From NCBI GenBank assembly GCA_965250285.1, contig OZ252299.1, positions 128,001-192,000 on the forward strand: DNA of 64,000 nucleotides, given 5' to 3'. Below are positions 1-64,000 of this stretch, piece after piece. Numbering within the stretch: the stretch's first letter is position 1; each line of letters starts with the position of its first letter. This stretch comes from Myxococcota bacterium. GTDB lineage: Bacteria; Myxococcota_A; UBA9160; UBA4427. Position numbers and translations under genes: made by a program. A model generated the notes under the pieces. The model made no database searches and was not told the DNA's origin. It was given only the letters and a program-made list of their open reading frames with translations.

Positions 1-311
1 TCGAGGCCGACGGGCAGCGCCGAGCTCGGCAGCGTGGCGTAGTACACGGTGACGTCGAAGCTCGTGTACGCGTTGATGCGTCCGCCCGCGCCCTCGACTT
101 CACCCGCGACCGCGCCGACGCCCCGCGTCGGTGTGCCCTTGAAGAGCATGTGCTCGTGAAAGTGGGCGAGGCCGCCCTCGCCGGCGCGCTCGTCCGCCGA
201 GCCCACGCGGGCCCAGATCTGGAGGTTGGCGACCGGCGCGCGGTGCGTCTCGCGCAGCAGAATCGTGAGCCCGTTGTCGAGCGTCTCGTGAAGGATTTCG
301 CTGTGATCCAA
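1..311 (-). CDS. M16 (pitrilysin/insulinase) family zinc peptidase, N-terminal part; runs off the window edge
   Basis: Manual minus-strand translation from TTG at 311: DHSEILHETLDNGLTILL...VGSADE...GLAHFHEHMLFKGT...INAYTSFDVTVYY; inverted zincin HxxEH motif. Confidence 0.9.
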   Translation of the reverse strand, partial: MDHSEILHETLDNGLTILLRETHRAPVANLQIWARVGSADERAGEGGLAHFHEHMLFKGTPTRGVGAVAGEVEGAGGRINAYTSFDVTVYYATLPSSALPVGL

Positions 312-382
312 GGCCGCGGCAGGGTACCCGAGGGCCGCGGGGGCTGCCCCTCGGTTGCGGCTTCGTTCGGGCGGGCCGCACG

Positions 383-1615
383 GTGAGACAGCGCCCTCGG
401 CGCGGCTACGCTCGCCTCGTCATGACGCTTGGACGAGACGACGGGCGAGTCGGCGTGTACCTCCATGTGCCCTTCTGCGACCGGGTCTGCCCCTACTGCG
501 ACTTCGCGGTCGTGGCCGCGCGCGGCGGCCCCGAGGCCGACGTCGAAGATCGATACGTGAAAGCCCTCGAGGCCGAACTCGCCGCGCGCGCCGACGCGTT
601 CGCCGGCCGCGGCCTCGCGAGCCTCTATCTGGGGGGCGGGACGCCTGCGCTGCTTCGCCCCGATTCGATCGCGCGCCTGGTCGAGCGGGTGCGACAGACC
701 TTTCACCGCGCCGGCGAAGGCCCCGGCGAGATCACCCTCGAGGTGAACCCGAGCACCGTCGAGCGTGAGCGTTTGTCCGGATTTCGAGCGGCGGGCGTCA
801 CGCGGCTCTCGGTGGGCGTGCAGAGCTTCGACGACGAGGTGCTGAGGCGTCTGGGCCGAGCCCATCGCAGCATCGAGGCCGATCGCACACTCGACGCCGC
901 GCGGGCTGCGGGCTTCGAAGACGTCTCGGTCGATCTCATGTTCGCCGTCCCGGGCCAGACGCTCGAGACGATCGTTGCCGATCTGCAACGCCTCGCGCGG
1001 CATCGACCCGAGCACGCGTCGACCTACGAGCTGGTGGTCGAAGCGGGGACCCCCTTTGCGACCGCCGCCGAGCGCGGTCAGCTCGCGGCGTTCGACGCCG
1101 ACGTCGCGGCCGACATGCTCGACCGGCTCGAGGCGGGTCTCGCCGACCTCGGGCTGCAGCGCTACGAGCTGACGAACTACGCGCGCCCGGGCCACGCGTC
1201 GGTGCACAACCGCCGGTACTGGGCGCGGCAGCCGGTGCTCGGGCTCGGCGTCGGGGCCTGGTCGTTCGATCCGCCGGGCCCGGACGCACCGTACGGCGCG
1301 CGCCCGGCGAACCCCCGCGCCCTCGGCGCGTGGCAGTCGGCTGTGGAGGCGGGGGCGCCGGCCGCCGAGCGCGTCGACGTGCCCGACCGGCGCGAGGCGA
1401 TGGGCGAGGCAGTCTTCCTCGCGCTGCGCTGCCGCGACGGCCTCGATCCGGCGGATTTCGAGCGCGAGTTCGGGGCGACGCTCGAGCACGCCTTCGAAGC
1501 CGAGCTCGAAGAGCTGGTCCGCCTCGGCTGGCTCGAGGGCGGGGGCGGCGAGCCGTGGCGGCTCACCGCCGCAGGGCGCATGTGGGCCGACGCGGTCGGC
1601 AGTCGTTTCGTCTGA
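383..1615 (+). CDS. hemW: Radical SAM heme chaperone HemW (HemN-like); true start may be ATG 422
   Basis: YLHVPFCDRVCPYCDF (CxxxCxxC), LGGGTP, HNRRYW motif; position upstream of hrcA. Confidence 0.9.
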   Translation: MRQRPRRGYARLVMTLGRDDGRVGVYLHVPFCDRVCPYCDFAVVAARGGPEADVEDRYVKALEAELAARADAFAGRGLASLYLGGGTPALLRPDSIARLVERVRQTFHRAGEGPGEITLEVNPSTVERERLSGFRAAGVTRLSVGVQSFDDEVLRRLGRAHRSIEADRTLDAARAAGFEDVSVDLMFAVPGQTLETIVADLQRLARHRPEHASTYELVVEAGTPFATAAERGQLAAFDADVAADMLDRLEAGLADLGLQRYELTNYARPGHASVHNRRYWARQPVLGLGVGAWSFDPPGPDAPYGARPANPRALGAWQSAVEAGAPAAERVDVPDRREAMGEAVFLALRCRDGLDPADFEREFGATLEHAFEAELEELVRLGWLEGGGGEPWRLTAAGRMWADAVGSRFV

Positions 1616-1724
1616 GCCGCGGCACGGCGCCCTCGGGCCGGGGCGCGTCGACTCGGCCCACCCCCGGGTCGTGAGCCGCCGATTCACGACAACGGCGGTG
1701 GACATCCAGGGGTCGGGGACGAGA

Positions 1725-1753
1725 TTGACTCGCCTTCGGCCGGATGGTAGATA
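1725..1753 (+). promoter_or_regulatory. Putative sigma70 promoter of hrcA-grpE-dnaK
   Basis: TTGACT-N17-TAGATA, 55 nt upstream of the hrcA ATG. Confidence 0.6.
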
Positions 1754-1808
1754 AGTATCCGGAAATCATCGGACTTTTCGGAGAGAGGACGCCCGGTTCG
1801 GGCCCGAG

Positions 1809-2918
1809 ATGCGCACCGATCGCCCCGACGAGAACCGCCGATGGGCGGCCCCTGCCGCGGCCGCCGACGAATTCGAGCTCGACGACCGTCAGGCGCTCGT
1901 GTTGCGCTCGCTCGTCTCGGCCTACATCGCCGATGGCGCCCCCGTCTCGTCGGGCACGCTCTCGCATCTGCTGCCCGTCTCGCTCTCGAGCGCCTCGATT
2001 CGGTCGACCCTCGCCCAGCTCGCCGATCTCGGGCTCGTCGATCAGCCGCACACGAGTGCGGGCCGCATCCCGAGCGATGCGGGGCTGCGCGTCTTCCTCG
2101 ACCGACTGTTCGATCCCGCCGACATCAGCGACTACGAGCGTCGGGCCCTCGAAGAACGGGTCGACGCGCCGGAGGGGGAGCCGATCCTGCGCGTCGTCTC
2201 GCAGGTGCTCTCGGATCGCACGCGTCAGATCGGCTTTGCCCTCGAGCCGGTCGTCGAACGCTTGCCGCTCACCCACGTGACACTCGTGCGTGTCTCGACC
2301 GAGCGGGTGCTCGTGGTGCTCGTGGCCGCCAACGGTCAGGTTACGCAACGGACGATCGAAGAACGGGGCGACGGCGACCAGCGCGAGCTCGATCAGATGG
2401 CACGGGCGCTCAACGAGCGGCTGAGTGGTCGGACGCTCGGGCAGGTGCACGCCGTGCTCCGGGCCGAGATCGAGCGGCTGCGAGATCAAGCCGATCGCCT
2501 GCTCAAGCGCGCGCTCACGCTCGGCTTGCGCGCGCTCGACGCGGGGGCCTTCACGTCGAGCGACCTGGTGGTCGCAACGCGGCTCGCGATCCTCGATCAG
2601 CCCGAGTTCGCCGACCCGGCCCGCATCAGGGCGATGCTGTCGGCGCTCGAGACACACGAGCGACTGATCGAGGTGCTCGAGCAGATCATCGACAGCGACG
2701 GCTTCACCGTGTCGCTCGGCGACGACCTGGCCGAGTCGGGGCTGCGCGGCTGCGCAATGGTCGCCGTGCCGTACGGTCGGAGCCGCCCAGGCGGCGGCGA
2801 CGAGGGTGGGGCGCTCGGCGTCGTCGGTGTGATCGGGCCGAACCGCATGGACTACTCACGCATCGTTCCGGTCGTCAGCTACTGCTCGAGTCTTGTGACG
2901 CGCAGGCTGCAGTCATGA
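1809..2918 (+). CDS. hrcA: Heat-inducible transcription repressor HrcA
   Basis: PVSS, SSASIR, QPHTSAGRIPS, GVIGPNRMDY motifs; precedes grpE-dnaK. Confidence 0.95.
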   Translation: MRTDRPDENRRWAAPAAAADEFELDDRQALVLRSLVSAYIADGAPVSSGTLSHLLPVSLSSASIRSTLAQLADLGLVDQPHTSAGRIPSDAGLRVFLDRLFDPADISDYERRALEERVDAPEGEPILRVVSQVLSDRTRQIGFALEPVVERLPLTHVTLVRVSTERVLVVLVAANGQVTQRTIEERGDGDQRELDQMARALNERLSGRTLGQVHAVLRAEIERLRDQADRLLKRALTLGLRALDAGAFTSSDLVVATRLAILDQPEFADPARIRAMLSALETHERLIEVLEQIIDSDGFTVSLGDDLAESGLRGCAMVAVPYGRSRPGGGDEGGALGVVGVIGPNRMDYSRIVPVVSYCSSLVTRRLQS

Positions 2919-3075
2919 CCCGCTCAGGGCTGCGCAGCGCATGTGCACATCGGCCGGCGTCTCCGCGCCCGTGCACGAATTCACCACAAACCCCAACGCT
3001 CGAGCGAGCGTTTGACCGATACCCGAACCCGAGTGTGAGCAGCCTGGCTCGCCTCGCGACCGAGAGATTCGCTTC

Positions 3076-3783
3076 GTGACGAAGAATTCGAGTGAGAATG
3101 GAGCCGAGGTCGACCCGAGCGCGCCCGAAGAGGGCCCGCAGCTCACGGGCACTGAAGAGCTCGAAGCCGCTCTGCAGGCGGCGATCGATAGCAAGGACGC
3201 TCGGGACGCCGAGACCGGCACCGCGGAGGGGGGAGATGCCCCCATGTCGATGGACAAAGTGACGATCGAGGCGCTGTCGACCGAGCTCCAGGAGCTGAAG
3301 GTCGCCTACGAGGAGCGCGGCGCCGAGGTCGAAGCCGCGAAGGATCGACATCTGCGTCTTCAGGCCGAGTTCGAGAACTTCCGGCGACGTTCGCTCAAGG
3401 AAAAGCAGGAGACCGCGCTCTATGGACCCCAGAATCTCGTCAAGGATCTCCTGACGACGGTCGATAATCTGGAGCGCGCGATCGAACACTCGGAGCAGAG
3501 TGGCGACGCGGACTTGAAGAGCCTCTTGCAAGGCGTCGAGCTGGTGCAGCGCGAGCTGATCGGCAGCCTTGCCAACCACGGCGTGAATGTCGTGGAGGCC
3601 GATGGCCAGCCCTTCGATCCCGCCGTTCACGAAGCGATGGGTCAGCTCCCGACCGACGACGTTCCGCCGAATACCGTCGTCGAGGTCTTGCAGAAGGGTT
3701 ACCTGCTGCGGGACAGGCTGCTCCGCCCGGCCCGAGTGATCGTTTCGGCACCCGCTGCGGGGGGCAGCGGCGGCAACGGGTAG
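3076..3783 (+). CDS. grpE: Nucleotide exchange factor GrpE
   Basis: RLQAEFENFRRR, FDPAVHEA, QKGYLLRDRLLRPARVIV. Confidence 0.95.
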   Translation: MTKNSSENGAEVDPSAPEEGPQLTGTEELEAALQAAIDSKDARDAETGTAEGGDAPMSMDKVTIEALSTELQELKVAYEERGAEVEAAKDRHLRLQAEFENFRRRSLKEKQETALYGPQNLVKDLLTTVDNLERAIEHSEQSGDADLKSLLQGVELVQRELIGSLANHGVNVVEADGQPFDPAVHEAMGQLPTDDVPPNTVVEVLQKGYLLRDRLLRPARVIVSAPAAGGSGGNG

Positions 3784-3840
3784 CAACCCTGCCCGAGGCC
3801 GAGTCTCCCCCACGATCAGGCTGGGGGGTGGCACTGCCAC

Positions 3841-5661
<1,821 letters not shown>

Positions 5662-5781
5662 CCCCCCGATCCCTCACTTCGAAGCTTCGACTCGGCTCGC
5701 GGTGCGATCACCCCGGGCGGTCCACACGTATGCGGGGGGCACGACGCGCGCCCTCGGGCAGACGATCGGTCGGAGCGCGAG

Positions 5782-7125
5782 CTAGAGGCCGAGCGCTTCG
5801 CGCGTCGCGGCGATGCGGTGCTTGAGCCACTCGACCTCGTAGTGGTTGACGTCCCCGCTTCGTTGGAGCAGCAGCTCGAGGGCCGCCAGCCGCGCCTCGA
5901 GGGCGCGCCTCTGCCCCGGCTCGGCGGCGAGTGACATCTCGGCGAAGTGGAGCGCCCGCTCGGGCTCGCCCCGCTCGATGCTCGCGACCGCGAGGTCGGC
6001 GACCGCCTGAGGACCGCCGGCCGCCTCGGTGATCTCGGCGTAGACATCACGTGCGGGCACGTCGTAGAGCTCCGTCGTCGAGTCGAGGTGAAACCAGCCG
6101 AGATAGGCGTCGTAGATGCTGCGCACGCCCCACGAGACCTTGCCATGCACCTCGGGCACGGCGATCTCCTCGGGCAGCGTGATCTCGCGCATCATCGTCT
6201 CGACGCTCTTGCCGTCGTTGATGCCCTCGATGACGGCGTCGTGCACGTAGACCACGGCGTCGCGCATGCGGGTGATGCCCTCGCGGATGCGCTCGCGCCC
6301 CTCGATCGGTTCGAAGTGACTCGGTACGAGCATCACGGGATCGAGCTCGAGGATGCGGTTCAGGCTGTCGACGTAGGGCATCGCGAAGCGCGCCCGCTCG
6401 CCCCGAATCGTCGTGAGGTTCGGCCACATCGGGAAGATGTGGCCCCAGAGGTCGCCTGTGAAGAGGATCTTCTGGTCGGGCAGCCATACCGCGAGCCCAT
6501 CCGCGCCCTCGGCGCCCGGCATCGACAGGACCTCGAAGCGGACGCCGCCCTGCTCGAAGTCGTAGCGGTCGTAGACGAGTCGCGTCGGCTCGATGGTGGG
6601 ATACGACGCGGCGAGCGCGAAGCTCGGCAGATTCGGCACGTCGTCGGGGAAGAAGATCTTGTTGCGCTCCATCAACGTCGGCGCCAGTGCCTTGAGGTAC
6701 GTCTGGTTGTGCGGGAACTGCGCGTGGACGATCACCTCGGTGTCGTCTTCGAGGAACGTATCGGTCGCACCGTAGTGATCAGCGTGGGCGTGTGTCGCGA
6801 TCACATGAGTGAAGGGCAGGTCGTTGACCTTCTTGAGATAGTGCGGCACGCCGCCGCCGAGCTGCGGCAACCCGGTATCGATGACGACATTGCCCTCGCT
6901 CGTGACCACCATGTTTGCGTTGGCGGTCGCGCGCGCCTGGTAGACGATGTCATGGATCTGCACCGCCGCGTCGAGATCGCGCCCGAACTGCTTGAGATCC
7001 CGCGTCATCTGGCTCGCGGCACCAGCAGGCGCGTCGCTCTCTTGCGCTTGCTTCGGTTCGTCTTCGCAGCCTGCGAGGGCGATCGCCAGCACGAGAACCG
7101 ACGCGGTCGAGAGGACGCGGATCAT
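5782..7125 (-). CDS. Alkyl sulfatase-like metallo-beta-lactamase-fold hydrolase, predicted lipoprotein
   Basis: Lipobox LAGC; THAHADH motif, FTGD, PNLTTIRG, YLGWF (SdsA1/BDS1-like dimerisation region). Confidence 0.8.
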   Translation of the reverse strand: MIRVLSTASVLVLAIALAGCEDEPKQAQESDAPAGAASQMTRDLKQFGRDLDAAVQIHDIVYQARATANANMVVTSEGNVVIDTGLPQLGGGVPHYLKKVNDLPFTHVIATHAHADHYGATDTFLEDDTEVIVHAQFPHNQTYLKALAPTLMERNKIFFPDDVPNLPSFALAASYPTIEPTRLVYDRYDFEQGGVRFEVLSMPGAEGADGLAVWLPDQKILFTGDLWGHIFPMWPNLTTIRGERARFAMPYVDSLNRILELDPVMLVPSHFEPIEGRERIREGITRMRDAVVYVHDAVIEGINDGKSVETMMREITLPEEIAVPEVHGKVSWGVRSIYDAYLGWFHLDSTTELYDVPARDVYAEITEAAGGPQAVADLAVASIERGEPERALHFAEMSLAAEPGQRRALEARLAALELLLQRSGDVNHYEVEWLKHRIAATREALGL

Positions 7126-7181
7126 GGGTGGGCTCCTGGCGGTGTGTGGCTCGAAGCGGTGGCGGCGTGTCCGGCCGGTTC

Positions 7182-7883
7182 TCAGTGCGCGTCGCCGCGT
7201 GCGGCCCGTCTCGTTTCTTCAGAGGCATGGGTCGAGAGCACCGCGACGATCGAGTCGATGACGCTCTCGGCGGTGGCTTCGATGGTCGCTCCGGCGAGCA
7301 GCTGTGGGTTCTGTCGTGCGACGCGGGCATAGTCGGCGAACGTGTGAAAGAGCAGCCCCAGGACGGTGAGGGCGCGGACGAAACGCAGTTCATCGGGCAC
7401 GGGCTTCGCGGCCCAGGTGGCGTGAGACCACAGGCGGCTCGTCGACTCGTGGGCGTCGGTCGCCCGTTCGATCGTTCGGAATTCGGGATGCCCGATCAGC
7501 TGCGCCCGCACCTGCACGAACGCGAGACCGCCATCCTGATTCGACATCAGCTCGGCGATCGGGAGCACCAGCACCCGCACGATGTCGCGAAGGCCGGGCT
7601 CTTCCATCGCCTCGAGCTCGTCGAGGAGCTCGGTACGGCGCCGATGGACGAAGCGGCGGTGCTTTTGCAGGATCGCTTCGAGCAGGCCGTGCTTGTTGCC
7701 GAAGTGGTACTGCACCGCCGTCCGGTTGCGCTGGTTCGCTTCACGGTTGATCTCGCTCAGCGACACGGCGTCGATGCCGCGCTCGGCGAACAGACGCTCC
7801 GCGACGGCGACGATCCGCGCACGGGTCGCGATCGCGTCTTGTCGCTTCGGGTCGCTCGTTCTGGCCGTTGCGGTGGGACTCAC
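7182..7883 (-). CDS. TetR/AcrR family transcriptional regulator
   Basis: AERLFAERGIDAVSLSEINREANQRNRTAVQYHFGNKHGL helix-turn-helix. Confidence 0.9.
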   Translation of the reverse strand: MSPTATARTSDPKRQDAIATRARIVAVAERLFAERGIDAVSLSEINREANQRNRTAVQYHFGNKHGLLEAILQKHRRFVHRRRTELLDELEAMEEPGLRDIVRVLVLPIAELMSNQDGGLAFVQVRAQLIGHPEFRTIERATDAHESTSRLWSHATWAAKPVPDELRFVRALTVLGLLFHTFADYARVARQNPQLLAGATIEATAESVIDSIVAVLSTHASEETRRAARGDAH

Positions 7884-8015
7884 GGCAGGGTCTGACTCCT
7901 TCGCCCCGCGGAATCGGGGAGCGCTTCATTCTAATCGATACGCGGTCCGTCTCGAAGGCTGCGCGAGTCAGGCGTTCGGTGAGGCGCGTCACCGGCGCGA
8001 GGGCGGCCCGGCGCG

Positions 8016-10283
8016 TCACTGGGCCGTCGACGGTCCAGCGCCCGGCGCGGGGTCGATCCAGATGGGCGACGACCAGGCGCGCTCTTCGACGTCGGCGAGA
8101 CAGTCTTCGCCGTCCGGGGCCGACGAGCCGCAGGCTTCGACGGCGACGCATCGGCCCTCGGCGTCGCGGCGAAGACACCCCAGCCCCGCCCCGTTCACCG
8201 CGGGGCTCGGGATCTGGATCGCTCTCACGTAGTAGGCCGCCGAGCGACCGAGGCTCGGCCAGTCGGGATCCTCGAACTCGATGCGGCAGCCCGCGCCCTC
8301 GGCCGGGCACGCGTAGGTGCGCCACGGGTCGTCGATCAGCGTCTCGATCGGTTCGTCCGGCACGAGCTGAGGGCGCACACGGACGACCTCGATGCGTGTG
8401 ATCGGCTTTCGCATGTCGCCCGGGTGGTAGCACTCGCCGAGGCACAGACGTTCGAGCCGATCGGCTCCGAGGGCCGCCTTCGTGTCGGGCGGACAGCCTG
8501 GCTTCTGCTCGAAGGCGCCCATCGCGGCGACGCGGAAGCGAGGCGGGTCGACCATGGCGACCTCGCTGCCCATCGGCGCGTCGCCACTCGGCGCGTTCAG
8601 CAGGTCGAACCAGAGCAGGATTCGGTCGCCCGAGGTCGCGTAGGCCTCGCGCCGGTGCAACGAGGCAAAGATCGCGTCGCGCTGCCGGGCCGGCGCGTGC
8701 ACGGCGACGAGGCCCCCGGTCACGTACATCGACGCCTGCCGCTCGGTGTCTCGCCGCTTCTGGAGCGGCAGGGTCGCGTAGTCGAGGGCCCGTGACTCGG
8801 GCTCGGGGTCGCCTGTGCCCATCAACGAGCTCGGCGTCAACGTGGCGTCGGCGTTGCGGCGCAGGCCGAACTCCTTGAAGCCGTTGCCGGCGCGCGCGCG
8901 GTGGGTGTCGCTCGAACCGATGAAGCCCGCCCGCCGTTCGATCTTCGCATCGGGATCGTCGAACGAGACGCGGGCCAGCCCGTATTGCGCCGACATCGTT
9001 GGCACGTGGCCGTTCGCGGGCAGGAAGCAGTCGGTGCACTGGCTGCATTCGAGCCAGTCTTCGGCCCGGGCGCCGGGCACCGTTTGAAACCCGGCCGGGC
9101 CCGCGGCGACGTAGTTGCGGCGGGCCGCTTCGACGCGGGCCTCGCACACTTCGGCGTCGACGTCGGGTTCGCAGCGGTGGCGAATGATCTCACCGGCGCG
9201 CCAGCAGCACGGTACGTAGTCTGCGGTCGGAGCGGGGCAGAACAGCTCGCCCTCGGCGTCGCGCACGACGCTTCGCCACGAGCGGTACTCCTCGGCGTTG
9301 CCGTGTCCCGAGTAGATCTCGAAGAGGCGCTGCCGCTCCGGGTCGAAGTCGACCGCGTTCATGCCCAGGTCGAGTGACGCGCCGGCCGGCGACGTGAAGC
9401 CCCAGGTCGTGCCATGCGGGATCACGAGCGCGTCGAAGCCCCAGTCGTCGAGCTTCGCATTCAGGTCGCCCGGCGTCCGCGCGCCCTCCATGCAGTCGTC
9501 CGGCAGATCCCGCACGGGCACGCCCTCCGCGCAGCGCGGCGTGTCGTTGATCTCGGCGATCATCTCCTGCTGATCCCAATAGATCTGACGGTTCGGCCAA
9601 TCGGCCAGCGGCGCGAGCCGGGCCATGAATGGGAGCTCGAAACGGGTGAACTCGGGGCGGATCGCGTGGATGGGCCGCGTGGGGACGCGGCCCTCGGCGA
9701 GCTCGCGCAACACCACGTTGTGATGGCCGTAGTGCGTTTCGGGGGTGTTGCCGACCTGCGTCCATTCCCAGCCGAGATAGGCCACGACGTCGGGCGCTTC
9801 GGCGTCGCCGGCGGCCGCGTTGCACGCGCGCACTGATTCGATCGACTCCTGCCAGTGGGCCGGGGTGAGACCCTCGGCATGATCGTTCAGGCTCCAGAAG
9901 TCGAGATCGGCGCAGAAGCGCGCGAAGTCGCAGGCGTCGGCGGGCGGGTGGGCGCCTTCGCCTCCGAGCATCGGTAGGGCGATCGCGAACGCGTCGGTCG
10001 AGAAGGTGGTGTGCACGTGCAGATCACCAAAGAGGATCTGCTTGCGCGGCGCTTCGAGATCATCGAGCAGCGCGGCGGCTTGGCCTTGTCGCTGCGCGCG
10101 GGCGGCGACCCGCTCGGGCGAAGCCGGCTTCGCCGTGACCTCGCCCGGCCCCTGGTGTTCGCCGCAGGCCAAGCCGAACAACAGCGCGATCGAGGCGAGG
10201 GCGGTCGCGGCCCATCGTACCCGGGCAGCCTGCGTGATTGCGTTCGGGAGCGGATTCGTCGCTGTGCCCGGGCCGGACGCCAT
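8016..10283 (-). CDS. DUF3604-family (PHP-like) putative metallohydrolase, lipoprotein
   Basis: FGDLHVHTTFSTDA, NDHAE, GWEWT, GFIGSSDTH, YATSG, YYVRAIQ, EERAWSSPIW; lipobox LAC. Confidence 0.8.
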   Translation of the reverse strand: MASGPGTATNPLPNAITQAARVRWAATALASIALLFGLACGEHQGPGEVTAKPASPERVAARAQRQGQAAALLDDLEAPRKQILFGDLHVHTTFSTDAFAIALPMLGGEGAHPPADACDFARFCADLDFWSLNDHAEGLTPAHWQESIESVRACNAAAGDAEAPDVVAYLGWEWTQVGNTPETHYGHHNVVLRELAEGRVPTRPIHAIRPEFTRFELPFMARLAPLADWPNRQIYWDQQEMIAEINDTPRCAEGVPVRDLPDDCMEGARTPGDLNAKLDDWGFDALVIPHGTTWGFTSPAGASLDLGMNAVDFDPERQRLFEIYSGHGNAEEYRSWRSVVRDAEGELFCPAPTADYVPCCWRAGEIIRHRCEPDVDAEVCEARVEAARRNYVAAGPAGFQTVPGARAEDWLECSQCTDCFLPANGHVPTMSAQYGLARVSFDDPDAKIERRAGFIGSSDTHRARAGNGFKEFGLRRNADATLTPSSLMGTGDPEPESRALDYATLPLQKRRDTERQASMYVTGGLVAVHAPARQRDAIFASLHRREAYATSGDRILLWFDLLNAPSGDAPMGSEVAMVDPPRFRVAAMGAFEQKPGCPPDTKAALGADRLERLCLGECYHPGDMRKPITRIEVVRVRPQLVPDEPIETLIDDPWRTYACPAEGAGCRIEFEDPDWPSLGRSAAYYVRAIQIPSPAVNGAGLGCLRRDAEGRCVAVEACGSSAPDGEDCLADVEERAWSSPIWIDPAPGAGPSTAQ

Positions 10284-10310
10284 GAGTCGAGCGTAGTGCA
10301 GAATTGACGC

Positions 10311-10336
10311 AGGCGTCTCGGGCGAAGCAGACGCCT
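10311..10336. terminator. Stem-loop downstream of the four-gene operon
   Basis: AGGCGTCT-N10-AGACGCCT inverted repeat; no clear U-tract. Confidence 0.35.
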
Positions 10337-10353
10337 CGCGCGACGCATGCGGT

Positions 10354-11076
10354 TCAGGCGACGCCCGACACGCCCCTCAGCTTGTCTTCCCAGGCCGTGA
10401 CGTTGCGGCGATAGAGATTGTCATCGATGTGCACGGGGTCGGGGCGCACGAAGTCGCCACCCCAGCGCAGCGTCGGATCGCGTCGGATCTCGTTCAGAAA
10501 GAGCTGTGCCGCTTTGGGGAGCGTTCCGAATTGGGCGGGACCCAGTCGCGTCGAGTTGAGGTGTTCGCCGTCGACCTGCAGATTCACGTCGATCGCGTGT
10601 CCCACCAGATGGTTCGATCGCTTGGCCGGGGGGACGACCGTGCCGTGGGGTGCGACGTCGCGCTGCCTGAACGAGTGGGTGACGTAGACCGTGATGCCGA
10701 GATCCGAAGCCAGACGACCGAGCATGTCGAGGCTCGGGAAGAAGTCGACGTGGGCCAGGAGCGGCTGACCTCGGTGCATCGTGAATGCGGTGCCCGCGGT
10801 CGGGTACTCGTGGATCGCAACGCGCCTGGGCGTCGCCCGGGCGAGCTCGGCGACGCGCATCGGCGTCGGCGGATCGCTCGTCGTCGCCGGCGAAGAAGGC
10901 CGGTCGGGCACGCGCGCGACGGCATCCGCCGGTACGAAGCCGACGTGACCGGCTTCGGTCTCGATGCGCACCCACGCGCGCTCCTCGATCACCCGGACCG
11001 GCTCGCCCAGCGAGAGGTCGGTCACCGGTTCGCCTTTCTCGGTGACGAGCCGAACGAATTTCGAGATGCGGTTCAT
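10354..11076 (-). CDS. SH3-like domain plus M15-family peptidoglycan peptidase; no signal peptide
   Basis: N-terminal GEPVRVIEERAWVRIETEAGHVGFVP (SH3b-like); SFR...SNHLVGHAIDV...LRWGGDF...DPVHID (HxxxxxxD...H zinc motif). Confidence 0.8.
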   Translation of the reverse strand: MNRISKFVRLVTEKGEPVTDLSLGEPVRVIEERAWVRIETEAGHVGFVPADAVARVPDRPSSPATTSDPPTPMRVAELARATPRRVAIHEYPTAGTAFTMHRGQPLLAHVDFFPSLDMLGRLASDLGITVYVTHSFRQRDVAPHGTVVPPAKRSNHLVGHAIDVNLQVDGEHLNSTRLGPAQFGTLPKAAQLFLNEIRRDPTLRWGGDFVRPDPVHIDDNLYRRNVTAWEDKLRGVSGVA

Positions 11077-11092
11077 CGTGCGTCCATCCTGA

Positions 11093-11527
11093 TCAGACGG
11101 GCAGGCCCACGGCCGTCTTCGCAGCGCGGATCGCGACGGCCATGCCGGTCTCTCCGAGCTTCTTCCAGCGCCGTTCGTGCGCTTCGAGCTCGTTCTTGAC
11201 GCGCCTCACGAGCTCCTGGGTCCGACCGATCGCCTCTTCGAGAGAGGCGCCGTCCCCCTCCTCGAGGCTCGATGCGAAGCCGTCGACCTTCTGCATGATC
11301 GCGCTGATCTCGGCGTGCGTGGCGGCGAGGTCGTCGGCGACGTCCTGCACTTCGCTCTTGAGCTGCTGCTCGTAGGTCTGGAGCGAGGTGTTCATCGAGT
11401 CGCGCAGATCGTCCATCTTGTCGTCGATCCACGTGTCCATGTCGGCGCGCGCTTCGTCGAAGGCGCTGCGGAACTCGGGGCTGAGCTCGATCCCGAGGTC
11501 TGAGAAACGATCCCTGCGCGACATCAA
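11093..11527 (-). CDS. Hypothetical helical/coiled-coil protein (144 aa)
   Basis: Acidic heptad-rich ORF with amphipathic C-terminus; start overlaps the upstream stop; GAAGGGG RBS-like sequence. Confidence 0.7.
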   Translation of the reverse strand: MMSRRDRFSDLGIELSPEFRSAFDEARADMDTWIDDKMDDLRDSMNTSLQTYEQQLKSEVQDVADDLAATHAEISAIMQKVDGFASSLEEGDGASLEEAIGRTQELVRRVKNELEAHERRWKKLGETGMAVAIRAAKTAVGLPV

Positions 11528-12564
11528 TTGTCCCCTTCGTTCTGTGTGATCGATTCGGCCCGGTCTCGGCCGGCCACCGCGAGCCGGTCCTCGATGCCGC
11601 TCACGGCCTCTTCGATCAGGCCATCGGCCTGCTGTCTCAGGCTCGCGGTCACCTGGTCGACGCGGCGCAGGAGCCGATCGCTCTGGTCATCGACGAGGCC
11701 CTGCACCACACCTCCGACGATCGGAATGTCCCCGACCTCGTCGCCGAGCTGGCCCATCGCTCCGGCAACGATCAGGTGGAAGCCCGACGGAACCTCGTCC
11801 GAGGCCTTCAGCGTCTCGAGCGCTGCGATCAGCGCATCGTGGCCTTCGAGCGCCTGGGCCTCCTGCGCGGCGAGCGCGGCGTACATCCGCGCGTAGGCGT
11901 CATCGAGCGAGGTCGGCGAGCAGGTCTGTGCGCCGAGCCGGGCGGCGTCGCTGCGAATCGCACCGAAGCGGGCCTGCGACGCCCGGCGAAACTCGGCGCG
12001 CTCGGCGCCCAGCTTCGCGAGCAGCGCGTCCTGCAGCTCGAACTCGGTCTGCAGGATCTCTTCGCGCTCGGCGAGCAGCAGAATCTCGAGCCGCGCCTGC
12101 TCGCGAATGAGCACCGTGTCGTTCTCGAACCCCGCCAGCCGGTTGCGCACGGCCACCAGCTCGCGGGTCTTCGCTTCGATGGCCGGTTCGACCCGCGCGA
12201 CGACCTTCTCTTCGAACGCGGCCGGCCAGTCGATGGTGAGCGCACGCCAGGCGAGATCTTCGAACTCGAGGTTCACCCGGCGCTCACGCGCGTACGCGAG
12301 GTTGATGATCTGCTGCTCGCGCGCCGCGGCGATCGCTCGGCACTGCTCGACGACGGCCGCATCGAGCGCTTCGTCGCGCGCCTTGTACGCATCGATCAGG
12401 CTCCGCGTCGCCTCGAACGTGCGCGCTCCGTCCTCGCGCTGCCGCTGTGCCAGCTCGATCGATTGATCTCGCAGGGCCTGTTCCGAAGGCGTCTTGGCGC
12501 AGGCCGCGGACAGCGCCAGCGCCGCAAGCAGGGGAACGACGATCGCACGGCCGCGCCCCGTCAT
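11524..12564 (-). CDS. Hypothetical long helical lipoprotein (about 346 aa)
   Basis: Start reassigned to ATG 12564 (ATGA overlap with upstream stop): MTGRGRAIVVPLLAALALSAAC lipobox, then Ala/Glu/Leu/Arg coiled-coil. Confidence 0.75.
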   Translation of the reverse strand: MTGRGRAIVVPLLAALALSAACAKTPSEQALRDQSIELAQRQREDGARTFEATRSLIDAYKARDEALDAAVVEQCRAIAAAREQQIINLAYARERRVNLEFEDLAWRALTIDWPAAFEEKVVARVEPAIEAKTRELVAVRNRLAGFENDTVLIREQARLEILLLAEREEILQTEFELQDALLAKLGAERAEFRRASQARFGAIRSDAARLGAQTCSPTSLDDAYARMYAALAAQEAQALEGHDALIAALETLKASDEVPSGFHLIVAGAMGQLGDEVGDIPIVGGVVQGLVDDQSDRLLRRVDQVTASLRQQADGLIEEAVSGIEDRLAVAGRDRAESITQNEGDN

Positions 12565-13663
12565 CGCTGCTCCCCCGGCTGACCCCGGTCGAGCATGCGC
12601 GCCATCAGCACGTCGTGAGCGACGTCTTTCGCCTTCGTGTTGAGTGCGCGGATCGTCGGCGGGCGGTAGGCCGCCATCAGCTCGGCGATCATCGCCTGGC
12701 GGGTCTCGAGTGCCTTCTGCGGGCCCGCGCCGGCGCCTTCCGAGGCGGCGCCCAGGAACCGCTCGATGATGCGCTCGAAGAGCACGGCCGTGCGGCGCGA
12801 CGCGTAGCCGAAGATGAAGGCGACCAGCGGGAGCGTCCAGACTCGGATCGCGTAGCTTTCGACCTGGAAGAAGCCGTTGATCAGCGCGAGCACGACGACG
12901 GCCGCGAGCACCGGGCCGTAGAAGAGCTTCGTCCACGCCACCCAGCGCTCATCGGGGTTGAAGTCGTTCTTGCGCAGGTGCTCGGCCGAGTTCACGAGCA
13001 GGTTCGTGAGCACACCGAAGAGCGACCAGAAGAGCACTTCGAGAATCGAGAGCGTGGGCGACGTCCAGAAGAAGAGGCTGTTGAGCGGCGGCTCGAGGCG
13101 GTTCAGGCTCTGAGTCTGCTCTTCGATGGCGCGCTGCAGAAAGAGCAGCTGCTCGAAGGCCGTGTCGAAGTCGAGGCCATGGAACAGCGTGCGGAACGAC
13201 TCGGGCGCGTACTGGGCTCGGATCGCGCTGAGCTCGTCGGTTGCGACGGCGAAGTCGCCGATCGCGATGGCGTGCTTGAACGCCGTGGTCCGAGGGCCGC
13301 GCGCGCGTTCGACGAGGCGCTGCGAGAAGCTGCGCAGCGCCACCCGCGTGTCATCGATGGCGAGGCTGCGCTCGCCGACCTCGGCCATGATCGCCCGGGC
13401 GGTGGCGGCGCCGACATACCAATCCATCTCGCCGAAGCCGTGGAACCGGACGTGCCCGAATCGATCGATCTCGGCGAATGCGCTCCACGCGCTCTCGCAT
13501 TCGGCCGCTGCATGCGTGTCGGCCGGGTCGGCCGTGCAGTCGGTCGAGCGGAGCGCGTCGCTCGCGACGACGATGTGGCTGATCGCGTACACGGCGATCG
13601 CCGCGCTCAGGATCTTGAGCAGCGTCTTGACGAAGGCCCGGCCCGTGTGTTGCGCGTCCTGCA
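12561..13663 (-). CDS. Hypothetical membrane protein (N-terminal TM, soluble domain, 3 C-terminal TMs)
   Basis: Hydrophobic segments ILSAAIAVYAISHIVV, LFWSLFGVLTNLLV, LFYGPVLAAVVVLALI, LPLVAFIFGY; likely start ATG 13663 after GGGAGAGAGAG (ORF open to 13760). Confidence 0.7.
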
Positions 13664-14088
13664 TCTCTCTCTCCCGCGCGTGTACGACGAGACCGGTCCA
13701 GGACGGCAGCGCGGGCGCGGACCGGTGCGCGGCGCGCGGGGCGCTTCGCACGTGGCTCAACGGTTCATCCTACCCGGGTGGGATTCCCAAGTGCGGCCGA
13801 ACTCGTCGAGGTGCGCGGCGACCGGCCCAGTCGGCCATCGGGCCAGGTGCGACCGCCCCGGCGGCGGCGTGACCGAGCGGCCGCCTGCGCGGCTGTCTGC
13901 GCAGCCCCGTCGCGAAAAGCGTATCGAAAACGGCTACTTGTCGAGGTTCGAGTGTTTCTGTGCGCGGCTCGCTTGACTCGGCCGGCCCGGTGCCGATCGT
14001 CCCGCGATCCACCGCCGCCTCCAGATCGCTCTCCCCGCCGTGGCTGCAGGGCGGAGGCGTCCATCTCGCACCCCGGCTCGGCCGGTAG

Positions 14089-15249
<1,161 letters not shown>

Positions 15250-15479
15250 CGACCCCGCGACGCCTGCCGCCCGCGCTCGCCTCTGTCGGGAACGCCTGGG
15301 CGAGGGCCTCGCCCGTCCATCGCCTGCGAGACGGCCGCCGTGATCTCGGCCACGCGCCGCGTTCGGCCGTCGCCCGATGCGCCGTCCCGAACCCGATGGA
15401 TTTACGGGACGTCCGATCTGCGTGAACCTAGGGCGCGGAGGCGCGGGCCGGCGTCGCTGCGCGGAGAGGGCGCGGCCCG

Positions 15480-17750
15480 TTGGCGACCGTGAGGGGGGAG
15501 CACGTGCATCGTGGGCTGCTGCGAGAGATGAAACCGGGTGAGCGATCCGTCGGCGCCGGGCGCGTCCGCGGGGTGCTCACTGCGCTGCTGCTCGTCGCCT
15601 TCATCGGTGTCGTCGGCTTCGGCTGCGCGACCGGCGGCGGTTCCCAGCGTCCGGCGACCGCGGCCGAGCAAGCGGCGTACGACGCGGCCGTCGCACAGGT
15701 CCAGAGCGACCCGAAGGCCGCCCGCAGCGCCCTCGAGACGTACCTGAAGACCTACCCCGGTAGTCCGCTCGCCGACGACGCCGCCTGGCAGCTGCACGAG
15801 ATCGCCGAACGCCAGGGCAAGCACGGCGAGGCCAAGCGCTGGCTCGATACGATCCTCGAGGAGTACCCCGCAGAAGACCGAGCGGACGCGGCCCGGCTCA
15901 AGCTCGCGACCGCCGCGCTCGACGCGGGCGAAATCGCCCAGGGACGCAAGCTGGTGCGCCGCGTGCGCGTCGCGCGCCTCGATGATGCCCAGCGCCTCGA
16001 GCTGCTGCGACTTCAGGTCGCGCTCTCGCGCGACCCCGTCGAGCGACTCGCGCACCTCGGACGCCTGCGCACCGAGCTCGAGCGCCATGCCGGCCCGGTG
16101 GGCGAGGGCGAGTCGACCGCTGCGCGCGGGGACGTCGAGCGCGAGATCAAGCGCGTCGACGCCGAGATCGCGCTGATCCTCGACGGCATGTCGCCCGATC
16201 AACTCGAGCGCGCGGCGGGTGGCATCAAGAAGGCCGTGCCCGCGGCGGCGATCCGCCTCGAGTTGGCCGAGCGCGCGCTCGACGCGGGCGACCTCGACAA
16301 GGCGAAGCGCGAGCTCGCCGATGCCGACCGACAGCAGCTTCGACCGAGCGACGAGGCGCAGCTCGAGCAGCTGCGTCAGATGTATCAGCTCGGCGGCGAG
16401 CTGGCGGCGGCGGGCGGCGCCCTGCCGACCTTCGCCGAGGTGGCGGCGCGGCCGGCGCCCGATGCGGCCGGCGCCGAAGGGTCGATCGGCGTCGTCCTGC
16501 CGCTCAGCGGTCGACTCGGTGCGTATGGACGCGCCGCGCTGCAGGGCATCCTGGTCGCGGCCGAGTTCTTCGAGGCCGAGCCGGTCCAGACGGCCGACGG
16601 GATCTCGATCGATTCGCTGCCCAGCGTGTCGGCCGGGCCGGGCGGCGCACCACTGCCCGATGACACGACTTCGAAGCTGGCGCGCGGCGTGCGCATTGTC
16701 GTCCGAGACTCGGGGGGAGACCCTGCTCGCGCCGCGGCCGCCGTGCGCAGCCTGGCGCGCGACGACGACGTGCGAGCGATCATCGGTCCGATCTTCTCGG
16801 GCGAGAGCGAGGCCGCGACGCGCGCCGCCGACGCGGCGGGCGTTCCGATCCTCACGCTCTCGAACCGCGAGGAGATCGCCGCCGAGAGCCCCTGGGCGTT
16901 CCGCCTGCGGACGACGGCCCATGACGAGGTGTCCTTCCTCGTCGACTACGCGTGGAACGAGCTCGGAGCACGACGCTTCGCCGTGCTCTACCCGAAGAGC
17001 CGCTACGGCCGAGGCATGCGCGAGGAGTTCTGGAACGACGTGCTCGCCCGCGGCGGCACGATGACGGCGGTCTCGAGCTACGACCCACGCGCCACCGATT
17101 TCGCGACCGAGATTCGACGCATGGTCGGCTGGGAGCTCATCACCCAGAACGAGCGCCAGATGCTGGCCGAACGCGAGCGGATCATGCGCAAGGCGCGCCG
17201 GATGGATCCCGAAGAGGCGGCGCTGCTCCGGGAGGACATCTACCGCTTGATCGGCCCCGAGGCCGAGGTGTTGCCGCCCGTCGTCGACTTCGACGTGCTG
17301 TTCATCCCCGATTCGCACAAGCGCATCGAGATGATCGCGCCGCAGCTCGCGTATCACGAGGTGAAGGGCGCACGACTGCTCGGCTCGAGCGACTGGAACG
17401 ACCCCGAGCTGCTTCGCATCGGGCGCCAACACGTCTCGGGGGCCGTGATCTCGACGCCCTTCTTCGCATCGAGCGACTACCCCTTCGTCACCGAGTTCGT
17501 CGGCGAATGGGAGACGCGCTTCGGCGAATCCCCGAACGTCTTCGGCGCACTCGGCTACGACGCGGCCAACCTCGTGATGCTGCAGCTCGCCGGCAGCTCC
17601 GGCGATCGAGGGGACGTGCGCGAAGGGCTGCTCAGGGTGAGGGGATATCCCGGTGTGTCCGGAGTCACCACGATGCAACCCGACGGCAATGCACGCCGAC
17701 GTCCGTACCTGTTGGGTGTGAAGAGAGGCGAGTTCGTCGGGCTCGACTGA
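15480..17750 (+). CDS. LpoA/LppC-like lipoprotein (TPR plus periplasmic-binding-protein fold), putative PBP activator; start uncertain (ATG 15528 plausible)
   Basis: Lipobox GFGC, TPR-like YPGSPLADDA, IGVVLPLSG, AIIGPIFS, ALGYDAA, GVSG. Confidence 0.75.
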   Translation: MATVRGEHVHRGLLREMKPGERSVGAGRVRGVLTALLLVAFIGVVGFGCATGGGSQRPATAAEQAAYDAAVAQVQSDPKAARSALETYLKTYPGSPLADDAAWQLHEIAERQGKHGEAKRWLDTILEEYPAEDRADAARLKLATAALDAGEIAQGRKLVRRVRVARLDDAQRLELLRLQVALSRDPVERLAHLGRLRTELERHAGPVGEGESTAARGDVEREIKRVDAEIALILDGMSPDQLERAAGGIKKAVPAAAIRLELAERALDAGDLDKAKRELADADRQQLRPSDEAQLEQLRQMYQLGGELAAAGGALPTFAEVAARPAPDAAGAEGSIGVVLPLSGRLGAYGRAALQGILVAAEFFEAEPVQTADGISIDSLPSVSAGPGGAPLPDDTTSKLARGVRIVVRDSGGDPARAAAAVRSLARDDDVRAIIGPIFSGESEAATRAADAAGVPILTLSNREEIAAESPWAFRLRTTAHDEVSFLVDYAWNELGARRFAVLYPKSRYGRGMREEFWNDVLARGGTMTAVSSYDPRATDFATEIRRMVGWELITQNERQMLAERERIMRKARRMDPEEAALLREDIYRLIGPEAEVLPPVVDFDVLFIPDSHKRIEMIAPQLAYHEVKGARLLGSSDWNDPELLRIGRQHVSGAVISTPFFASSDYPFVTEFVGEWETRFGESPNVFGALGYDAANLVMLQLAGSSGDRGDVREGLLRVRGYPGVSGVTTMQPDGNARRRPYLLGVKRGEFVGLD

Positions 17751-17798
17751 CGACGCGTCCCCGCCATTCGAGCATCGACGCGCATCGACGCGTCGATC

Positions 17799-20369
17799 AT
17801 GCGCAGCCTTTCCCTCCCGGTTTCGAGGGAAAGACCCGAAGCGAAGCGGAACCTTCTCATCGACAACAGGCATCTCGTTCCCGGTTCTGGGAATCGACAT
17901 GCTTTCACTCGGGGCCGTCTCAAGTCGTCGATGGGCGTCGTCGAAACGCCCACCATGAGCCACGTACCCCCCTGTCGTGAGATGCCGCTCGAGCTGCCCG
18001 TGCTCCCCATGCGCGAGTTCGTGCTCTTCCCCTACATGGTCCTGCCGCTGTTCGTCGCGCGGGATCGCTCGGTCACCGCCATCGAGGATGCCCTCGCTGG
18101 TGATCGGCTGATCCTGCTCGTGACGCAGCGAGACCCGGGCCTCGAAGATCCGACGCCCGATCAGCTGTACGGCATCGGCACGGTCGCGATGGTGATGCGA
18201 TCGATGCGCCTCGCCGACGGCCGACTCAAGGTGCTCGTGCAGGGCCTGTCGCGCGCGCGCATCGACAGCGTGATCGAGGACGACGCCAGCACTTGGGTGC
18301 GGGTCGATCATCTCGAGACCGAAGAGCTCGATACGTGGAGCGTCGAGAGCGAAGCGCTGACCCGCACCGTGCGCTCGCGGGTCGAAGAGCTGCTGCCGCT
18401 CAAGAATCTGCCGCCCGAGGTGCTGTCGATCATCTCGAGCGCCGAGAAGCCTGGCCGCCTCGCCGATCTCGTCGCCTCGAATCTGCGTCTGCGCCTCGAA
18501 GAGGCCCAGGAGATTCTCGAGCTCTCCGATCCGATCGCCAAGCTCCGAAAGGTCGACGCCGTACTGCGGCGCGAGCTCGACGTGTCGAGCATGCAGGCCG
18601 AGATCCAGACCCAGGCGCGCGAGGAGCTGACCCGCGGCCAACGCGAGGTCTTTCTGCGCGAGCAGCTGCGCGCGATCCAGAGCGAGCTCGGCGAGATCGA
18701 CCCGCGCGGCGAAGAGGTCGACGAGTACCGCTACCGCATCGAAGAAGCCGACCTGCCGGGCGAGGCCTACGAAGAGGCCGTCAAGCAGCTGCGCCGACTC
18801 GAGCGGATGCATCCCGACGGTCCCGAGGCCCAGGTCGTGCGCAACTACCTCGACTGGGTGTGCGATCTGCCCTGGGATCGCTGCTCGCCCGACCGACTCG
18901 ACCTCGAGCACGCCCGTGAGATCCTCGACGCCGATCACGCCCACCTCGACGGTGTGAAGGAGCGCATGCTCGAGTTTCTCGGTGTGCGCAAGCTCCGCGA
19001 AGACAGCCGGGGGCCGATTCTCTGCCTCGCCGGTCCGCCGGGCGTCGGCAAGACGAGCCTCGGTCGTTCGATCGCCCGCGCCATGGGCCGCGAGTTCGTG
19101 CGCGTTTCGCTCGGTGGCGTGCGGGACGAGGCCGAGATTCGTGGCCATCGACGCACCTACGTCGGTGCTCTGCCCGGCCGCATCATCCAGGCGATGAAGC
19201 AGGCGGGGACGACGAACCCCGTGATCATGCTCGACGAGATCGACAAGCTCGGCGCAGACTTCCGCGGCGACCCGGCGGCGGCGCTCCTCGAGGTGCTCGA
19301 CCCCGAGCAGAACTCGAAGTTCAGCGATCACTTCATGAACCTGCCCTTCGACCTCTCGAAGGTGCTGTTCATCGCGACGGCCAACATGCTCGAGCCGATC
19401 CCCGGTCCCCTGCGCGATCGCATGGAGGTGATTCGACTGGCGGGCTACACGCCCGAGGAAAAGGTCGAGATCGCCGGACGCTTTCTGATCCCTCGGCAGA
19501 TCACCGAGCACGGGCTCGTGCCGACGCAGCTCGAATGGTCGAAGAACGCGATCGATCTGCTGACCGCGAAGTACACCCACGAGGCCGGCGTGCGAAACCT
19601 CGAGCGCCAGGTCGCGACGGTCTGCCGCAAGGTCGCCCGCAAGGCGGCCGAGGGGGACGACGCTCCGGTTCGCATCACGCAGCGCACCTTGCCCCGATAT
19701 CTGGGGCCGGCCCCCTTCGAAGACGAGCACGACGATCGCGAGCCCGAGATCGGGGTCGTGCAGGGACTCGCGTGGACCGAGGCCGGCGGCGACGTCCTCA
19801 CCCTCGAAGCCAATCTCGCTTCGGGCAAGGGGCTCACGCTGACGGGTCAGCTCGGGGACGTGATGAAGGAATCGGGTCAGACCGCTCACAGCTTCGTGCG
19901 CTCGCTGCTCCGCGAGGTCGATGCCGACGACTCGGTGCTGAGCCGCAACGAGACCCACGTACACGTGCCGGCCGGCGCCACGCCCAAGGACGGTCCCTCG
20001 GCCGGCGTCTCGATCGCCACGGCGATCGTGTCGGTGGCGACCGGCAGCGCGGTACGCCGCGACGTCGCGATGACGGGCGAGATCACGCTGCGAGGCCGCG
20101 TCCTCGCCGTGGGCGGTGTGCGCGAGAAGGCTCTGGCCGCGCTTCGTTCGGGCATTCGCACGATCATCCTGCCCCGGTCGTCGATGAAGGATGTCGAGGA
20201 GATCCCGAAGGATCTGCGCCGCAAGCTCGAGTTCATCCCGGTCGTGCACATGCGCGAGGTGCTCGAACACGCGCTCGTCGATCCGCTGCGCTGGCGGACC
20301 CACCCCGTGCGTTTGCCCCAGGGCGCGCAGTACGTGGCTGGCGCCGCGTCCGTCCGGGAACACGACTGA
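17799..20369 (+). CDS. lon: ATP-dependent Lon protease; true start probably between 17931 and 17982
   Basis: LON_N domain LPVLPMR; GPPGVGKT; RRTYVGALPG; PKDGPSAG catalytic Ser; GGVREK. Confidence 0.97.
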   Translation: MRSLSLPVSRERPEAKRNLLIDNRHLVPGSGNRHAFTRGRLKSSMGVVETPTMSHVPPCREMPLELPVLPMREFVLFPYMVLPLFVARDRSVTAIEDALAGDRLILLVTQRDPGLEDPTPDQLYGIGTVAMVMRSMRLADGRLKVLVQGLSRARIDSVIEDDASTWVRVDHLETEELDTWSVESEALTRTVRSRVEELLPLKNLPPEVLSIISSAEKPGRLADLVASNLRLRLEEAQEILELSDPIAKLRKVDAVLRRELDVSSMQAEIQTQAREELTRGQREVFLREQLRAIQSELGEIDPRGEEVDEYRYRIEEADLPGEAYEEAVKQLRRLERMHPDGPEAQVVRNYLDWVCDLPWDRCSPDRLDLEHAREILDADHAHLDGVKERMLEFLGVRKLREDSRGPILCLAGPPGVGKTSLGRSIARAMGREFVRVSLGGVRDEAEIRGHRRTYVGALPGRIIQAMKQAGTTNPVIMLDEIDKLGADFRGDPAAALLEVLDPEQNSKFSDHFMNLPFDLSKVLFIATANMLEPIPGPLRDRMEVIRLAGYTPEEKVEIAGRFLIPRQITEHGLVPTQLEWSKNAIDLLTAKYTHEAGVRNLERQVATVCRKVARKAAEGDDAPVRITQRTLPRYLGPAPFEDEHDDREPEIGVVQGLAWTEAGGDVLTLEANLASGKGLTLTGQLGDVMKESGQTAHSFVRSLLREVDADDSVLSRNETHVHVPAGATPKDGPSAGVSIATAIVSVATGSAVRRDVAMTGEITLRGRVLAVGGVREKALAALRSGIRTIILPRSSMKDVEEIPKDLRRKLEFIPVVHMREVLEHALVDPLRWRTHPVRLPQGAQYVAGAASVREHD
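17808..17833. terminator. Perfect 9-bp hairpin between the LpoA-like gene and lon
   Basis: CTTTCCCTC-N8-GAGGGAAAG. Confidence 0.4.
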
Positions 20370-20445
20370 TCCAGCCGCCGCCCTTGATCTGAAGATGCAC
20401 ATGCGAGCGACGGGGTGCGTCGGGCCGACGTATCATCCGTCTCCG

Positions 20446-21417
20446 ATGACCCGCCGCACTCCGCAGCGCACCCTCGAAGACCTCGGCGAGTTCGGTCTGA
20501 TCGATCGCATCGAGCGCCGCGCCCGCCGGCTCACCGGGCGTCGCGTGCGCCTCGGGATCGGCGACGACGCGGCGCTGCTGCGACCCGCGCCCGGCTTCGA
20601 ACTCACGGTCACGGCCGACACCGCCGTCGAGGGCGTGCACTTTCGGTTCGAGACCGCATCGGCCCGATCCATCGGTCGACGCGCGTTGGTGGCCAACCTC
20701 TCGGACCTCGCCGCCATGGGCGCGCGTCCGATCGGCTTCACGTGTGCGCTGCAGGCGCCTGCGTCGCTCCCGCTCGCGCGGGTCGACGCGCTCATCGACG
20801 GGCTGCTCAGCGAAGCCGAGATGCACGGCGCACCGCTCGTCGGGGGCAACGTGACGCGGGCGCGCGAGACGTCGCTCGCGATCACCGCGATCGGCGAGGT
20901 CGAGCAGGGCCGCGCCCTTCTGCGATCGGGCCTGCGCGCCGGCGATCGGCTCTACGTGACCGGGCGACTCGGCGCCGCCGCGCTCGCAGTCGCCCGAGCC
21001 GAGGCCCGAGGCGGTCGCATCCGGCACCTCGCCCGGCCCCGTCTCGAAGCGGGGCGGTCGCTGCTGCGATGGGGGCGCTGCTCGGCGTGCATCGACGTGT
21101 CCGACGGGCTCGCGGCCGACCTCGGCCACATGCTCGAGGCCAGCGGGGTCGGCGCCGACGTCGATGCGGCGCGGGTGCCCCGCGCTCGGGGCCTCGGGGC
21201 CGGCGCTCGGTCGCTGGGCCTCGACCCAGAGGCCCTCGCCTTCGCGGGGGGAGAAGACTACGAGCTCGTCTTCGGCCTGCGCCCCGGCCGCGGTCCGTGG
21301 CCCTCGGCGGCGGCGCTCGCACGTCGGCTGGGTACAGCCGCAGCAGAATTCGGCGTCGTCACTTCACGCCGCGGCCTGCGTGGTCTGCCCGATCTCGGCG
21401 GGCACACGCACTTCTGA
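20446..21417 (+). CDS. thiL: Thiamine-monophosphate kinase
   Basis: GEFGLI, GIGDDAA, EGVHF, NLSDLAAMGA, DVSDGL, GGEDYEL. Confidence 0.95.
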   Translation: MTRRTPQRTLEDLGEFGLIDRIERRARRLTGRRVRLGIGDDAALLRPAPGFELTVTADTAVEGVHFRFETASARSIGRRALVANLSDLAAMGARPIGFTCALQAPASLPLARVDALIDGLLSEAEMHGAPLVGGNVTRARETSLAITAIGEVEQGRALLRSGLRAGDRLYVTGRLGAAALAVARAEARGGRIRHLARPRLEAGRSLLRWGRCSACIDVSDGLAADLGHMLEASGVGADVDAARVPRARGLGAGARSLGLDPEALAFAGGEDYELVFGLRPGRGPWPSAAALARRLGTAAAEFGVVTSRRGLRGLPDLGGHTHF

Positions 21418-21467
21418 ACCGGGCCCGTCTCGGCGCGATTTCGTCGCGAATCTCCATTCCTACGCAA

Positions 21468-21494
21468 TCAAGATGCGTTTCGTCCGGCCGATAC
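21468..21494 (+). promoter_or_regulatory. Putative sigma28 (FliA)-type promoter of the chemosensory operon
   Basis: TCAAG-N14-GCCGATAC versus consensus TAAA-N15-GCCGATAA. Confidence 0.55.
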
Positions 21495-21501
21495 GATCGG
21501 A

Positions 21502-22806
21502 GTGCGCATCACGTTGACGACCAAATTCGTGGTGGGGTCGCTCGTGGTCGCGGGGGGCACCCTCGCGTTCCCAGAGCTGATCCGGTGGTTCGGACTCGCG
21601 TTCGACGCCTGGGGCACGTTCGCCGTCGCGCTCGGCGTGGGCGGTGGGATCGGCTTCTTTCTGTCGCAGATGCTTGGCTCGAAGTTCCAGGCCCTGCGCG
21701 ACCTGACCGACCAGGTGCGCAACGGCGACTTCTCGGCCTCCCAGGCCGAGGTGCCGCTCTCGCGCTTTGCCGACGAGACCGATGACCTCGCCCGCAGTCT
21801 GGGCGGGATGATCGGCCAGCTCCGTGACCTGGTCGAGAACGTGCAGGCGACCGCCGGTTCGGTGACGAGCTCGGCTCAAGGCCTCAATGCCTCGATCGAA
21901 GAGGTGCGCACGAGCGGCCAGGGCATCACCGATGCCATGGGGACCGTTGCTTCGAGCGTCGACAAGCAGCAGGGCATGATCGACGAAGCGGCGAATCAGA
22001 TGCAGGACATCAGCTCGGCCATCGACCAGAACGCAGAGCGCGCTCGCGAGGCATTCGGCTTCGCGGCCGAGGCGAACCAGAAGGCGGGCACCGGCGTCGA
22101 GGTCGCCCAGCTCGCCATCGAGAAGATGCGCAGCGTGTTCGAGCGTGTCGAGCTGACGGGCAACAAGGTCTTCCAGCTCGAAGCGAAGACCCGGCACGTT
22201 CACCAGATCACCGAGATGATCACGAGCGTCGCCCACCGCACGAACCTGCTCTCGCTGAATGCCTCGATCGAGGCGGCGCGCGCGGGCGAGGCGGGGCGCG
22301 GCTTCTCGGTCGTCGCCGACGAGATTCGCAAGCTCTCCGAGAGTGCGGGGCGGAGCGCCGAAGAGATCACGGCGCTCGTCAACGAGATCCAGGCCGATAC
22401 CGACGAGGTCGCCGACGAGATGCGTCAGTCGCGCATGGTGATCGGCGAGGGCCGTGAGGATGTCAACACGATCGCCTCGTCGCTCGAGCAGATCTCGATG
22501 GCCGTCGGCGAGGCCGCGGCGCGATCCGAAGAGATCTTCCACGGCGCCGACTCGCAGAGTCTCAACGCCGACCGCATGGCCGACAACCTCACCGAGATCG
22601 CGAACGTCTCGCGCGGCAACAGCGAAGGTCTCGAGACCGCGTCGCATACCGCGAGCGATCAGCTCTCGAGCATGGCGACGGTCGTCGAGCAGTCGCGCGC
22701 GCTCACGGTGCTCGCCGAAGAGCTGCAGACGACGCTCGAGCGCTTCCGCACGGCCCGCAACGCCGCCGACGCGATCCGCGACGAGTCGGGGGAGGGCGGG
22801 GCATGA
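21502..22806 (+). CDS. Methyl-accepting chemotaxis protein, DifA-like (2 TMs, almost no periplasmic domain, HAMP)
   Basis: [34 protein letters not shown] signalling tip; two closely spaced N-terminal TMs. Confidence 0.92.
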
Positions 22807-23294
22807 GCGAGCAGGCTTCGGCCGCACACAGCGACGAGCGCCTGCTCACCTTCGAGGTGGGTGCGACCATGTACGCCCTGCCCATCGAGGCGGTGCACGA
22901 GGTCGCCGAGGCGCAGCAGGTCAGCTGCGTGCCGGGTCTGCCTACGGCTCAGGCCGGCGTGATGAACTGGAGCGGCGAGGCGTTGCCCATCGTCGCGAAC
23001 CATCTGCTGTTGGCGATCGCCGAGCAAGCCGACGCCGCCGCCGAACAGCCGGAGAGCATCGTCGACGAGCACGTGCTCGTCGTCGCCGAGCGCGCCGACG
23101 CGCCGGCGCGCCTCGGCCTGCCGGTGGACAAGGTGGTGGGCCTGGTCGACGGGGGACGACGCGTCGCCCGGGGCCAGAGACTCGTTCAGGAAAGACGGCC
23201 CATCGAGGGACGGGTCGTTCACGTTCTGGATCCGCGCGAGCTCGTCGCGCGCGCGGGCCGGATCGTGGCCAAGGTGGAGGGCCTCGCCGCATAG
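22803..23294 (+). CDS. cheW: CheW-like coupling protein (DifC-like)
   Basis: [38 protein letters not shown]. Confidence 0.85.
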
Positions 23295-23324
23295 GGGCGG
23301 GGCCTCGAATGGGAGACCGGAAAG

Positions 23325-23696
23325 ATGAAGGCACGAGTTCTGATCGCAGACGACGCTTCGTTCATGCGACAGATGATCCGCGAGATCATCGAGCCCGAAG
23401 GCTATGAGGTCGTGGGCGAGGCCACGAACGGGATCGAGGCCGTCGAGCAGTTCGAGTCGCTGCACCCCGACATCGTGACGATGGACATCGTGATGCCGAA
23501 GCGCTCGGGCATCGACGCCGTCAAGGGCATCCTCGCCCAGCACCCCGACGCCAAGATCGTGATGTGCTCGGCGCTGGGCCAGGAGACGCTCGTGATGGAG
23601 GCGCTCCAGGCCGGGGCGCGCGACTTCATCGTGAAGCCCTTCAAGCCCGACAGCGTAATCTCGACGCTCTCGAAGATCCTCGAGAAGGAGAGCTGA
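23325..23696 (+). CDS. cheY: CheY-like response regulator (DifD-like)
   Basis: IADD, TMDIVMP, MCSA, FIVKPF. Confidence 0.93.
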   Translation: MKARVLIADDASFMRQMIREIIEPEGYEVVGEATNGIEAVEQFESLHPDIVTMDIVMPKRSGIDAVKGILAQHPDAKIVMCSALGQETLVMEALQAGARDFIVKPFKPDSVISTLSKILEKES

Positions 23697-23699
23697 GAC

Positions 23700-24134
23700 T
23701 TGGCCCTCGACATGGCCAAGTATCACAAGCTCTTCCTCGAAGAGGCCGTCGATCATCTCGGCGAGATCAGCCATGCGCTGCTCGAGCTCGAGAAGGACAT
23801 GGCCTCGACGGAGAGCATCGACGTCATCTTTCGGATGGCGCACAGCATCAAGTCGATGGCCGCTTCGCTCGGCTTCGACTCGGTGACCGAGCTGTCGCAT
23901 CGCCTCGAAGACCGCATGCAGACCGTACGTGCCCGCGCTCGGGTCGCGGACGACGATGAGCTGTCGTTGCTCTTCAAGGGTCTCGAAGGTCTCGAAGCCA
24001 TGGTGGGCGCCATCCGCGACACGGGTGAAGCACCGCCGGGTGATCCGGCCCTGATGGAGGCGCTCTCGCAGCCTGCCGACGCAGCCGATGGCGGCGGCGC
24101 AGGAGACGCCCCCCCAAAAAAAGTCCTGAGCTGA
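23700..24134 (+). CDS. cheA: CheA P1 (Hpt) domain, 0-frame product ending just after the slippery site
   Basis: FLEEA..., IFRMAHSIKSMAASLG, SHRLED; ends PPKKVLS-stop. Confidence 0.85.
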   Translation: MALDMAKYHKLFLEEAVDHLGEISHALLELEKDMASTESIDVIFRMAHSIKSMAASLGFDSVTELSHRLEDRMQTVRARARVADDDELSLLFKGLEGLEAMVGAIRDTGEAPPGDPALMEALSQPADAADGGGAGDAPPKKVLS

Positions 24135-24165
24135 CCGGGCCCGAGGCGTCGCACCCGGTCGAAGC
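24101..24165 (+). promoter_or_regulatory. Candidate -1 frameshift cassette (SD-like, slippery C7A7, hairpin)
   Basis: AGGAG 24101-24105; in-phase C_CCA_AAA and A_AAA_AAA; GACCGGG (24133-24139) pairs with CCCGGTC (24154-24160). Confidence 0.6.
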
Positions 24166-25516
24166 AACCGAACCGACGCCCACGGACGAAGACCCGGCCG
24201 TCGCCGCGATTCGTGCAGCGATGGAGGCCGAATTGGCCGGCGCCGACGCGGGGGCGACGCCCGACGCGCCGCCCACCGAGCACGCCTCTGCGGCGCCGAC
24301 CGAAGCGCCGAGCGCTGCCGCGTCCGATGCGGCCGCGAGCGCTCAGCCGCCTCAGCCCACTGCTTCGCTCTCGCCCACCATTCGCGTGCGCACCGAGACC
24401 CTCGATCGGTTCCTCGGCAGCGTGGGGGAGGTGATCCTCAGCTCGAATCAGCTGCGCACCGCGGCCGGTCAGACCGAGGGCAGTGCACAGCTCTCGACGG
24501 GCCTCGACCAGGTCGAGCGCCGCGTGAGCGAGCTGCAGCGCCGCGTGCTCGATCTGCGCACGACACCGCTCACGCGCGTGACCGACCAGCTGCCGCGTAC
24601 GGCGCGCCAGATCGCAGAGCGGCTCGGCAAGAAGGTCGAGGTCGAGATCATCGGCGCCGAGCTCGAGCTCGATCGCTCGATCCTCGACCGTCTGAGCGAA
24701 CCGCTGCTTCACATGGTGCGCAACGCCGTCGACCACGGCATCGAGTCGATCGATACGCGCGTCGGTGCCGGCAAACCCGACACGGGTCGCATCACGATCG
24801 AGGCGCGCCGTCAGAAGGACGACATCCTCATCGACGTGAGCGACGACGGTGGCGGGATCGATCTCGAGGGCGTCAAGCGCCGCGCGATCGATGCCGGCCA
24901 CCTGCACCCCGACCTCGCCGACGACCTGCCAGCCGAAGAGATCGTGCCGCTCATCTTCCGGCCGGGGCTCTCGACGGCGGTCGAGGTCTCGGACGTGTCG
25001 GGCCGCGGCGTCGGCATGGACGCCGTGAAGGCGACGATCGAATCCCTCGGCGGCTCGGTCGAGCTGCGCACGCGCCTGGGTGTGGGCACCACGACGACGC
25101 TTCAGGTGCCGATCACCGCCGCGGTGCAGCGCGTGCTCGTCGTCGGCGTGGCCGACGAACGCGTCGCGCTGCCGATCAGCCGCGTCGAGCGCATTCTCGA
25201 GGTCGAGCCGGGCGCGATCGAAGACGCCGGCGGCGAGTGCTTCGTGCTCATCGACGACGACCCCGTGCTGGTGCTCGATCTCGGTGCGCGTCTGTCGATC
25301 GATTCGGGCCTCGAGAGCGACATCGCCATCCCGCTCGTGATGACGACGCTGCGGGGCGAGCGCGTCGCGCTCAAGGTCGACCGCTTCGTCGGCCAGCAGG
25401 AGATCTACGTGAAGTCGGTCCCCGGGTTGCTCTCGGGGCTTCGACAGCTGGCGGGGCTCACCCTGCTCGACGACGGCAGGCCGGTCTTCTTGATCGACCT
25501 GAACCACCTGGTCTGA
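24119..25516 (+). CDS. cheA: CheA linker, dimerisation, HATPase and CheW-like domains (DifE-like) in the -1 frame; open from the A7 run, first ATG at 24221
   Basis: TIRVRTETLDRF, HMVRNAVDHGIE, SDDGGG, FRPGLST, SGRGVGMD; no stop between 24119 and 24221 in this frame. Confidence 0.9.
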   Translation, partial: KSPELTGPEASHPVEATEPTPTDEDPAVAAIRAAMEAELAGADAGATPDAPPTEHASAAPTEAPSAAASDAAASAQPPQPTASLSPTIRVRTETLDRFLGSVGEVILSSNQLRTAAGQTEGSAQLSTGLDQVERRVSELQRRVLDLRTTPLTRVTDQLPRTARQIAERLGKKVEVEIIGAELELDRSILDRLSEPLLHMVRNAVDHGIESIDTRVGAGKPDTGRITIEARRQKDDILIDVSDDGGGIDLEGVKRRAIDAGHLHPDLADDLPAEEIVPLIFRPGLSTAVEVSDVSGRGVGMDAVKATIESLGGSVELRTRLGVGTTTTLQVPITAAVQRVLVVGVADERVALPISRVERILEVEPGAIEDAGGECFVLIDDDPVLVLDLGARLSIDSGLESDIAIPLVMTTLRGERVALKVDRFVGQQEIYVKSVPGLLSGLRQLAGLTLLDDGRPVFLIDLNHLV

Positions 25517-25527
25517 GGTTCGAGGCG

Positions 25528-26079
25528 ATGGACGCAGCCGAACTCGACAGAATGCAGGAGCTGACCAGCATCGGCGCCGGTCACGCCGCGAGCGCGTTTG
25601 CGCAGCTCACCGGTCAGCCCTTCTGGATGGGGTTGCCGCGCGTCGCCAAGGGTGAGGAAGGCGCCCTCGCGCCGCAGCTCGTCCTGGCGCGGCGCTGGTC
25701 GACGGGCGTGTTCTTCGAGCTCGACGGATGCCTCGACGCGCTGCTGGGGCTGCTCTTTCACGAGGACGCCAGCGAGGCGGTCGTGCGCCGCATCGTCGGC
25801 GTCGAAGAGGGCGAGATCGATCCGACCTGGATCGAGTCGGCGTTGATGGAGGTCGGGAACATCCTGGCCAGCCACGTCTCGAACGCGATCGCCGATACGC
25901 TCGGCGAGCGGCTGCTGCCCTCGATCCCGATCCTCGCGATGACCGAAGCGGAACGCGCACTGGCCCACGCCCTGCTCGACGGGCCGGGCATCGACACGTT
26001 GCGCGTCGAGTGCGAGCTGCGCGGCGGCGACGGCCAGCTGGGTGGGCTCGTCGTGCTCGTCCCGCGACAGGCCTGGTAG
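25528..26079 (+). CDS. cheC: CheC-family phosphatase (DifG-like)
   Basis: DRMQELTSIGAGHAA and SALMEVGNILA (S/D-x3-E-x2-N), PSIP. Confidence 0.85.
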   Translation: MDAAELDRMQELTSIGAGHAASAFAQLTGQPFWMGLPRVAKGEEGALAPQLVLARRWSTGVFFELDGCLDALLGLLFHEDASEAVVRRIVGVEEGEIDPTWIESALMEVGNILASHVSNAIADTLGERLLPSIPILAMTEAERALAHALLDGPGIDTLRVECELRGGDGQLGGLVVLVPRQAW

Positions 26080-26137
26080 GGGGGCGCCCGCGCGTCGAAC
26101 CGCGCCGCGTTTGCCTGTGTCATCTTCACGCCCTCCC

Positions 26138-26758
26138 ATGGGTGTGCGCGAGCAGAACAAGCAGGCGAGAAAGGACCGGATCCTCGCAGCGGCGGCCGAG
26201 CTGCTCGCGGAGGGCGGTGCCGAGGCGCTCACGATGCGTGAGCTCGCCTCCGCTGCCGGTCTCTCGGAGGCGACGCCCTACAACCTCTTTGGCTCGAAGG
26301 CGGGCGTCGTCGAAGCGCTCTTTCAAGCCGAGATGACGACGATCGTCGCGCGCAGCTTCGAACACACGCCGAGCGACCCGATCGAGCGCCTCTTCGTGAG
26401 CACCGAGATGCTCGCCGAGACCTGGGCCTCCGAGTCGGGCGTCTTTCGCGAGCTGATCCGCTGCGCGCGCGAGTCGGGGGCCGACCTCGCGCGCTTCTCC
26501 GAGCTGCCGACGTCGCTGCTGCGGGCCGGCCTGACCGACGCCCGGGCCGCTGGCGCGATCACCGATGCGGTGCCCCTCGCTGACGTCGCGCGCCACGTCT
26601 TCCTTTCGAACCAGGGCGCCTACGAGCCCTGGATCTCGGGCCAGACAGACGATGCGACGCTGCGGCGCGATCTCATCGTGGGGCTGTCGCTGTCGCTCCT
26701 GAGCGTCGCGACGCCGGAGACCCGCAAGCGCATCCTGGAGCGGCTCTCGACGGCCTGA
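26138..26758 (+). CDS. TetR/AcrR family regulator
   Basis: REQNKQARKDRILAAA...LTMRELASAAGLSEATPYNLFGSK. Confidence 0.9.
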   Translation: MGVREQNKQARKDRILAAAAELLAEGGAEALTMRELASAAGLSEATPYNLFGSKAGVVEALFQAEMTTIVARSFEHTPSDPIERLFVSTEMLAETWASESGVFRELIRCARESGADLARFSELPTSLLRAGLTDARAAGAITDAVPLADVARHVFLSNQGAYEPWISGQTDDATLRRDLIVGLSLSLLSVATPETRKRILERLSTA

Positions 26759-26795
26759 AGCCGATCCGAGTCAGCTGCTCGGTCCGTCCCGAGAG

Positions 26796-26819
26796 ATATT
26801 TATAACGTGCTATAAGTAT
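26796..26819. promoter_or_regulatory. AT-rich inverted repeat, putative operator/promoter of the Coq4-like gene
   Basis: ATATTTATA-ACGTGC-TATAAGTAT (1 mismatch) in a GC-rich background. Confidence 0.55.
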
Positions 26820-26856
26820 GTGAAACGGGCGGCCGCCGGCCGGGCCGTGGAGGGCG

Positions 26857-27588
26857 ATGATGCAACGCCGCGATGACCGTATCCGATGGGGCGACGCCCG
26901 CGCGGCACTCCGCTCGCTCCAGCGCGACCCCGAGCGGAGCGAGCTGGTCTTCGAGATTGTACGCGCGCTCTCGGGTCGACAGCAGCGGCGCATCGTCGAG
27001 CGCATTCGCCGCGACCCCGAAGGCGCGCGCATGCTGCGCCAACGACCGCACTTCGACGCCGATCACGTCGACCTCGCCGCGCTCGAGCGCCTGCCCCGCG
27101 GCACGTTCGGTCGCGCGTTCGCGCGTTGGATGAGCGAGCAGGCCTTCGAACCGGGAATGGAGGCGCGCGACTGGACCGGCGATGACGAGCTCGCCTATGT
27201 GGGGCGACGGCTGAGTCAGGTGCACGATCTGTGGCATGTGCTCTCGGGGTACAACCGTGATCCCCTCGGCGAGCTCGGCATGCTCGCCTTCAGCGTCGGG
27301 CAGACCGCGACACGCGGGTTCGTGTTCATTCTCTCGAACGTGGCGTGGCGCGCCGTGTGCAATCGCTGGCGAGACGACCGCCGGCTCGGCAGCCCCCTGC
27401 TGCCCTATCTGTGGCGCGCCTACCGCGCGGGTCGACGTGCTCGATATCTGCCGGCCCTCGTGCTCGAGGAGCGCTTCGGCATTTCGCTCGCCGACGTGCG
27501 CCGGGAGCTCGGGATCGAGCCGCTGACTGCGTCGTTCCACCCAGGTGCGCTGCCGCCGATCGGGTCGTCTCCCCTCGAGGTTGCCTGA
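26857..27588 (+). CDS. Coq4-family protein
   Basis: LERLPRGTFGRAF; HDLWHVLSGYNRDPLGE (HDxxH-x11-E). Confidence 0.8.
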   Translation: MMQRRDDRIRWGDARAALRSLQRDPERSELVFEIVRALSGRQQRRIVERIRRDPEGARMLRQRPHFDADHVDLAALERLPRGTFGRAFARWMSEQAFEPGMEARDWTGDDELAYVGRRLSQVHDLWHVLSGYNRDPLGELGMLAFSVGQTATRGFVFILSNVAWRAVCNRWRDDRRLGSPLLPYLWRAYRAGRRARYLPALVLEERFGISLADVRRELGIEPLTASFHPGALPPIGSSPLEVA

Positions 27589-27807
27589 GCGAGGGGCCTC
27601 GACGCGAATCAGGGGCGTTGATGCGCCCAAGGTCGGCGCGCGATCTCGCTCGCATCGACTCAGCTCTCGTTGCCGCTTGGATTGCGGGTCTGGGATTCGA
27701 AGCGGATGAATCTGCGCGTGGCGTGCCCGCGCGGTTGAGCGTCCGTTGGAAAAGCCGCGCGCGGCGGCCCTGGGCCGACTCTGATAGCTTCGCGGGCCGA
27801 GGTTCTC

Positions 27808-28560
27808 ATGGGTCCGGATCGACTCAAAGCGCTGCTCGAGGCCGTTCAGGCCGGCGAGGTCGACGTCGCCTCGGCGGTGGGTGAGCTCTCGCGACTGCAC
27901 GTCGTCGAGACGCCGGGCGCGCGCGTCGATACGCATCGGGCGCTTCGGCAGGGCATTCCCGAGGTCGTATTCGGCCAGGGGAAGAGCGCCGACCAGATCG
28001 TCGACGTGATCCGCGCCCTCGAAGACGTCGGTCAGCCGGTGCTCGTGACGCGCGTCGGCCGCGAGCTGGCCGAGGCCGTGCTCGAGAAGGCGCCCGAGGG
28101 TGTCTACGAGGCCGAGGCGCGTCTGCTCTGGTACGGGCCCGACGCGCCCGAGAACCAGGGGCGCGGTGTGATTGGCGTGATCTCGGCGGGCTCGTCGGAT
28201 CGTCCCGTCGCCTTCGAGGCGGCGCGCGTGGCCCACTACTTCGGCAACGAAGTCGACGTGATCGAAGACGTGGGTGTGGCCGGCCTGCACCGCATTCTCT
28301 CGGTGCAGGATCGACTGCGGGCCGCTCGCGTGCTGATCGTGGTCGCGGGCATGGAGGGCGCGCTGCCCGCCGTGGTGGGTGGCCTCGTGGACAAGCCGGT
28401 GATCGCGGTGCCGACCAGCATCGGCTACGGCGCAGCCCTCGGCGGTCTGACCGCGCTGCTCGGCATGCTGACGAGCTGTGCTTCGAACGTGACGGTCGTC
28501 AACATCGACAACGGATTCGGGGCCGCGCATGTCGCGACGCTCATCAACCGCCTCGCGTAG
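27808..28560 (+). CDS. larB: Nickel-pincer cofactor biosynthesis protein LarB
   Basis: DTHRALRQGIPEVVFGQGK, DVGVAGLHR, VAGMEGALP, PTSIGYG, VVNIDNGFGAA. Confidence 0.93.
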   Translation: MGPDRLKALLEAVQAGEVDVASAVGELSRLHVVETPGARVDTHRALRQGIPEVVFGQGKSADQIVDVIRALEDVGQPVLVTRVGRELAEAVLEKAPEGVYEAEARLLWYGPDAPENQGRGVIGVISAGSSDRPVAFEAARVAHYFGNEVDVIEDVGVAGLHRILSVQDRLRAARVLIVVAGMEGALPAVVGGLVDKPVIAVPTSIGYGAALGGLTALLGMLTSCASNVTVVNIDNGFGAAHVATLINRLA

Positions 28561-28561
28561 C

Positions 28562-29905
28562 GTGGGGTCGAACGGCGTCGCGCCCGCGCGTCCGCTGCAC
28601 CTCGACGCTTCGGCGGGGATGGCGGGCAACATGTTTCTGGGGGCGCTGCTCGATGCGGGCCTCTCGCGCAAGGCGCTCGACGCCGAACTCGCAGCGCTGC
28701 CCCTCGAGTTTCGAATCAAGGTGTCGCGCGTCGAGCGGGGCGGCTTCGCCGCCCGCTACGTCGACGTGGTGATCCCGGGACAGAAGCGTCGCAAGCGCAA
28801 GCAGAAGCCGAAGCGCGACCCCGATCCTGCGTCTTCGCACTCGCACTCGCACTCGCATGAACACACCGATGACGGGCATGCGCACGATCACGCGCACGAC
28901 GAGCACCATCTGAGCCCCCACGGCCATGGTCGCACGTGGCGCGAGATCGAGAAGCTGCTCGGCCGCACGAAGCTGCGGCCGACGGTGCGCGACAAGGCGC
29001 TCGGCATCTTCGAGGGGCTCGCGCGCGCCGAGGCGAGCGTGCACGGCCGGACGCTCGAAACCGTGCACTTTCACGAGGTCGGGATGGTCGACGCCATCGT
29101 CGACGTCACGGCGGCGGCGGCTGGGCTCGAGCTGATGGGGATCGGGCGCGTCACCTGCTCGCCCGTCGGCGTCGGACACGGCTTCGTCGATACCGCGCAC
29201 GGCCGGCTATCGGTGCCGACACCGGCGACCCTCGCGCTGCTCGAGGGCATCCCCACGCAACCGATCGACGTTGCCTGGGAGACGATCACACCGACGGGTG
29301 CAGCGATCCTGCGCGAGCTCGTCGACAGCTTCGTGCCGTGGCCCGGCCTCGTCATGGAGCGGGTCGGGATCGGTGCGGGCCGAGACCGGCCCGGTGCGAC
29401 GCCGAACGTCGTGCGGGCCATCGTCGGCGCCCCGAGTGCGGGTGTGTCGACCGATCGCATCGTGGTGATCGAGACCAACATCGACGATCTCGTGCCCGAG
29501 CACTTCGACTACGCCCTCGAACGCCTCATGGCCGCCGGTGCGGTGGACGTCTCGATCCAACACGTCCAGATGAAGAAGAACCGACCGGGCTTCTTGTTGC
29601 GTGTGCTCTGCCCTCCTGCTGCACGCGACGCGGTGGCCCACACCCTCTTCGCCGAGACCAGCGCGATCGGCCTGCGTCATCAGGAATGGGATCGCATCGT
29701 GCTCGAGCGCACGGTCCGTCGCGTCGATACGCCTTGGGGTCGGATCCGGGTCAAGGAGGTCCGTGCGCCCGACGGGTCGCCGAGCTTCAGCCCCGAGTAC
29801 GACGACTGCCGCAAGGCGGCGAAGAAGTCGGGTGTCGCGTTGCGTGAGATCGTTCGTGAGGCCGAGGCACGTGCGCGTGAGGCGTTCGGGAGAGGGGCGG
29901 CATGA
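28562..29905 (+). CDS. larC: Nickel insertion protein LarC (single ORF)
   Basis: AGMAGNMFLGAL, His-rich tract, HFHEVGMVD, ETNIDD, MKKNRPG, PEYDDC; start GTG 28562 estimated. Confidence 0.92.
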   Translation: MGSNGVAPARPLHLDASAGMAGNMFLGALLDAGLSRKALDAELAALPLEFRIKVSRVERGGFAARYVDVVIPGQKRRKRKQKPKRDPDPASSHSHSHSHEHTDDGHAHDHAHDEHHLSPHGHGRTWREIEKLLGRTKLRPTVRDKALGIFEGLARAEASVHGRTLETVHFHEVGMVDAIVDVTAAAAGLELMGIGRVTCSPVGVGHGFVDTAHGRLSVPTPATLALLEGIPTQPIDVAWETITPTGAAILRELVDSFVPWPGLVMERVGIGAGRDRPGATPNVVRAIVGAPSAGVSTDRIVVIETNIDDLVPEHFDYALERLMAAGAVDVSIQHVQMKKNRPGFLLRVLCPPAARDAVAHTLFAETSAIGLRHQEWDRIVLERTVRRVDTPWGRIRVKEVRAPDGSPSFSPEYDDCRKAAKKSGVALREIVREAEARAREAFGRGAA

Positions 29906-29945
29906 GCGACGGAGCCGTTCGGCGGATCGACGAGAGGGGGCCTGC

Positions 29946-30701
29946 ATGAGCGATGCCGTCGATGCAACGCCTTTCGATCTGGGTCCGAAGGATTCGCCGA
30001 CGGGCGTGCTGCTGATTCACGGGCTGTCCGGGACCCCGTACGAGGTGCGGCCCGTGGCCGATGCGCTCGCCCTCGAAGGTGTGCGGGCCCAGGGCATCGC
30101 ACTGCCAGGGCACTGCACGAGCGCCGAGGATCTCGCGCGCACGCCATACGCGGCCTGGGTCGATGCCGCCCGTGTCGCGCTCGAGGATCTGCGGGATCGG
30201 CACGACCGCGTCGCGCTGGTCGGCATGTCGATGGGGGGGGTCGTGTCGCTGCGCCTCGCCCAGGAGCAGCCGCTCGATGCGATCGTGACGATCGGTGCGC
30301 CCCTCTGGCTCGATGCGCCGATTCGCTGGTTCGTCCCGATCGTCAAGCACTTCATGCCGATGCTCGAGAAGCGCGACGGCTCGGACATCCGCGACGCCGC
30401 CGCGCGGGCGCGCCATCCCGGGTACAAGGTGATGCCGCTCGCGGCCGTCCATGAGCTGCTCAAGCTGCAGAGTGACGTCGCGCCCGGGTTGGGTCGGATC
30501 GAGGCACCGATCCTCGTCGCCCACGGGGCGCACGACCGCACCGCCAACCCGAAGAACGCCCAGCAGATCCACGATGGGGTCTCGAGTGACGTGCGCGCAC
30601 TCGAGATGTACGACGACTCGGGGCACGTCGTGCCGGTCGATCACGACGGGGCGGCGCTCTCGAAGCGCGCGACAGAGTTTCTCGTCGATACCCTGCGTTG
30701 A
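29946..30701 (+). CDS. Carboxylesterase / monoacylglycerol lipase-like alpha/beta hydrolase
   Basis: LLIHGLSGTP, GMSMGG nucleophile motif, HD, SGHV. Confidence 0.85.
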   Translation: MSDAVDATPFDLGPKDSPTGVLLIHGLSGTPYEVRPVADALALEGVRAQGIALPGHCTSAEDLARTPYAAWVDAARVALEDLRDRHDRVALVGMSMGGVVSLRLAQEQPLDAIVTIGAPLWLDAPIRWFVPIVKHFMPMLEKRDGSDIRDAAARARHPGYKVMPLAAVHELLKLQSDVAPGLGRIEAPILVAHGAHDRTANPKNAQQIHDGVSSDVRALEMYDDSGHVVPVDHDGAALSKRATEFLVDTLR

Positions 30702-30726
30702 CGGGCGCCCGACGGGCGGCGGCGCG

Positions 30727-32112
30727 CTAGGCGTGAGCGAAGTCGCTGGGTGCGATGCCGCGCAGGTACTGCAGCAGCACGGGCTCGTGGCCCGAATCGA
30801 ATGCCTGGAATCGCACACCCATGCCCGGCGCGATCGTGCCCGACGCCTCGCGGTGGTAGAGCACCTGGGCCTCGAACGAGATCGAGCGGCCGAGCTCGGG
30901 CAGCGTCATCCGACAGTCGTGGAGGCTGTCGAGCGGCAGCGGGTTGGCGGTCGTGAGGAACAGCCCGCCGCGGCCGAGGGCCGTCGCCATGCTGCCCTGA
31001 CTCGTACCGCCGAGCTGAATCGGCAGCCGGCTCTCGTAGCGCGTGAAGCGCCGCCGTCGCGGCTCGCGAATCAAGTGCTCGATGCGCTGCTCGATGCGCC
31101 GCACGTCGACGGGGTGAACGAGGTAGCCGGCTGCGCCCACTCGCTGGGCCACCTCGCGGCGCCCTTCGTGTCGCGCGGTGTCGACGATGACGACGGGGAT
31201 CTCTTCGACGCCATAGACCTGGCGCAGCGAGAGCACGAAGTCGCTGCCCTCGGAACGACCCAATCTGGCGTCGCAGAGCGCGAGTTCGGGCGAGACGCGG
31301 TCGTAGAGCGCGATGCCCTCCTGCTCGCTGTGGGCGACGTGCACCTCGTAGCCACGCAGGCGCAGCGACTCGATCGTGCTGCGATCGGCTGCGAGCTTCG
31401 GGCCGACCATCAGCACCGGCATCCGGCGACGCGTGTTCAGGGTCGTCGTGAAACGCGGCTCGGCGGCCGGGGCCTCTCCGATGTTCAGCCGTCGTTCCTC
31501 TTCGAGTCGGCGCTCGATGCGGGCGAGCTCCTCCATGCGCGTCGACAGCGCCATCTGGAGCTCGAGGGCCGTGCGGGTCGTGCGGTCGATGCGCGGGGCG
31601 CGGTCTTCGAGGCGCTGCAGCGGCACGCCCGCGAGCGGGCCGGCGCTGGGCAGAATGGCGCGCGCGCGGTCGGCGAGCGTGGCTTTGACGGTGGGGGGAT
31701 CGATCGGAAGCTGGAGCACCGAGCCCTGCTCGGCCGACTCGCAGAGCGTGCCGATGCGGCGAAGCCACTGGCGCGTCGAGTCGAGCTCGCGCACGTGCTG
31801 CTTCCAGGTCAGATGGATCCGAGCCTCGATCGTCGTGACGTCGCGGCAATCGGCGATCCGGATCTGCGGCAGCTGAAAGAGTGCGCGCGGCTGGAGGCAC
31901 TTGATCTTGTCGGGGCCGATGGTCGCGAAGAGCACGTGATCGATCTCGATCGACTCGTCGAGGCCTACGAACGTCTTCGACTGCAATCGAAGGCGCGCGA
32001 GCACCGAACGTCCGCCCGGCACGAGCTCGGCCTGAATGCCCATCGCATTCAAGCGACTGAGAAGCTGAGGATTGTCGGTCTTGGGATCGAAAGGCGGCAC
32101 GACAGCAGACAT
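30727..32112 (-). CDS. Unknown N-terminal domain plus atypical receiver domain plus PilZ domain
   Basis: GYEVHVAHS..PELALCD..AAGYLVHP; RRRFTR, LGRGGLFL, GMGVRF. Confidence 0.75.
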   Translation of the reverse strand: MSAVVPPFDPKTDNPQLLSRLNAMGIQAELVPGGRSVLARLRLQSKTFVGLDESIEIDHVLFATIGPDKIKCLQPRALFQLPQIRIADCRDVTTIEARIHLTWKQHVRELDSTRQWLRRIGTLCESAEQGSVLQLPIDPPTVKATLADRARAILPSAGPLAGVPLQRLEDRAPRIDRTTRTALELQMALSTRMEELARIERRLEEERRLNIGEAPAAEPRFTTTLNTRRRMPVLMVGPKLAADRSTIESLRLRGYEVHVAHSEQEGIALYDRVSPELALCDARLGRSEGSDFVLSLRQVYGVEEIPVVIVDTARHEGRREVAQRVGAAGYLVHPVDVRRIEQRIEHLIREPRRRRFTRYESRLPIQLGGTSQGSMATALGRGGLFLTTANPLPLDSLHDCRMTLPELGRSISFEAQVLYHREASGTIAPGMGVRFQAFDSGHEPVLLQYLRGIAPSDFAHA

Positions 32113-32151
32113 CTCGGCAAGTCCGCGGAAGCGGACGGGAAATCAAACTGC

Positions 32152-32179
32152 TCATCGGAAGTCGGCCGGCGCCGCTTGA
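32152..32179 (-). promoter_or_regulatory. Putative sigma28-type promoter of the receiver-PilZ gene
   Basis: Minus strand TCAAG-N15-TCCGATGA, 40 nt upstream of the ATG. Confidence 0.4.
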
Positions 32180-32300
32180 TCCCGTGTGCGTGTGGACGGC
32201 ACACATTCCGGTACGATTGACCGCGATCATTCCAATCGGGCGCGAACCCGTCCGGCGCCGAGGCTGTGCCTGCGCCAGGATCGCGCTGAGGAGGGCACGC

Positions 32301-33194
32301 GTGGCGACTCAGGGCGATCACGGGGGCGTCTGGACGATCGGTGACGTACGCGTCACGCGTGTGGCCGAGCAGCAGGCACCGCTCGACATCCGGGCGCTCT
32401 TTCCCGACGCCGACGCGGCCGCGCTCGAGACCCACGGCAGCTGGCTGCGGCCTCACTTCTTGAGCGACGACGGCCAGATCGAGCTCTCGATCCATGCGCT
32501 GGTCGTCGAATCGGCTGGCCGCGTCATCGTGGTCGATACGTGCGTCGGCGACCGGGCGATGCCCGGTTTCGAGGCCGTCTCCGGCGCTGGGCCGAACCCC
32601 TTCCTCGAGCGGTTCGCCGCGTGTGGCTTCGACCGCGAGCGGGTCGACGTCGTGCTCTGCACACACCTCCACTTCGATCACATCGGCTGGAACACGCATC
32701 GCGACGGCGACCGCTGGGTGCCGACGTTCCCGAATGCGCGATACCTCTTCGACCGGACCGAGTTCGCGCACTGGAGCGGGGCCGAGTCTCACTTCACCGG
32801 CGACCACGCCGCGTGCGTTCAGCCGATCGTCGATGCAGGCCTGGCCGATCTGGTCGACGAGGGGCACGTCATCGACGAGCACGTGCGCCTGGTGTCGACG
32901 CCGGGCCACACGCCCGGTCACGTATCGGTGCGGATCGAGTCGCGCGGTGAGGTCGCCTTCATCACCGGCGACATGACGCACCACCCGGTGCAGTGGGCGG
33001 AGCCCGACTGGAAGATGATGGCCGACAGTGACTCGGCTCAGGCGGCCATCACGCGCAAGGACGTCGGCGGGGCGCTCAGCGGCGAGGGGGCGCTCGTCAT
33101 TGGAACGCACTATCCGGCTCCGACCGCAGGCTGGCTGACCGGATCCCCGGGCGGCCTGCGATTCGTGACTGATCGGCCCGGCGGCGATGGCTGA
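32301..33194 (+). CDS. MBL-fold metallo-hydrolase (lactonase/organophosphate hydrolase-like)
   Basis: THLHFDHIGWN, PTFPNARY, TPGHTPGH, ITGD. Confidence 0.88.
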   Translation: MATQGDHGGVWTIGDVRVTRVAEQQAPLDIRALFPDADAAALETHGSWLRPHFLSDDGQIELSIHALVVESAGRVIVVDTCVGDRAMPGFEAVSGAGPNPFLERFAACGFDRERVDVVLCTHLHFDHIGWNTHRDGDRWVPTFPNARYLFDRTEFAHWSGAESHFTGDHAACVQPIVDAGLADLVDEGHVIDEHVRLVSTPGHTPGHVSVRIESRGEVAFITGDMTHHPVQWAEPDWKMMADSDSAQAAITRKDVGGALSGEGALVIGTHYPAPTAGWLTGSPGGLRFVTDRPGGDG

Positions 33195-33435
33195 TTGGTG
33201 GGCGCTCACGCGCTCGCGCTCGGTCGTCGTCCGCGCCGCGAAGACATCGGCGCTCGTCGGGACGCTCCTCGTCGTGATCAACCACGGCGACGTGCTCGTC
33301 GGCGCTGGGCTCGGTGCGATCTCGTGGTCGAAGGTGCTGCTGACCTTCTTCGTGCCCTACGCCGTCTCGACGAGCTCGAGCGTCGCCGCGTTGCGAGCCC
33401 AGACTGGACCCGCGCGCGAGGGCGGCGCGTCTTGA
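33187..33435 (+). CDS. NrtS-like small membrane protein
   Basis: ALVGTLLVVINHGD...LLTFFVPYAVST family pattern. Confidence 0.7.
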   Translation: MADWWALTRSRSVVVRAAKTSALVGTLLVVINHGDVLVGAGLGAISWSKVLLTFFVPYAVSTSSSVAALRAQTGPAREGGAS

Positions 33436-33490
33436 ACGGGCCGCTCGCCGCACCGCTGCGTGCGCAGAAGCCGAGGCGCGGGGCGCGCGC

Positions 33491-33871
33491 GTGTCGTTGA
33501 GCGTCGTGTGGGTGATGGTGGGCGGCGGCCTCGGCGCGCTCACGCGCTATGGCATCGCCGAAGGGGTGCGTCTGGGCCTGCGCTGGCCGGGCTGGGTCGG
33601 CGTCTTCATCGCCAACCTGTGTGGTACGGCGCTGCTCGCGCTGGCCCACTTCACGATCGGTCAGACCGACGTCGTCTCGCCGGCGGTATGGGCCTTCGCT
33701 GCCGTGGGCTACTGCGGCGCGTTGACGACGTACAGTGCGTTCGGCCTCGACACGCTGCTGCTCTGGTACGAGGGGCAACGCGGGATCGCCGTGCTGCAGT
33801 TTCTGGCGAGTCTCGCGTTGGGCGCGGCGACGATCTGGCTCGTCGCAACCGCCCTGGTGGCCGCGTCGTGA
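33491..33871 (+). CDS. crcB: Fluoride channel Fluc/CrcB subunit 1
   Basis: GGGLGALTRY, ANLCG, GYCGALTTYSAF. Confidence 0.85.
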   Translation: MSLSVVWVMVGGGLGALTRYGIAEGVRLGLRWPGWVGVFIANLCGTALLALAHFTIGQTDVVSPAVWAFAAVGYCGALTTYSAFGLDTLLLWYEGQRGIAVLQFLASLALGAATIWLVATALVAAS

Positions 33872-34413
33872 GTCGCGGCGTGAGTCGCGCCCCCATCCTT
33901 CGCATCGCCGCGGTGATTGCGATCGGCGGTGCGCTCGGGGCGCTGCTGCGCGCGTCGCTCATCGATGCCGCTGGTGCTCTCGGATCGCCGGCGTGGGCAT
34001 CGATCGTCGGCGTGAACGTGCTCGGGGGGCTCGCCATCGGGGTGATCTTCGTTCACCTCGAGGCCCGTTTCTTGCGCCATGCGCGGAGTCGGCTCGCTGC
34101 GTCGCCCCATGCGCCCCGGGTCGAGTCGCGCGGCTGGCGTCTCGATGCCGATCAGACCCTCGATCCGGTCGATCTCTTTCGAGCCGAGACACGCATGCGC
34201 GTGCAGTCAGGCTACTGGGTGACGGGCTTTCTCGGCGGGTTTACGACGTTCAGCACGTTCGCGGTCGAGCTCTACGAGCTCGCGGGTCGGACCGATCCGG
34301 GCGCGTTCGCGGGCTTCTATCTGGTCGCTGCGCTGTCGCCCGTGGTGGCGACGTGGGTCGGGCTGGTCATCGGCACGTTCACGCTGCCGCGCCGCGGGCC
34401 TGAGCGTCGCTGA
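33868..34413 (+). CDS. crcB: Fluoride channel Fluc/CrcB subunit 2 with long TM2-TM3 insertion
   Basis: GGALGALLR, VNVLGG, GFLGGFTTFSTF; GTG start at 33868 or 33880. Confidence 0.8.
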   Translation: MSRGVSRAPILRIAAVIAIGGALGALLRASLIDAAGALGSPAWASIVGVNVLGGLAIGVIFVHLEARFLRHARSRLAASPHAPRVESRGWRLDADQTLDPVDLFRAETRMRVQSGYWVTGFLGGFTTFSTFAVELYELAGRTDPGAFAGFYLVAALSPVVATWVGLVIGTFTLPRRGPERR

Positions 34414-34504
34414 AGACACGCGACGCCGCTCGATGCGAAACGCCCGACCGGTGACCGCAAGGCGCGGGCACCGACCGGGCGTCGTGTTCGGCTCGGTTCA
34501 TGAC

Positions 34505-34601
34505 ACAGCGGCTTTAGCCGATGTCGAACTACCGTCGACAGCGGCTTTAGCCGATGTCGAACTACCGTCGACAGCGGCTTTAGCCGATGTCGAGCACCGT
34601 C
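34505..34601. repeat. 33-bp tandem repeat, about 3 copies, derived from the 3' end of the ADH gene
   Basis: ACAGCGGCTTTAGCCGATGTCGAACTACCGTCG at 34505 and 34538, variant copy at 34571. Confidence 0.9.
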
Positions 34602-35656
34602 CGGATGACTTCGCCGGCCTGCATCGCTCGGAAGGCTTCGTTCACGTCGTCGAGCTTCATGCGGCGGCTGATCATGCCCTCGAGATCGAGCTTGCCGGCC
34701 TTCCAGAGGCGCAGCAGCTGCGGCATGAACGTACGCACCTGAGCGCTGCCATACATCGAGCCGCGCAGCGTCTTGTCGGCGTAGAACAGCTCGAAGGCCG
34801 AGAACTGAATCTGCTGGTCGAGGCGACCGACGCCGACGATGACCGCGGTGCCGCCGCGGCGCGCCGTGTCGTACGTGGCACGGATCGTGTTGGGGTTGCC
34901 GATGCACTCGAGCGCATAGTCGAAGCCCTCACCCCCGGTGATCTCCTGCACCATGCCGGGCAGGTCGTCGGGCGTGCACACGTGGGTCGCGCCGAAGTTC
35001 TTCGCCATGGCGAGTTTGCCCTCGACCATGTCGACCGCGAGGATCTCGGCGGCCCCGGCGATGCGAGCCCCCTGAATCGCCGAGATGCCCACGCCGCCGC
35101 AGCCGAAGACCACGACCGACGAGCCGGGCTTGATCTCGGCCGTGTTGATCGATGCGCCGACGCCGGTGGTCACACCGCAGCCGATCAGCGACACGACGTC
35201 GAGCGGGATGTCGTCCTCGACCTTCACCAGCGCCGCTTCGGGCACGATCATCTCCTCAGAGAACGTGCCGCAGCCCGTGAACCCGCCGAGCGGATTGCCG
35301 TCCATCATGAAGTGCGGCGTCATGGCCATCGCGCCCATGGTCTCGCACAGGTACGACTGACCACGCAGGCACGCCTTGCACTTCGAGCAGGCGGGGGTGA
35401 ACGAGACGATCACGTGATCGCCCGCCTTCACGTCGGTGACGCCCGCGCCGACCTCGAGGACGACGCCTGCGCCTTCGTGTCCGAGCACACACGGCGTCGG
35501 CGTCGGGATCGTGCCGTTCTGGCCCGAGACGTCCGAATGGCAGACGCCGCTCGAAACGACCTTGATGTGCACGGCGCCGGCGGGAAGGTCGACGAGGGTG
35601 ATGTCGTCGCGGATCTCGAGATCCTGGTTGAGTCCGGTGAGCACTGCGGCCTTCAT
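34580..35656 (-). CDS. Zinc-dependent alcohol dehydrogenase (MDR family)
   Basis: GVCHSD, GHEGAG, CSKCKACLRGQSYLC, GCGGVG. Confidence 0.93.
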   Translation of the reverse strand: MKAAVLTGLNQDLEIRDDITLVDLPAGAVHIKVVSSGVCHSDVSGQNGTIPTPTPCVLGHEGAGVVLEVGAGVTDVKAGDHVIVSFTPACSKCKACLRGQSYLCETMGAMAMTPHFMMDGNPLGGFTGCGTFSEEMIVPEAALVKVEDDIPLDVVSLIGCGVTTGVGASINTAEIKPGSSVVVFGCGGVGISAIQGARIAGAAEILAVDMVEGKLAMAKNFGATHVCTPDDLPGMVQEITGGEGFDYALECIGNPNTIRATYDTARRGGTAVIVGVGRLDQQIQFSAFELFYADKTLRGSMYGSAQVRTFMPQLLRLWKAGKLDLEGMISRRMKLDDVNEAFRAMQAGEVIRTVLDIG

Positions 35657-35997
35657 GGGGGCCACCTCCGATTCAGATGGGCCGCGAGTTCGCTCGCGGA
35701 GCGGGTTCAGGGCGGGGCGCGCGCCCCGAGTCGAGCCGGCAGAGGATGCCGCCGGGATTCGAAACGGAAGCACGGAGCGCCGCCCCCGGCAACCACCTCG
35801 ATCGACGATCGGGCACCCGATTTTCGGGTCCGAATCGAGCCGTTGGCGGCTATCTTCGAGTGGTGGGCCGCGTGGCCCGAGCGCTCGACGGCGCGCACGA
35901 CGACGGCGATCCGCGCTGCGTCGAGTGCGGTCCGATCCAACGAGCCTTCCCGGGGCAGCCGCTTCTGCGCCACCCCGGCCGAGGGAGCTCCCTACGC

Positions 35998-36972
35998 ATG
36001 ACTGCGCCTGATTCGGTCGATCCCGTGCTCGTTTGCTTCAGCTACGAATATCGCAGCGAGGCCGAGGCCAAGGTCTTCGAGCAGATCATGTGGCGCTATG
36101 CCCAGCGCGGCATTCGGGCGATCAACCTCTTCGACCCCGAGCTTCATGCTTCGTACGAAGCGGGTTTCAATCTCGCTCGGTGGGAGGCGCTCGATCGATA
36201 CATCAAGGCGAACGACCTCTACGATCGACGCATCATCATGCAGGACATCACGGACGTCTTCGTGGCCGACGTCGAGCTCGACTTTCACCCGACCGATGTC
36301 TACGTGAACCGCAAGAAGAACTGTCAGCACCACGCGATGCGAACCTTGATTCGCAACCTGAAGAACTCCAACTCGCGACGCTTGAATCTCTCCCGCCGGA
36401 TCGACATCGACCTGGGGGAGCTCGACGCCGCCGGTCTCAAGCGCCTCTTCGTCGATCCCCGTTACCGCAGCATCTACAGATTCTCGAACGATGTCATCTG
36501 GGGCTATGGGCGGGCCTTCGTCGAGCTGCATGACAAAATCCGCAAGCACATCGACGAGGTGCCCGACCCGATTCGGTACGGCAACTGCGACGAGACGCTC
36601 TATACGCACTTCCATCTGCACCTCCCCGAGGCGCGGCTCAACCTGCAGTTCGGTGAGACGCAGTGCCACAACTTCAACTACATCACGCAGGTGCTGCTCG
36701 GTGCCGCGTCTTCGCGCGACTTCGTCAAGCGGCGCAAGATCTTCACGTACCAGCACTCCGACTCGGTGCCCAGGTTGATCGACGAGATGCTCGAGGAGCG
36801 CCCGCGATCGCGTTGGCATCGCTGGCGCTCGCGCCCCGCGTACGTGCTCGACCGACTGATCGGCGGCGTGCTCAGCGCCATCACGGTCGTGCTGCAGGCC
36901 ATCAAGCGGGTCTGGATCGCGATCAGCTATCTGCGCTTCGGCGCCGGCGAGGGCGCCGCAGCAGCGCGCTGA
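35998..36972 (+). CDS. Hypothetical protein, possibly GT-A glycosyltransferase-like, with C-terminal membrane anchor
   Basis: Codon usage consistent with coding; IIMQDITDVFV resembles a DxxD motif; hydrophobic C-terminus. Confidence 0.55.
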   Translation: MTAPDSVDPVLVCFSYEYRSEAEAKVFEQIMWRYAQRGIRAINLFDPELHASYEAGFNLARWEALDRYIKANDLYDRRIIMQDITDVFVADVELDFHPTDVYVNRKKNCQHHAMRTLIRNLKNSNSRRLNLSRRIDIDLGELDAAGLKRLFVDPRYRSIYRFSNDVIWGYGRAFVELHDKIRKHIDEVPDPIRYGNCDETLYTHFHLHLPEARLNLQFGETQCHNFNYITQVLLGAASSRDFVKRRKIFTYQHSDSVPRLIDEMLEERPRSRWHRWRSRPAYVLDRLIGGVLSAITVVLQAIKRVWIAISYLRFGAGEGAAAAR

Positions 36973-37041
36973 CACGCTCGCGCCGCAGCTGCACGCGTCG
37001 CGACGGCCGGCGTGGCGGCGTGGCGGTGAGGAGAGCGAGAC

Positions 37042-38307
37042 ATGTCCGACCCCGCCTGCGACTTCGATATCGTGATCTGGGGCGCCACGGGTTTCACCGG
37101 GCGTCTGACCGCGGCCCACCTGCTCGAGCAGGAGGGGGCGAGCGGCGGCGTCCGCTGGGCGATCGCGGGTCGCAGCGCCTCGAAGCTGGAGGCCGTCGCT
37201 GAGGAGATCTCTCAGGAGACGGGGGTCGATGCCGGCCCGCTCCCGAGAATCGTCGCCGACGCGAGCGACGAGGCTTCGCTTCGCGGGCTCGTCGAGCGCA
37301 GCCGGGTCGTGTGCACGACCGTGGGGCCCTACGCGAAGTACGGCTCGAAGCTCGTCGAGCTCTGCGCGGAGCTCGGGCGCGACTACTGCGATCTGACGGG
37401 TGAGGTGCAGTGGATGCGGCGCATGATCGATGCGCACGAGGCAGCCGCTCGCGCCTCGGGTGCGCGCATCGTGCACAACTGTGGCTTCGACTGCATCCCC
37501 TCCGACCTGGGCACCTATTTCGTGCAGCGCGAAGCGAAGGCGCGTTTCGGCCGACCGTCGCCTCACGTCAAGCTGCGCGTTGGCGGCTTCAGCGGCGGGG
37601 TCTCGGGCGGGACGGCCGCGAGCATGCTCGAGCTGCTCGAAGAGGCGACGAACGATCCGAAGATCCGCAAGCTGATGGCCGATCCGTATGGGCTCAATCC
37701 CGACGGCGCTCGCAGCGGGCCCGATGGGGCCGACAGGACCGGCCCCGCCTGGGACGACGACTTCGGGCAGTGGACCGCTCCGTTCGTCATGGCGGCGATC
37801 AACACGCGCGTCGTGCGGCGCACGAATGCGCTCACCGACAGCAGCTACGGCCCCGACTTCCGCTATGACGAGGCGGTGCTCTGCGGGGCCGGTCCCGGCG
37901 GCTTCTTGAAGGCGGCGGGGCAGGCGGCAGGCCAGCTGGCGACGATGGGCGCGATGGCCATCGGTCCATTGCGTCGACTCGGCGCTCGGGCGCTCCCCCA
38001 GCCGGGAGAGGGGCCCTCGAAGGCCCAGCGCGAGAAGGGCTTCTTCGAGCTCGAGCTCTTCGCGGTCTCACCCGACGGCCCCGGCGCGTCCGGGCTGCGC
38101 GCGAAGGTCACGGGCGACCGCGATCCCGGCTATGGCTCGACGTCGAAGATGCTCGCGCAGTCGGCCCTGTGCCTCGCCGAGGGCGGGGCGAAAGTCGGCG
38201 GGGGGTTCTTCACGCCGGCCGCGGCCATGGGCGACCGCCTGATCGAACGCCTCGAGCGACACGCCGGGTTGACGTTCGAGATCGAGGCCGAGTCGGCCCG
38301 CTCGTGA
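37042..38307 (+). CDS. Saccharopine dehydrogenase-like / trans-acting enoyl reductase family oxidoreductase
   Basis: GATGFTG, VGPYAKYG, YCDLTGE, CGFDCIPSD, DPGYGSTS. Confidence 0.88.
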   Translation: MSDPACDFDIVIWGATGFTGRLTAAHLLEQEGASGGVRWAIAGRSASKLEAVAEEISQETGVDAGPLPRIVADASDEASLRGLVERSRVVCTTVGPYAKYGSKLVELCAELGRDYCDLTGEVQWMRRMIDAHEAAARASGARIVHNCGFDCIPSDLGTYFVQREAKARFGRPSPHVKLRVGGFSGGVSGGTAASMLELLEEATNDPKIRKLMADPYGLNPDGARSGPDGADRTGPAWDDDFGQWTAPFVMAAINTRVVRRTNALTDSSYGPDFRYDEAVLCGAGPGGFLKAAGQAAGQLATMGAMAIGPLRRLGARALPQPGEGPSKAQREKGFFELELFAVSPDGPGASGLRAKVTGDRDPGYGSTSKMLAQSALCLAEGGAKVGGGFFTPAAAMGDRLIERLERHAGLTFEIEAESARS

Positions 38308-38338
38308 ACGCGCCGCGACCGGGCCGCGGAGCGAGTCG

Positions 38339-39178
38339 ATGAGAGCCGATGGACGCGCGTTGGTGACCGGGGCGGGTCGCGGGCTCGGCCGGGCCATCGC
38401 GCTCGAGCTCGCTGGCCGCGGCTTCGACGTGGTTGCGACGATGCGTCGCCCGGCGGATGCACGCGATCTGCTCAGCACCGCGCGCGAGCGGGGCGTGCGC
38501 ATCGAGCTGGCCGAGCTCGACGTCACGCGGCCCGATTCGATCGAGATCCCCGACGACATCCGCGTGCTGGTCAACAACGCCGGCGTCGAGGGGCCGTGGC
38601 TGGCGGTCGAAGACGAATCGCTCGACACGTGGCGGACGATCTTCGAGACCAACGTATTCGGCCTCGTCGATGTGACGCGTCGTGCGCTCCCGCGGCTCCG
38701 CCAGGCAGGTGAGGCGGGGGGTGCCGTCATCTGCAACGTGACCAGCTGCTCGCTCTTCGCTCCGATGCCGCTCTTCGCTGCGTACCGCGCCAGCAAGGCG
38801 GCGGTCTCGGCGCTCGGCGAGTCGCTTCGGGTCGAGCTCGCTTCGTTCGGCGTACGCGTCATCGAAGTCGTTCCGGGCGCCATCGCGACCGACATGCTCG
38901 CCGGCGTGGCGGGACCGCCCGAGGCCATCGATTCGCCCGTCTATGGCGCGGTGGCCGCGCGCGTGCACGCGCAGCGTGCGCCTTCGGTTGCGGCGGGGAC
39001 GCCGCCGGATGACGCGGCGCGGGCGATCGCAGATGCGATCTTGAACGACGACGCCCCGCTTCGCGTCGCATGCGACCCGATGGGAGCGGGGCTGCTGGAG
39101 GCGTGGCGCTCGAGCGACGACGAGTCGCTCCAGGCGCCGATGCGGGCCCTGTTCACACCTTCGACCGAGCCCGATTGA
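38339..39178 (+). CDS. Short-chain dehydrogenase/reductase
   Basis: TGAGRGLG, NNAG, YRASK. Confidence 0.9.
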   Translation: MRADGRALVTGAGRGLGRAIALELAGRGFDVVATMRRPADARDLLSTARERGVRIELAELDVTRPDSIEIPDDIRVLVNNAGVEGPWLAVEDESLDTWRTIFETNVFGLVDVTRRALPRLRQAGEAGGAVICNVTSCSLFAPMPLFAAYRASKAAVSALGESLRVELASFGVRVIEVVPGAIATDMLAGVAGPPEAIDSPVYGAVAARVHAQRAPSVAAGTPPDDAARAIADAILNDDAPLRVACDPMGAGLLEAWRSSDDESLQAPMRALFTPSTEPD

Positions 39179-39193
39179 CGTTCGGCGTTGGCT

Positions 39194-40384
39194 TCAGGCG
39201 CCCGCGCGGCCTTCGATGAAGCGGGCTCGGTAGCGCGCGAACTGCTGCTTCAGGCCCGCTTCGGTGAAGCCGAACTCCTCGAGCGAATAGTCGTGGGCCG
39301 GCCGCAGCTCGCGCTTGTTGAAGTCGAGCCATTGATGCATCTCGGCCTGGGCCTCGTCGGTGAGGTCGAACCCGATGAAGTCATAGATCTTCTGGATCTC
39401 GTCGACCGGTTGGCTGACGGTGTCTCGAAACCACAGGTCGAGGAAGCGTTCGTCTCCCACGCGCTCCCGTACGTCCATCGTGTGGTTCATGCCGCGCGCG
39501 AACTTGCGTGCCCAGGTCTCGCCGACGACGGTCGGATCGACATCGTCGCTGTAGACCACCCAGAGCTCACGGGTCATGCTCGCCAGGCTAGGGATCGTGT
39601 CGATGGGGTCGCGATGCGTCTGTACGACCTTCGCGTCAGGGAACGTCTCGAAGACCAGATCCATGAAGTGCAGGTGGTGCGGTGCCTTGAGCGCCCAGCG
39701 CTCAGCCTCCCACACCTCACCCCGCGCGGCCGCGACCTGCTTGCGCTGCCACTGGAGGAACTGGAGCAGCTTCTCGAGCATGGCGTAGCCGACACGGTGA
39801 TCCTGCGCCTCGAGCCAGGTGTCGAAGCCCGGCACGTGGGCGAAGGCTTGGGGCGTGTAGCTGTAGAAGCTCTGCTCGAGGAGCATGATGTCTTCGTCGG
39901 GCCCCATCGCATCCATGGGGTGCACGGCGAGGATGTCGGGGTTCGCCTCGACGATGGCGGCGACTTCGGCCTGGGCGGCGACGACGCGTGGGTCGGTGCC
40001 CGCGGCATCCCAGTCGAGGGCGGGGCAGGGGAAGCGGGTCTCGTACCAGAGCGGGGCCGCGATGCGGCGATCGGCGGCGATCGTGCGGTGGAGCATCGTC
40101 GTGCCGGTGCGCGGCAGGCCGACGACCACGAGCGGGGCGGCGATCTGCTCGTCGAGGATCTCGGGGTGTCGCGTGGTCCACGCCTGCAGGCGCAGCTGGT
40201 TCGCGAGCACGTCGAGCACGCGCTGGTGCAGCACCGCGTGGCCGATGTCGTTCAGGCGGGCTTCGCGCGCGAGCGACGCGGTGAGTCGTTCGAGGGGTTC
40301 GCGATACGCGTCGCTCCCGAAGTCATCGAGGCCGTCGATCGCGCGTGCTTCCGCAACGAGCGCATCGGCGTTCCAATCGCTCAT
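39194..40384 (-). CDS. Sulfotransferase family protein
   Basis: GLPRTGTT PAPS-binding motif, WALKAPHH, THRDP; start reassigned to ATG 40384. Confidence 0.9.
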   Translation of the reverse strand: MSDWNADALVAEARAIDGLDDFGSDAYREPLERLTASLAREARLNDIGHAVLHQRVLDVLANQLRLQAWTTRHPEILDEQIAAPLVVVGLPRTGTTMLHRTIAADRRIAAPLWYETRFPCPALDWDAAGTDPRVVAAQAEVAAIVEANPDILAVHPMDAMGPDEDIMLLEQSFYSYTPQAFAHVPGFDTWLEAQDHRVGYAMLEKLLQFLQWQRKQVAAARGEVWEAERWALKAPHHLHFMDLVFETFPDAKVVQTHRDPIDTIPSLASMTRELWVVYSDDVDPTVVGETWARKFARGMNHTMDVRERVGDERFLDLWFRDTVSQPVDEIQKIYDFIGFDLTDEAQAEMHQWLDFNKRELRPAHDYSLEEFGFTEAGLKQQFARYRARFIEGRAGA

Positions 40385-41481
40385 GAAACGAGCTCCTCGT
40401 GGCGGACGACGCGCGTTCGAATCGGCGGGGTCGTCTTCGCTTCGACATACCGAAAGAGCATCGCACCCTGGCGGTGCCCCGCGGTCTGGATCCAGTTCGG
40501 ATGCCCCGGGTCGGTGTGCGCCACGATGATGCGCACGCCGCCCTCCGGCTCGTAGGCGGCGCACTCGGCGTTCACCGAGATGCGGTACGAGCGGTAGTCG
40601 AGACTCTCCATCCAGAAGTTCGAGAGCTGGAAGTTCCAGGTGCGACACGCGGGCAGGGCATCGACCTCGATCACGAGCGCCTCGTCGTCCGCCAACTGCC
40701 AGACGCTGTTGTGATACGTGATCGCCGGGTCCCCGCCTGCGCGGAGACACATCTCCTGGTCGTTCATCGGCAGGGCGTTCACGTGGTCGCCGAATCGGGC
40801 CATCCAGTCGATGAAGAGCCCGGCCGTGCCCTCGATGAATGCCGGCACCCGCTCGAGCGCCGCCGCGAACGCGATCGGATCGAGCACCGGCGCGCCGTCG
40901 GCGTCGAGGCACTCGATCGAGAGCCGCGCGGGCGTCTCGTTCGCACGGTCGGCGAAGGTCTGACGCACCAGCAGGTTGTCGGTCTCGGGCTGCATCGGCA
41001 GCCAGTTGCCGTCGTGCGCCTCGGTGCTGACGATCAGCTCGAAGGTGCCGTCTGCGTCGATCTCGAGCTCGTCGATCTCGACGTGGCCCGTCGGCGCCAT
41101 CGTGCCGGTGGTGCCGTAGGAGCCCGCCTTCGTCTCGATGCTCAGATAGGGCGCGGTGCCGCGTTGGCCGTGGATCCGGTAGCGGTGGTGGCCGCTCACC
41201 GCGCAGTTCAGATAGACGTTGTCGGGGTTGTCGTTGCCGATCTTCGCCGTCTCGTGCGATAGCGAGTAGAAGGCTGGAAACCGCGGGTCGGCGAACTCGA
41301 TGTTCTGCTCGAGCGCGAGGCGCAGCAGGCGCGTCAGGTAGCGGTGTCCCTCGGCCCGGTCGAAGACGTTCGCCGGGGTCTCGGGTCGCAGCACCTGATC
41401 GCCGGCCTGCTTCAAGGCGTCACAGAAGTCGGCCCAGAGCGAGCCGTCGAGGATTCTTGCTTCGGTGTCTTCGTCGGTCAT
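40381..41481 (-). CDS. DUF1214-domain protein
   Basis: AEGHRYL, DNPDNVY, FWMESLDY, DPGHPNWI; coupled to the sulfotransferase. Confidence 0.8.
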   Translation of the reverse strand: MTDEDTEARILDGSLWADFCDALKQAGDQVLRPETPANVFDRAEGHRYLTRLLRLALEQNIEFADPRFPAFYSLSHETAKIGNDNPDNVYLNCAVSGHHRYRIHGQRGTAPYLSIETKAGSYGTTGTMAPTGHVEIDELEIDADGTFELIVSTEAHDGNWLPMQPETDNLLVRQTFADRANETPARLSIECLDADGAPVLDPIAFAAALERVPAFIEGTAGLFIDWMARFGDHVNALPMNDQEMCLRAGGDPAITYHNSVWQLADDEALVIEVDALPACRTWNFQLSNFWMESLDYRSYRISVNAECAAYEPEGGVRIIVAHTDPGHPNWIQTAGHRQGAMLFRYVEAKTTPPIRTRVVRHEELVS

Positions 41482-41499
41482 TCGGCGGGTCTCTACGGC

Positions 41500-42453
41500 T
41501 CAGCAGACGTGGCTCTGTTCTTCGAAGCCCTCGGGCTCGATCTGGATCGTCGTGTGATGAATGTCGAAGCCTCGGGCGAGCGTCTCCTGCAGCGCGTGGA
41601 GCAGTGACGTGTGCTCGACGTCGTTCGTCGACTGGACATGGCACGACATCGAGACGAGGCCGCTGGTGATCGTCCAGACGTGCAGGTCGTGGATGGCCGC
41701 CACGCCCGGCACGGCCAGCAGGGCCGCCCGCACCTCGCCGACGCGGATATGGCGTGGAGCACCCTCGAGGAGCACCTGCACCGTGTCGCGCAGCAGGTGC
41801 CAGGCCGAGGCGGTGATCAGAACGGCGATCACCAGCGAAGCCACCGGGTCGGCCCACTCCCAACCGAACGCCCAGATCGCCGCGCCGGCGCCGATCGCGC
41901 CGACGCTGCCGAGCGCGTCGGAGAGCACGTGCAGCCAGGCGCCCCGCATGTTGAGGCTGTGGTCTCGGGCGCGCTGCAGCACCGCGAGGCTGGCGAGATT
42001 CACGAGCAGGCCGCCTGTGGCGATCAGCATCATCAGCCCGCCCTCGACGTCGCGGGGGGCTCCGAGCCGTTCGATCGCCTCGATGACGATGACGAGCGCG
42101 ATCGCGACGAGCGCGACGCCATTGGCCAGGGCCGCGAGAATCTCGACCCGCTGCCAGCCGAAGGTGCGTTCTTCGCTCGCCGGTCGCTGCGACAGCCAGA
42201 GTGCGAAGAAGCTGAGGCCCAGGCCGGCGACGTCGGAGAGCATGTGACCGGCGTCGGCGAGGAGCGCCAATGAGCCGGTGATCAACCCCCCGACGATCTC
42301 GGCGACCATGTACGAGGCGGCCAGCCAAAGCGCGATCGCCAGCCGCCGGCGCTGGTCGCGGCGCAGCGCGGACAGATCGGGGGGCATGTGAGCGTGCCCG
42401 GCCCGACCGGAGCCACCCGCGTGGGCATGCGCATGAGACGGATCGAGCGCCAT
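41500..42453 (-). CDS. Cation diffusion facilitator (ZitB/CzcD-like Zn/Co/Cd exporter)
   Basis: His-rich N-terminus, LLADAGHMLSD, HVLSDALGS, HDLHVW, HTTIQIE. Confidence 0.92.
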   Translation of the reverse strand: MALDPSHAHAHAGGSGRAGHAHMPPDLSALRRDQRRRLAIALWLAASYMVAEIVGGLITGSLALLADAGHMLSDVAGLGLSFFALWLSQRPASEERTFGWQRVEILAALANGVALVAIALVIVIEAIERLGAPRDVEGGLMMLIATGGLLVNLASLAVLQRARDHSLNMRGAWLHVLSDALGSVGAIGAGAAIWAFGWEWADPVASLVIAVLITASAWHLLRDTVQVLLEGAPRHIRVGEVRAALLAVPGVAAIHDLHVWTITSGLVSMSCHVQSTNDVEHTSLLHALQETLARGFDIHHTTIQIEPEGFEEQSHVC

Positions 42454-42674
42454 CGCGCGAGCGTAGCTGGCCCGCGCCCCCCGTCGCTGCAGCCCCTTCA
42501 CCGCTCAGGCGGCTCTGGTGGCGTCTCGCCGCCTTCTCGATGGGTCGGGCTGGACCCGTGGAGTCAATCGGCTCCGACGGTCCGCGTCTTGTCGCAGATG
42601 CTTCACTCGATTCGAAGCCGGCCCGGCGCGTATGATGGTCGCACGCATCCTGATGGAAGAAGGAGGGCCTGGCC

Positions 42675-43760
42675 ATGGCTGGACGTCTCGCAACGGTTTT
42701 CGCGCTCGCTTGTCTCGCGGCGTGTCTCGCCGGCCCCGCGTCGGCCTATCGGCTCTGGATGACGACCGACTATGACGGGAGCGTGCTCGAGGCCGGTGAG
42801 CTCGTGACCGTCGACGTCCATCTCGATACCGAGGGCGACACCGGTCTCACGTACTTCTCGGTCGCGGTCGTGTATCCACCCGACGTGCTCGACTACGCAC
42901 CCGAGTCGTCTTCGCTGCCGAGCTATGTGCTCTACGCCGGCGGGTCGAAGGGGCAACCCCCGACCTACCTCCTGCCGACCGGCCCGACCGCGCCTGACGC
43001 CCCGCCGCACTGGCCTCTCGCGGTCGATCAGGTGAACGTCGACTTTCTCGCGTCTTCGCTGACGCCATCGCAGAACGCGACTGCGAGCGACGTCGTCGTG
43101 GCCACCGTGGCGTTTCGGCCGGTTGGCTTCGGCGCGGGCGAGGTCGAGCTGACGTTCGACCGTGACGGCAACATCTTCGGCGTCGCCTTCACCGACGTCG
43201 CGCCGACGATCGACACCGGCGTGCCCATCGTCGTCAGCACCGCAGCCGTACCGATGCTCGCGCCGCTCGCGTTGGCCGCGCTCGCTCTGACGATCGCACT
43301 CTTCGGGCACCGCTTCGTGCCCTCGACCGCGGCGAGGATGGCCGTCGTCGCGCTCGCACTCTTCGGGGCAGCCGTCTTTGCGGCGACCCTGTCGGTGCCG
43401 ACGGCCGCCTCGACGCCGGGGGACGTCGACGGCGACGGGGTGCCGAACGCGATCGACAACTGCCAGACGACCGGCAACGGGCCCCTCGCCGGCAACTGCA
43501 GCGCGCAGCAGGATGCGGACGCCGACGGGTACGGCAACGCCTGCGACCGCGACTTCGACAACGACGGCGTGGTCAGCCTCGTCGATCAGCACCTCATCTA
43601 TCTCGAGCTCGGCTCGACCGACGCGGTCTTCGACACGAACTGCGACGGAGCCGTGGGCTTCGACGACCATTCGGGGGCGGTTGCGGGCGCCGACCAGTAC
43701 GAACGCCCCGGCCCTTCGGGGCTCGATTGCGCGGGCACCCCGCCCTGTCCGGCGCCCTAG
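42675..43760 (+). CDS. Secreted protein: cohesin-like domain, internal membrane segments, TSP3/dockerin-like Ca-binding domain
   Basis: Signal peptide; beta-rich domain; AVPMLAPLALAALALTIALFG; DVDGDGVPNAIDNC, DADADGYGNACD, DFDNDGVVSLVD, DTNCDGAVGFDD. Confidence 0.65.
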   Translation: MAGRLATVFALACLAACLAGPASAYRLWMTTDYDGSVLEAGELVTVDVHLDTEGDTGLTYFSVAVVYPPDVLDYAPESSSLPSYVLYAGGSKGQPPTYLLPTGPTAPDAPPHWPLAVDQVNVDFLASSLTPSQNATASDVVVATVAFRPVGFGAGEVELTFDRDGNIFGVAFTDVAPTIDTGVPIVVSTAAVPMLAPLALAALALTIALFGHRFVPSTAARMAVVALALFGAAVFAATLSVPTAASTPGDVDGDGVPNAIDNCQTTGNGPLAGNCSAQQDADADGYGNACDRDFDNDGVVSLVDQHLIYLELGSTDAVFDTNCDGAVGFDDHSGAVAGADQYERPGPSGLDCAGTPPCPAP

Positions 43761-43782
43761 CGTCGCGCCGTCGTCCCGAACC

Positions 43783-43816
43783 AGAAAGCCCCCGCCGCAT
43801 CGCTGCGACGGGGGCT
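43783..43816 (-). terminator. Intrinsic terminator after groEL (possibly bidirectional)
   Basis: AGCCCCCG...CGGGGGCT stem followed by TTTCT on the minus strand. Confidence 0.55.
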
Positions 43817-43857
43817 CGGTAGCTCGCGCTGGCCTGGGGCCGATGGAGGACCGGGTC

Positions 43858-45811
<1,954 letters not shown>

Positions 45812-45946
45812 GGATCCAATCCTTTTCCTGGGTTGCGCAGCCATTGCGGGGGCTGGCGATCTGCAGATGGGCGACCAGCGACGTGGGCCCGCGCCGCTGC
45901 ACGGTGCAGGGGCAGGACGAGCCGCTGAGCGCATTCCGGATGATGA

Positions 45947-45973
45947 TTGGCAGTCCCGCGGAGGGAGTGCCAA
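45947..45973 (-). promoter_or_regulatory. CIRCE element (HrcA operator) upstream of groES
   Basis: Minus strand TTGGCACTC-N9-GACTGCCAA versus consensus TTAGCACTC-N9-GAGTGCTAA. Confidence 0.85.
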
Positions 45974-45982
45974 TGCGGCGGC

Positions 45983-46010
45983 AATCTAGGGCGGAGACCC
46001 CCTCGGTCAA
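45983..46010 (-). promoter_or_regulatory. Putative sigma70 promoter of groESL
   Basis: Minus strand TTGACC-N16-TAGATT just upstream of CIRCE; A-rich UP-like tract near 46021-46040. Confidence 0.65.
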
Positions 46011-46097
46011 GCGACGCGGGTTCATTTTTGAGATTTTTTCGCAGCACCCGGTGGCCGACGCTGCCCAGCGACGACCGCACTCGGCCCGGGGCGTTGA

Positions 46098-46144
46098 CTT
46101 TCGCTTCGATTTCGCGAAGATCCGGGGCGAAATTGCGACGAAAG
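46098..46144. promoter_or_regulatory. Candidate LexA operators (two inverted copies of CTTTCG-N5-ATTTCGC)
   Basis: CTTTCGCTTCGATTTCGC at 46098-46115 (+) and CTTTCGTCGCAATTTCGC at 46127-46144 (-); overlaps TTGACT at 46094. Confidence 0.5.
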
Positions 46145-46229
46145 CGGCGACGGTGTCCCTTCAGGCCCGCGCCGCCCATCGGGTCTTCGGGCGCGTGCCG
46201 TGCCGGAGACCGGGGAGACGGCCACCGAG

Positions 46230-46844
46230 ATGGCACTCACGCGGCGCCAGCGCGAGATCTACGACTTCATCTGTCAGTTCGTCGACCAGCACGGCTACTC
46301 GCCGAGCCTCGAGGAGATCGGGGCCCACTTCGGTCTCGCCTCGGTGGCGACGGTGCACAAGCACGTCCACCACCTCGTCGAGAAGGGGTTCCTGCGCAAG
46401 TCGTGGAACCGCTCTCGCTCGGTCGAGCCGGTGCCCGAGAGTGAGCAGGCAGGCGGCGACGTGCGCTCGGCCCCGCTGCTCGGCACGGTCGCGGCTGGGT
46501 CGCCCATCGAGGTGATGTCCGACGCCCACGAGCGGGTGGGCGTGCCCGAGGAGATGGCGGGGGGCCAGGGCGACACCTTCGTCCTGCGCGTGCGCGGCAA
46601 CTCGATGATCGAGGATCAGATCTGTGACGGTGACCTCGTCGTCGTCGAGAGTCGAAACGAGGCGCGCAACGGCGAGACGGTCGTGGCGCTCGTCGCCGGC
46701 AACGAGGCGACCCTCAAGCGCTACTACCGCGAGGGGCCGCGCGTACGCCTCGTCCCGGCCAACAGCACGATGGACCCGATCGAGGTGCCGGCGAGCGACG
46801 TCATGATTCAGGGCGTCGTCCGCGGCCTCATGCGCACGTTCTAG
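46230..46844 (+). CDS. lexA: SOS repressor LexA
   Basis: LTRRQREI, GYSPSLEEI, VAAG cleavage site, GNSM, ATLKR. Confidence 0.95.
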   Translation: MALTRRQREIYDFICQFVDQHGYSPSLEEIGAHFGLASVATVHKHVHHLVEKGFLRKSWNRSRSVEPVPESEQAGGDVRSAPLLGTVAAGSPIEVMSDAHERVGVPEEMAGGQGDTFVLRVRGNSMIEDQICDGDLVVVESRNEARNGETVVALVAGNEATLKRYYREGPRVRLVPANSTMDPIEVPASDVMIQGVVRGLMRTF

Positions 46845-47050
46845 GGGCGACTTCCTCGGGGCCGACGAGCTCAGGGCCAGACGAGCCGAGGATCAGACGT
46901 CGGCGTCTACGGCACCGCTCCCGCGACCGGTCCTCGGACCCGTTTCGTTGCAGGCCGCTCCGATCGGCGGGGGTGCTAGCCTCCGGAGCTTCCCGGTGCC
47001 TCACTCGCATCGGTTGAGCCGCGCCCCGGACATCCCAGGATTGGAGCGAG

Positions 47051-47632
47051 ATGAGTGAACCCAGCGATCCGATCGAGCCGCTCGTCGAGTCGATGCTCAA
47101 AGAGCTCGGCGAGGCGCCCTCGCGCGACGGGTTGAAGGATACGCCGCGGCGAGTCGCCAAGGCGATGCGATTCTTCACGAGCGGGTACCAGCAGGACCCG
47201 CGCGAGCTGCTGAACGACGCGCTCTTCGACGTCGAGTACGACGAGATGGTGCTCGTACGTGACATCGACTTCTACAGCCTCTGCGAGCACCACATGGTGC
47301 CGTTCTACGGCAAGGCGCACGTCGGCTACATCCCGCGCGGCAAGGTGGTGGGGCTCTCGAAGATCGCGCGCATCGTCGAGATGTTCGCGCGACGGCTTCA
47401 GGTGCAGGAGCGACTCAGCATGCAGGTCGCAGAGGTGCTCGAAGACGTGCTGCACCCCCGCGGCGTCGGGGTGGTCGTCGAGGCGAAGCACCTGTGCATG
47501 ATGATGCGCGGTGTTCAGCAGCAGAACAGTTTCGCCGTGACCAGCTCGCTGCGCGGTGAGTTCGAGAGCGACTCGAAGACCCGATCCGAGTTCCTCGAGC
47601 TGATCCGCGAGAAAGCGTCGCCTTTCAGCTGA
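47051..47632 (+). CDS. folE: GTP cyclohydrolase I
   Basis: [40 protein letters not shown]. Confidence 0.97.
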
Positions 47633-47638
47633 GCGTCG

Positions 47639-48529
47639 ATGGATGAGCGTCCGGCGCCGCCGGGGCCCGACGCTCGAACGAGCGACCCTGGATCGAAAGG
47701 CGCACGGGTGCAGGTCGACATCGGCGGCTGCAGACTCCACGTCGTCGAAGCGGCGCCGCGCCGCGAAGGCGCGCCGGTGCTGCTCATGCTGCACGGTGGG
47801 CCAGGCTTCGATCACACCGGCTTCCGACCCGAGTTCGATCGCTACGCCGATCGCTTGAACGTCATCTACGTCGACCAGCGCGGCCAGGGCCAGAGCGACC
47901 GGTCGACGCCTGATCACTGGTGTCTAGACGTCTGGGCCGATGACGTCGTGCGATTGTGCGCGGCGCTCGACGTCGAGCGGCCGATCGTTTTCGGTCAGTC
48001 GTTTGGCGGGATGGTCGCGATGCACTACGCCGCGCGACATCCGTCGCACGCGCGCGCGCTCGTCTTCTCGAGCACGAGCGCGCACATGCATCTGCACGAG
48101 CGCGTGCTGCCGGCGTTCGAGGCGGCGGGCGGAGCGCGCGCGCTGCGGGCGGCGACCGCGTTCTTCGAAGCCCCCGATCCCGATCGATGGCCGGCCTATG
48201 CACGGCACTGCCTGCCGCTCTACAACGTGACGCCGCAATCCGGACCGCCGACGCCGCCGCGCTTCGACGTGCTCTGTCACTTCTTTGCGGGCGAGGCGTT
48301 CACGATGGATCTGCGCCCCGGGCTCGCTGACGTCGTTGCGCCCGTACTCGTCACCGTGGGTGAAGAAGACCCGATCACGCCCCAGGCCGATGCGCACGAC
48401 ATCGTCGATGCGCTGCACGCGGCCCCGGTCCGCGAGGCCGTCTTTCGCGGCGCCGGTCACGGCGTCTGGCGCGACCGGGCCGCCGACTTCTTCGCAGTAT
48501 TCGAGAATTTCCTGGAAGAAGTGGCGTAG
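47639..48529 (+). CDS. Alpha/beta hydrolase (proline iminopeptidase-like)
   Basis: LHGGPG, DQRGQG, GQSFGG, AGHG. Confidence 0.85.
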   Translation: MDERPAPPGPDARTSDPGSKGARVQVDIGGCRLHVVEAAPRREGAPVLLMLHGGPGFDHTGFRPEFDRYADRLNVIYVDQRGQGQSDRSTPDHWCLDVWADDVVRLCAALDVERPIVFGQSFGGMVAMHYAARHPSHARALVFSSTSAHMHLHERVLPAFEAAGGARALRAATAFFEAPDPDRWPAYARHCLPLYNVTPQSGPPTPPRFDVLCHFFAGEAFTMDLRPGLADVVAPVLVTVGEEDPITPQADAHDIVDALHAAPVREAVFRGAGHGVWRDRAADFFAVFENFLEEVA

Positions 48530-48786
48530 ATCGAACGCAGGCCGCGCCCACTCTGATCTAGACGCGAACCGATAATCTGGACAAAATTTCTAGACGCAAG
48601 ATCGGCGTCAGTTCCAGGCGCCTTCGAGCGTTTTCACGTTCTGTTGAAAAATTTGCATCCAAAAACTGCTTTTCATGCGAAGAGCACGGTGGATCCAGCC
48701 GATGAGGCTGGAAGTTGTGTACAGGAAATATCTGTACGAAATAGGGCGCGTCCTTGTCGGACCGACCCCACCGAGGAAGCTCATTC

Positions 48787-50973
48787 ATGAAATCCGCTCT
48801 GCGAATCGCATTGCTCCTGCTGCTGGCGACCGGTCTCGTCGCTTGCGGCGAAGACGACGATCCCCAGGATCAGACGATGCCGGCGACCGTGGCCGAAGCC
48901 GCCGCGAACGACGGCCGCTTCACCACCCTGGTCGATGCGCTCGAGGCCACCGGTCTCGACGCGGCCCTCGCCGGCGCCGGGCCGTTCACGGTCTTCGCCC
49001 CCACCGATGATGCGTTCGCGCTGCTGCCGGCGGGCCTCGTCGACCTGGGTGCTTCGCCCGCCACGGCGGGCGGCGCGGGCACGCCGCGGGCGGCGCTCAG
49101 CACCAACGAGCTGGCCGACTTGCTCAGCTACCACGTTCTCAACGAAGAGCTCGACGCCGAAGGCGTCATCGCATCGGATGTGCTCGAGACGCTGACGGGC
49201 GGCACGATCGACGTACAGGTCATCGACGGCACGGTGGTGCTCGACGGTCGGGTCCAGATCACGTCGACCGACATGCGAGCCGGCAATGGCATCATCCACG
49301 TGATCGACGCCGTGCTGATCGACGGGGCGTTCCCGGGCACGCTGGTCGACGCCGTCGTTGCGTCGCCCCGCTTCTCGACCCTCAAGGATGCGGTCGTGGC
49401 CGAGAGCCTCGACTCGGTGCTCGCAGGCACGAACGGCGGCGACGGATACACGGTGCTCGCGCCGACGAACGCGGCCTTCGCGGCGCTGCCGGAGGGCACG
49501 GTCGACGATCTCGTGGCCGGGGGGCTCCTCGACGACGTCCTGCTCTACCACGTCATTCCGCTGACGGCGCCCGAAGCGACGGTCGTGACCCTCGACTCGG
49601 CGCCGACTGCGCAGGGCAACGACGTGGCGATCCAGGTCTCGAACGGCACCGTCGTGCTCGACGGTCGCGTGCAGGTGGTATCGACCGACATCGAGGCCGA
49701 GAACGGCGTGATTCACGTGATCGACTCAGTGCTCGTGCCGATCGAGTACCCCGGCACCGTCGTCGACGCGCTGGCCGCTTCGCCGCGCTTCTCGACGCTG
49801 GTCGGTGCGCTCGGTACGGCCGATCTCGCCGCGACCCTGGACGGGCTCACCGACGTCACGGTGCTCGCGCCGACGAACGATGCGTTCGATCTGCTCCCCG
49901 ACGGGCTCGTGGCTTCGCTGAGCGGCGAGGCCCTCGCGCCGATCCTGCTCTACCACGTGCTGAACGTCGAGGCGCCCGAGTCGCTGGTCGTCACGCTCGA
50001 GACGGCCGAGACGGCCGAAGGTGGCTTCATCGACATCGCCATCGACGACGCCACGGTCGTCATCGATGGCCGAGTGCAGGTGACGTTCACCGACATCGAG
50101 ACCGCGAGCGGCGTGATTCACGTGCTCGACGCGGTGCTCGTGCCCGGGGCGTTCCCGGGCACGGTGGTCGACGCCCTCGTCGCATCGCCCCGCTTCTCGA
50201 CGCTGGTCGGTGCCGTGGTGGCCGAAGACCTCGCCGGTACGCTGGCGGGTGACAACAGCGGCAACGGCTTCACCGTGTTCGCGCCGACCAACGGCGGCTT
50301 TGCTCGCCTGCCCGAGGGCCTGGTGGCCGAGGTCGCCGGCGATGACGCCCTCGACGACGTGCTGCTCTACCACGTGCTCGGCGCCGAGGTCGACTCGACC
50401 GGTGCAGTGGCTGCAGCCGGCACCGCCGTCCCGACGCTGGCGCCCTCGAGCGGCGGCACCTTCGCAGTGTCGGTCGACGTCGATGGCGACGGCGATCTCT
50501 TCCTCGATGCCCGCACGCAGGTGACGTTCACCGACATCGAAGCGAGCAACGGCGTGATCCACGTGCTCGACTCGGTGTTGGTGCCCGGGGTCGACTTCCC
50601 CGGCAGCCTCGTCGAGGCGCTCGCGGCCTATCCGCGCTTCGACAGCCTGGTCGGTGCGGTCGTGCTCGAGGATCTCGTCGGTGCGGTCACCGACGTGACC
50701 GTCTTCGCTCCCACGAACGATGCGTTCGCGGCGGTGAGCGGCCTGAACGGCAACACGCTCGCCGACGTGCTCGCGTATCACCTGCTCGCCGACATCGAGT
50801 TCTCGGGCGATCTCGGCGTGACCGAGACGACGCTGCAAGGCGACACGATCGCGATCGACGTGTCGAGTGGCGTCGTGATCAACGGCACCTCGAACGTGAT
50901 CTTCACCGACATCGGTGCCGACGACGGCGTGATCCACGTCATCGACGAGGTGCTCATTCCGCCGGCGCCCTGA
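48787..50973 (+). CDS. Fasciclin (FAS1) lipoprotein with five FAS1 domains
   Basis: Lipobox LVAC; five T(V)xAPT(N/D)xxF ... GxIHVxDxVL units. Confidence 0.92.
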   Translation: MKSALRIALLLLLATGLVACGEDDDPQDQTMPATVAEAAANDGRFTTLVDALEATGLDAALAGAGPFTVFAPTDDAFALLPAGLVDLGASPATAGGAGTPRAALSTNELADLLSYHVLNEELDAEGVIASDVLETLTGGTIDVQVIDGTVVLDGRVQITSTDMRAGNGIIHVIDAVLIDGAFPGTLVDAVVASPRFSTLKDAVVAESLDSVLAGTNGGDGYTVLAPTNAAFAALPEGTVDDLVAGGLLDDVLLYHVIPLTAPEATVVTLDSAPTAQGNDVAIQVSNGTVVLDGRVQVVSTDIEAENGVIHVIDSVLVPIEYPGTVVDALAASPRFSTLVGALGTADLAATLDGLTDVTVLAPTNDAFDLLPDGLVASLSGEALAPILLYHVLNVEAPESLVVTLETAETAEGGFIDIAIDDATVVIDGRVQVTFTDIETASGVIHVLDAVLVPGAFPGTVVDALVASPRFSTLVGAVVAEDLAGTLAGDNSGNGFTVFAPTNGGFARLPEGLVAEVAGDDALDDVLLYHVLGAEVDSTGAVAAAGTAVPTLAPSSGGTFAVSVDVDGDGDLFLDARTQVTFTDIEASNGVIHVLDSVLVPGVDFPGSLVEALAAYPRFDSLVGAVVLEDLVGAVTDVTVFAPTNDAFAAVSGLNGNTLADVLAYHLLADIEFSGDLGVTETTLQGDTIAIDVSSGVVINGTSNVIFTDIGADDGVIHVIDEVLIPPAP

Positions 50974-51014
50974 TCCACGTCATCGACGAGGTGCTCGTCC
51001 CGCCGGCGCCCTGA
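50930..51014 (+). repeat. 41-bp direct duplication of the fasciclin gene 3' end including the stop codon
   Basis: TGATCCACGTCATCGACGAGGTGCTC(AT/GT)(T/C)CCGCCGGCGCCC at 50930 and 50971; 2 mismatches. Confidence 0.9.
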
Positions 51015-51040
51015 CCGAGGCGCAGGTTGGCAACACCCCG

Positions 51041-51080
51041 GAGCCGGGGAGGGGCAACCCTCCTCGGCTTCGTTCGTTTT
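51041..51080 (+). terminator. Intrinsic terminator of the fasciclin gene
   Basis: GAGCCGGGGAGGG-GCAA-CCCTCCTCGGCTT followed by CGTTCGTTTT. Confidence 0.75.
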
Positions 51081-51108
51081 GGGGCGCAGCGCAGAGGGCG
51101 CGCTGCGA

Positions 51109-52635
51109 TCAGGAGTTCTCGACCACCAGATCGGCGTTGACGAGGAGGCGCCCGTTCGCCTTCAGCTGCTCGCGTCGCGTGTCGACCCAATCCTGGATCA
51201 GCTGCCCGCGCTTCTGCTCGATCAGCTGCGTTTCGAGCGCGAGGATCGCGTCTTCGAGGGCCGCGGCGTCGGGCTCGGGTCGCTCGATCAGCTCGATCAG
51301 GACCAGATTGTTGCCGACGGGGAAGATCCGGGGTGAGCTCGGCGCCTCCTCGCTGAGCGAGAACGCCGCCGAAAGCAGCTCGGGGGCTGCGCCGAGACCG
51401 GGGACGAAGCCGTCTGCGCGGCGCCGGATCAGGCTCGTGCGCTCGAGGGTCAGCAAGCGGGCCCGTGCCGCATCCTCGAGCGACTCGCCGGCGCGCACCT
51501 TCTCGGCCAGCGCGTTCGCGGTCTCCTGGGCGCGCTCCTCGGCGAGCCCAAGCGTCGCGAGCTCGCGCGCGAGCTCGAGCTGGACCTCTTCGAGCGGCGT
51601 CGTCCCGGCCTCGCGCTTCTCCTCGACGAGGATCAGGTGGAAGCCGCGATTCGTCTGGATCGGCTCGGACAGATCGCCGGGCTGCAGAGCGAAGGCTGCG
51701 TCGTCGAAGGCCGCGAGATTGCGGCCGCGCGGGAAGAACCCGAGATCTCCGCCCGACTCTTTCGTGCCTGCGTCGTCGCTCTCGGCTGCTGCGACGTCGG
51801 CGAAGGCCTCGCCTTCGATCAGTCGGGCGCGCAGGGCGAGCGCTTCGGCGCGAGCCGCCTCGACGGCGGCCTCGTCGTCGGCGTTCTCGACGGCCACCAG
51901 AATGTGGCGCGCGTGCACCTCTTCGGGGCGGGTGTAGAGCGCGGCGCGCTCCTCCCACACGCTGCGCACGGCGTCGGGGTTCTCGTCGAGATAGGCCTGC
52001 GCTGCTGCGTCGTCGAGCGACTCGCCCGGGAGCGTCGTGGTGTCGAGGGCGACGTACGCGAGCCGCGCCTCTTCGAGCCCGTACAGCGCGGCCATGCGAA
52101 CCTCGGCCGGGCTCACCGACGCCTGGCCATACAGCAGATTCAGCATCTTCTGTCGCAGCAGGTCCTGCCGCATGACGTTGAGGAACTGGCGCTGGCTGCC
52201 GTACCGGCTGATCGCGAAGTTCTCGAACGCTTCGGGGACGAACCGACCCCCCTCGTCGCGGAAGGCCGCGGCGTTTCGAACGATCGACTTGATCTCCTCG
52301 TTGCTCACGTCGAGGCCGAGCTGCATGGCTCCATCGGCCAGGATCGCGCCATCTTCGAGGTTGCGAAGGGTCTGGGCGTCGAGAAAGGCCGCGGCCGCGC
52401 GCTCGTCGTACTGGTCGCCGGCGCGGTCGCGGAGATCCTGCTCGTTCTGATCGCGCAGCCGGTAGAAATCCGAGAGCCCGAGGCGGATGTCGCCCAACTC
52501 GAGCACGAGATTTCCCGTGGGGCCGGACGGGCGCAGCCCGTCGCCGACGCCCATGAAGAGCACGAAGACGAAGCCGACGAGGGCGATGATGATGGCGGTC
52601 AGCCAGCGCTGTCCCTTACGGAACGAATCGAGCAT
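51109..52635 (-). CDS. ppiD: PpiD-like membrane-anchored chaperone (SurA_N plus parvulin domain)
   Basis: MLDSFRK plus TM helix; HARHILV, SDDAGT..GGDLG, GFHLI; divergent from mreB. Confidence 0.85.
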   Translation of the reverse strand: MLDSFRKGQRWLTAIIIALVGFVFVLFMGVGDGLRPSGPTGNLVLELGDIRLGLSDFYRLRDQNEQDLRDRAGDQYDERAAAAFLDAQTLRNLEDGAILADGAMQLGLDVSNEEIKSIVRNAAAFRDEGGRFVPEAFENFAISRYGSQRQFLNVMRQDLLRQKMLNLLYGQASVSPAEVRMAALYGLEEARLAYVALDTTTLPGESLDDAAAQAYLDENPDAVRSVWEERAALYTRPEEVHARHILVAVENADDEAAVEAARAEALALRARLIEGEAFADVAAAESDDAGTKESGGDLGFFPRGRNLAAFDDAAFALQPGDLSEPIQTNRGFHLILVEEKREAGTTPLEEVQLELARELATLGLAEERAQETANALAEKVRAGESLEDAARARLLTLERTSLIRRRADGFVPGLGAAPELLSAAFSLSEEAPSSPRIFPVGNNLVLIELIERPEPDAAALEDAILALETQLIEQKRGQLIQDWVDTRREQLKANGRLLVNADLVVENS

Positions 52636-52804
52636 GGGGCGCATCCTTCGAGGGTGGGGCCGTCGCGGTGGGTGCGGCGGCGGCCGCCGAGAGTAGGAAT
52701 GGACCCCCCGCGGAGCAAGCGAACGCTTGCTCGTTCCCCGGTGGGCTGATACGTTCCACCGCGATCGGGGGGGCGCGCAAACCACTTTCAAACCGGACAT
52801 TTAG

Positions 52805-54046
<1,242 letters not shown>

Positions 54047-54128
54047 CCCGAATTCGTGAGCAGGGGCGGGGGGTTCCGCCCCGTCGGCGCTCACGGATGA
54101 CTGCGGACGGACCGGCACCGTGGGGGTC

Positions 54129-55085
54129 ATGCCGGATTTCCTGAAGCGCCTATCCGCCCCGATCGCGTTCGGTGCGCTCGTACTGCTCGCGGCCGTCACC
54201 ATGGTCGGCGACCGGCGCGATCTGTCCGAAGGCGGCGGCGATCTGCCGTGGTGGCAGGGCCTGCTGCTCGACGTCGCGATCCCCATTCAGAAGGTGTTGG
54301 CTGCCCCCGTCGAGACGCTCGGCGACGCGTGGTCGAACTACGTCGACCTCGTCGGTGTCGAGCACGACAACGCGCGCCTTCGCGATGAGATCGCGCGCCT
54401 CGAAGAAGAGAACCTGCAGTACCGCGAGGCGCTGGTCGCGAGCGGTCACCTCGATCGAATCGCCGACATGCGCGACGAATTCGAGATGCATTTGTTGCCG
54501 AGTGAAGTTGTCGGGCTCGACGTCTCGCCGTCGTTCGAATCGGTTCTGCTCGATCGCGGTCGAAGCCACGGCGTTCGTTCGGGCTTTCCCGTCGTGACCG
54601 AGGCGGGTGTCGTTGGTCTCGTCACACACACGGCAGGACACGCTGCGAAGACCATGCTCGTCCTCGATCGACAGAGCGCCGTCGAAGGCGTCGTACAGCG
54701 CAGCCGGGTACGCGGCATCGTGCGTGGTCATGGCTCGGACGACCTGCGCTTCGAGTTCCTGGTCCGCGGCGGCGATGTCGAGGTCGGCGATACGGTGCTG
54801 ACCTCCGGTCTGGGCGGCGTTTATCCCAAGGGCTTGCGCATCGGTGAAGTGGTCGACGTCGAAGAGGCAGGCGGACGCCTGCTGCAGATCGCGAAGGTCG
54901 AGCCGAGCGTCGACTTCGGTCGCCTCGAGCAGGTCTTCGTCATGCTTCGACACGGTCCGACCTTCGACATGTTGAACGCGCAGCGCGGCGCCGAGCCGCC
55001 CGACCTCTTCGAGCCCGAGCAAGAAGAGGGCGACGCCGAGCTGGCGACCGAGGCGGGTACAGCCGCGGAGGCCCCCGCCTCGTGA
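54129..55085 (+). CDS. mreC: Rod shape-determining protein MreC
   Basis: TM, coiled-coil, DRG..GV, TSGLGGVYPKGLRIG. Confidence 0.95.
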   Translation: MPDFLKRLSAPIAFGALVLLAAVTMVGDRRDLSEGGGDLPWWQGLLLDVAIPIQKVLAAPVETLGDAWSNYVDLVGVEHDNARLRDEIARLEEENLQYREALVASGHLDRIADMRDEFEMHLLPSEVVGLDVSPSFESVLLDRGRSHGVRSGFPVVTEAGVVGLVTHTAGHAAKTMLVLDRQSAVEGVVQRSRVRGIVRGHGSDDLRFEFLVRGGDVEVGDTVLTSGLGGVYPKGLRIGEVVDVEEAGGRLLQIAKVEPSVDFGRLEQVFVMLRHGPTFDMLNAQRGAEPPDLFEPEQEEGDAELATEAGTAAEAPAS

Positions 55086-55618
55086 AGCGCGCCGCCCTGC
55101 TCGGGGCGATCGGTGTGCTCGCGTTGATCGCGCAGGGCGCGCTCGCCCGGGCCATCGCGCCCCCCTTCTGTCCCGACCTCGGCTTCCTCGTCGTCGTCGG
55201 CATCGGTTCGTGCTGGCGCGGTCGCACCTCGGGGCTGGTGCTGAGCGCAGCGCTCGGCTGGACCGCCGATCTCTACTCGGGCTCGCTCTTCGGGCAAACG
55301 GCGCTGCTGCGCATCGTCGCCTTCTCGAGCGCGCTGCTGGCGAGCCGCCAGCTCAACCTGCGCGGCGGCTTGCCGCTCATGCTCTTCACGGCGGCTCTCA
55401 CCATCGCATGTGGCCTCATTTCCCAGGGGCTGTCTGCGGCCTATGTCGGCGCCGCGCCCCTCGGCCTCGGTGGCCTCGGCGCGCTGGTCGTACACGCCTG
55501 CGTGAACGCCGTGGTCGCGCCCCCGGTGCTGGCGCTCGTGCGCCGCGCGGCCCAGTGGGCCGGTGACGAGGCAGGTGGACGCCCGCTGCACGTCGACCCG
55601 CTCGGCGGGCCGGCCTGA
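55082..55618 (+). CDS. mreD: Rod shape-determining protein MreD
   Basis: Hydrophobic protein with PDL and G..DLYSG motifs; between mreC and mrdA. Confidence 0.85.
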   Translation: MKRAALLGAIGVLALIAQGALARAIAPPFCPDLGFLVVVGIGSCWRGRTSGLVLSAALGWTADLYSGSLFGQTALLRIVAFSSALLASRQLNLRGGLPLMLFTAALTIACGLISQGLSAAYVGAAPLGLGGLGALVVHACVNAVVAPPVLALVRRAAQWAGDEAGGRPLHVDPLGGPA

Positions 55619-57618
55619 TGGGCGGGCGCATCCCCGACAGCCGGCTCAGTGGTGGCAACGAGCCGCCCAGCGAACTGCGCATCGGTCTGGTCGCCGTCGG
55701 CATGACGCTCGTTTTCATGATCTTCGTGGCGCGGCTCTTCTTCCTGCAGATCCTCGAAGGCGCCGATCTCGCCGATCGATCGCTTCGCAACTCGGTGCGT
55801 CAGGTGCGGGTCGAAGCGCCGCGAGGCGAGATCGTCGACCGCGAGGGGCGTGTGCTGGCGACGTCGCGGCCCGCGTTTCGCGTTCAGGTGATCCCCAGCG
55901 AGCTGCAGGCGCCCGATGACACCTACGCGGCGCTCGGCGCCATGCTGGCCCGCAACGACGTCGAGCTGGCCGCCGAGGTCGGGCGGCCCAGCGGTCGGCG
56001 GCGCTTTCAGCCCGTGACGATCGACGGCGACCTGTCCGGCGACGAGCGCGCCCGCATCGAGACGCTTCGCTACGCCCTGCCCGGTGTGATGACCGACATG
56101 TTGCCGCGCCGGCTCTATGTCGAAGAAGACCTTGCCGCGCACCTGATGGGCTCGATCGGCGAGGTCACGGCGAAGCAGCTGACGACCAAGGCCTTCTCCG
56201 AATACCGGCAGGGCGAGATCGTCGGCCAGTCGGGGATCGAAGCCGGGATGGAGGCGGCGCTGCGCGGGCGGGCGGGCGGGCGCAACCTGATCGTCGACGT
56301 CGCAGGCCGCGAGATGGACGTCATCGAGGAGGTCGAGCCGGTGCCCGGTGGGCGCGTCGTCCTCACCATCGATCGCGATCTGCAGGCGGCGGCCGAGGAC
56401 GCGTTCGATGCGACCTACGGCCTGGCACCCGAAGGCGAGGAGCCGCCGGCCGCCATGGGCGCCGTCGTCGCGATCGACGTGCGCAACGGCGACGTGCTGG
56501 CGCTCGTGTCGCGCCCCGCCTACGACCCGAATCTGTTCGCGGGCGGCATCGCTCCGGCCGATTGGGGCATGCTGACGACAGACGAGTGGAAGCCGCTGCG
56601 CAACCGCGCGATCTCTGGCCAGTACTCGCCAGGCTCGACGTACAAGCCCTTCGTCGCACTGGCCGGCCTGATCGAAGGCAAGATCACGCCCGAGACCGAG
56701 GTGTTCTGCCCGGGGTACTACCGGCTCGGCCGCCGCGTGTACCGCTGCTGGAAGCGAGGCGGTCACGGCGACGTCGACTTGAACGCGGCGCTCGCCGGCA
56801 GCTGCGACGTCTACTTCTATCAGCTCGGGGTCGAGCTCGGCATCGACACCATCGCGCGCTACGCGAAGGCCTTCGGTCTGGGCCGCCGTACAGGCATCGC
56901 CCTGCCGAGCGAGACGAGGGGTCTCATCCCGACGCGCGCGTGGAAGAAGGAGGCCCGCGGCGAAGACTGGATCAAGGGCGAGACCGTTTCGGCGTCGATC
57001 GGGCAGGGCTTCAATCTCGCGACTCTGGTTCAGCTCGCCGTCTCGTATGCCGCGCTCGCGAACGGCGAGACGGTGCACCAGCCCCGGCTCGTCTCGCGCG
57101 TCGAGACGTGGGACGGTGAGGTCCTCGAAGAGGTGCCCCCGGCCGAAGGCGAACCGATCGGACTCGATCCCGAGGCGATCGCCCGCGTGCGCGAGGCCCT
57201 GGCCGAGGTGGTCAACGCCGACGGCGGGACCGGCGCCCGGGCGCGGCTGCCCGACGTGATCGTGGCGGGCAAGACCGGCACGACCCAGGTCGTCAGCCTC
57301 GACCTGGTGAAGGATCTCGAGCCCGAAGAGGTGCCGATCCGGTACCGAGACCATGCGCTCTTCGGCGCGTTCGCGCCGGCCGACGCACCCGAGATCGCGG
57401 TCGCCGTGCTCGTCGAGCACGCGGGCTCGGGCGGCGGCACCGTGGCCGCTCCGATCGCGCGCGCCGTGCTCGAGCGCTACTTCGAGAAGCAGCGCGCGGC
57501 CCTCGAGCCCGGCCCCGACGAGAGCGACATCGAGGCAGACGAGGAAGAACAGCCCGAAGAGGTCGATCCCGATGCGCCTTCGGTGATGGCGGCGCTCGAG
57601 CTGCCGGAGCGAACCTGA
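55618..57618 (+). CDS. mrdA: Penicillin-binding protein 2
   Basis: APRGEIVDR, STYK (SxxK), SCD, KTGT. Confidence 0.96.
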   Translation: MGGRIPDSRLSGGNEPPSELRIGLVAVGMTLVFMIFVARLFFLQILEGADLADRSLRNSVRQVRVEAPRGEIVDREGRVLATSRPAFRVQVIPSELQAPDDTYAALGAMLARNDVELAAEVGRPSGRRRFQPVTIDGDLSGDERARIETLRYALPGVMTDMLPRRLYVEEDLAAHLMGSIGEVTAKQLTTKAFSEYRQGEIVGQSGIEAGMEAALRGRAGGRNLIVDVAGREMDVIEEVEPVPGGRVVLTIDRDLQAAAEDAFDATYGLAPEGEEPPAAMGAVVAIDVRNGDVLALVSRPAYDPNLFAGGIAPADWGMLTTDEWKPLRNRAISGQYSPGSTYKPFVALAGLIEGKITPETEVFCPGYYRLGRRVYRCWKRGGHGDVDLNAALAGSCDVYFYQLGVELGIDTIARYAKAFGLGRRTGIALPSETRGLIPTRAWKKEARGEDWIKGETVSASIGQGFNLATLVQLAVSYAALANGETVHQPRLVSRVETWDGEVLEEVPPAEGEPIGLDPEAIARVREALAEVVNADGGTGARARLPDVIVAGKTGTTQVVSLDLVKDLEPEEVPIRYRDHALFGAFAPADAPEIAVAVLVEHAGSGGGTVAAPIARAVLERYFEKQRAALEPGPDESDIEADEEEQPEEVDPDAPSVMAALELPERT

Positions 57619-57620
57619 CG

Positions 57621-58724
57621 ATGTTGCGTGTCGATCGGCGCAGCGTGCAGAACTTCGACTGGGTCCTGATGGGGCTGCTCGGTCTGCTGATCACGATGAG
57701 CATCGTGAATCTGCTCTCGGCGACTGCGGCCGGTGTCGAGGGTGGCTCGAGCAACATCGTCGATCGTCAGTTGATGGCGATGGGCGGCGGCTTCGTCGTC
57801 ATGCTCGTCGTCGCGTTCATCGACTACCGCCACTACGAACGCCTGGCGCCGCTCGCCTTCATCGGCGTGCTCGGCCTGCTGGGGCTCACGCTGGTGGTCG
57901 GCACCGAGACGCGCGGCGCCCAGGCTTGGCTCTGGGGCGGCCGCTTCCAGCCCTCCGAGCTCGCGAAGATCGCGCTGGTCCTGGCGCTCGCGCGCTTCTT
58001 CTCGCGCACGCCGCCATCGACGCTGACCGAGCTTCGGCAACTGGCCGTGCCGGGCCTGATCATCGCGGCGCCGGTCGGCATGATCCTGCTGCAGCGCGAC
58101 ATGGGCGTGGCGCTGCTGACGCTGCTCGTCGGCCTCACGTATCTGCCGATGGTCCACATCCCGCTGCGGGCCTGGGGCGGGATCGGTCTGCTCTCGCTGA
58201 TGGGGCTCGCCGGGCTGTGGGAGTTCGGTCTCAAGGAGTACCAGCAGCAGCGCATTCTCGACTTCCTCGACCCGTCTCGTGACCCGCTCTCGTCGGGCTA
58301 CCAGGCGATGCAGTCGCGGATCGCGGTGGGCAGCGGCGGTCTCGCCGGCACGGGCTGGATGGAAGGCACGCAGACGCAGCTGCGCTTCTTGCCGACCCAG
58401 CACACCGACTTCGTGTTCTCGGTGCTCGCCGAGGAGTGGGGCTTCATCGGCTCGAGCTTCGCGCTGCTCGCGTTCCTCTCGATGCTGCTGTGGGGCCTGT
58501 GGATCGCGCGCAACTCGAAGGACACCTTCGGCGCCATGGTCGCCGTGGGGGTCGTCGGCTGCCTCTTCTGGCCGGCCGCGATCAATGTCGCCATGGTGCT
58601 CGGGTTGGCCCCGGTGATCGGCGTGCCCCTGCCGCTCTTCTCCTACGGCGGCTCGGCGATCCTGTCGGCTTCGATCTGCATGGGGCTGCTGCTGAACGTC
58701 TCGATGCGGCGGTACGTCTTCTAG
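57621..58724 (+). CDS. rodA: SEDS glycosyltransferase RodA
   Basis: FQPSELAK, HTDFVF, GVPLPLFSYGGS. Confidence 0.96.
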   Translation: MLRVDRRSVQNFDWVLMGLLGLLITMSIVNLLSATAAGVEGGSSNIVDRQLMAMGGGFVVMLVVAFIDYRHYERLAPLAFIGVLGLLGLTLVVGTETRGAQAWLWGGRFQPSELAKIALVLALARFFSRTPPSTLTELRQLAVPGLIIAAPVGMILLQRDMGVALLTLLVGLTYLPMVHIPLRAWGGIGLLSLMGLAGLWEFGLKEYQQQRILDFLDPSRDPLSSGYQAMQSRIAVGSGGLAGTGWMEGTQTQLRFLPTQHTDFVFSVLAEEWGFIGSSFALLAFLSMLLWGLWIARNSKDTFGAMVAVGVVGCLFWPAAINVAMVLGLAPVIGVPLPLFSYGGSAILSASICMGLLLNVSMRRYVF

Positions 58725-58791
58725 CCCCCGATCCTGTGCGCTTCGCTGCACGCGCCGGCGCTGACCGGCCGAGAGCTGATACACTGCAGGC

Positions 58792-59553
58792 ATGAGCGAG
58801 CACGCCGTCTCGAAGCCGCGCCACGCCCACCGTGTCGGCGCCTTCTTCGACATGGACAAGACGTTGATCTCCGAGAACTCGGGATCGGTCTACTTCAAGT
58901 ATCGCTATGAGCAGGGCGAGATCAGCGGCACCGAACTCGCCAAGGGCCTCTTCGCGTACCTGCAGTACAAGGCGGGCATCCTCGACATCGCCGCGTGGAC
59001 GCGGCAGATGATGAGAAACTTCGCCGGCCAGCGGGAGAGCGACCTCGCCGAGCAGGCACGGGTGCTCTTCGAGCAGGAGATCCTGCCGACGGTCTACCCC
59101 GAGGCCGAGCGGATCGTCCGCGAGCACCAGGCGAAGGGCCACGTCGTCGCCATCGTGTCGGGCGCCACGCGGTTCGTCGTCGAGCCGCTCGCCGAACATC
59201 TCGGGGTCGAGCACATGCTCTACACGGGGATGGAGGTGGAGGGCGGGCTCTTCACCGGTCGAGCCATCGAGCCGGTGTGCTTCGAAGAGGGCAAGATCTT
59301 CTGGCTGCAGCAGTTCATCGAGCGGGAGCGCATCGATCTCGCGCGCAGCTGGTTCTACACCGACTCGGTGACCGACCTGCCGCTCCTCGAGCTGGTCGGA
59401 CATCCGATGGCGGTGAACCCCGATCCCTTCCTGTATCGGACGGCCATGCGCAGGCGCTGGCCGGTGCGGCTCTTCGAGCCGCCGTCTCCCGGTGGAACGC
59501 CGGACGGAGCGCCCAACGGCGCTCCGCCCGGGAGGCTTACAGCAGCTTCTTGA
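58792..59553 (+). CDS. HAD-IB family hydrolase (SerB1-like)
   Basis: FFDMDKTL, IVSGA, YTDSVTDLPLL, VNPD. Confidence 0.88.
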   Translation: MSEHAVSKPRHAHRVGAFFDMDKTLISENSGSVYFKYRYEQGEISGTELAKGLFAYLQYKAGILDIAAWTRQMMRNFAGQRESDLAEQARVLFEQEILPTVYPEAERIVREHQAKGHVVAIVSGATRFVVEPLAEHLGVEHMLYTGMEVEGGLFTGRAIEPVCFEEGKIFWLQQFIERERIDLARSWFYTDSVTDLPLLELVGHPMAVNPDPFLYRTAMRRRWPVRLFEPPSPGGTPDGAPNGAPPGRLTAAS

Positions 59554-59860
59554 TCATCTCTTCGAACTGCGGCTTCGGGCGAGCCCCCATGAGCTGCTCG
59601 ACGACCTGACCGTTCTGGAAGGCCAGCACCGTCGGGATCGAGCGGATCTGGTACTGCCCGGGCGTCTGCGGCGACTCGTCGATGTTCATCTTGACCACCT
59701 TCACGCGATCACCGTACTCGTCCGCGAGGCCCTTGATGATCGGCGCGATCTGGCGGCACGGTGCGCACCACTCTGCCCAGAAGTCCACGATCACGGGGAC
59801 GTCCGAGTCGAGCACATCGGCTTGGAAGGTGGCATCGGTGACGTCTGCGAGTTCGGCCAT
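59537..59860 (-). CDS. trxA: Thioredoxin
   Basis: DFWAEWCAPC, IRSIPT. Confidence 0.96.
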   Translation of the reverse strand: MAELADVTDATFQADVLDSDVPVIVDFWAEWCAPCRQIAPIIKGLADEYGDRVKVVKMNIDESPQTPGQYQIRSIPTVLAFQNGQVVEQLMGARPKPQFEEMIKKLL

Positions 59861-60265
59861 CGGATCTCTCCTCGGTGCGGCGCCGCGAACCTGCGACGCG
59901 CGTCGTTGCGGGCGATGCGCGCGAGCCGCCGATCCCATCGATCGGTGGTGCGCCCCCCGCCTCGGGTCGGCTCGTTCGGGCCGGGTTGCACGGTATCTGC
60001 GGTGCTTCGTTTCGCGCAGGAGCCTTCGATGCCGGTTGATCCGCCGCGTTTCCGCGCGGTCGGCCGCTCCCGACGAGGCGTCGCTCCGTCCCCCCGGTGC
60101 GCGACACGGCGCCGCCGTGTGCACGCGCGCGCAGCATAGCAGCGTCGCCTTCGCATCTCGTCGGAATCGCGTCCTGCGCGCAGTCGCGCGTGCGGCGCGA
60201 TGCAACGGGGTGGGCGATCCTCCCTTGGGGACAGCGCGTTCGACTCGAAGCGCGGCGGAGCAGCG

Positions 60266-61297
60266 ATGAAGAAGAAGGGCAGGCGCGGGGCGCGAAGCAA
60301 GGCGGGCCCGCGCGCGTCGGGGGCTCGCGCGGCACGTCCGGCCCGCATGCGCGCCATCGACCGCGCCAAGGTGCGCACGGTGCGCGCGAGCAGGCGCCCC
60401 AGCCGCGTGAAGGTGCGCGACGAAGCGACGCCGCTGCCGACCGGCGCCAGCGTCGTCGATCTCGTCGAGTCGTTGCCCGACCAGCTCGCCGGAGCCGAGC
60501 TGCGCGCGGTGGTGCGTGCATGGGCGCGGGCTTGGCAGAGTGAGCGCACGGTGCTGTTCGGCTTCGGCGCGCATCTCGTCAAGGTGGGGCTCGCACCGAT
60601 CGTCATCGATCTGATGGAGCGGGGCGCAATCAACGCGCTGATGATGAACGGCGCCGGCTGCGTCCACGATCTCGAGCTGTCGATGCTCGGGCAGACCAGC
60701 GAGGACGTCGCCGCCGGCCTCGAGGACGGCTCGTTCGGCATGGCCGGTGAGACGGCCGCCCGGCTGAACGACGCCATCGCTCGAGGCCATCGAGACGGGC
60801 TCGGGATGGGCGAGGCGATCGGCGCCGACATTCTCGCGAGCCAGGATCGTCACCGCGATCGCTCGGTGCTCGCCGCGGCGGCGAGGCTCGGCATCCCCCT
60901 GACCGTGCACGTCGCCGTCGGCACCGACATTCACCACATGCATGAGGGCGCCGACGGCGCGGCCCTCGGTGCGACGAGCTACCGCGACTTCGAGCGCCTG
61001 ACGCGCGTCGTCGCCGGGCTCTCCCGGGGCGTCTTCTTCAATGTCGGCTCGGCGGTGATCCTCCCCGAGGTCTTCCTCAAGGCGCTCGCGCTCGCGCGCA
61101 ACCTGGGGCACGCCGTCCGTGACGTGACCACCGTCAATCTCGACTTCATCCGTCACTATCGGCCCGAGACCAACGTCGTCGACCGACCGACACGGGGCTC
61201 GGGGCGCGGTCACTCACTGGTCGGTCACCACGAGCTCATGCTGCCGCTGCTGGCTGCGGCGGTGGGCGAGGCTCACGCGGGCCGCCTGCACCTCTGA
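60266..61297 (+). CDS. Uncharacterised deoxyhypusine-synthase-like protein with basic N-terminus
   Basis: GAHLVKVGL, NGAGCVHD, GTDIHH, NVGSAVILPEVFLKA, GHHE; fold assignment is inference. Confidence 0.6.
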   Translation: MKKKGRRGARSKAGPRASGARAARPARMRAIDRAKVRTVRASRRPSRVKVRDEATPLPTGASVVDLVESLPDQLAGAELRAVVRAWARAWQSERTVLFGFGAHLVKVGLAPIVIDLMERGAINALMMNGAGCVHDLELSMLGQTSEDVAAGLEDGSFGMAGETAARLNDAIARGHRDGLGMGEAIGADILASQDRHRDRSVLAAAARLGIPLTVHVAVGTDIHHMHEGADGAALGATSYRDFERLTRVVAGLSRGVFFNVGSAVILPEVFLKALALARNLGHAVRDVTTVNLDFIRHYRPETNVVDRPTRGSGRGHSLVGHHELMLPLLAAAVGEAHAGRLHL

Positions 61298-61369
61298 ACC
61301 CGGTCGCCTCGCTGCGCGGACGAGAGCCCGCCCCGCGGCGGCCGGTCACCAAGGAGCCGACGAACCGGC

Positions 61370-61909
61370 ATGGGACGCATCACGCTGCTCGAGGGCGACG
61401 TCACCGAACAGGCGGTGGACGTGATCGTGAACGCGGCCAACGAGCGGCTCGTGCTCGGCAGCGGCGTCGCCGGCGCGATCCGCGAGAAGGGCGGCCCCGA
61501 GATCCAGTCCGAGTGCGATGCCCATGGCCCCATCGAGGTGGGTGAGGCGGCCCTGACGAGCGCCGGCCGGCTGCCTGCGCGCTGGATCGCGCATGCCGCG
61601 GGCATGCCGCTCGGCGGCGAAGCCACCGAGGCGAGCGTGCGCGCGAGCCTGCGCGCGAGCTTCGAACGGGCCGCCGAAGCCGGGGGGCGTTCGATCGCCG
61701 TGCCCGCGATCGGCACCGGGGTCGGCGGCTTCTCGCTGCAGCGCTGCGCCGAGGTCAGCCTCGAGGAGGCCCGGCGAGCCCTCGAGGCCCATCCCGAGCT
61801 CGAAGAGATTCGCTTCGTGCTCTTCGGTGAGCCCGCCTATCGCGTCTTCGAGATGGTGAACGATGCCGCGAAAGTGGCGGCCCAGATGGAGCGCCTGAAG
61901 CGGCGCTGA
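61370..61909 (+). CDS. Macro domain protein (YmdB-like ADP-ribose hydrolase)
   Basis: EGDVT..VDVIVNAAN..GSGVAGAI, PAIGTGVGGF. Confidence 0.9.
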   Translation: MGRITLLEGDVTEQAVDVIVNAANERLVLGSGVAGAIREKGGPEIQSECDAHGPIEVGEAALTSAGRLPARWIAHAAGMPLGGEATEASVRASLRASFERAAEAGGRSIAVPAIGTGVGGFSLQRCAEVSLEEARRALEAHPELEEIRFVLFGEPAYRVFEMVNDAAKVAAQMERLKRR

Positions 61910-61982
61910 GACGGGCGCCCGGTCGGGATCGCCGCGGCCTCGAAACGCGCTGCGACCTCGGGGCACCCGAGGTGTGGGTTCG

Positions 61983-62118
61983 CGCGCCCGCGAGCCGACG
62001 AAACGCGCGCGCAAGCCGACCGAACGCGCCCGCAAGCCGACGGAACGCCCGCGCGATCCGACGAAACGCGCGCGCAACCCGACGGAACGCGCCCGCAAGC
62101 CGACGAAACGCGCCCGCA
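61983..62118. repeat. Degenerate 21-bp tandem repeat, about 6 copies, intergenic
   Basis: Consensus CGCGCCCGCAAGCCGACGAAA; reads (RARKPTE/K)n in one frame. Confidence 0.85.
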
Positions 62119-62367
62119 CCGACGCCGAAGTCGGGCCGGGCTATACTCGCGACACCGCGTCGCCCGGCTGGGAGCCGGCGGCTCTCCCCCCAACGCGCTC
62201 ATCTGGCACCCGGCCGAACCGCCGGATCGGATCCGTCGTATGCATGTGCATCAGCCCAGCGCCGCCGCACCGCATCGGCGATCGTGCTCGCAGCGCGGCG
62301 GCCTCGCGCCGGTCGCGCAGGGTGCGTCGAGTGCCGGCCGCTGGGGCTGCGACGGGGGGGTGGGCTC

Positions 62368-63159
62368 GTGAACGTGCTCCAGCAGATCGCCGCGGCGCTC
62401 TATCTCGCTGCCGGTGTCGGAGCGTTGCTGGCCGTGACGCTGCCCAGCCGGCGCATGGAGCGGGGGGCCGTGATCGGCCTCGCCCTCGGTGCGTGCGCGC
62501 AGACCGTGTACTACGCGACGCTGCACCGCGCTGAGTCGGCCCCCGAGCTCGCTTCGTTGCCCGCCGCGTTCGGCCTCACGGCGTGGATGGCCGTCCTCTT
62601 CTTCCTCGCGTTCATGGGTCGGCTTCGACTGCCGGGCCTGGCCTCGATCGTCGGCTTCACCGCCTTTCTGAGTGTCTTCGTCAGCTCGCTCGGTCGAAGC
62701 TTCGGCGCGCCGGGCGAGATGGCGACCGAGGGGGGGCTGCCCCACGCGCACGTTCTGCTCTCGAGCGCTGGGCTCGCGCTGATGGGCATCGCGGGGCTCT
62801 CGGGGCTCTTCTTTCTGCTCGAGCACCGCCGCTTGAAGCAGAAGCGCAAGGTGGCCGCGGCCTATCCGATGCCGTCGCTCGAGGCCCTCGACCGGGTCAA
62901 CCTGATCTCGCTCGGCATCGGCTTCCCGCTGCTGACGCTCGGGGTCGTGACCGGGTCGCTCTGGCTCAATAACGAACGCGGCGTGCTGTGGGTCGGCACG
63001 AGTCACGAGACCTGGACCGTGATCGCCTGGGCGATCTACTTCGGTCTGGCCGTGGCGCGCTTCGCCGGCCACCAGGCGGGGCGCCAGGCGGCGGCGAGTG
63101 CGCTCGCCGGCTTCGCGTTCCTGCTCTTTGCCGTCGTGGGTGTGGAGCTGCTGCGGTGA
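62368..63159 (+). CDS. Cytochrome c assembly protein CcsA/HemX-like
   Basis: Multiple TMs, HAH, PSLEALDR, GFPLLTLGVVTG, Trp-rich motif; directly upstream of hemA. Confidence 0.85.
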   Translation: MNVLQQIAAALYLAAGVGALLAVTLPSRRMERGAVIGLALGACAQTVYYATLHRAESAPELASLPAAFGLTAWMAVLFFLAFMGRLRLPGLASIVGFTAFLSVFVSSLGRSFGAPGEMATEGGLPHAHVLLSSAGLALMGIAGLSGLFFLLEHRRLKQKRKVAAAYPMPSLEALDRVNLISLGIGFPLLTLGVVTGSLWLNNERGVLWVGTSHETWTVIAWAIYFGLAVARFAGHQAGRQAAASALAGFAFLLFAVVGVELLR

Positions 63160-64000
63160 AGATCCTCCTCGTCGGCATGAATCACCGCACGGCCCCGGTC
63201 GAGGTGCGCGAGCAGTTCTCGGTGGCCGACCCCGGGGCGACGGCGGCGAAGCTCGTCGACGACGAGGCGATCGAAGAGGCCGTCGTGCTGTCGACGTGCA
63301 ACCGCGTCGAGGTCGTCGTCACGACGGACCAGCCCGAGGCAGCGCGCATGCGGCTGCGGCGCTTCTTCGCCTCGAACGTCGATGGGGCCGGCGCCGCCGC
63401 GGCGGCCGATCTCGACGAACACCTCTACTGGCTCGACGACCGATCGGCGGTTTCGCACGTGTTCCGCGTTTCGTCGGCCATCGACTCGATGGTCGTCGGC
63501 GAAGCGCAGATCCTCGGGCAGGTGAAGGATGCGTACCGTGCCGCCCTCGAGGCGAGCAGCTGCGGCCCGATCCTCTCGCGACTCTTCCAGCGCGCCTTCG
63601 CCACGGCCAAGCGCGTCAAGTCGGAGACGCGCATCTCCGAGCGCCCGGTCTCGGTCGCGCGGGTGGCCGTCGACCTCGCCGGGCAGATCTTCGAGCGCCT
63701 CGACGACAAGGCCGCCGTGCTCGTGGGCGCCGGCGACATGATCGAGACGGCGCTCTTCGCGCTGCAGCGCGAGGGCCTCGCGTCGCACCGGATCGTGAAC
63801 CGCACTGAAGCGCGCGCCGAGGGGCTCGCTCGGCGCTTCGGCGGCACCGCCCATGCGCTCGATGCGCTCGACGCCCAGCTCGCCGAGGCCGACGTCGTGC
63901 TCACGTGCATCGGGGGCGACGAGCCGATCATCGAGCCGACCCAGCTGAAAGCGATCATGCGACGGCGTCGATGGCGACCCATGTTCGTGATCGACATGGG
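63156..64000 (+). CDS. hemA: Glutamyl-tRNA reductase, runs off the window edge
   Basis: Manual translation from GTG 63156: KILLVGMNHRTAPVEVRE, LSTCNRVE, DSMVVGEAQILGQVK, VGAGDM. Confidence 0.96.
   Translation, partial: MKILLVGMNHRTAPVEVREQFSVADPGATAAKLVDDEAIEEAVVLSTCNRVEVVVTTDQPEAARMRLRRFFASNVDGAGAAAAADLDEHLYWLDDRSAVSHVFRVSSAIDSMVVGEAQILGQVKDAYRAALEASSCGPILSRLFQRAFATAKRVKSETRISERPVSVARVAVDLAGQIFERLDDKAAVLVGAGDMIETALFALQREGLASHRIVNRTEARAEGLARRFGGTAHALDALDAQLAEADVVLTCIGGDEPIIEPTQLKAIMRRRRWRPMFVIDM

Follow-up and report, generated by a model that had tools for sequence, protein, structure and literature searches.

RESULTS

Gene content of the locus

The window analyzed here is a stretch of 64,000 nucleotides (G000:C1:128001-192000) from a genome of 6.25 Mb with a GC content of 68.6%. 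It holds a five-gene cluster, MCP-cheW-cheY-cheA-cheC, which is intact save that cheA lies in two reading frames. The genes of this cluster and the features found or predicted within cheA are as follows.

21502..22806, + strand: MCP, DifA-like, with two N-terminal hydrophobic segments, a short loop, HAMP, and an MCP signalling domain
22803..23294, + strand: cheW, DifC-like, overlapping the MCP stop
23325..23696, + strand: cheY, DifD-like, a single receiver domain
23700..24134, + strand: cheA zero frame, P1/Hpt (PF01627, E 4.7e-14) and a short linker, predicted free-P1 product of 144 aa
24101..24105, + strand: SD-like AGGAG, predicted 5' stimulator (from family enrichment), 10 nt before the heptamer
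24116..24122, + strand: A7, an in-phase A_AAA_AAA slippery heptamer
24119..25516, + strand: cheA -1 frame, with linker, P3 dimerisation, P4 kinase, and P5 CheW-like domains
24127..24129, + strand: TGA closing the third (+1/-2) frame
24130..24165, + strand: predicted 3' stem-loop, core arms 24133-24139 and 24154-24160
24132..24134, + strand: TGA closing the P1 frame, three codons past the heptamer
25528..26079, + strand: cheC, DifG-like phosphatase

The make-up of the cluster was Dif-like: an MCP with two segments and a loop of 3 to 10 aa was found together with CheW, CheY, CheA, and CheC, a combination shared with Dif of Myxococcus xanthus and the Dif-like clusters of Geobacter, which likewise have a two-segment small-loop MCP (PMC4671073, PMC2577667). 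The likeness to Dif rests on this make-up, and no CheD, CheR, or difB was found between the five genes. The order MCP-CheW-CheY-CheC was present in 44 of the 51 loci scanned, the remainder being short or outgroup loci. The best NCBIfam matches of CheA, CheY, and CheC were halo-archaeal/Thermotoga-type entries, all below cut-off, and there was no named DifA among the 120 homologues listed. The genome contained PilT-family genes, had only two Hpt matches, and gave no match to flagellin. The gene directly 5' of the MCP (window 20191-21417; L098-L144), which we take to be thiL-like from its sequence, was present in 40 of the 51 loci scanned. A tRNA-SeC was called elsewhere in the genome, at G000:C1:2050420-2050518.

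Frame break within cheA

The initial annotation of this DNA had described an Hpt frame ending in ...PPKKVLS and a -1 frame open through the kinase domains, with a fusion of about 605 aa, and ORF and domain searches confirmed this description. The P1/Hpt ORF, whose phospho-acceptor His is residue 49, ended in ...PPKKVLS-stop; the -1 frame was open between a stop at 24041 and 25516 and carried H-kinase_dim, HATPase_c, and CheW domains, and the predicted fusion of P1 to the -1 frame was 605 aa. No P2 domain was detected in the window CheA by the domain search. A C7 run (24109-24115) lies directly 5' of the A7 run, and both of the heptamers named in the annotation, C_CCA_AAA and A_AAA_AAA, were in phase. 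The tandem AAA Lys codons had been called anomalous and proved to be so: in 2486 long ORFs crudely collected from the genome, AAA made up 5.8% of Lys codons, and AAA-AAA accounted for 2 of 1114 Lys-Lys pairs. Runs of at least 7 A occurred only 24 times in the 6.25 Mb, both strands counted, and the genome's second cheA had no A-run. The AGGAG was located, as had been claimed, 10 nt upstream of the A-run, and its pairing with the genome's own anti-SD was calculated at -7.4 kcal/mol. The proposed 3' hairpin held up in part. Its arms were located and were kept in a relative (G001) in which the loop varies, and hairpins appeared to be a family-level feature of short-run loci, but the window's own hairpin was marginal and depended on the folding window (z of -2.14 over 46 nt versus -0.53 over 78 nt).

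Homopolymers are error-prone, and this genome is a single contig whose sequencing platform is unstated, both of which would be expected to favor an assembly error or a pseudogene as the explanation for the break. Read accuracy over the C7A7 tract had been raised as a check, and contigs of three runs of one study (X1, X2, and X3) matched the window exactly, covering the A7 run without differences, although X1 may itself be the source of this DNA. Three contigs from two other studies (X4 and X6; less than 95% alike) shared the frame break but had A8, a C>A change having lengthened the run; their flanks and C-run varied, and no indel or substitution fell at 24116-24161 among the differences listed, beyond which seven more exist. 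The break is genuine and not an assembly error, because contigs from several studies keep it. In addition, the frame offset is common to 114 loci, as described below, both halves of cheA are intact, and the His was kept in 148 of the 148 P1 domains of the family (144 by pattern and 4 by eye). An assembly error or pseudogene is thus extremely improbable.

The P1-P3 junction across the family

The surveyed relatives, uncultured myxobacteria, belong to a class that we take to be UBA9160 (Myxococcota_A), in part from 10.64898/2026.07.10.737566. A P1 match was found in 192 of the 225 genomes of this class, and among the 150 P1 matches listed, 12 were in an open frame of at least 500 aa. The junction was read in 144 distinct cheA loci, including that of the window; this sample was non-random, with long-frame genes deliberately over-sampled. 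Ten loci in which a domain fell outside the fetched stretch were left out of the count, and L219 (G366:C31:5800-8600) was left out as a duplicate of G052. The L219 junction was identical to that of G052, which is from a different family, and may come from a mis-binned contig.

The initial annotation had held that an alignment of orthologs should reveal a conserved frame break and A-run, and that continuous relatives lacking the run would speak against recoding. Most relatives kept both features: 114 of the 144 loci were split in the -1 frame, with runs of A7 (47 loci), A8 (13), A9 (21), A10 (32), and A11 (1), and only 20 were continuous without a run. A further 6 loci were continuous yet kept A8 to A10, and 4 were split +1/-2. 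An in-phase A_AAA_AAA was present in all 114 loci split -1, so that the minimum run equals the heptamer, and none of the 118 split loci was without a run of at least 7 A. The -1 direction was shared by 114 of these 118; the 4 loci that need +1/-2 mean that direction is incompletely conserved, and the 20 loci without the site mean that it is dispensable. The 230 kb of DNA flanking the loci contained one other run of A7 or longer. As had been proposed for the window, the break sat in the linker between domains, with the run past P1 and ahead of P3 in all 124 loci measured. It lay 17 to 182 nt past P1 and 31 to 350 nt ahead of P3, the frame offset being held despite this variation in linker length. 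The split was present in both orders of the class, between which the kinases are about 45% identical and silent sites are saturated.

Stop codons were clustered downstream of the run. The P1-frame stop was no more than 18 nt away in 77 of the 114 loci, compared to a background of 8 to 13%, and a third-frame stop was no more than 12 nt away in 34 of the 114, compared to 1 to 3%. C_CCA_AAA, which the initial annotation had made part of the cassette, was found in only 15 of 50 A7 loci, and the C-run varied among contigs. The C-run and C_CCA_AAA were rejected as a conserved signal and appear incidental, the conserved element being A_AAA_AAA.

In two loci, G011 and G225, one additional A puts P1 and the kinase in a single frame, and these sequences show that the fused form corresponds to a normal CheA. 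In trees built by a quick method and by FastTree, the last of which left out 4 short rows, several run-less genes were nested among split ones (quick trees), which suggests that the run was repeatedly lost. Among the cheA genes searched outside the class, no such site was found. In family f38, 10 of the 11 strong P1 matches had open frames of at least 706 aa. Outgroup cheA genes had long inserts in the linker, and one of them, that of G160 (L223, G160:C2:114712-117400), had several frame changes in its linker insert and no A-run; these are likely errors or decay. No conserved degradation tag was seen on free P1, the P1 tail being variable among relatives. The start candidate with the best SD was TTG or GTG in 86 of 111 split cheA loci, just past the cheY stop (window 23700-23702).

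SD-like sites, 3' hairpins, and run length

An SD-like stimulator is expected 6 to 17 nt upstream of a shift site (PMC4066793), and the AGGAG of the window, with its spacing of 10 nt, falls within this interval. Across the family, spacing ranged from 4 to 19 nt, and most of the strong sites were 7 to 11 nt from the run. The SD signal was matched in 0 of 200 codon shuffles, and in 1 of 200 when one locus per genus was used (58 loci). The 60 A7-8 loci had a mean SD of -7.0 kcal/mol, compared to -3.4 further upstream, and 43 of the 60 had an SD motif compared to 15 of the 60 control stretches. For the 54 A9-11 loci, the values were -3.1 kcal/mol against a control of -2.6, with the motif in 9 of the 54 and in 8 of the 54 control stretches, and no excess was found.

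Excess folding was confined to windows whose start lay +2 to +8 past the heptamer (z of about -1.2 versus about -0.2), with hairpin z values of -1.6 in A7-8 loci and -0.6 in A9-11 loci (control, -0.5). The SD and hairpin claimed as cassette parts appeared as family-level features of short-run loci. Stems started 5 to 37 nt past the motif across loci, against the 4 to 10 nt looked for, and the hairpin of the window was, as noted, marginal. Compensatory changes, which had been predicted for the hairpin, were seen as covariation in genus g14, in which a 9-bp stem was 96.8% paired over 14 loci with 12 double-change cells, was matched by 0 of 500 shuffles, and beat all slid controls; these double changes sit in only 2 of the 9 pairs, however, and the loci are kin and non-independent. 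Third-frame stops were found in 29 of 54 long-run loci versus 5 of 60 short-run loci.

Phylogenetic control used 8 independent pairs of short- and long-run loci. The SD went with the short run 6.3 times and opposed it 0.1 times (8 pairs; median p of 0.03), with a p of 0.03 when another window was used and 0.06 with a strict motif. The trade-offs of the hairpin and of the third-frame stop with run length failed the independent-pairs test, with median p values of 0.63 and 0.38, respectively, and were rejected. The short type of cassette would most likely work by SD-assisted -1 ribosomal frameshifting, and since the window locus is of the short-run type, this is also the most likely route there. 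The long type (A9-11) is probably self-sufficient in slipping and partly transcriptional. The initial annotation had left the choice between recoding and transcriptional slippage open; the ribosomal route is the one favored at the window, whereas in long-run lineages transcriptional slippage appears to be the better match.

Natural variants in genera g47 and g48

Four continuous cheA genes of genus g47 (L061, L153, L154, and L156, from G255, G393, G394, and G398) keep A10 in three phases. They have a -1-frame stop 4 to 14 nt past the A10 and are 57 to 68% identical at 4-fold sites; an ordinary split gene, that of G396, fell within this group, though the support for its placement was modest. 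In the four continuous genes, slipping would shorten the product rather than extend it, a reversal of polarity read from these sequences, and the run would therefore be kept even where the full-length kinase needs none. The A10 in a continuous gene resembles the polarity reversal of dnaX.

The 4 loci with a +1/-2 kinase frame are L068, L162, L163, and L168 (G277, G378, G379, and G402). Those of genus g48 (G277, G378, and G379) have A7. Their SDs were the strongest of all (-10 to -11.8), and their hairpins, also very strong with z values of -2.6 to -4.5, start about 3 nt past the AAG codon. One speculative reading is a tandem -2 ribosomal slip, which would fit the A7 run of g48 exactly, and loss of one A in transcription also fits. 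Short spacers favor -2 in a eukaryotic system (PMC3458567).

DISCUSSION

Taken together, these results make it fairly likely that A7, in the linker between P1 and P3, is a conserved site of recoding through which one cheA gene would give both free P1 and full-length CheA. A fraction of ribosomes would slip back one base at A7; those that do not slip would make free P1, and those that do would make full-length CheA. We infer that two tRNA-Lys(UUU) re-pair on A_AAA_AAA, with the 16S tail holding the SD while the hairpin stalls the ribosome. On A_AAA_AAA, shifting reached 10% when a chelatase cassette was tested (PMC3711429), and in IS elements this heptamer is among the two most frequent (PMC4066793). 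The A9-A11 lineages likely moved in part to RNA polymerase slippage and lost the SD.

The same two products could instead be made here by RNA polymerase slippage that adds an A, as for Thermus dnaX, which we regard as unlikely at this locus. It would suit the 54 of 114 loci that are A9-A11 without an SD excess (-3.1 versus -2.6), 29 of these 54 having a third-frame stop too, and the window itself has stops in both non-coding frames, which mark Thermus dnaX (PMC5009743). The 4 loci that need the opposite direction are also of interest here, as incompletely conserved direction is a criterion that points to transcriptional slippage (PMC3711429). Slippage runs are, however, given as A(n), n>7, in the same source, and the window has only A7, with A8 or more in 67 of 114 relatives; the ribosomal phase is kept in every one of the 47 A7 loci split -1, and it is the short runs that carry the SD. 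By either mechanism, recoding might only lower the dose of CheA relative to MCP and CheW, with free P1 a degraded by-product. This is a real but doubtful possibility. The early stops and the A10 kept in g47 fit it equally well, the P1 tail is variable, and the flexible linker may be the sole place that tolerates Lys-Lys. On the other hand, the start SD was -6.7 in split genes versus -4.8 in continuous run-less genes (p of 0.01, kinship uncorrected), which amounts to strong initiation followed by truncation, and a weaker start would lower the dose more cheaply. The site also always leaves P1 whole.

That the two halves are separately translated genes, forming a split kinase of P1 and P3-P5 like Rhodobacter CheA3/CheA4, is very improbable. 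Split kinases do work in trans (PMC3591291), and in this genome a TTG in frame at 24233 is preceded by a strong SD (-9.7 kcal/mol), a start not seen in G001. Across the family, though, an in-frame start with an SD between the run and P3+8 codons was present in only 14 of the 114 loci, P3-border starts were without an SD in 60 of 62 loci, and 64 of the 114 split loci had no ATG, GTG, or TTG between the run and P3; the kinase half thus has no conserved start of its own, and the A-run and fixed frame offset would be left unexplained. Independent translation from ATG 24221, named in the initial annotation as an outcome that would overturn recoding, fared no better: this ATG has no SD, and starts are not conserved. 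A minor P3-P5 product from TTG 24233 may be made in this genome, one of the 14. Less probable still is phase variation, in which replication slippage at a DNA tract would turn cheA on and off. G011 and G225, in frame through one extra A relative to the family pattern, are what such a tract might produce, but 114 of the 124 run-bearing loci would then be 'off' in the same frame, and the SD, hairpin, and phase would have no explanation. There were also no length variants among the contigs compared, though rare variants are lost from contigs.

The known cases of conserved recoding in genes of bacterial chromosomes form a short list (prfB, dnaX, copA, cso2, and chelatases). The class of mechanism is already known, and its proposed use in cheA is new in the literature searched. 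That literature, which lay mostly outside subscription journals, contained no programmed recoding of cheA to free P1 and full CheA and no recoding in any histidine kinase. 'cheA' was absent from the main text of PMC3711429, from two of its supplements, and from the first 300,000 characters of PMC5009743.

The recoding of cheA proposed here resembles that of dnaX tau/gamma, in which one gene gives a short N-terminal and a long product from an A-rich site (PMC5009743, PMC3711429). The dnaX orthologues use both ribosomal (E. coli, -1) and slippage (Thermus thermophilus) routes, with reversed polarity in Chlorobi, and cheA appears alike; the pair of short and long cassettes parallels E. coli versus Thermus dnaX (PMC5009743). 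The two differ in that cheA encodes a sensor kinase, uses A_AAA_AAA rather than the A_AAA_AAG of dnaX, and usually needs a slip for its long product, one cheA lineage needing +1/-2. The Mg/Co chelatase cluster shares a -1 transition at A7-A11 runs with fused orthologues (PMC3711429), and a 3' structure that is maintained although its sequence is not (PMC5009743). Chelatases are, however, enzyme subunits that were reporter-tested, whereas cheA is a signalling kinase known here from sequence. Recoding of E. coli copA also releases a stand-alone N-terminal domain (PMC5009743), but the copA shift truncates, while the cheA shift usually would extend, and a C_CCA_AAA-like heptamer is not conserved in cheA. 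In the sections covered of the papers on M. xanthus Dif and the Geobacter clusters, recoding is not mentioned (PMC4671073, PMC2577667), in contrast to the split cheA here. The one cheA entry that the literature search did return is a frameshift-prone site with reporter activity, described as an FSscan hotspot in E. coli (PMC2790909). That hotspot is a predicted +1 site, is not an A-run, and lies in a continuous gene, and the sections of the paper covered show no conservation or defined functional product (PMC2790909).

Free P1, with its His kept, could receive phosphate in trans from the array-bound kinase and serve CheY and orphan receivers as a diffusible buffer or shuttle of phosphate in this P2-less, non-flagellar, Dif-like pathway. 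We lean slightly toward this role because CheY of the Dif pathway is a phosphate sink, the output receiver being encoded elsewhere (PMC2577667, PMC4671073), and because in Rhodobacter sphaeroides CheA3/CheA4 the P4 of one chain phosphorylates in trans a P1 carried on another (PMC3591291). Against this, the binding of CheY by E. coli P1 in isolation is weak, at about 900 uM (PMC5705603). CheA3 and CheA4 are products of two genes, both with P5, whereas one gene here would give a P5-less free P1 beside the intact kinase.

We tentatively propose, at a confidence below that given to recoding at the window, that cheA recoding is class-wide and sets the ratio of free P1 to kinase, with lineages having swapped between the SD-driven -1 shift, A9-A11 slippage, reversed polarity, and a possible -2 ribosomal shift in g48. 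The family comprises more than 100 natural cassettes in four configurations in which ribosomal and transcriptional slippage can be compared, and such cheA genes will be annotated as broken or as two genes. If the proposal is true, free P1 would be made at a fixed ratio to its own kinase, the role of P1 in trans in living cells would be testable through a one-base lock, and recoding would add a layer at which two-component signalling can be tuned.
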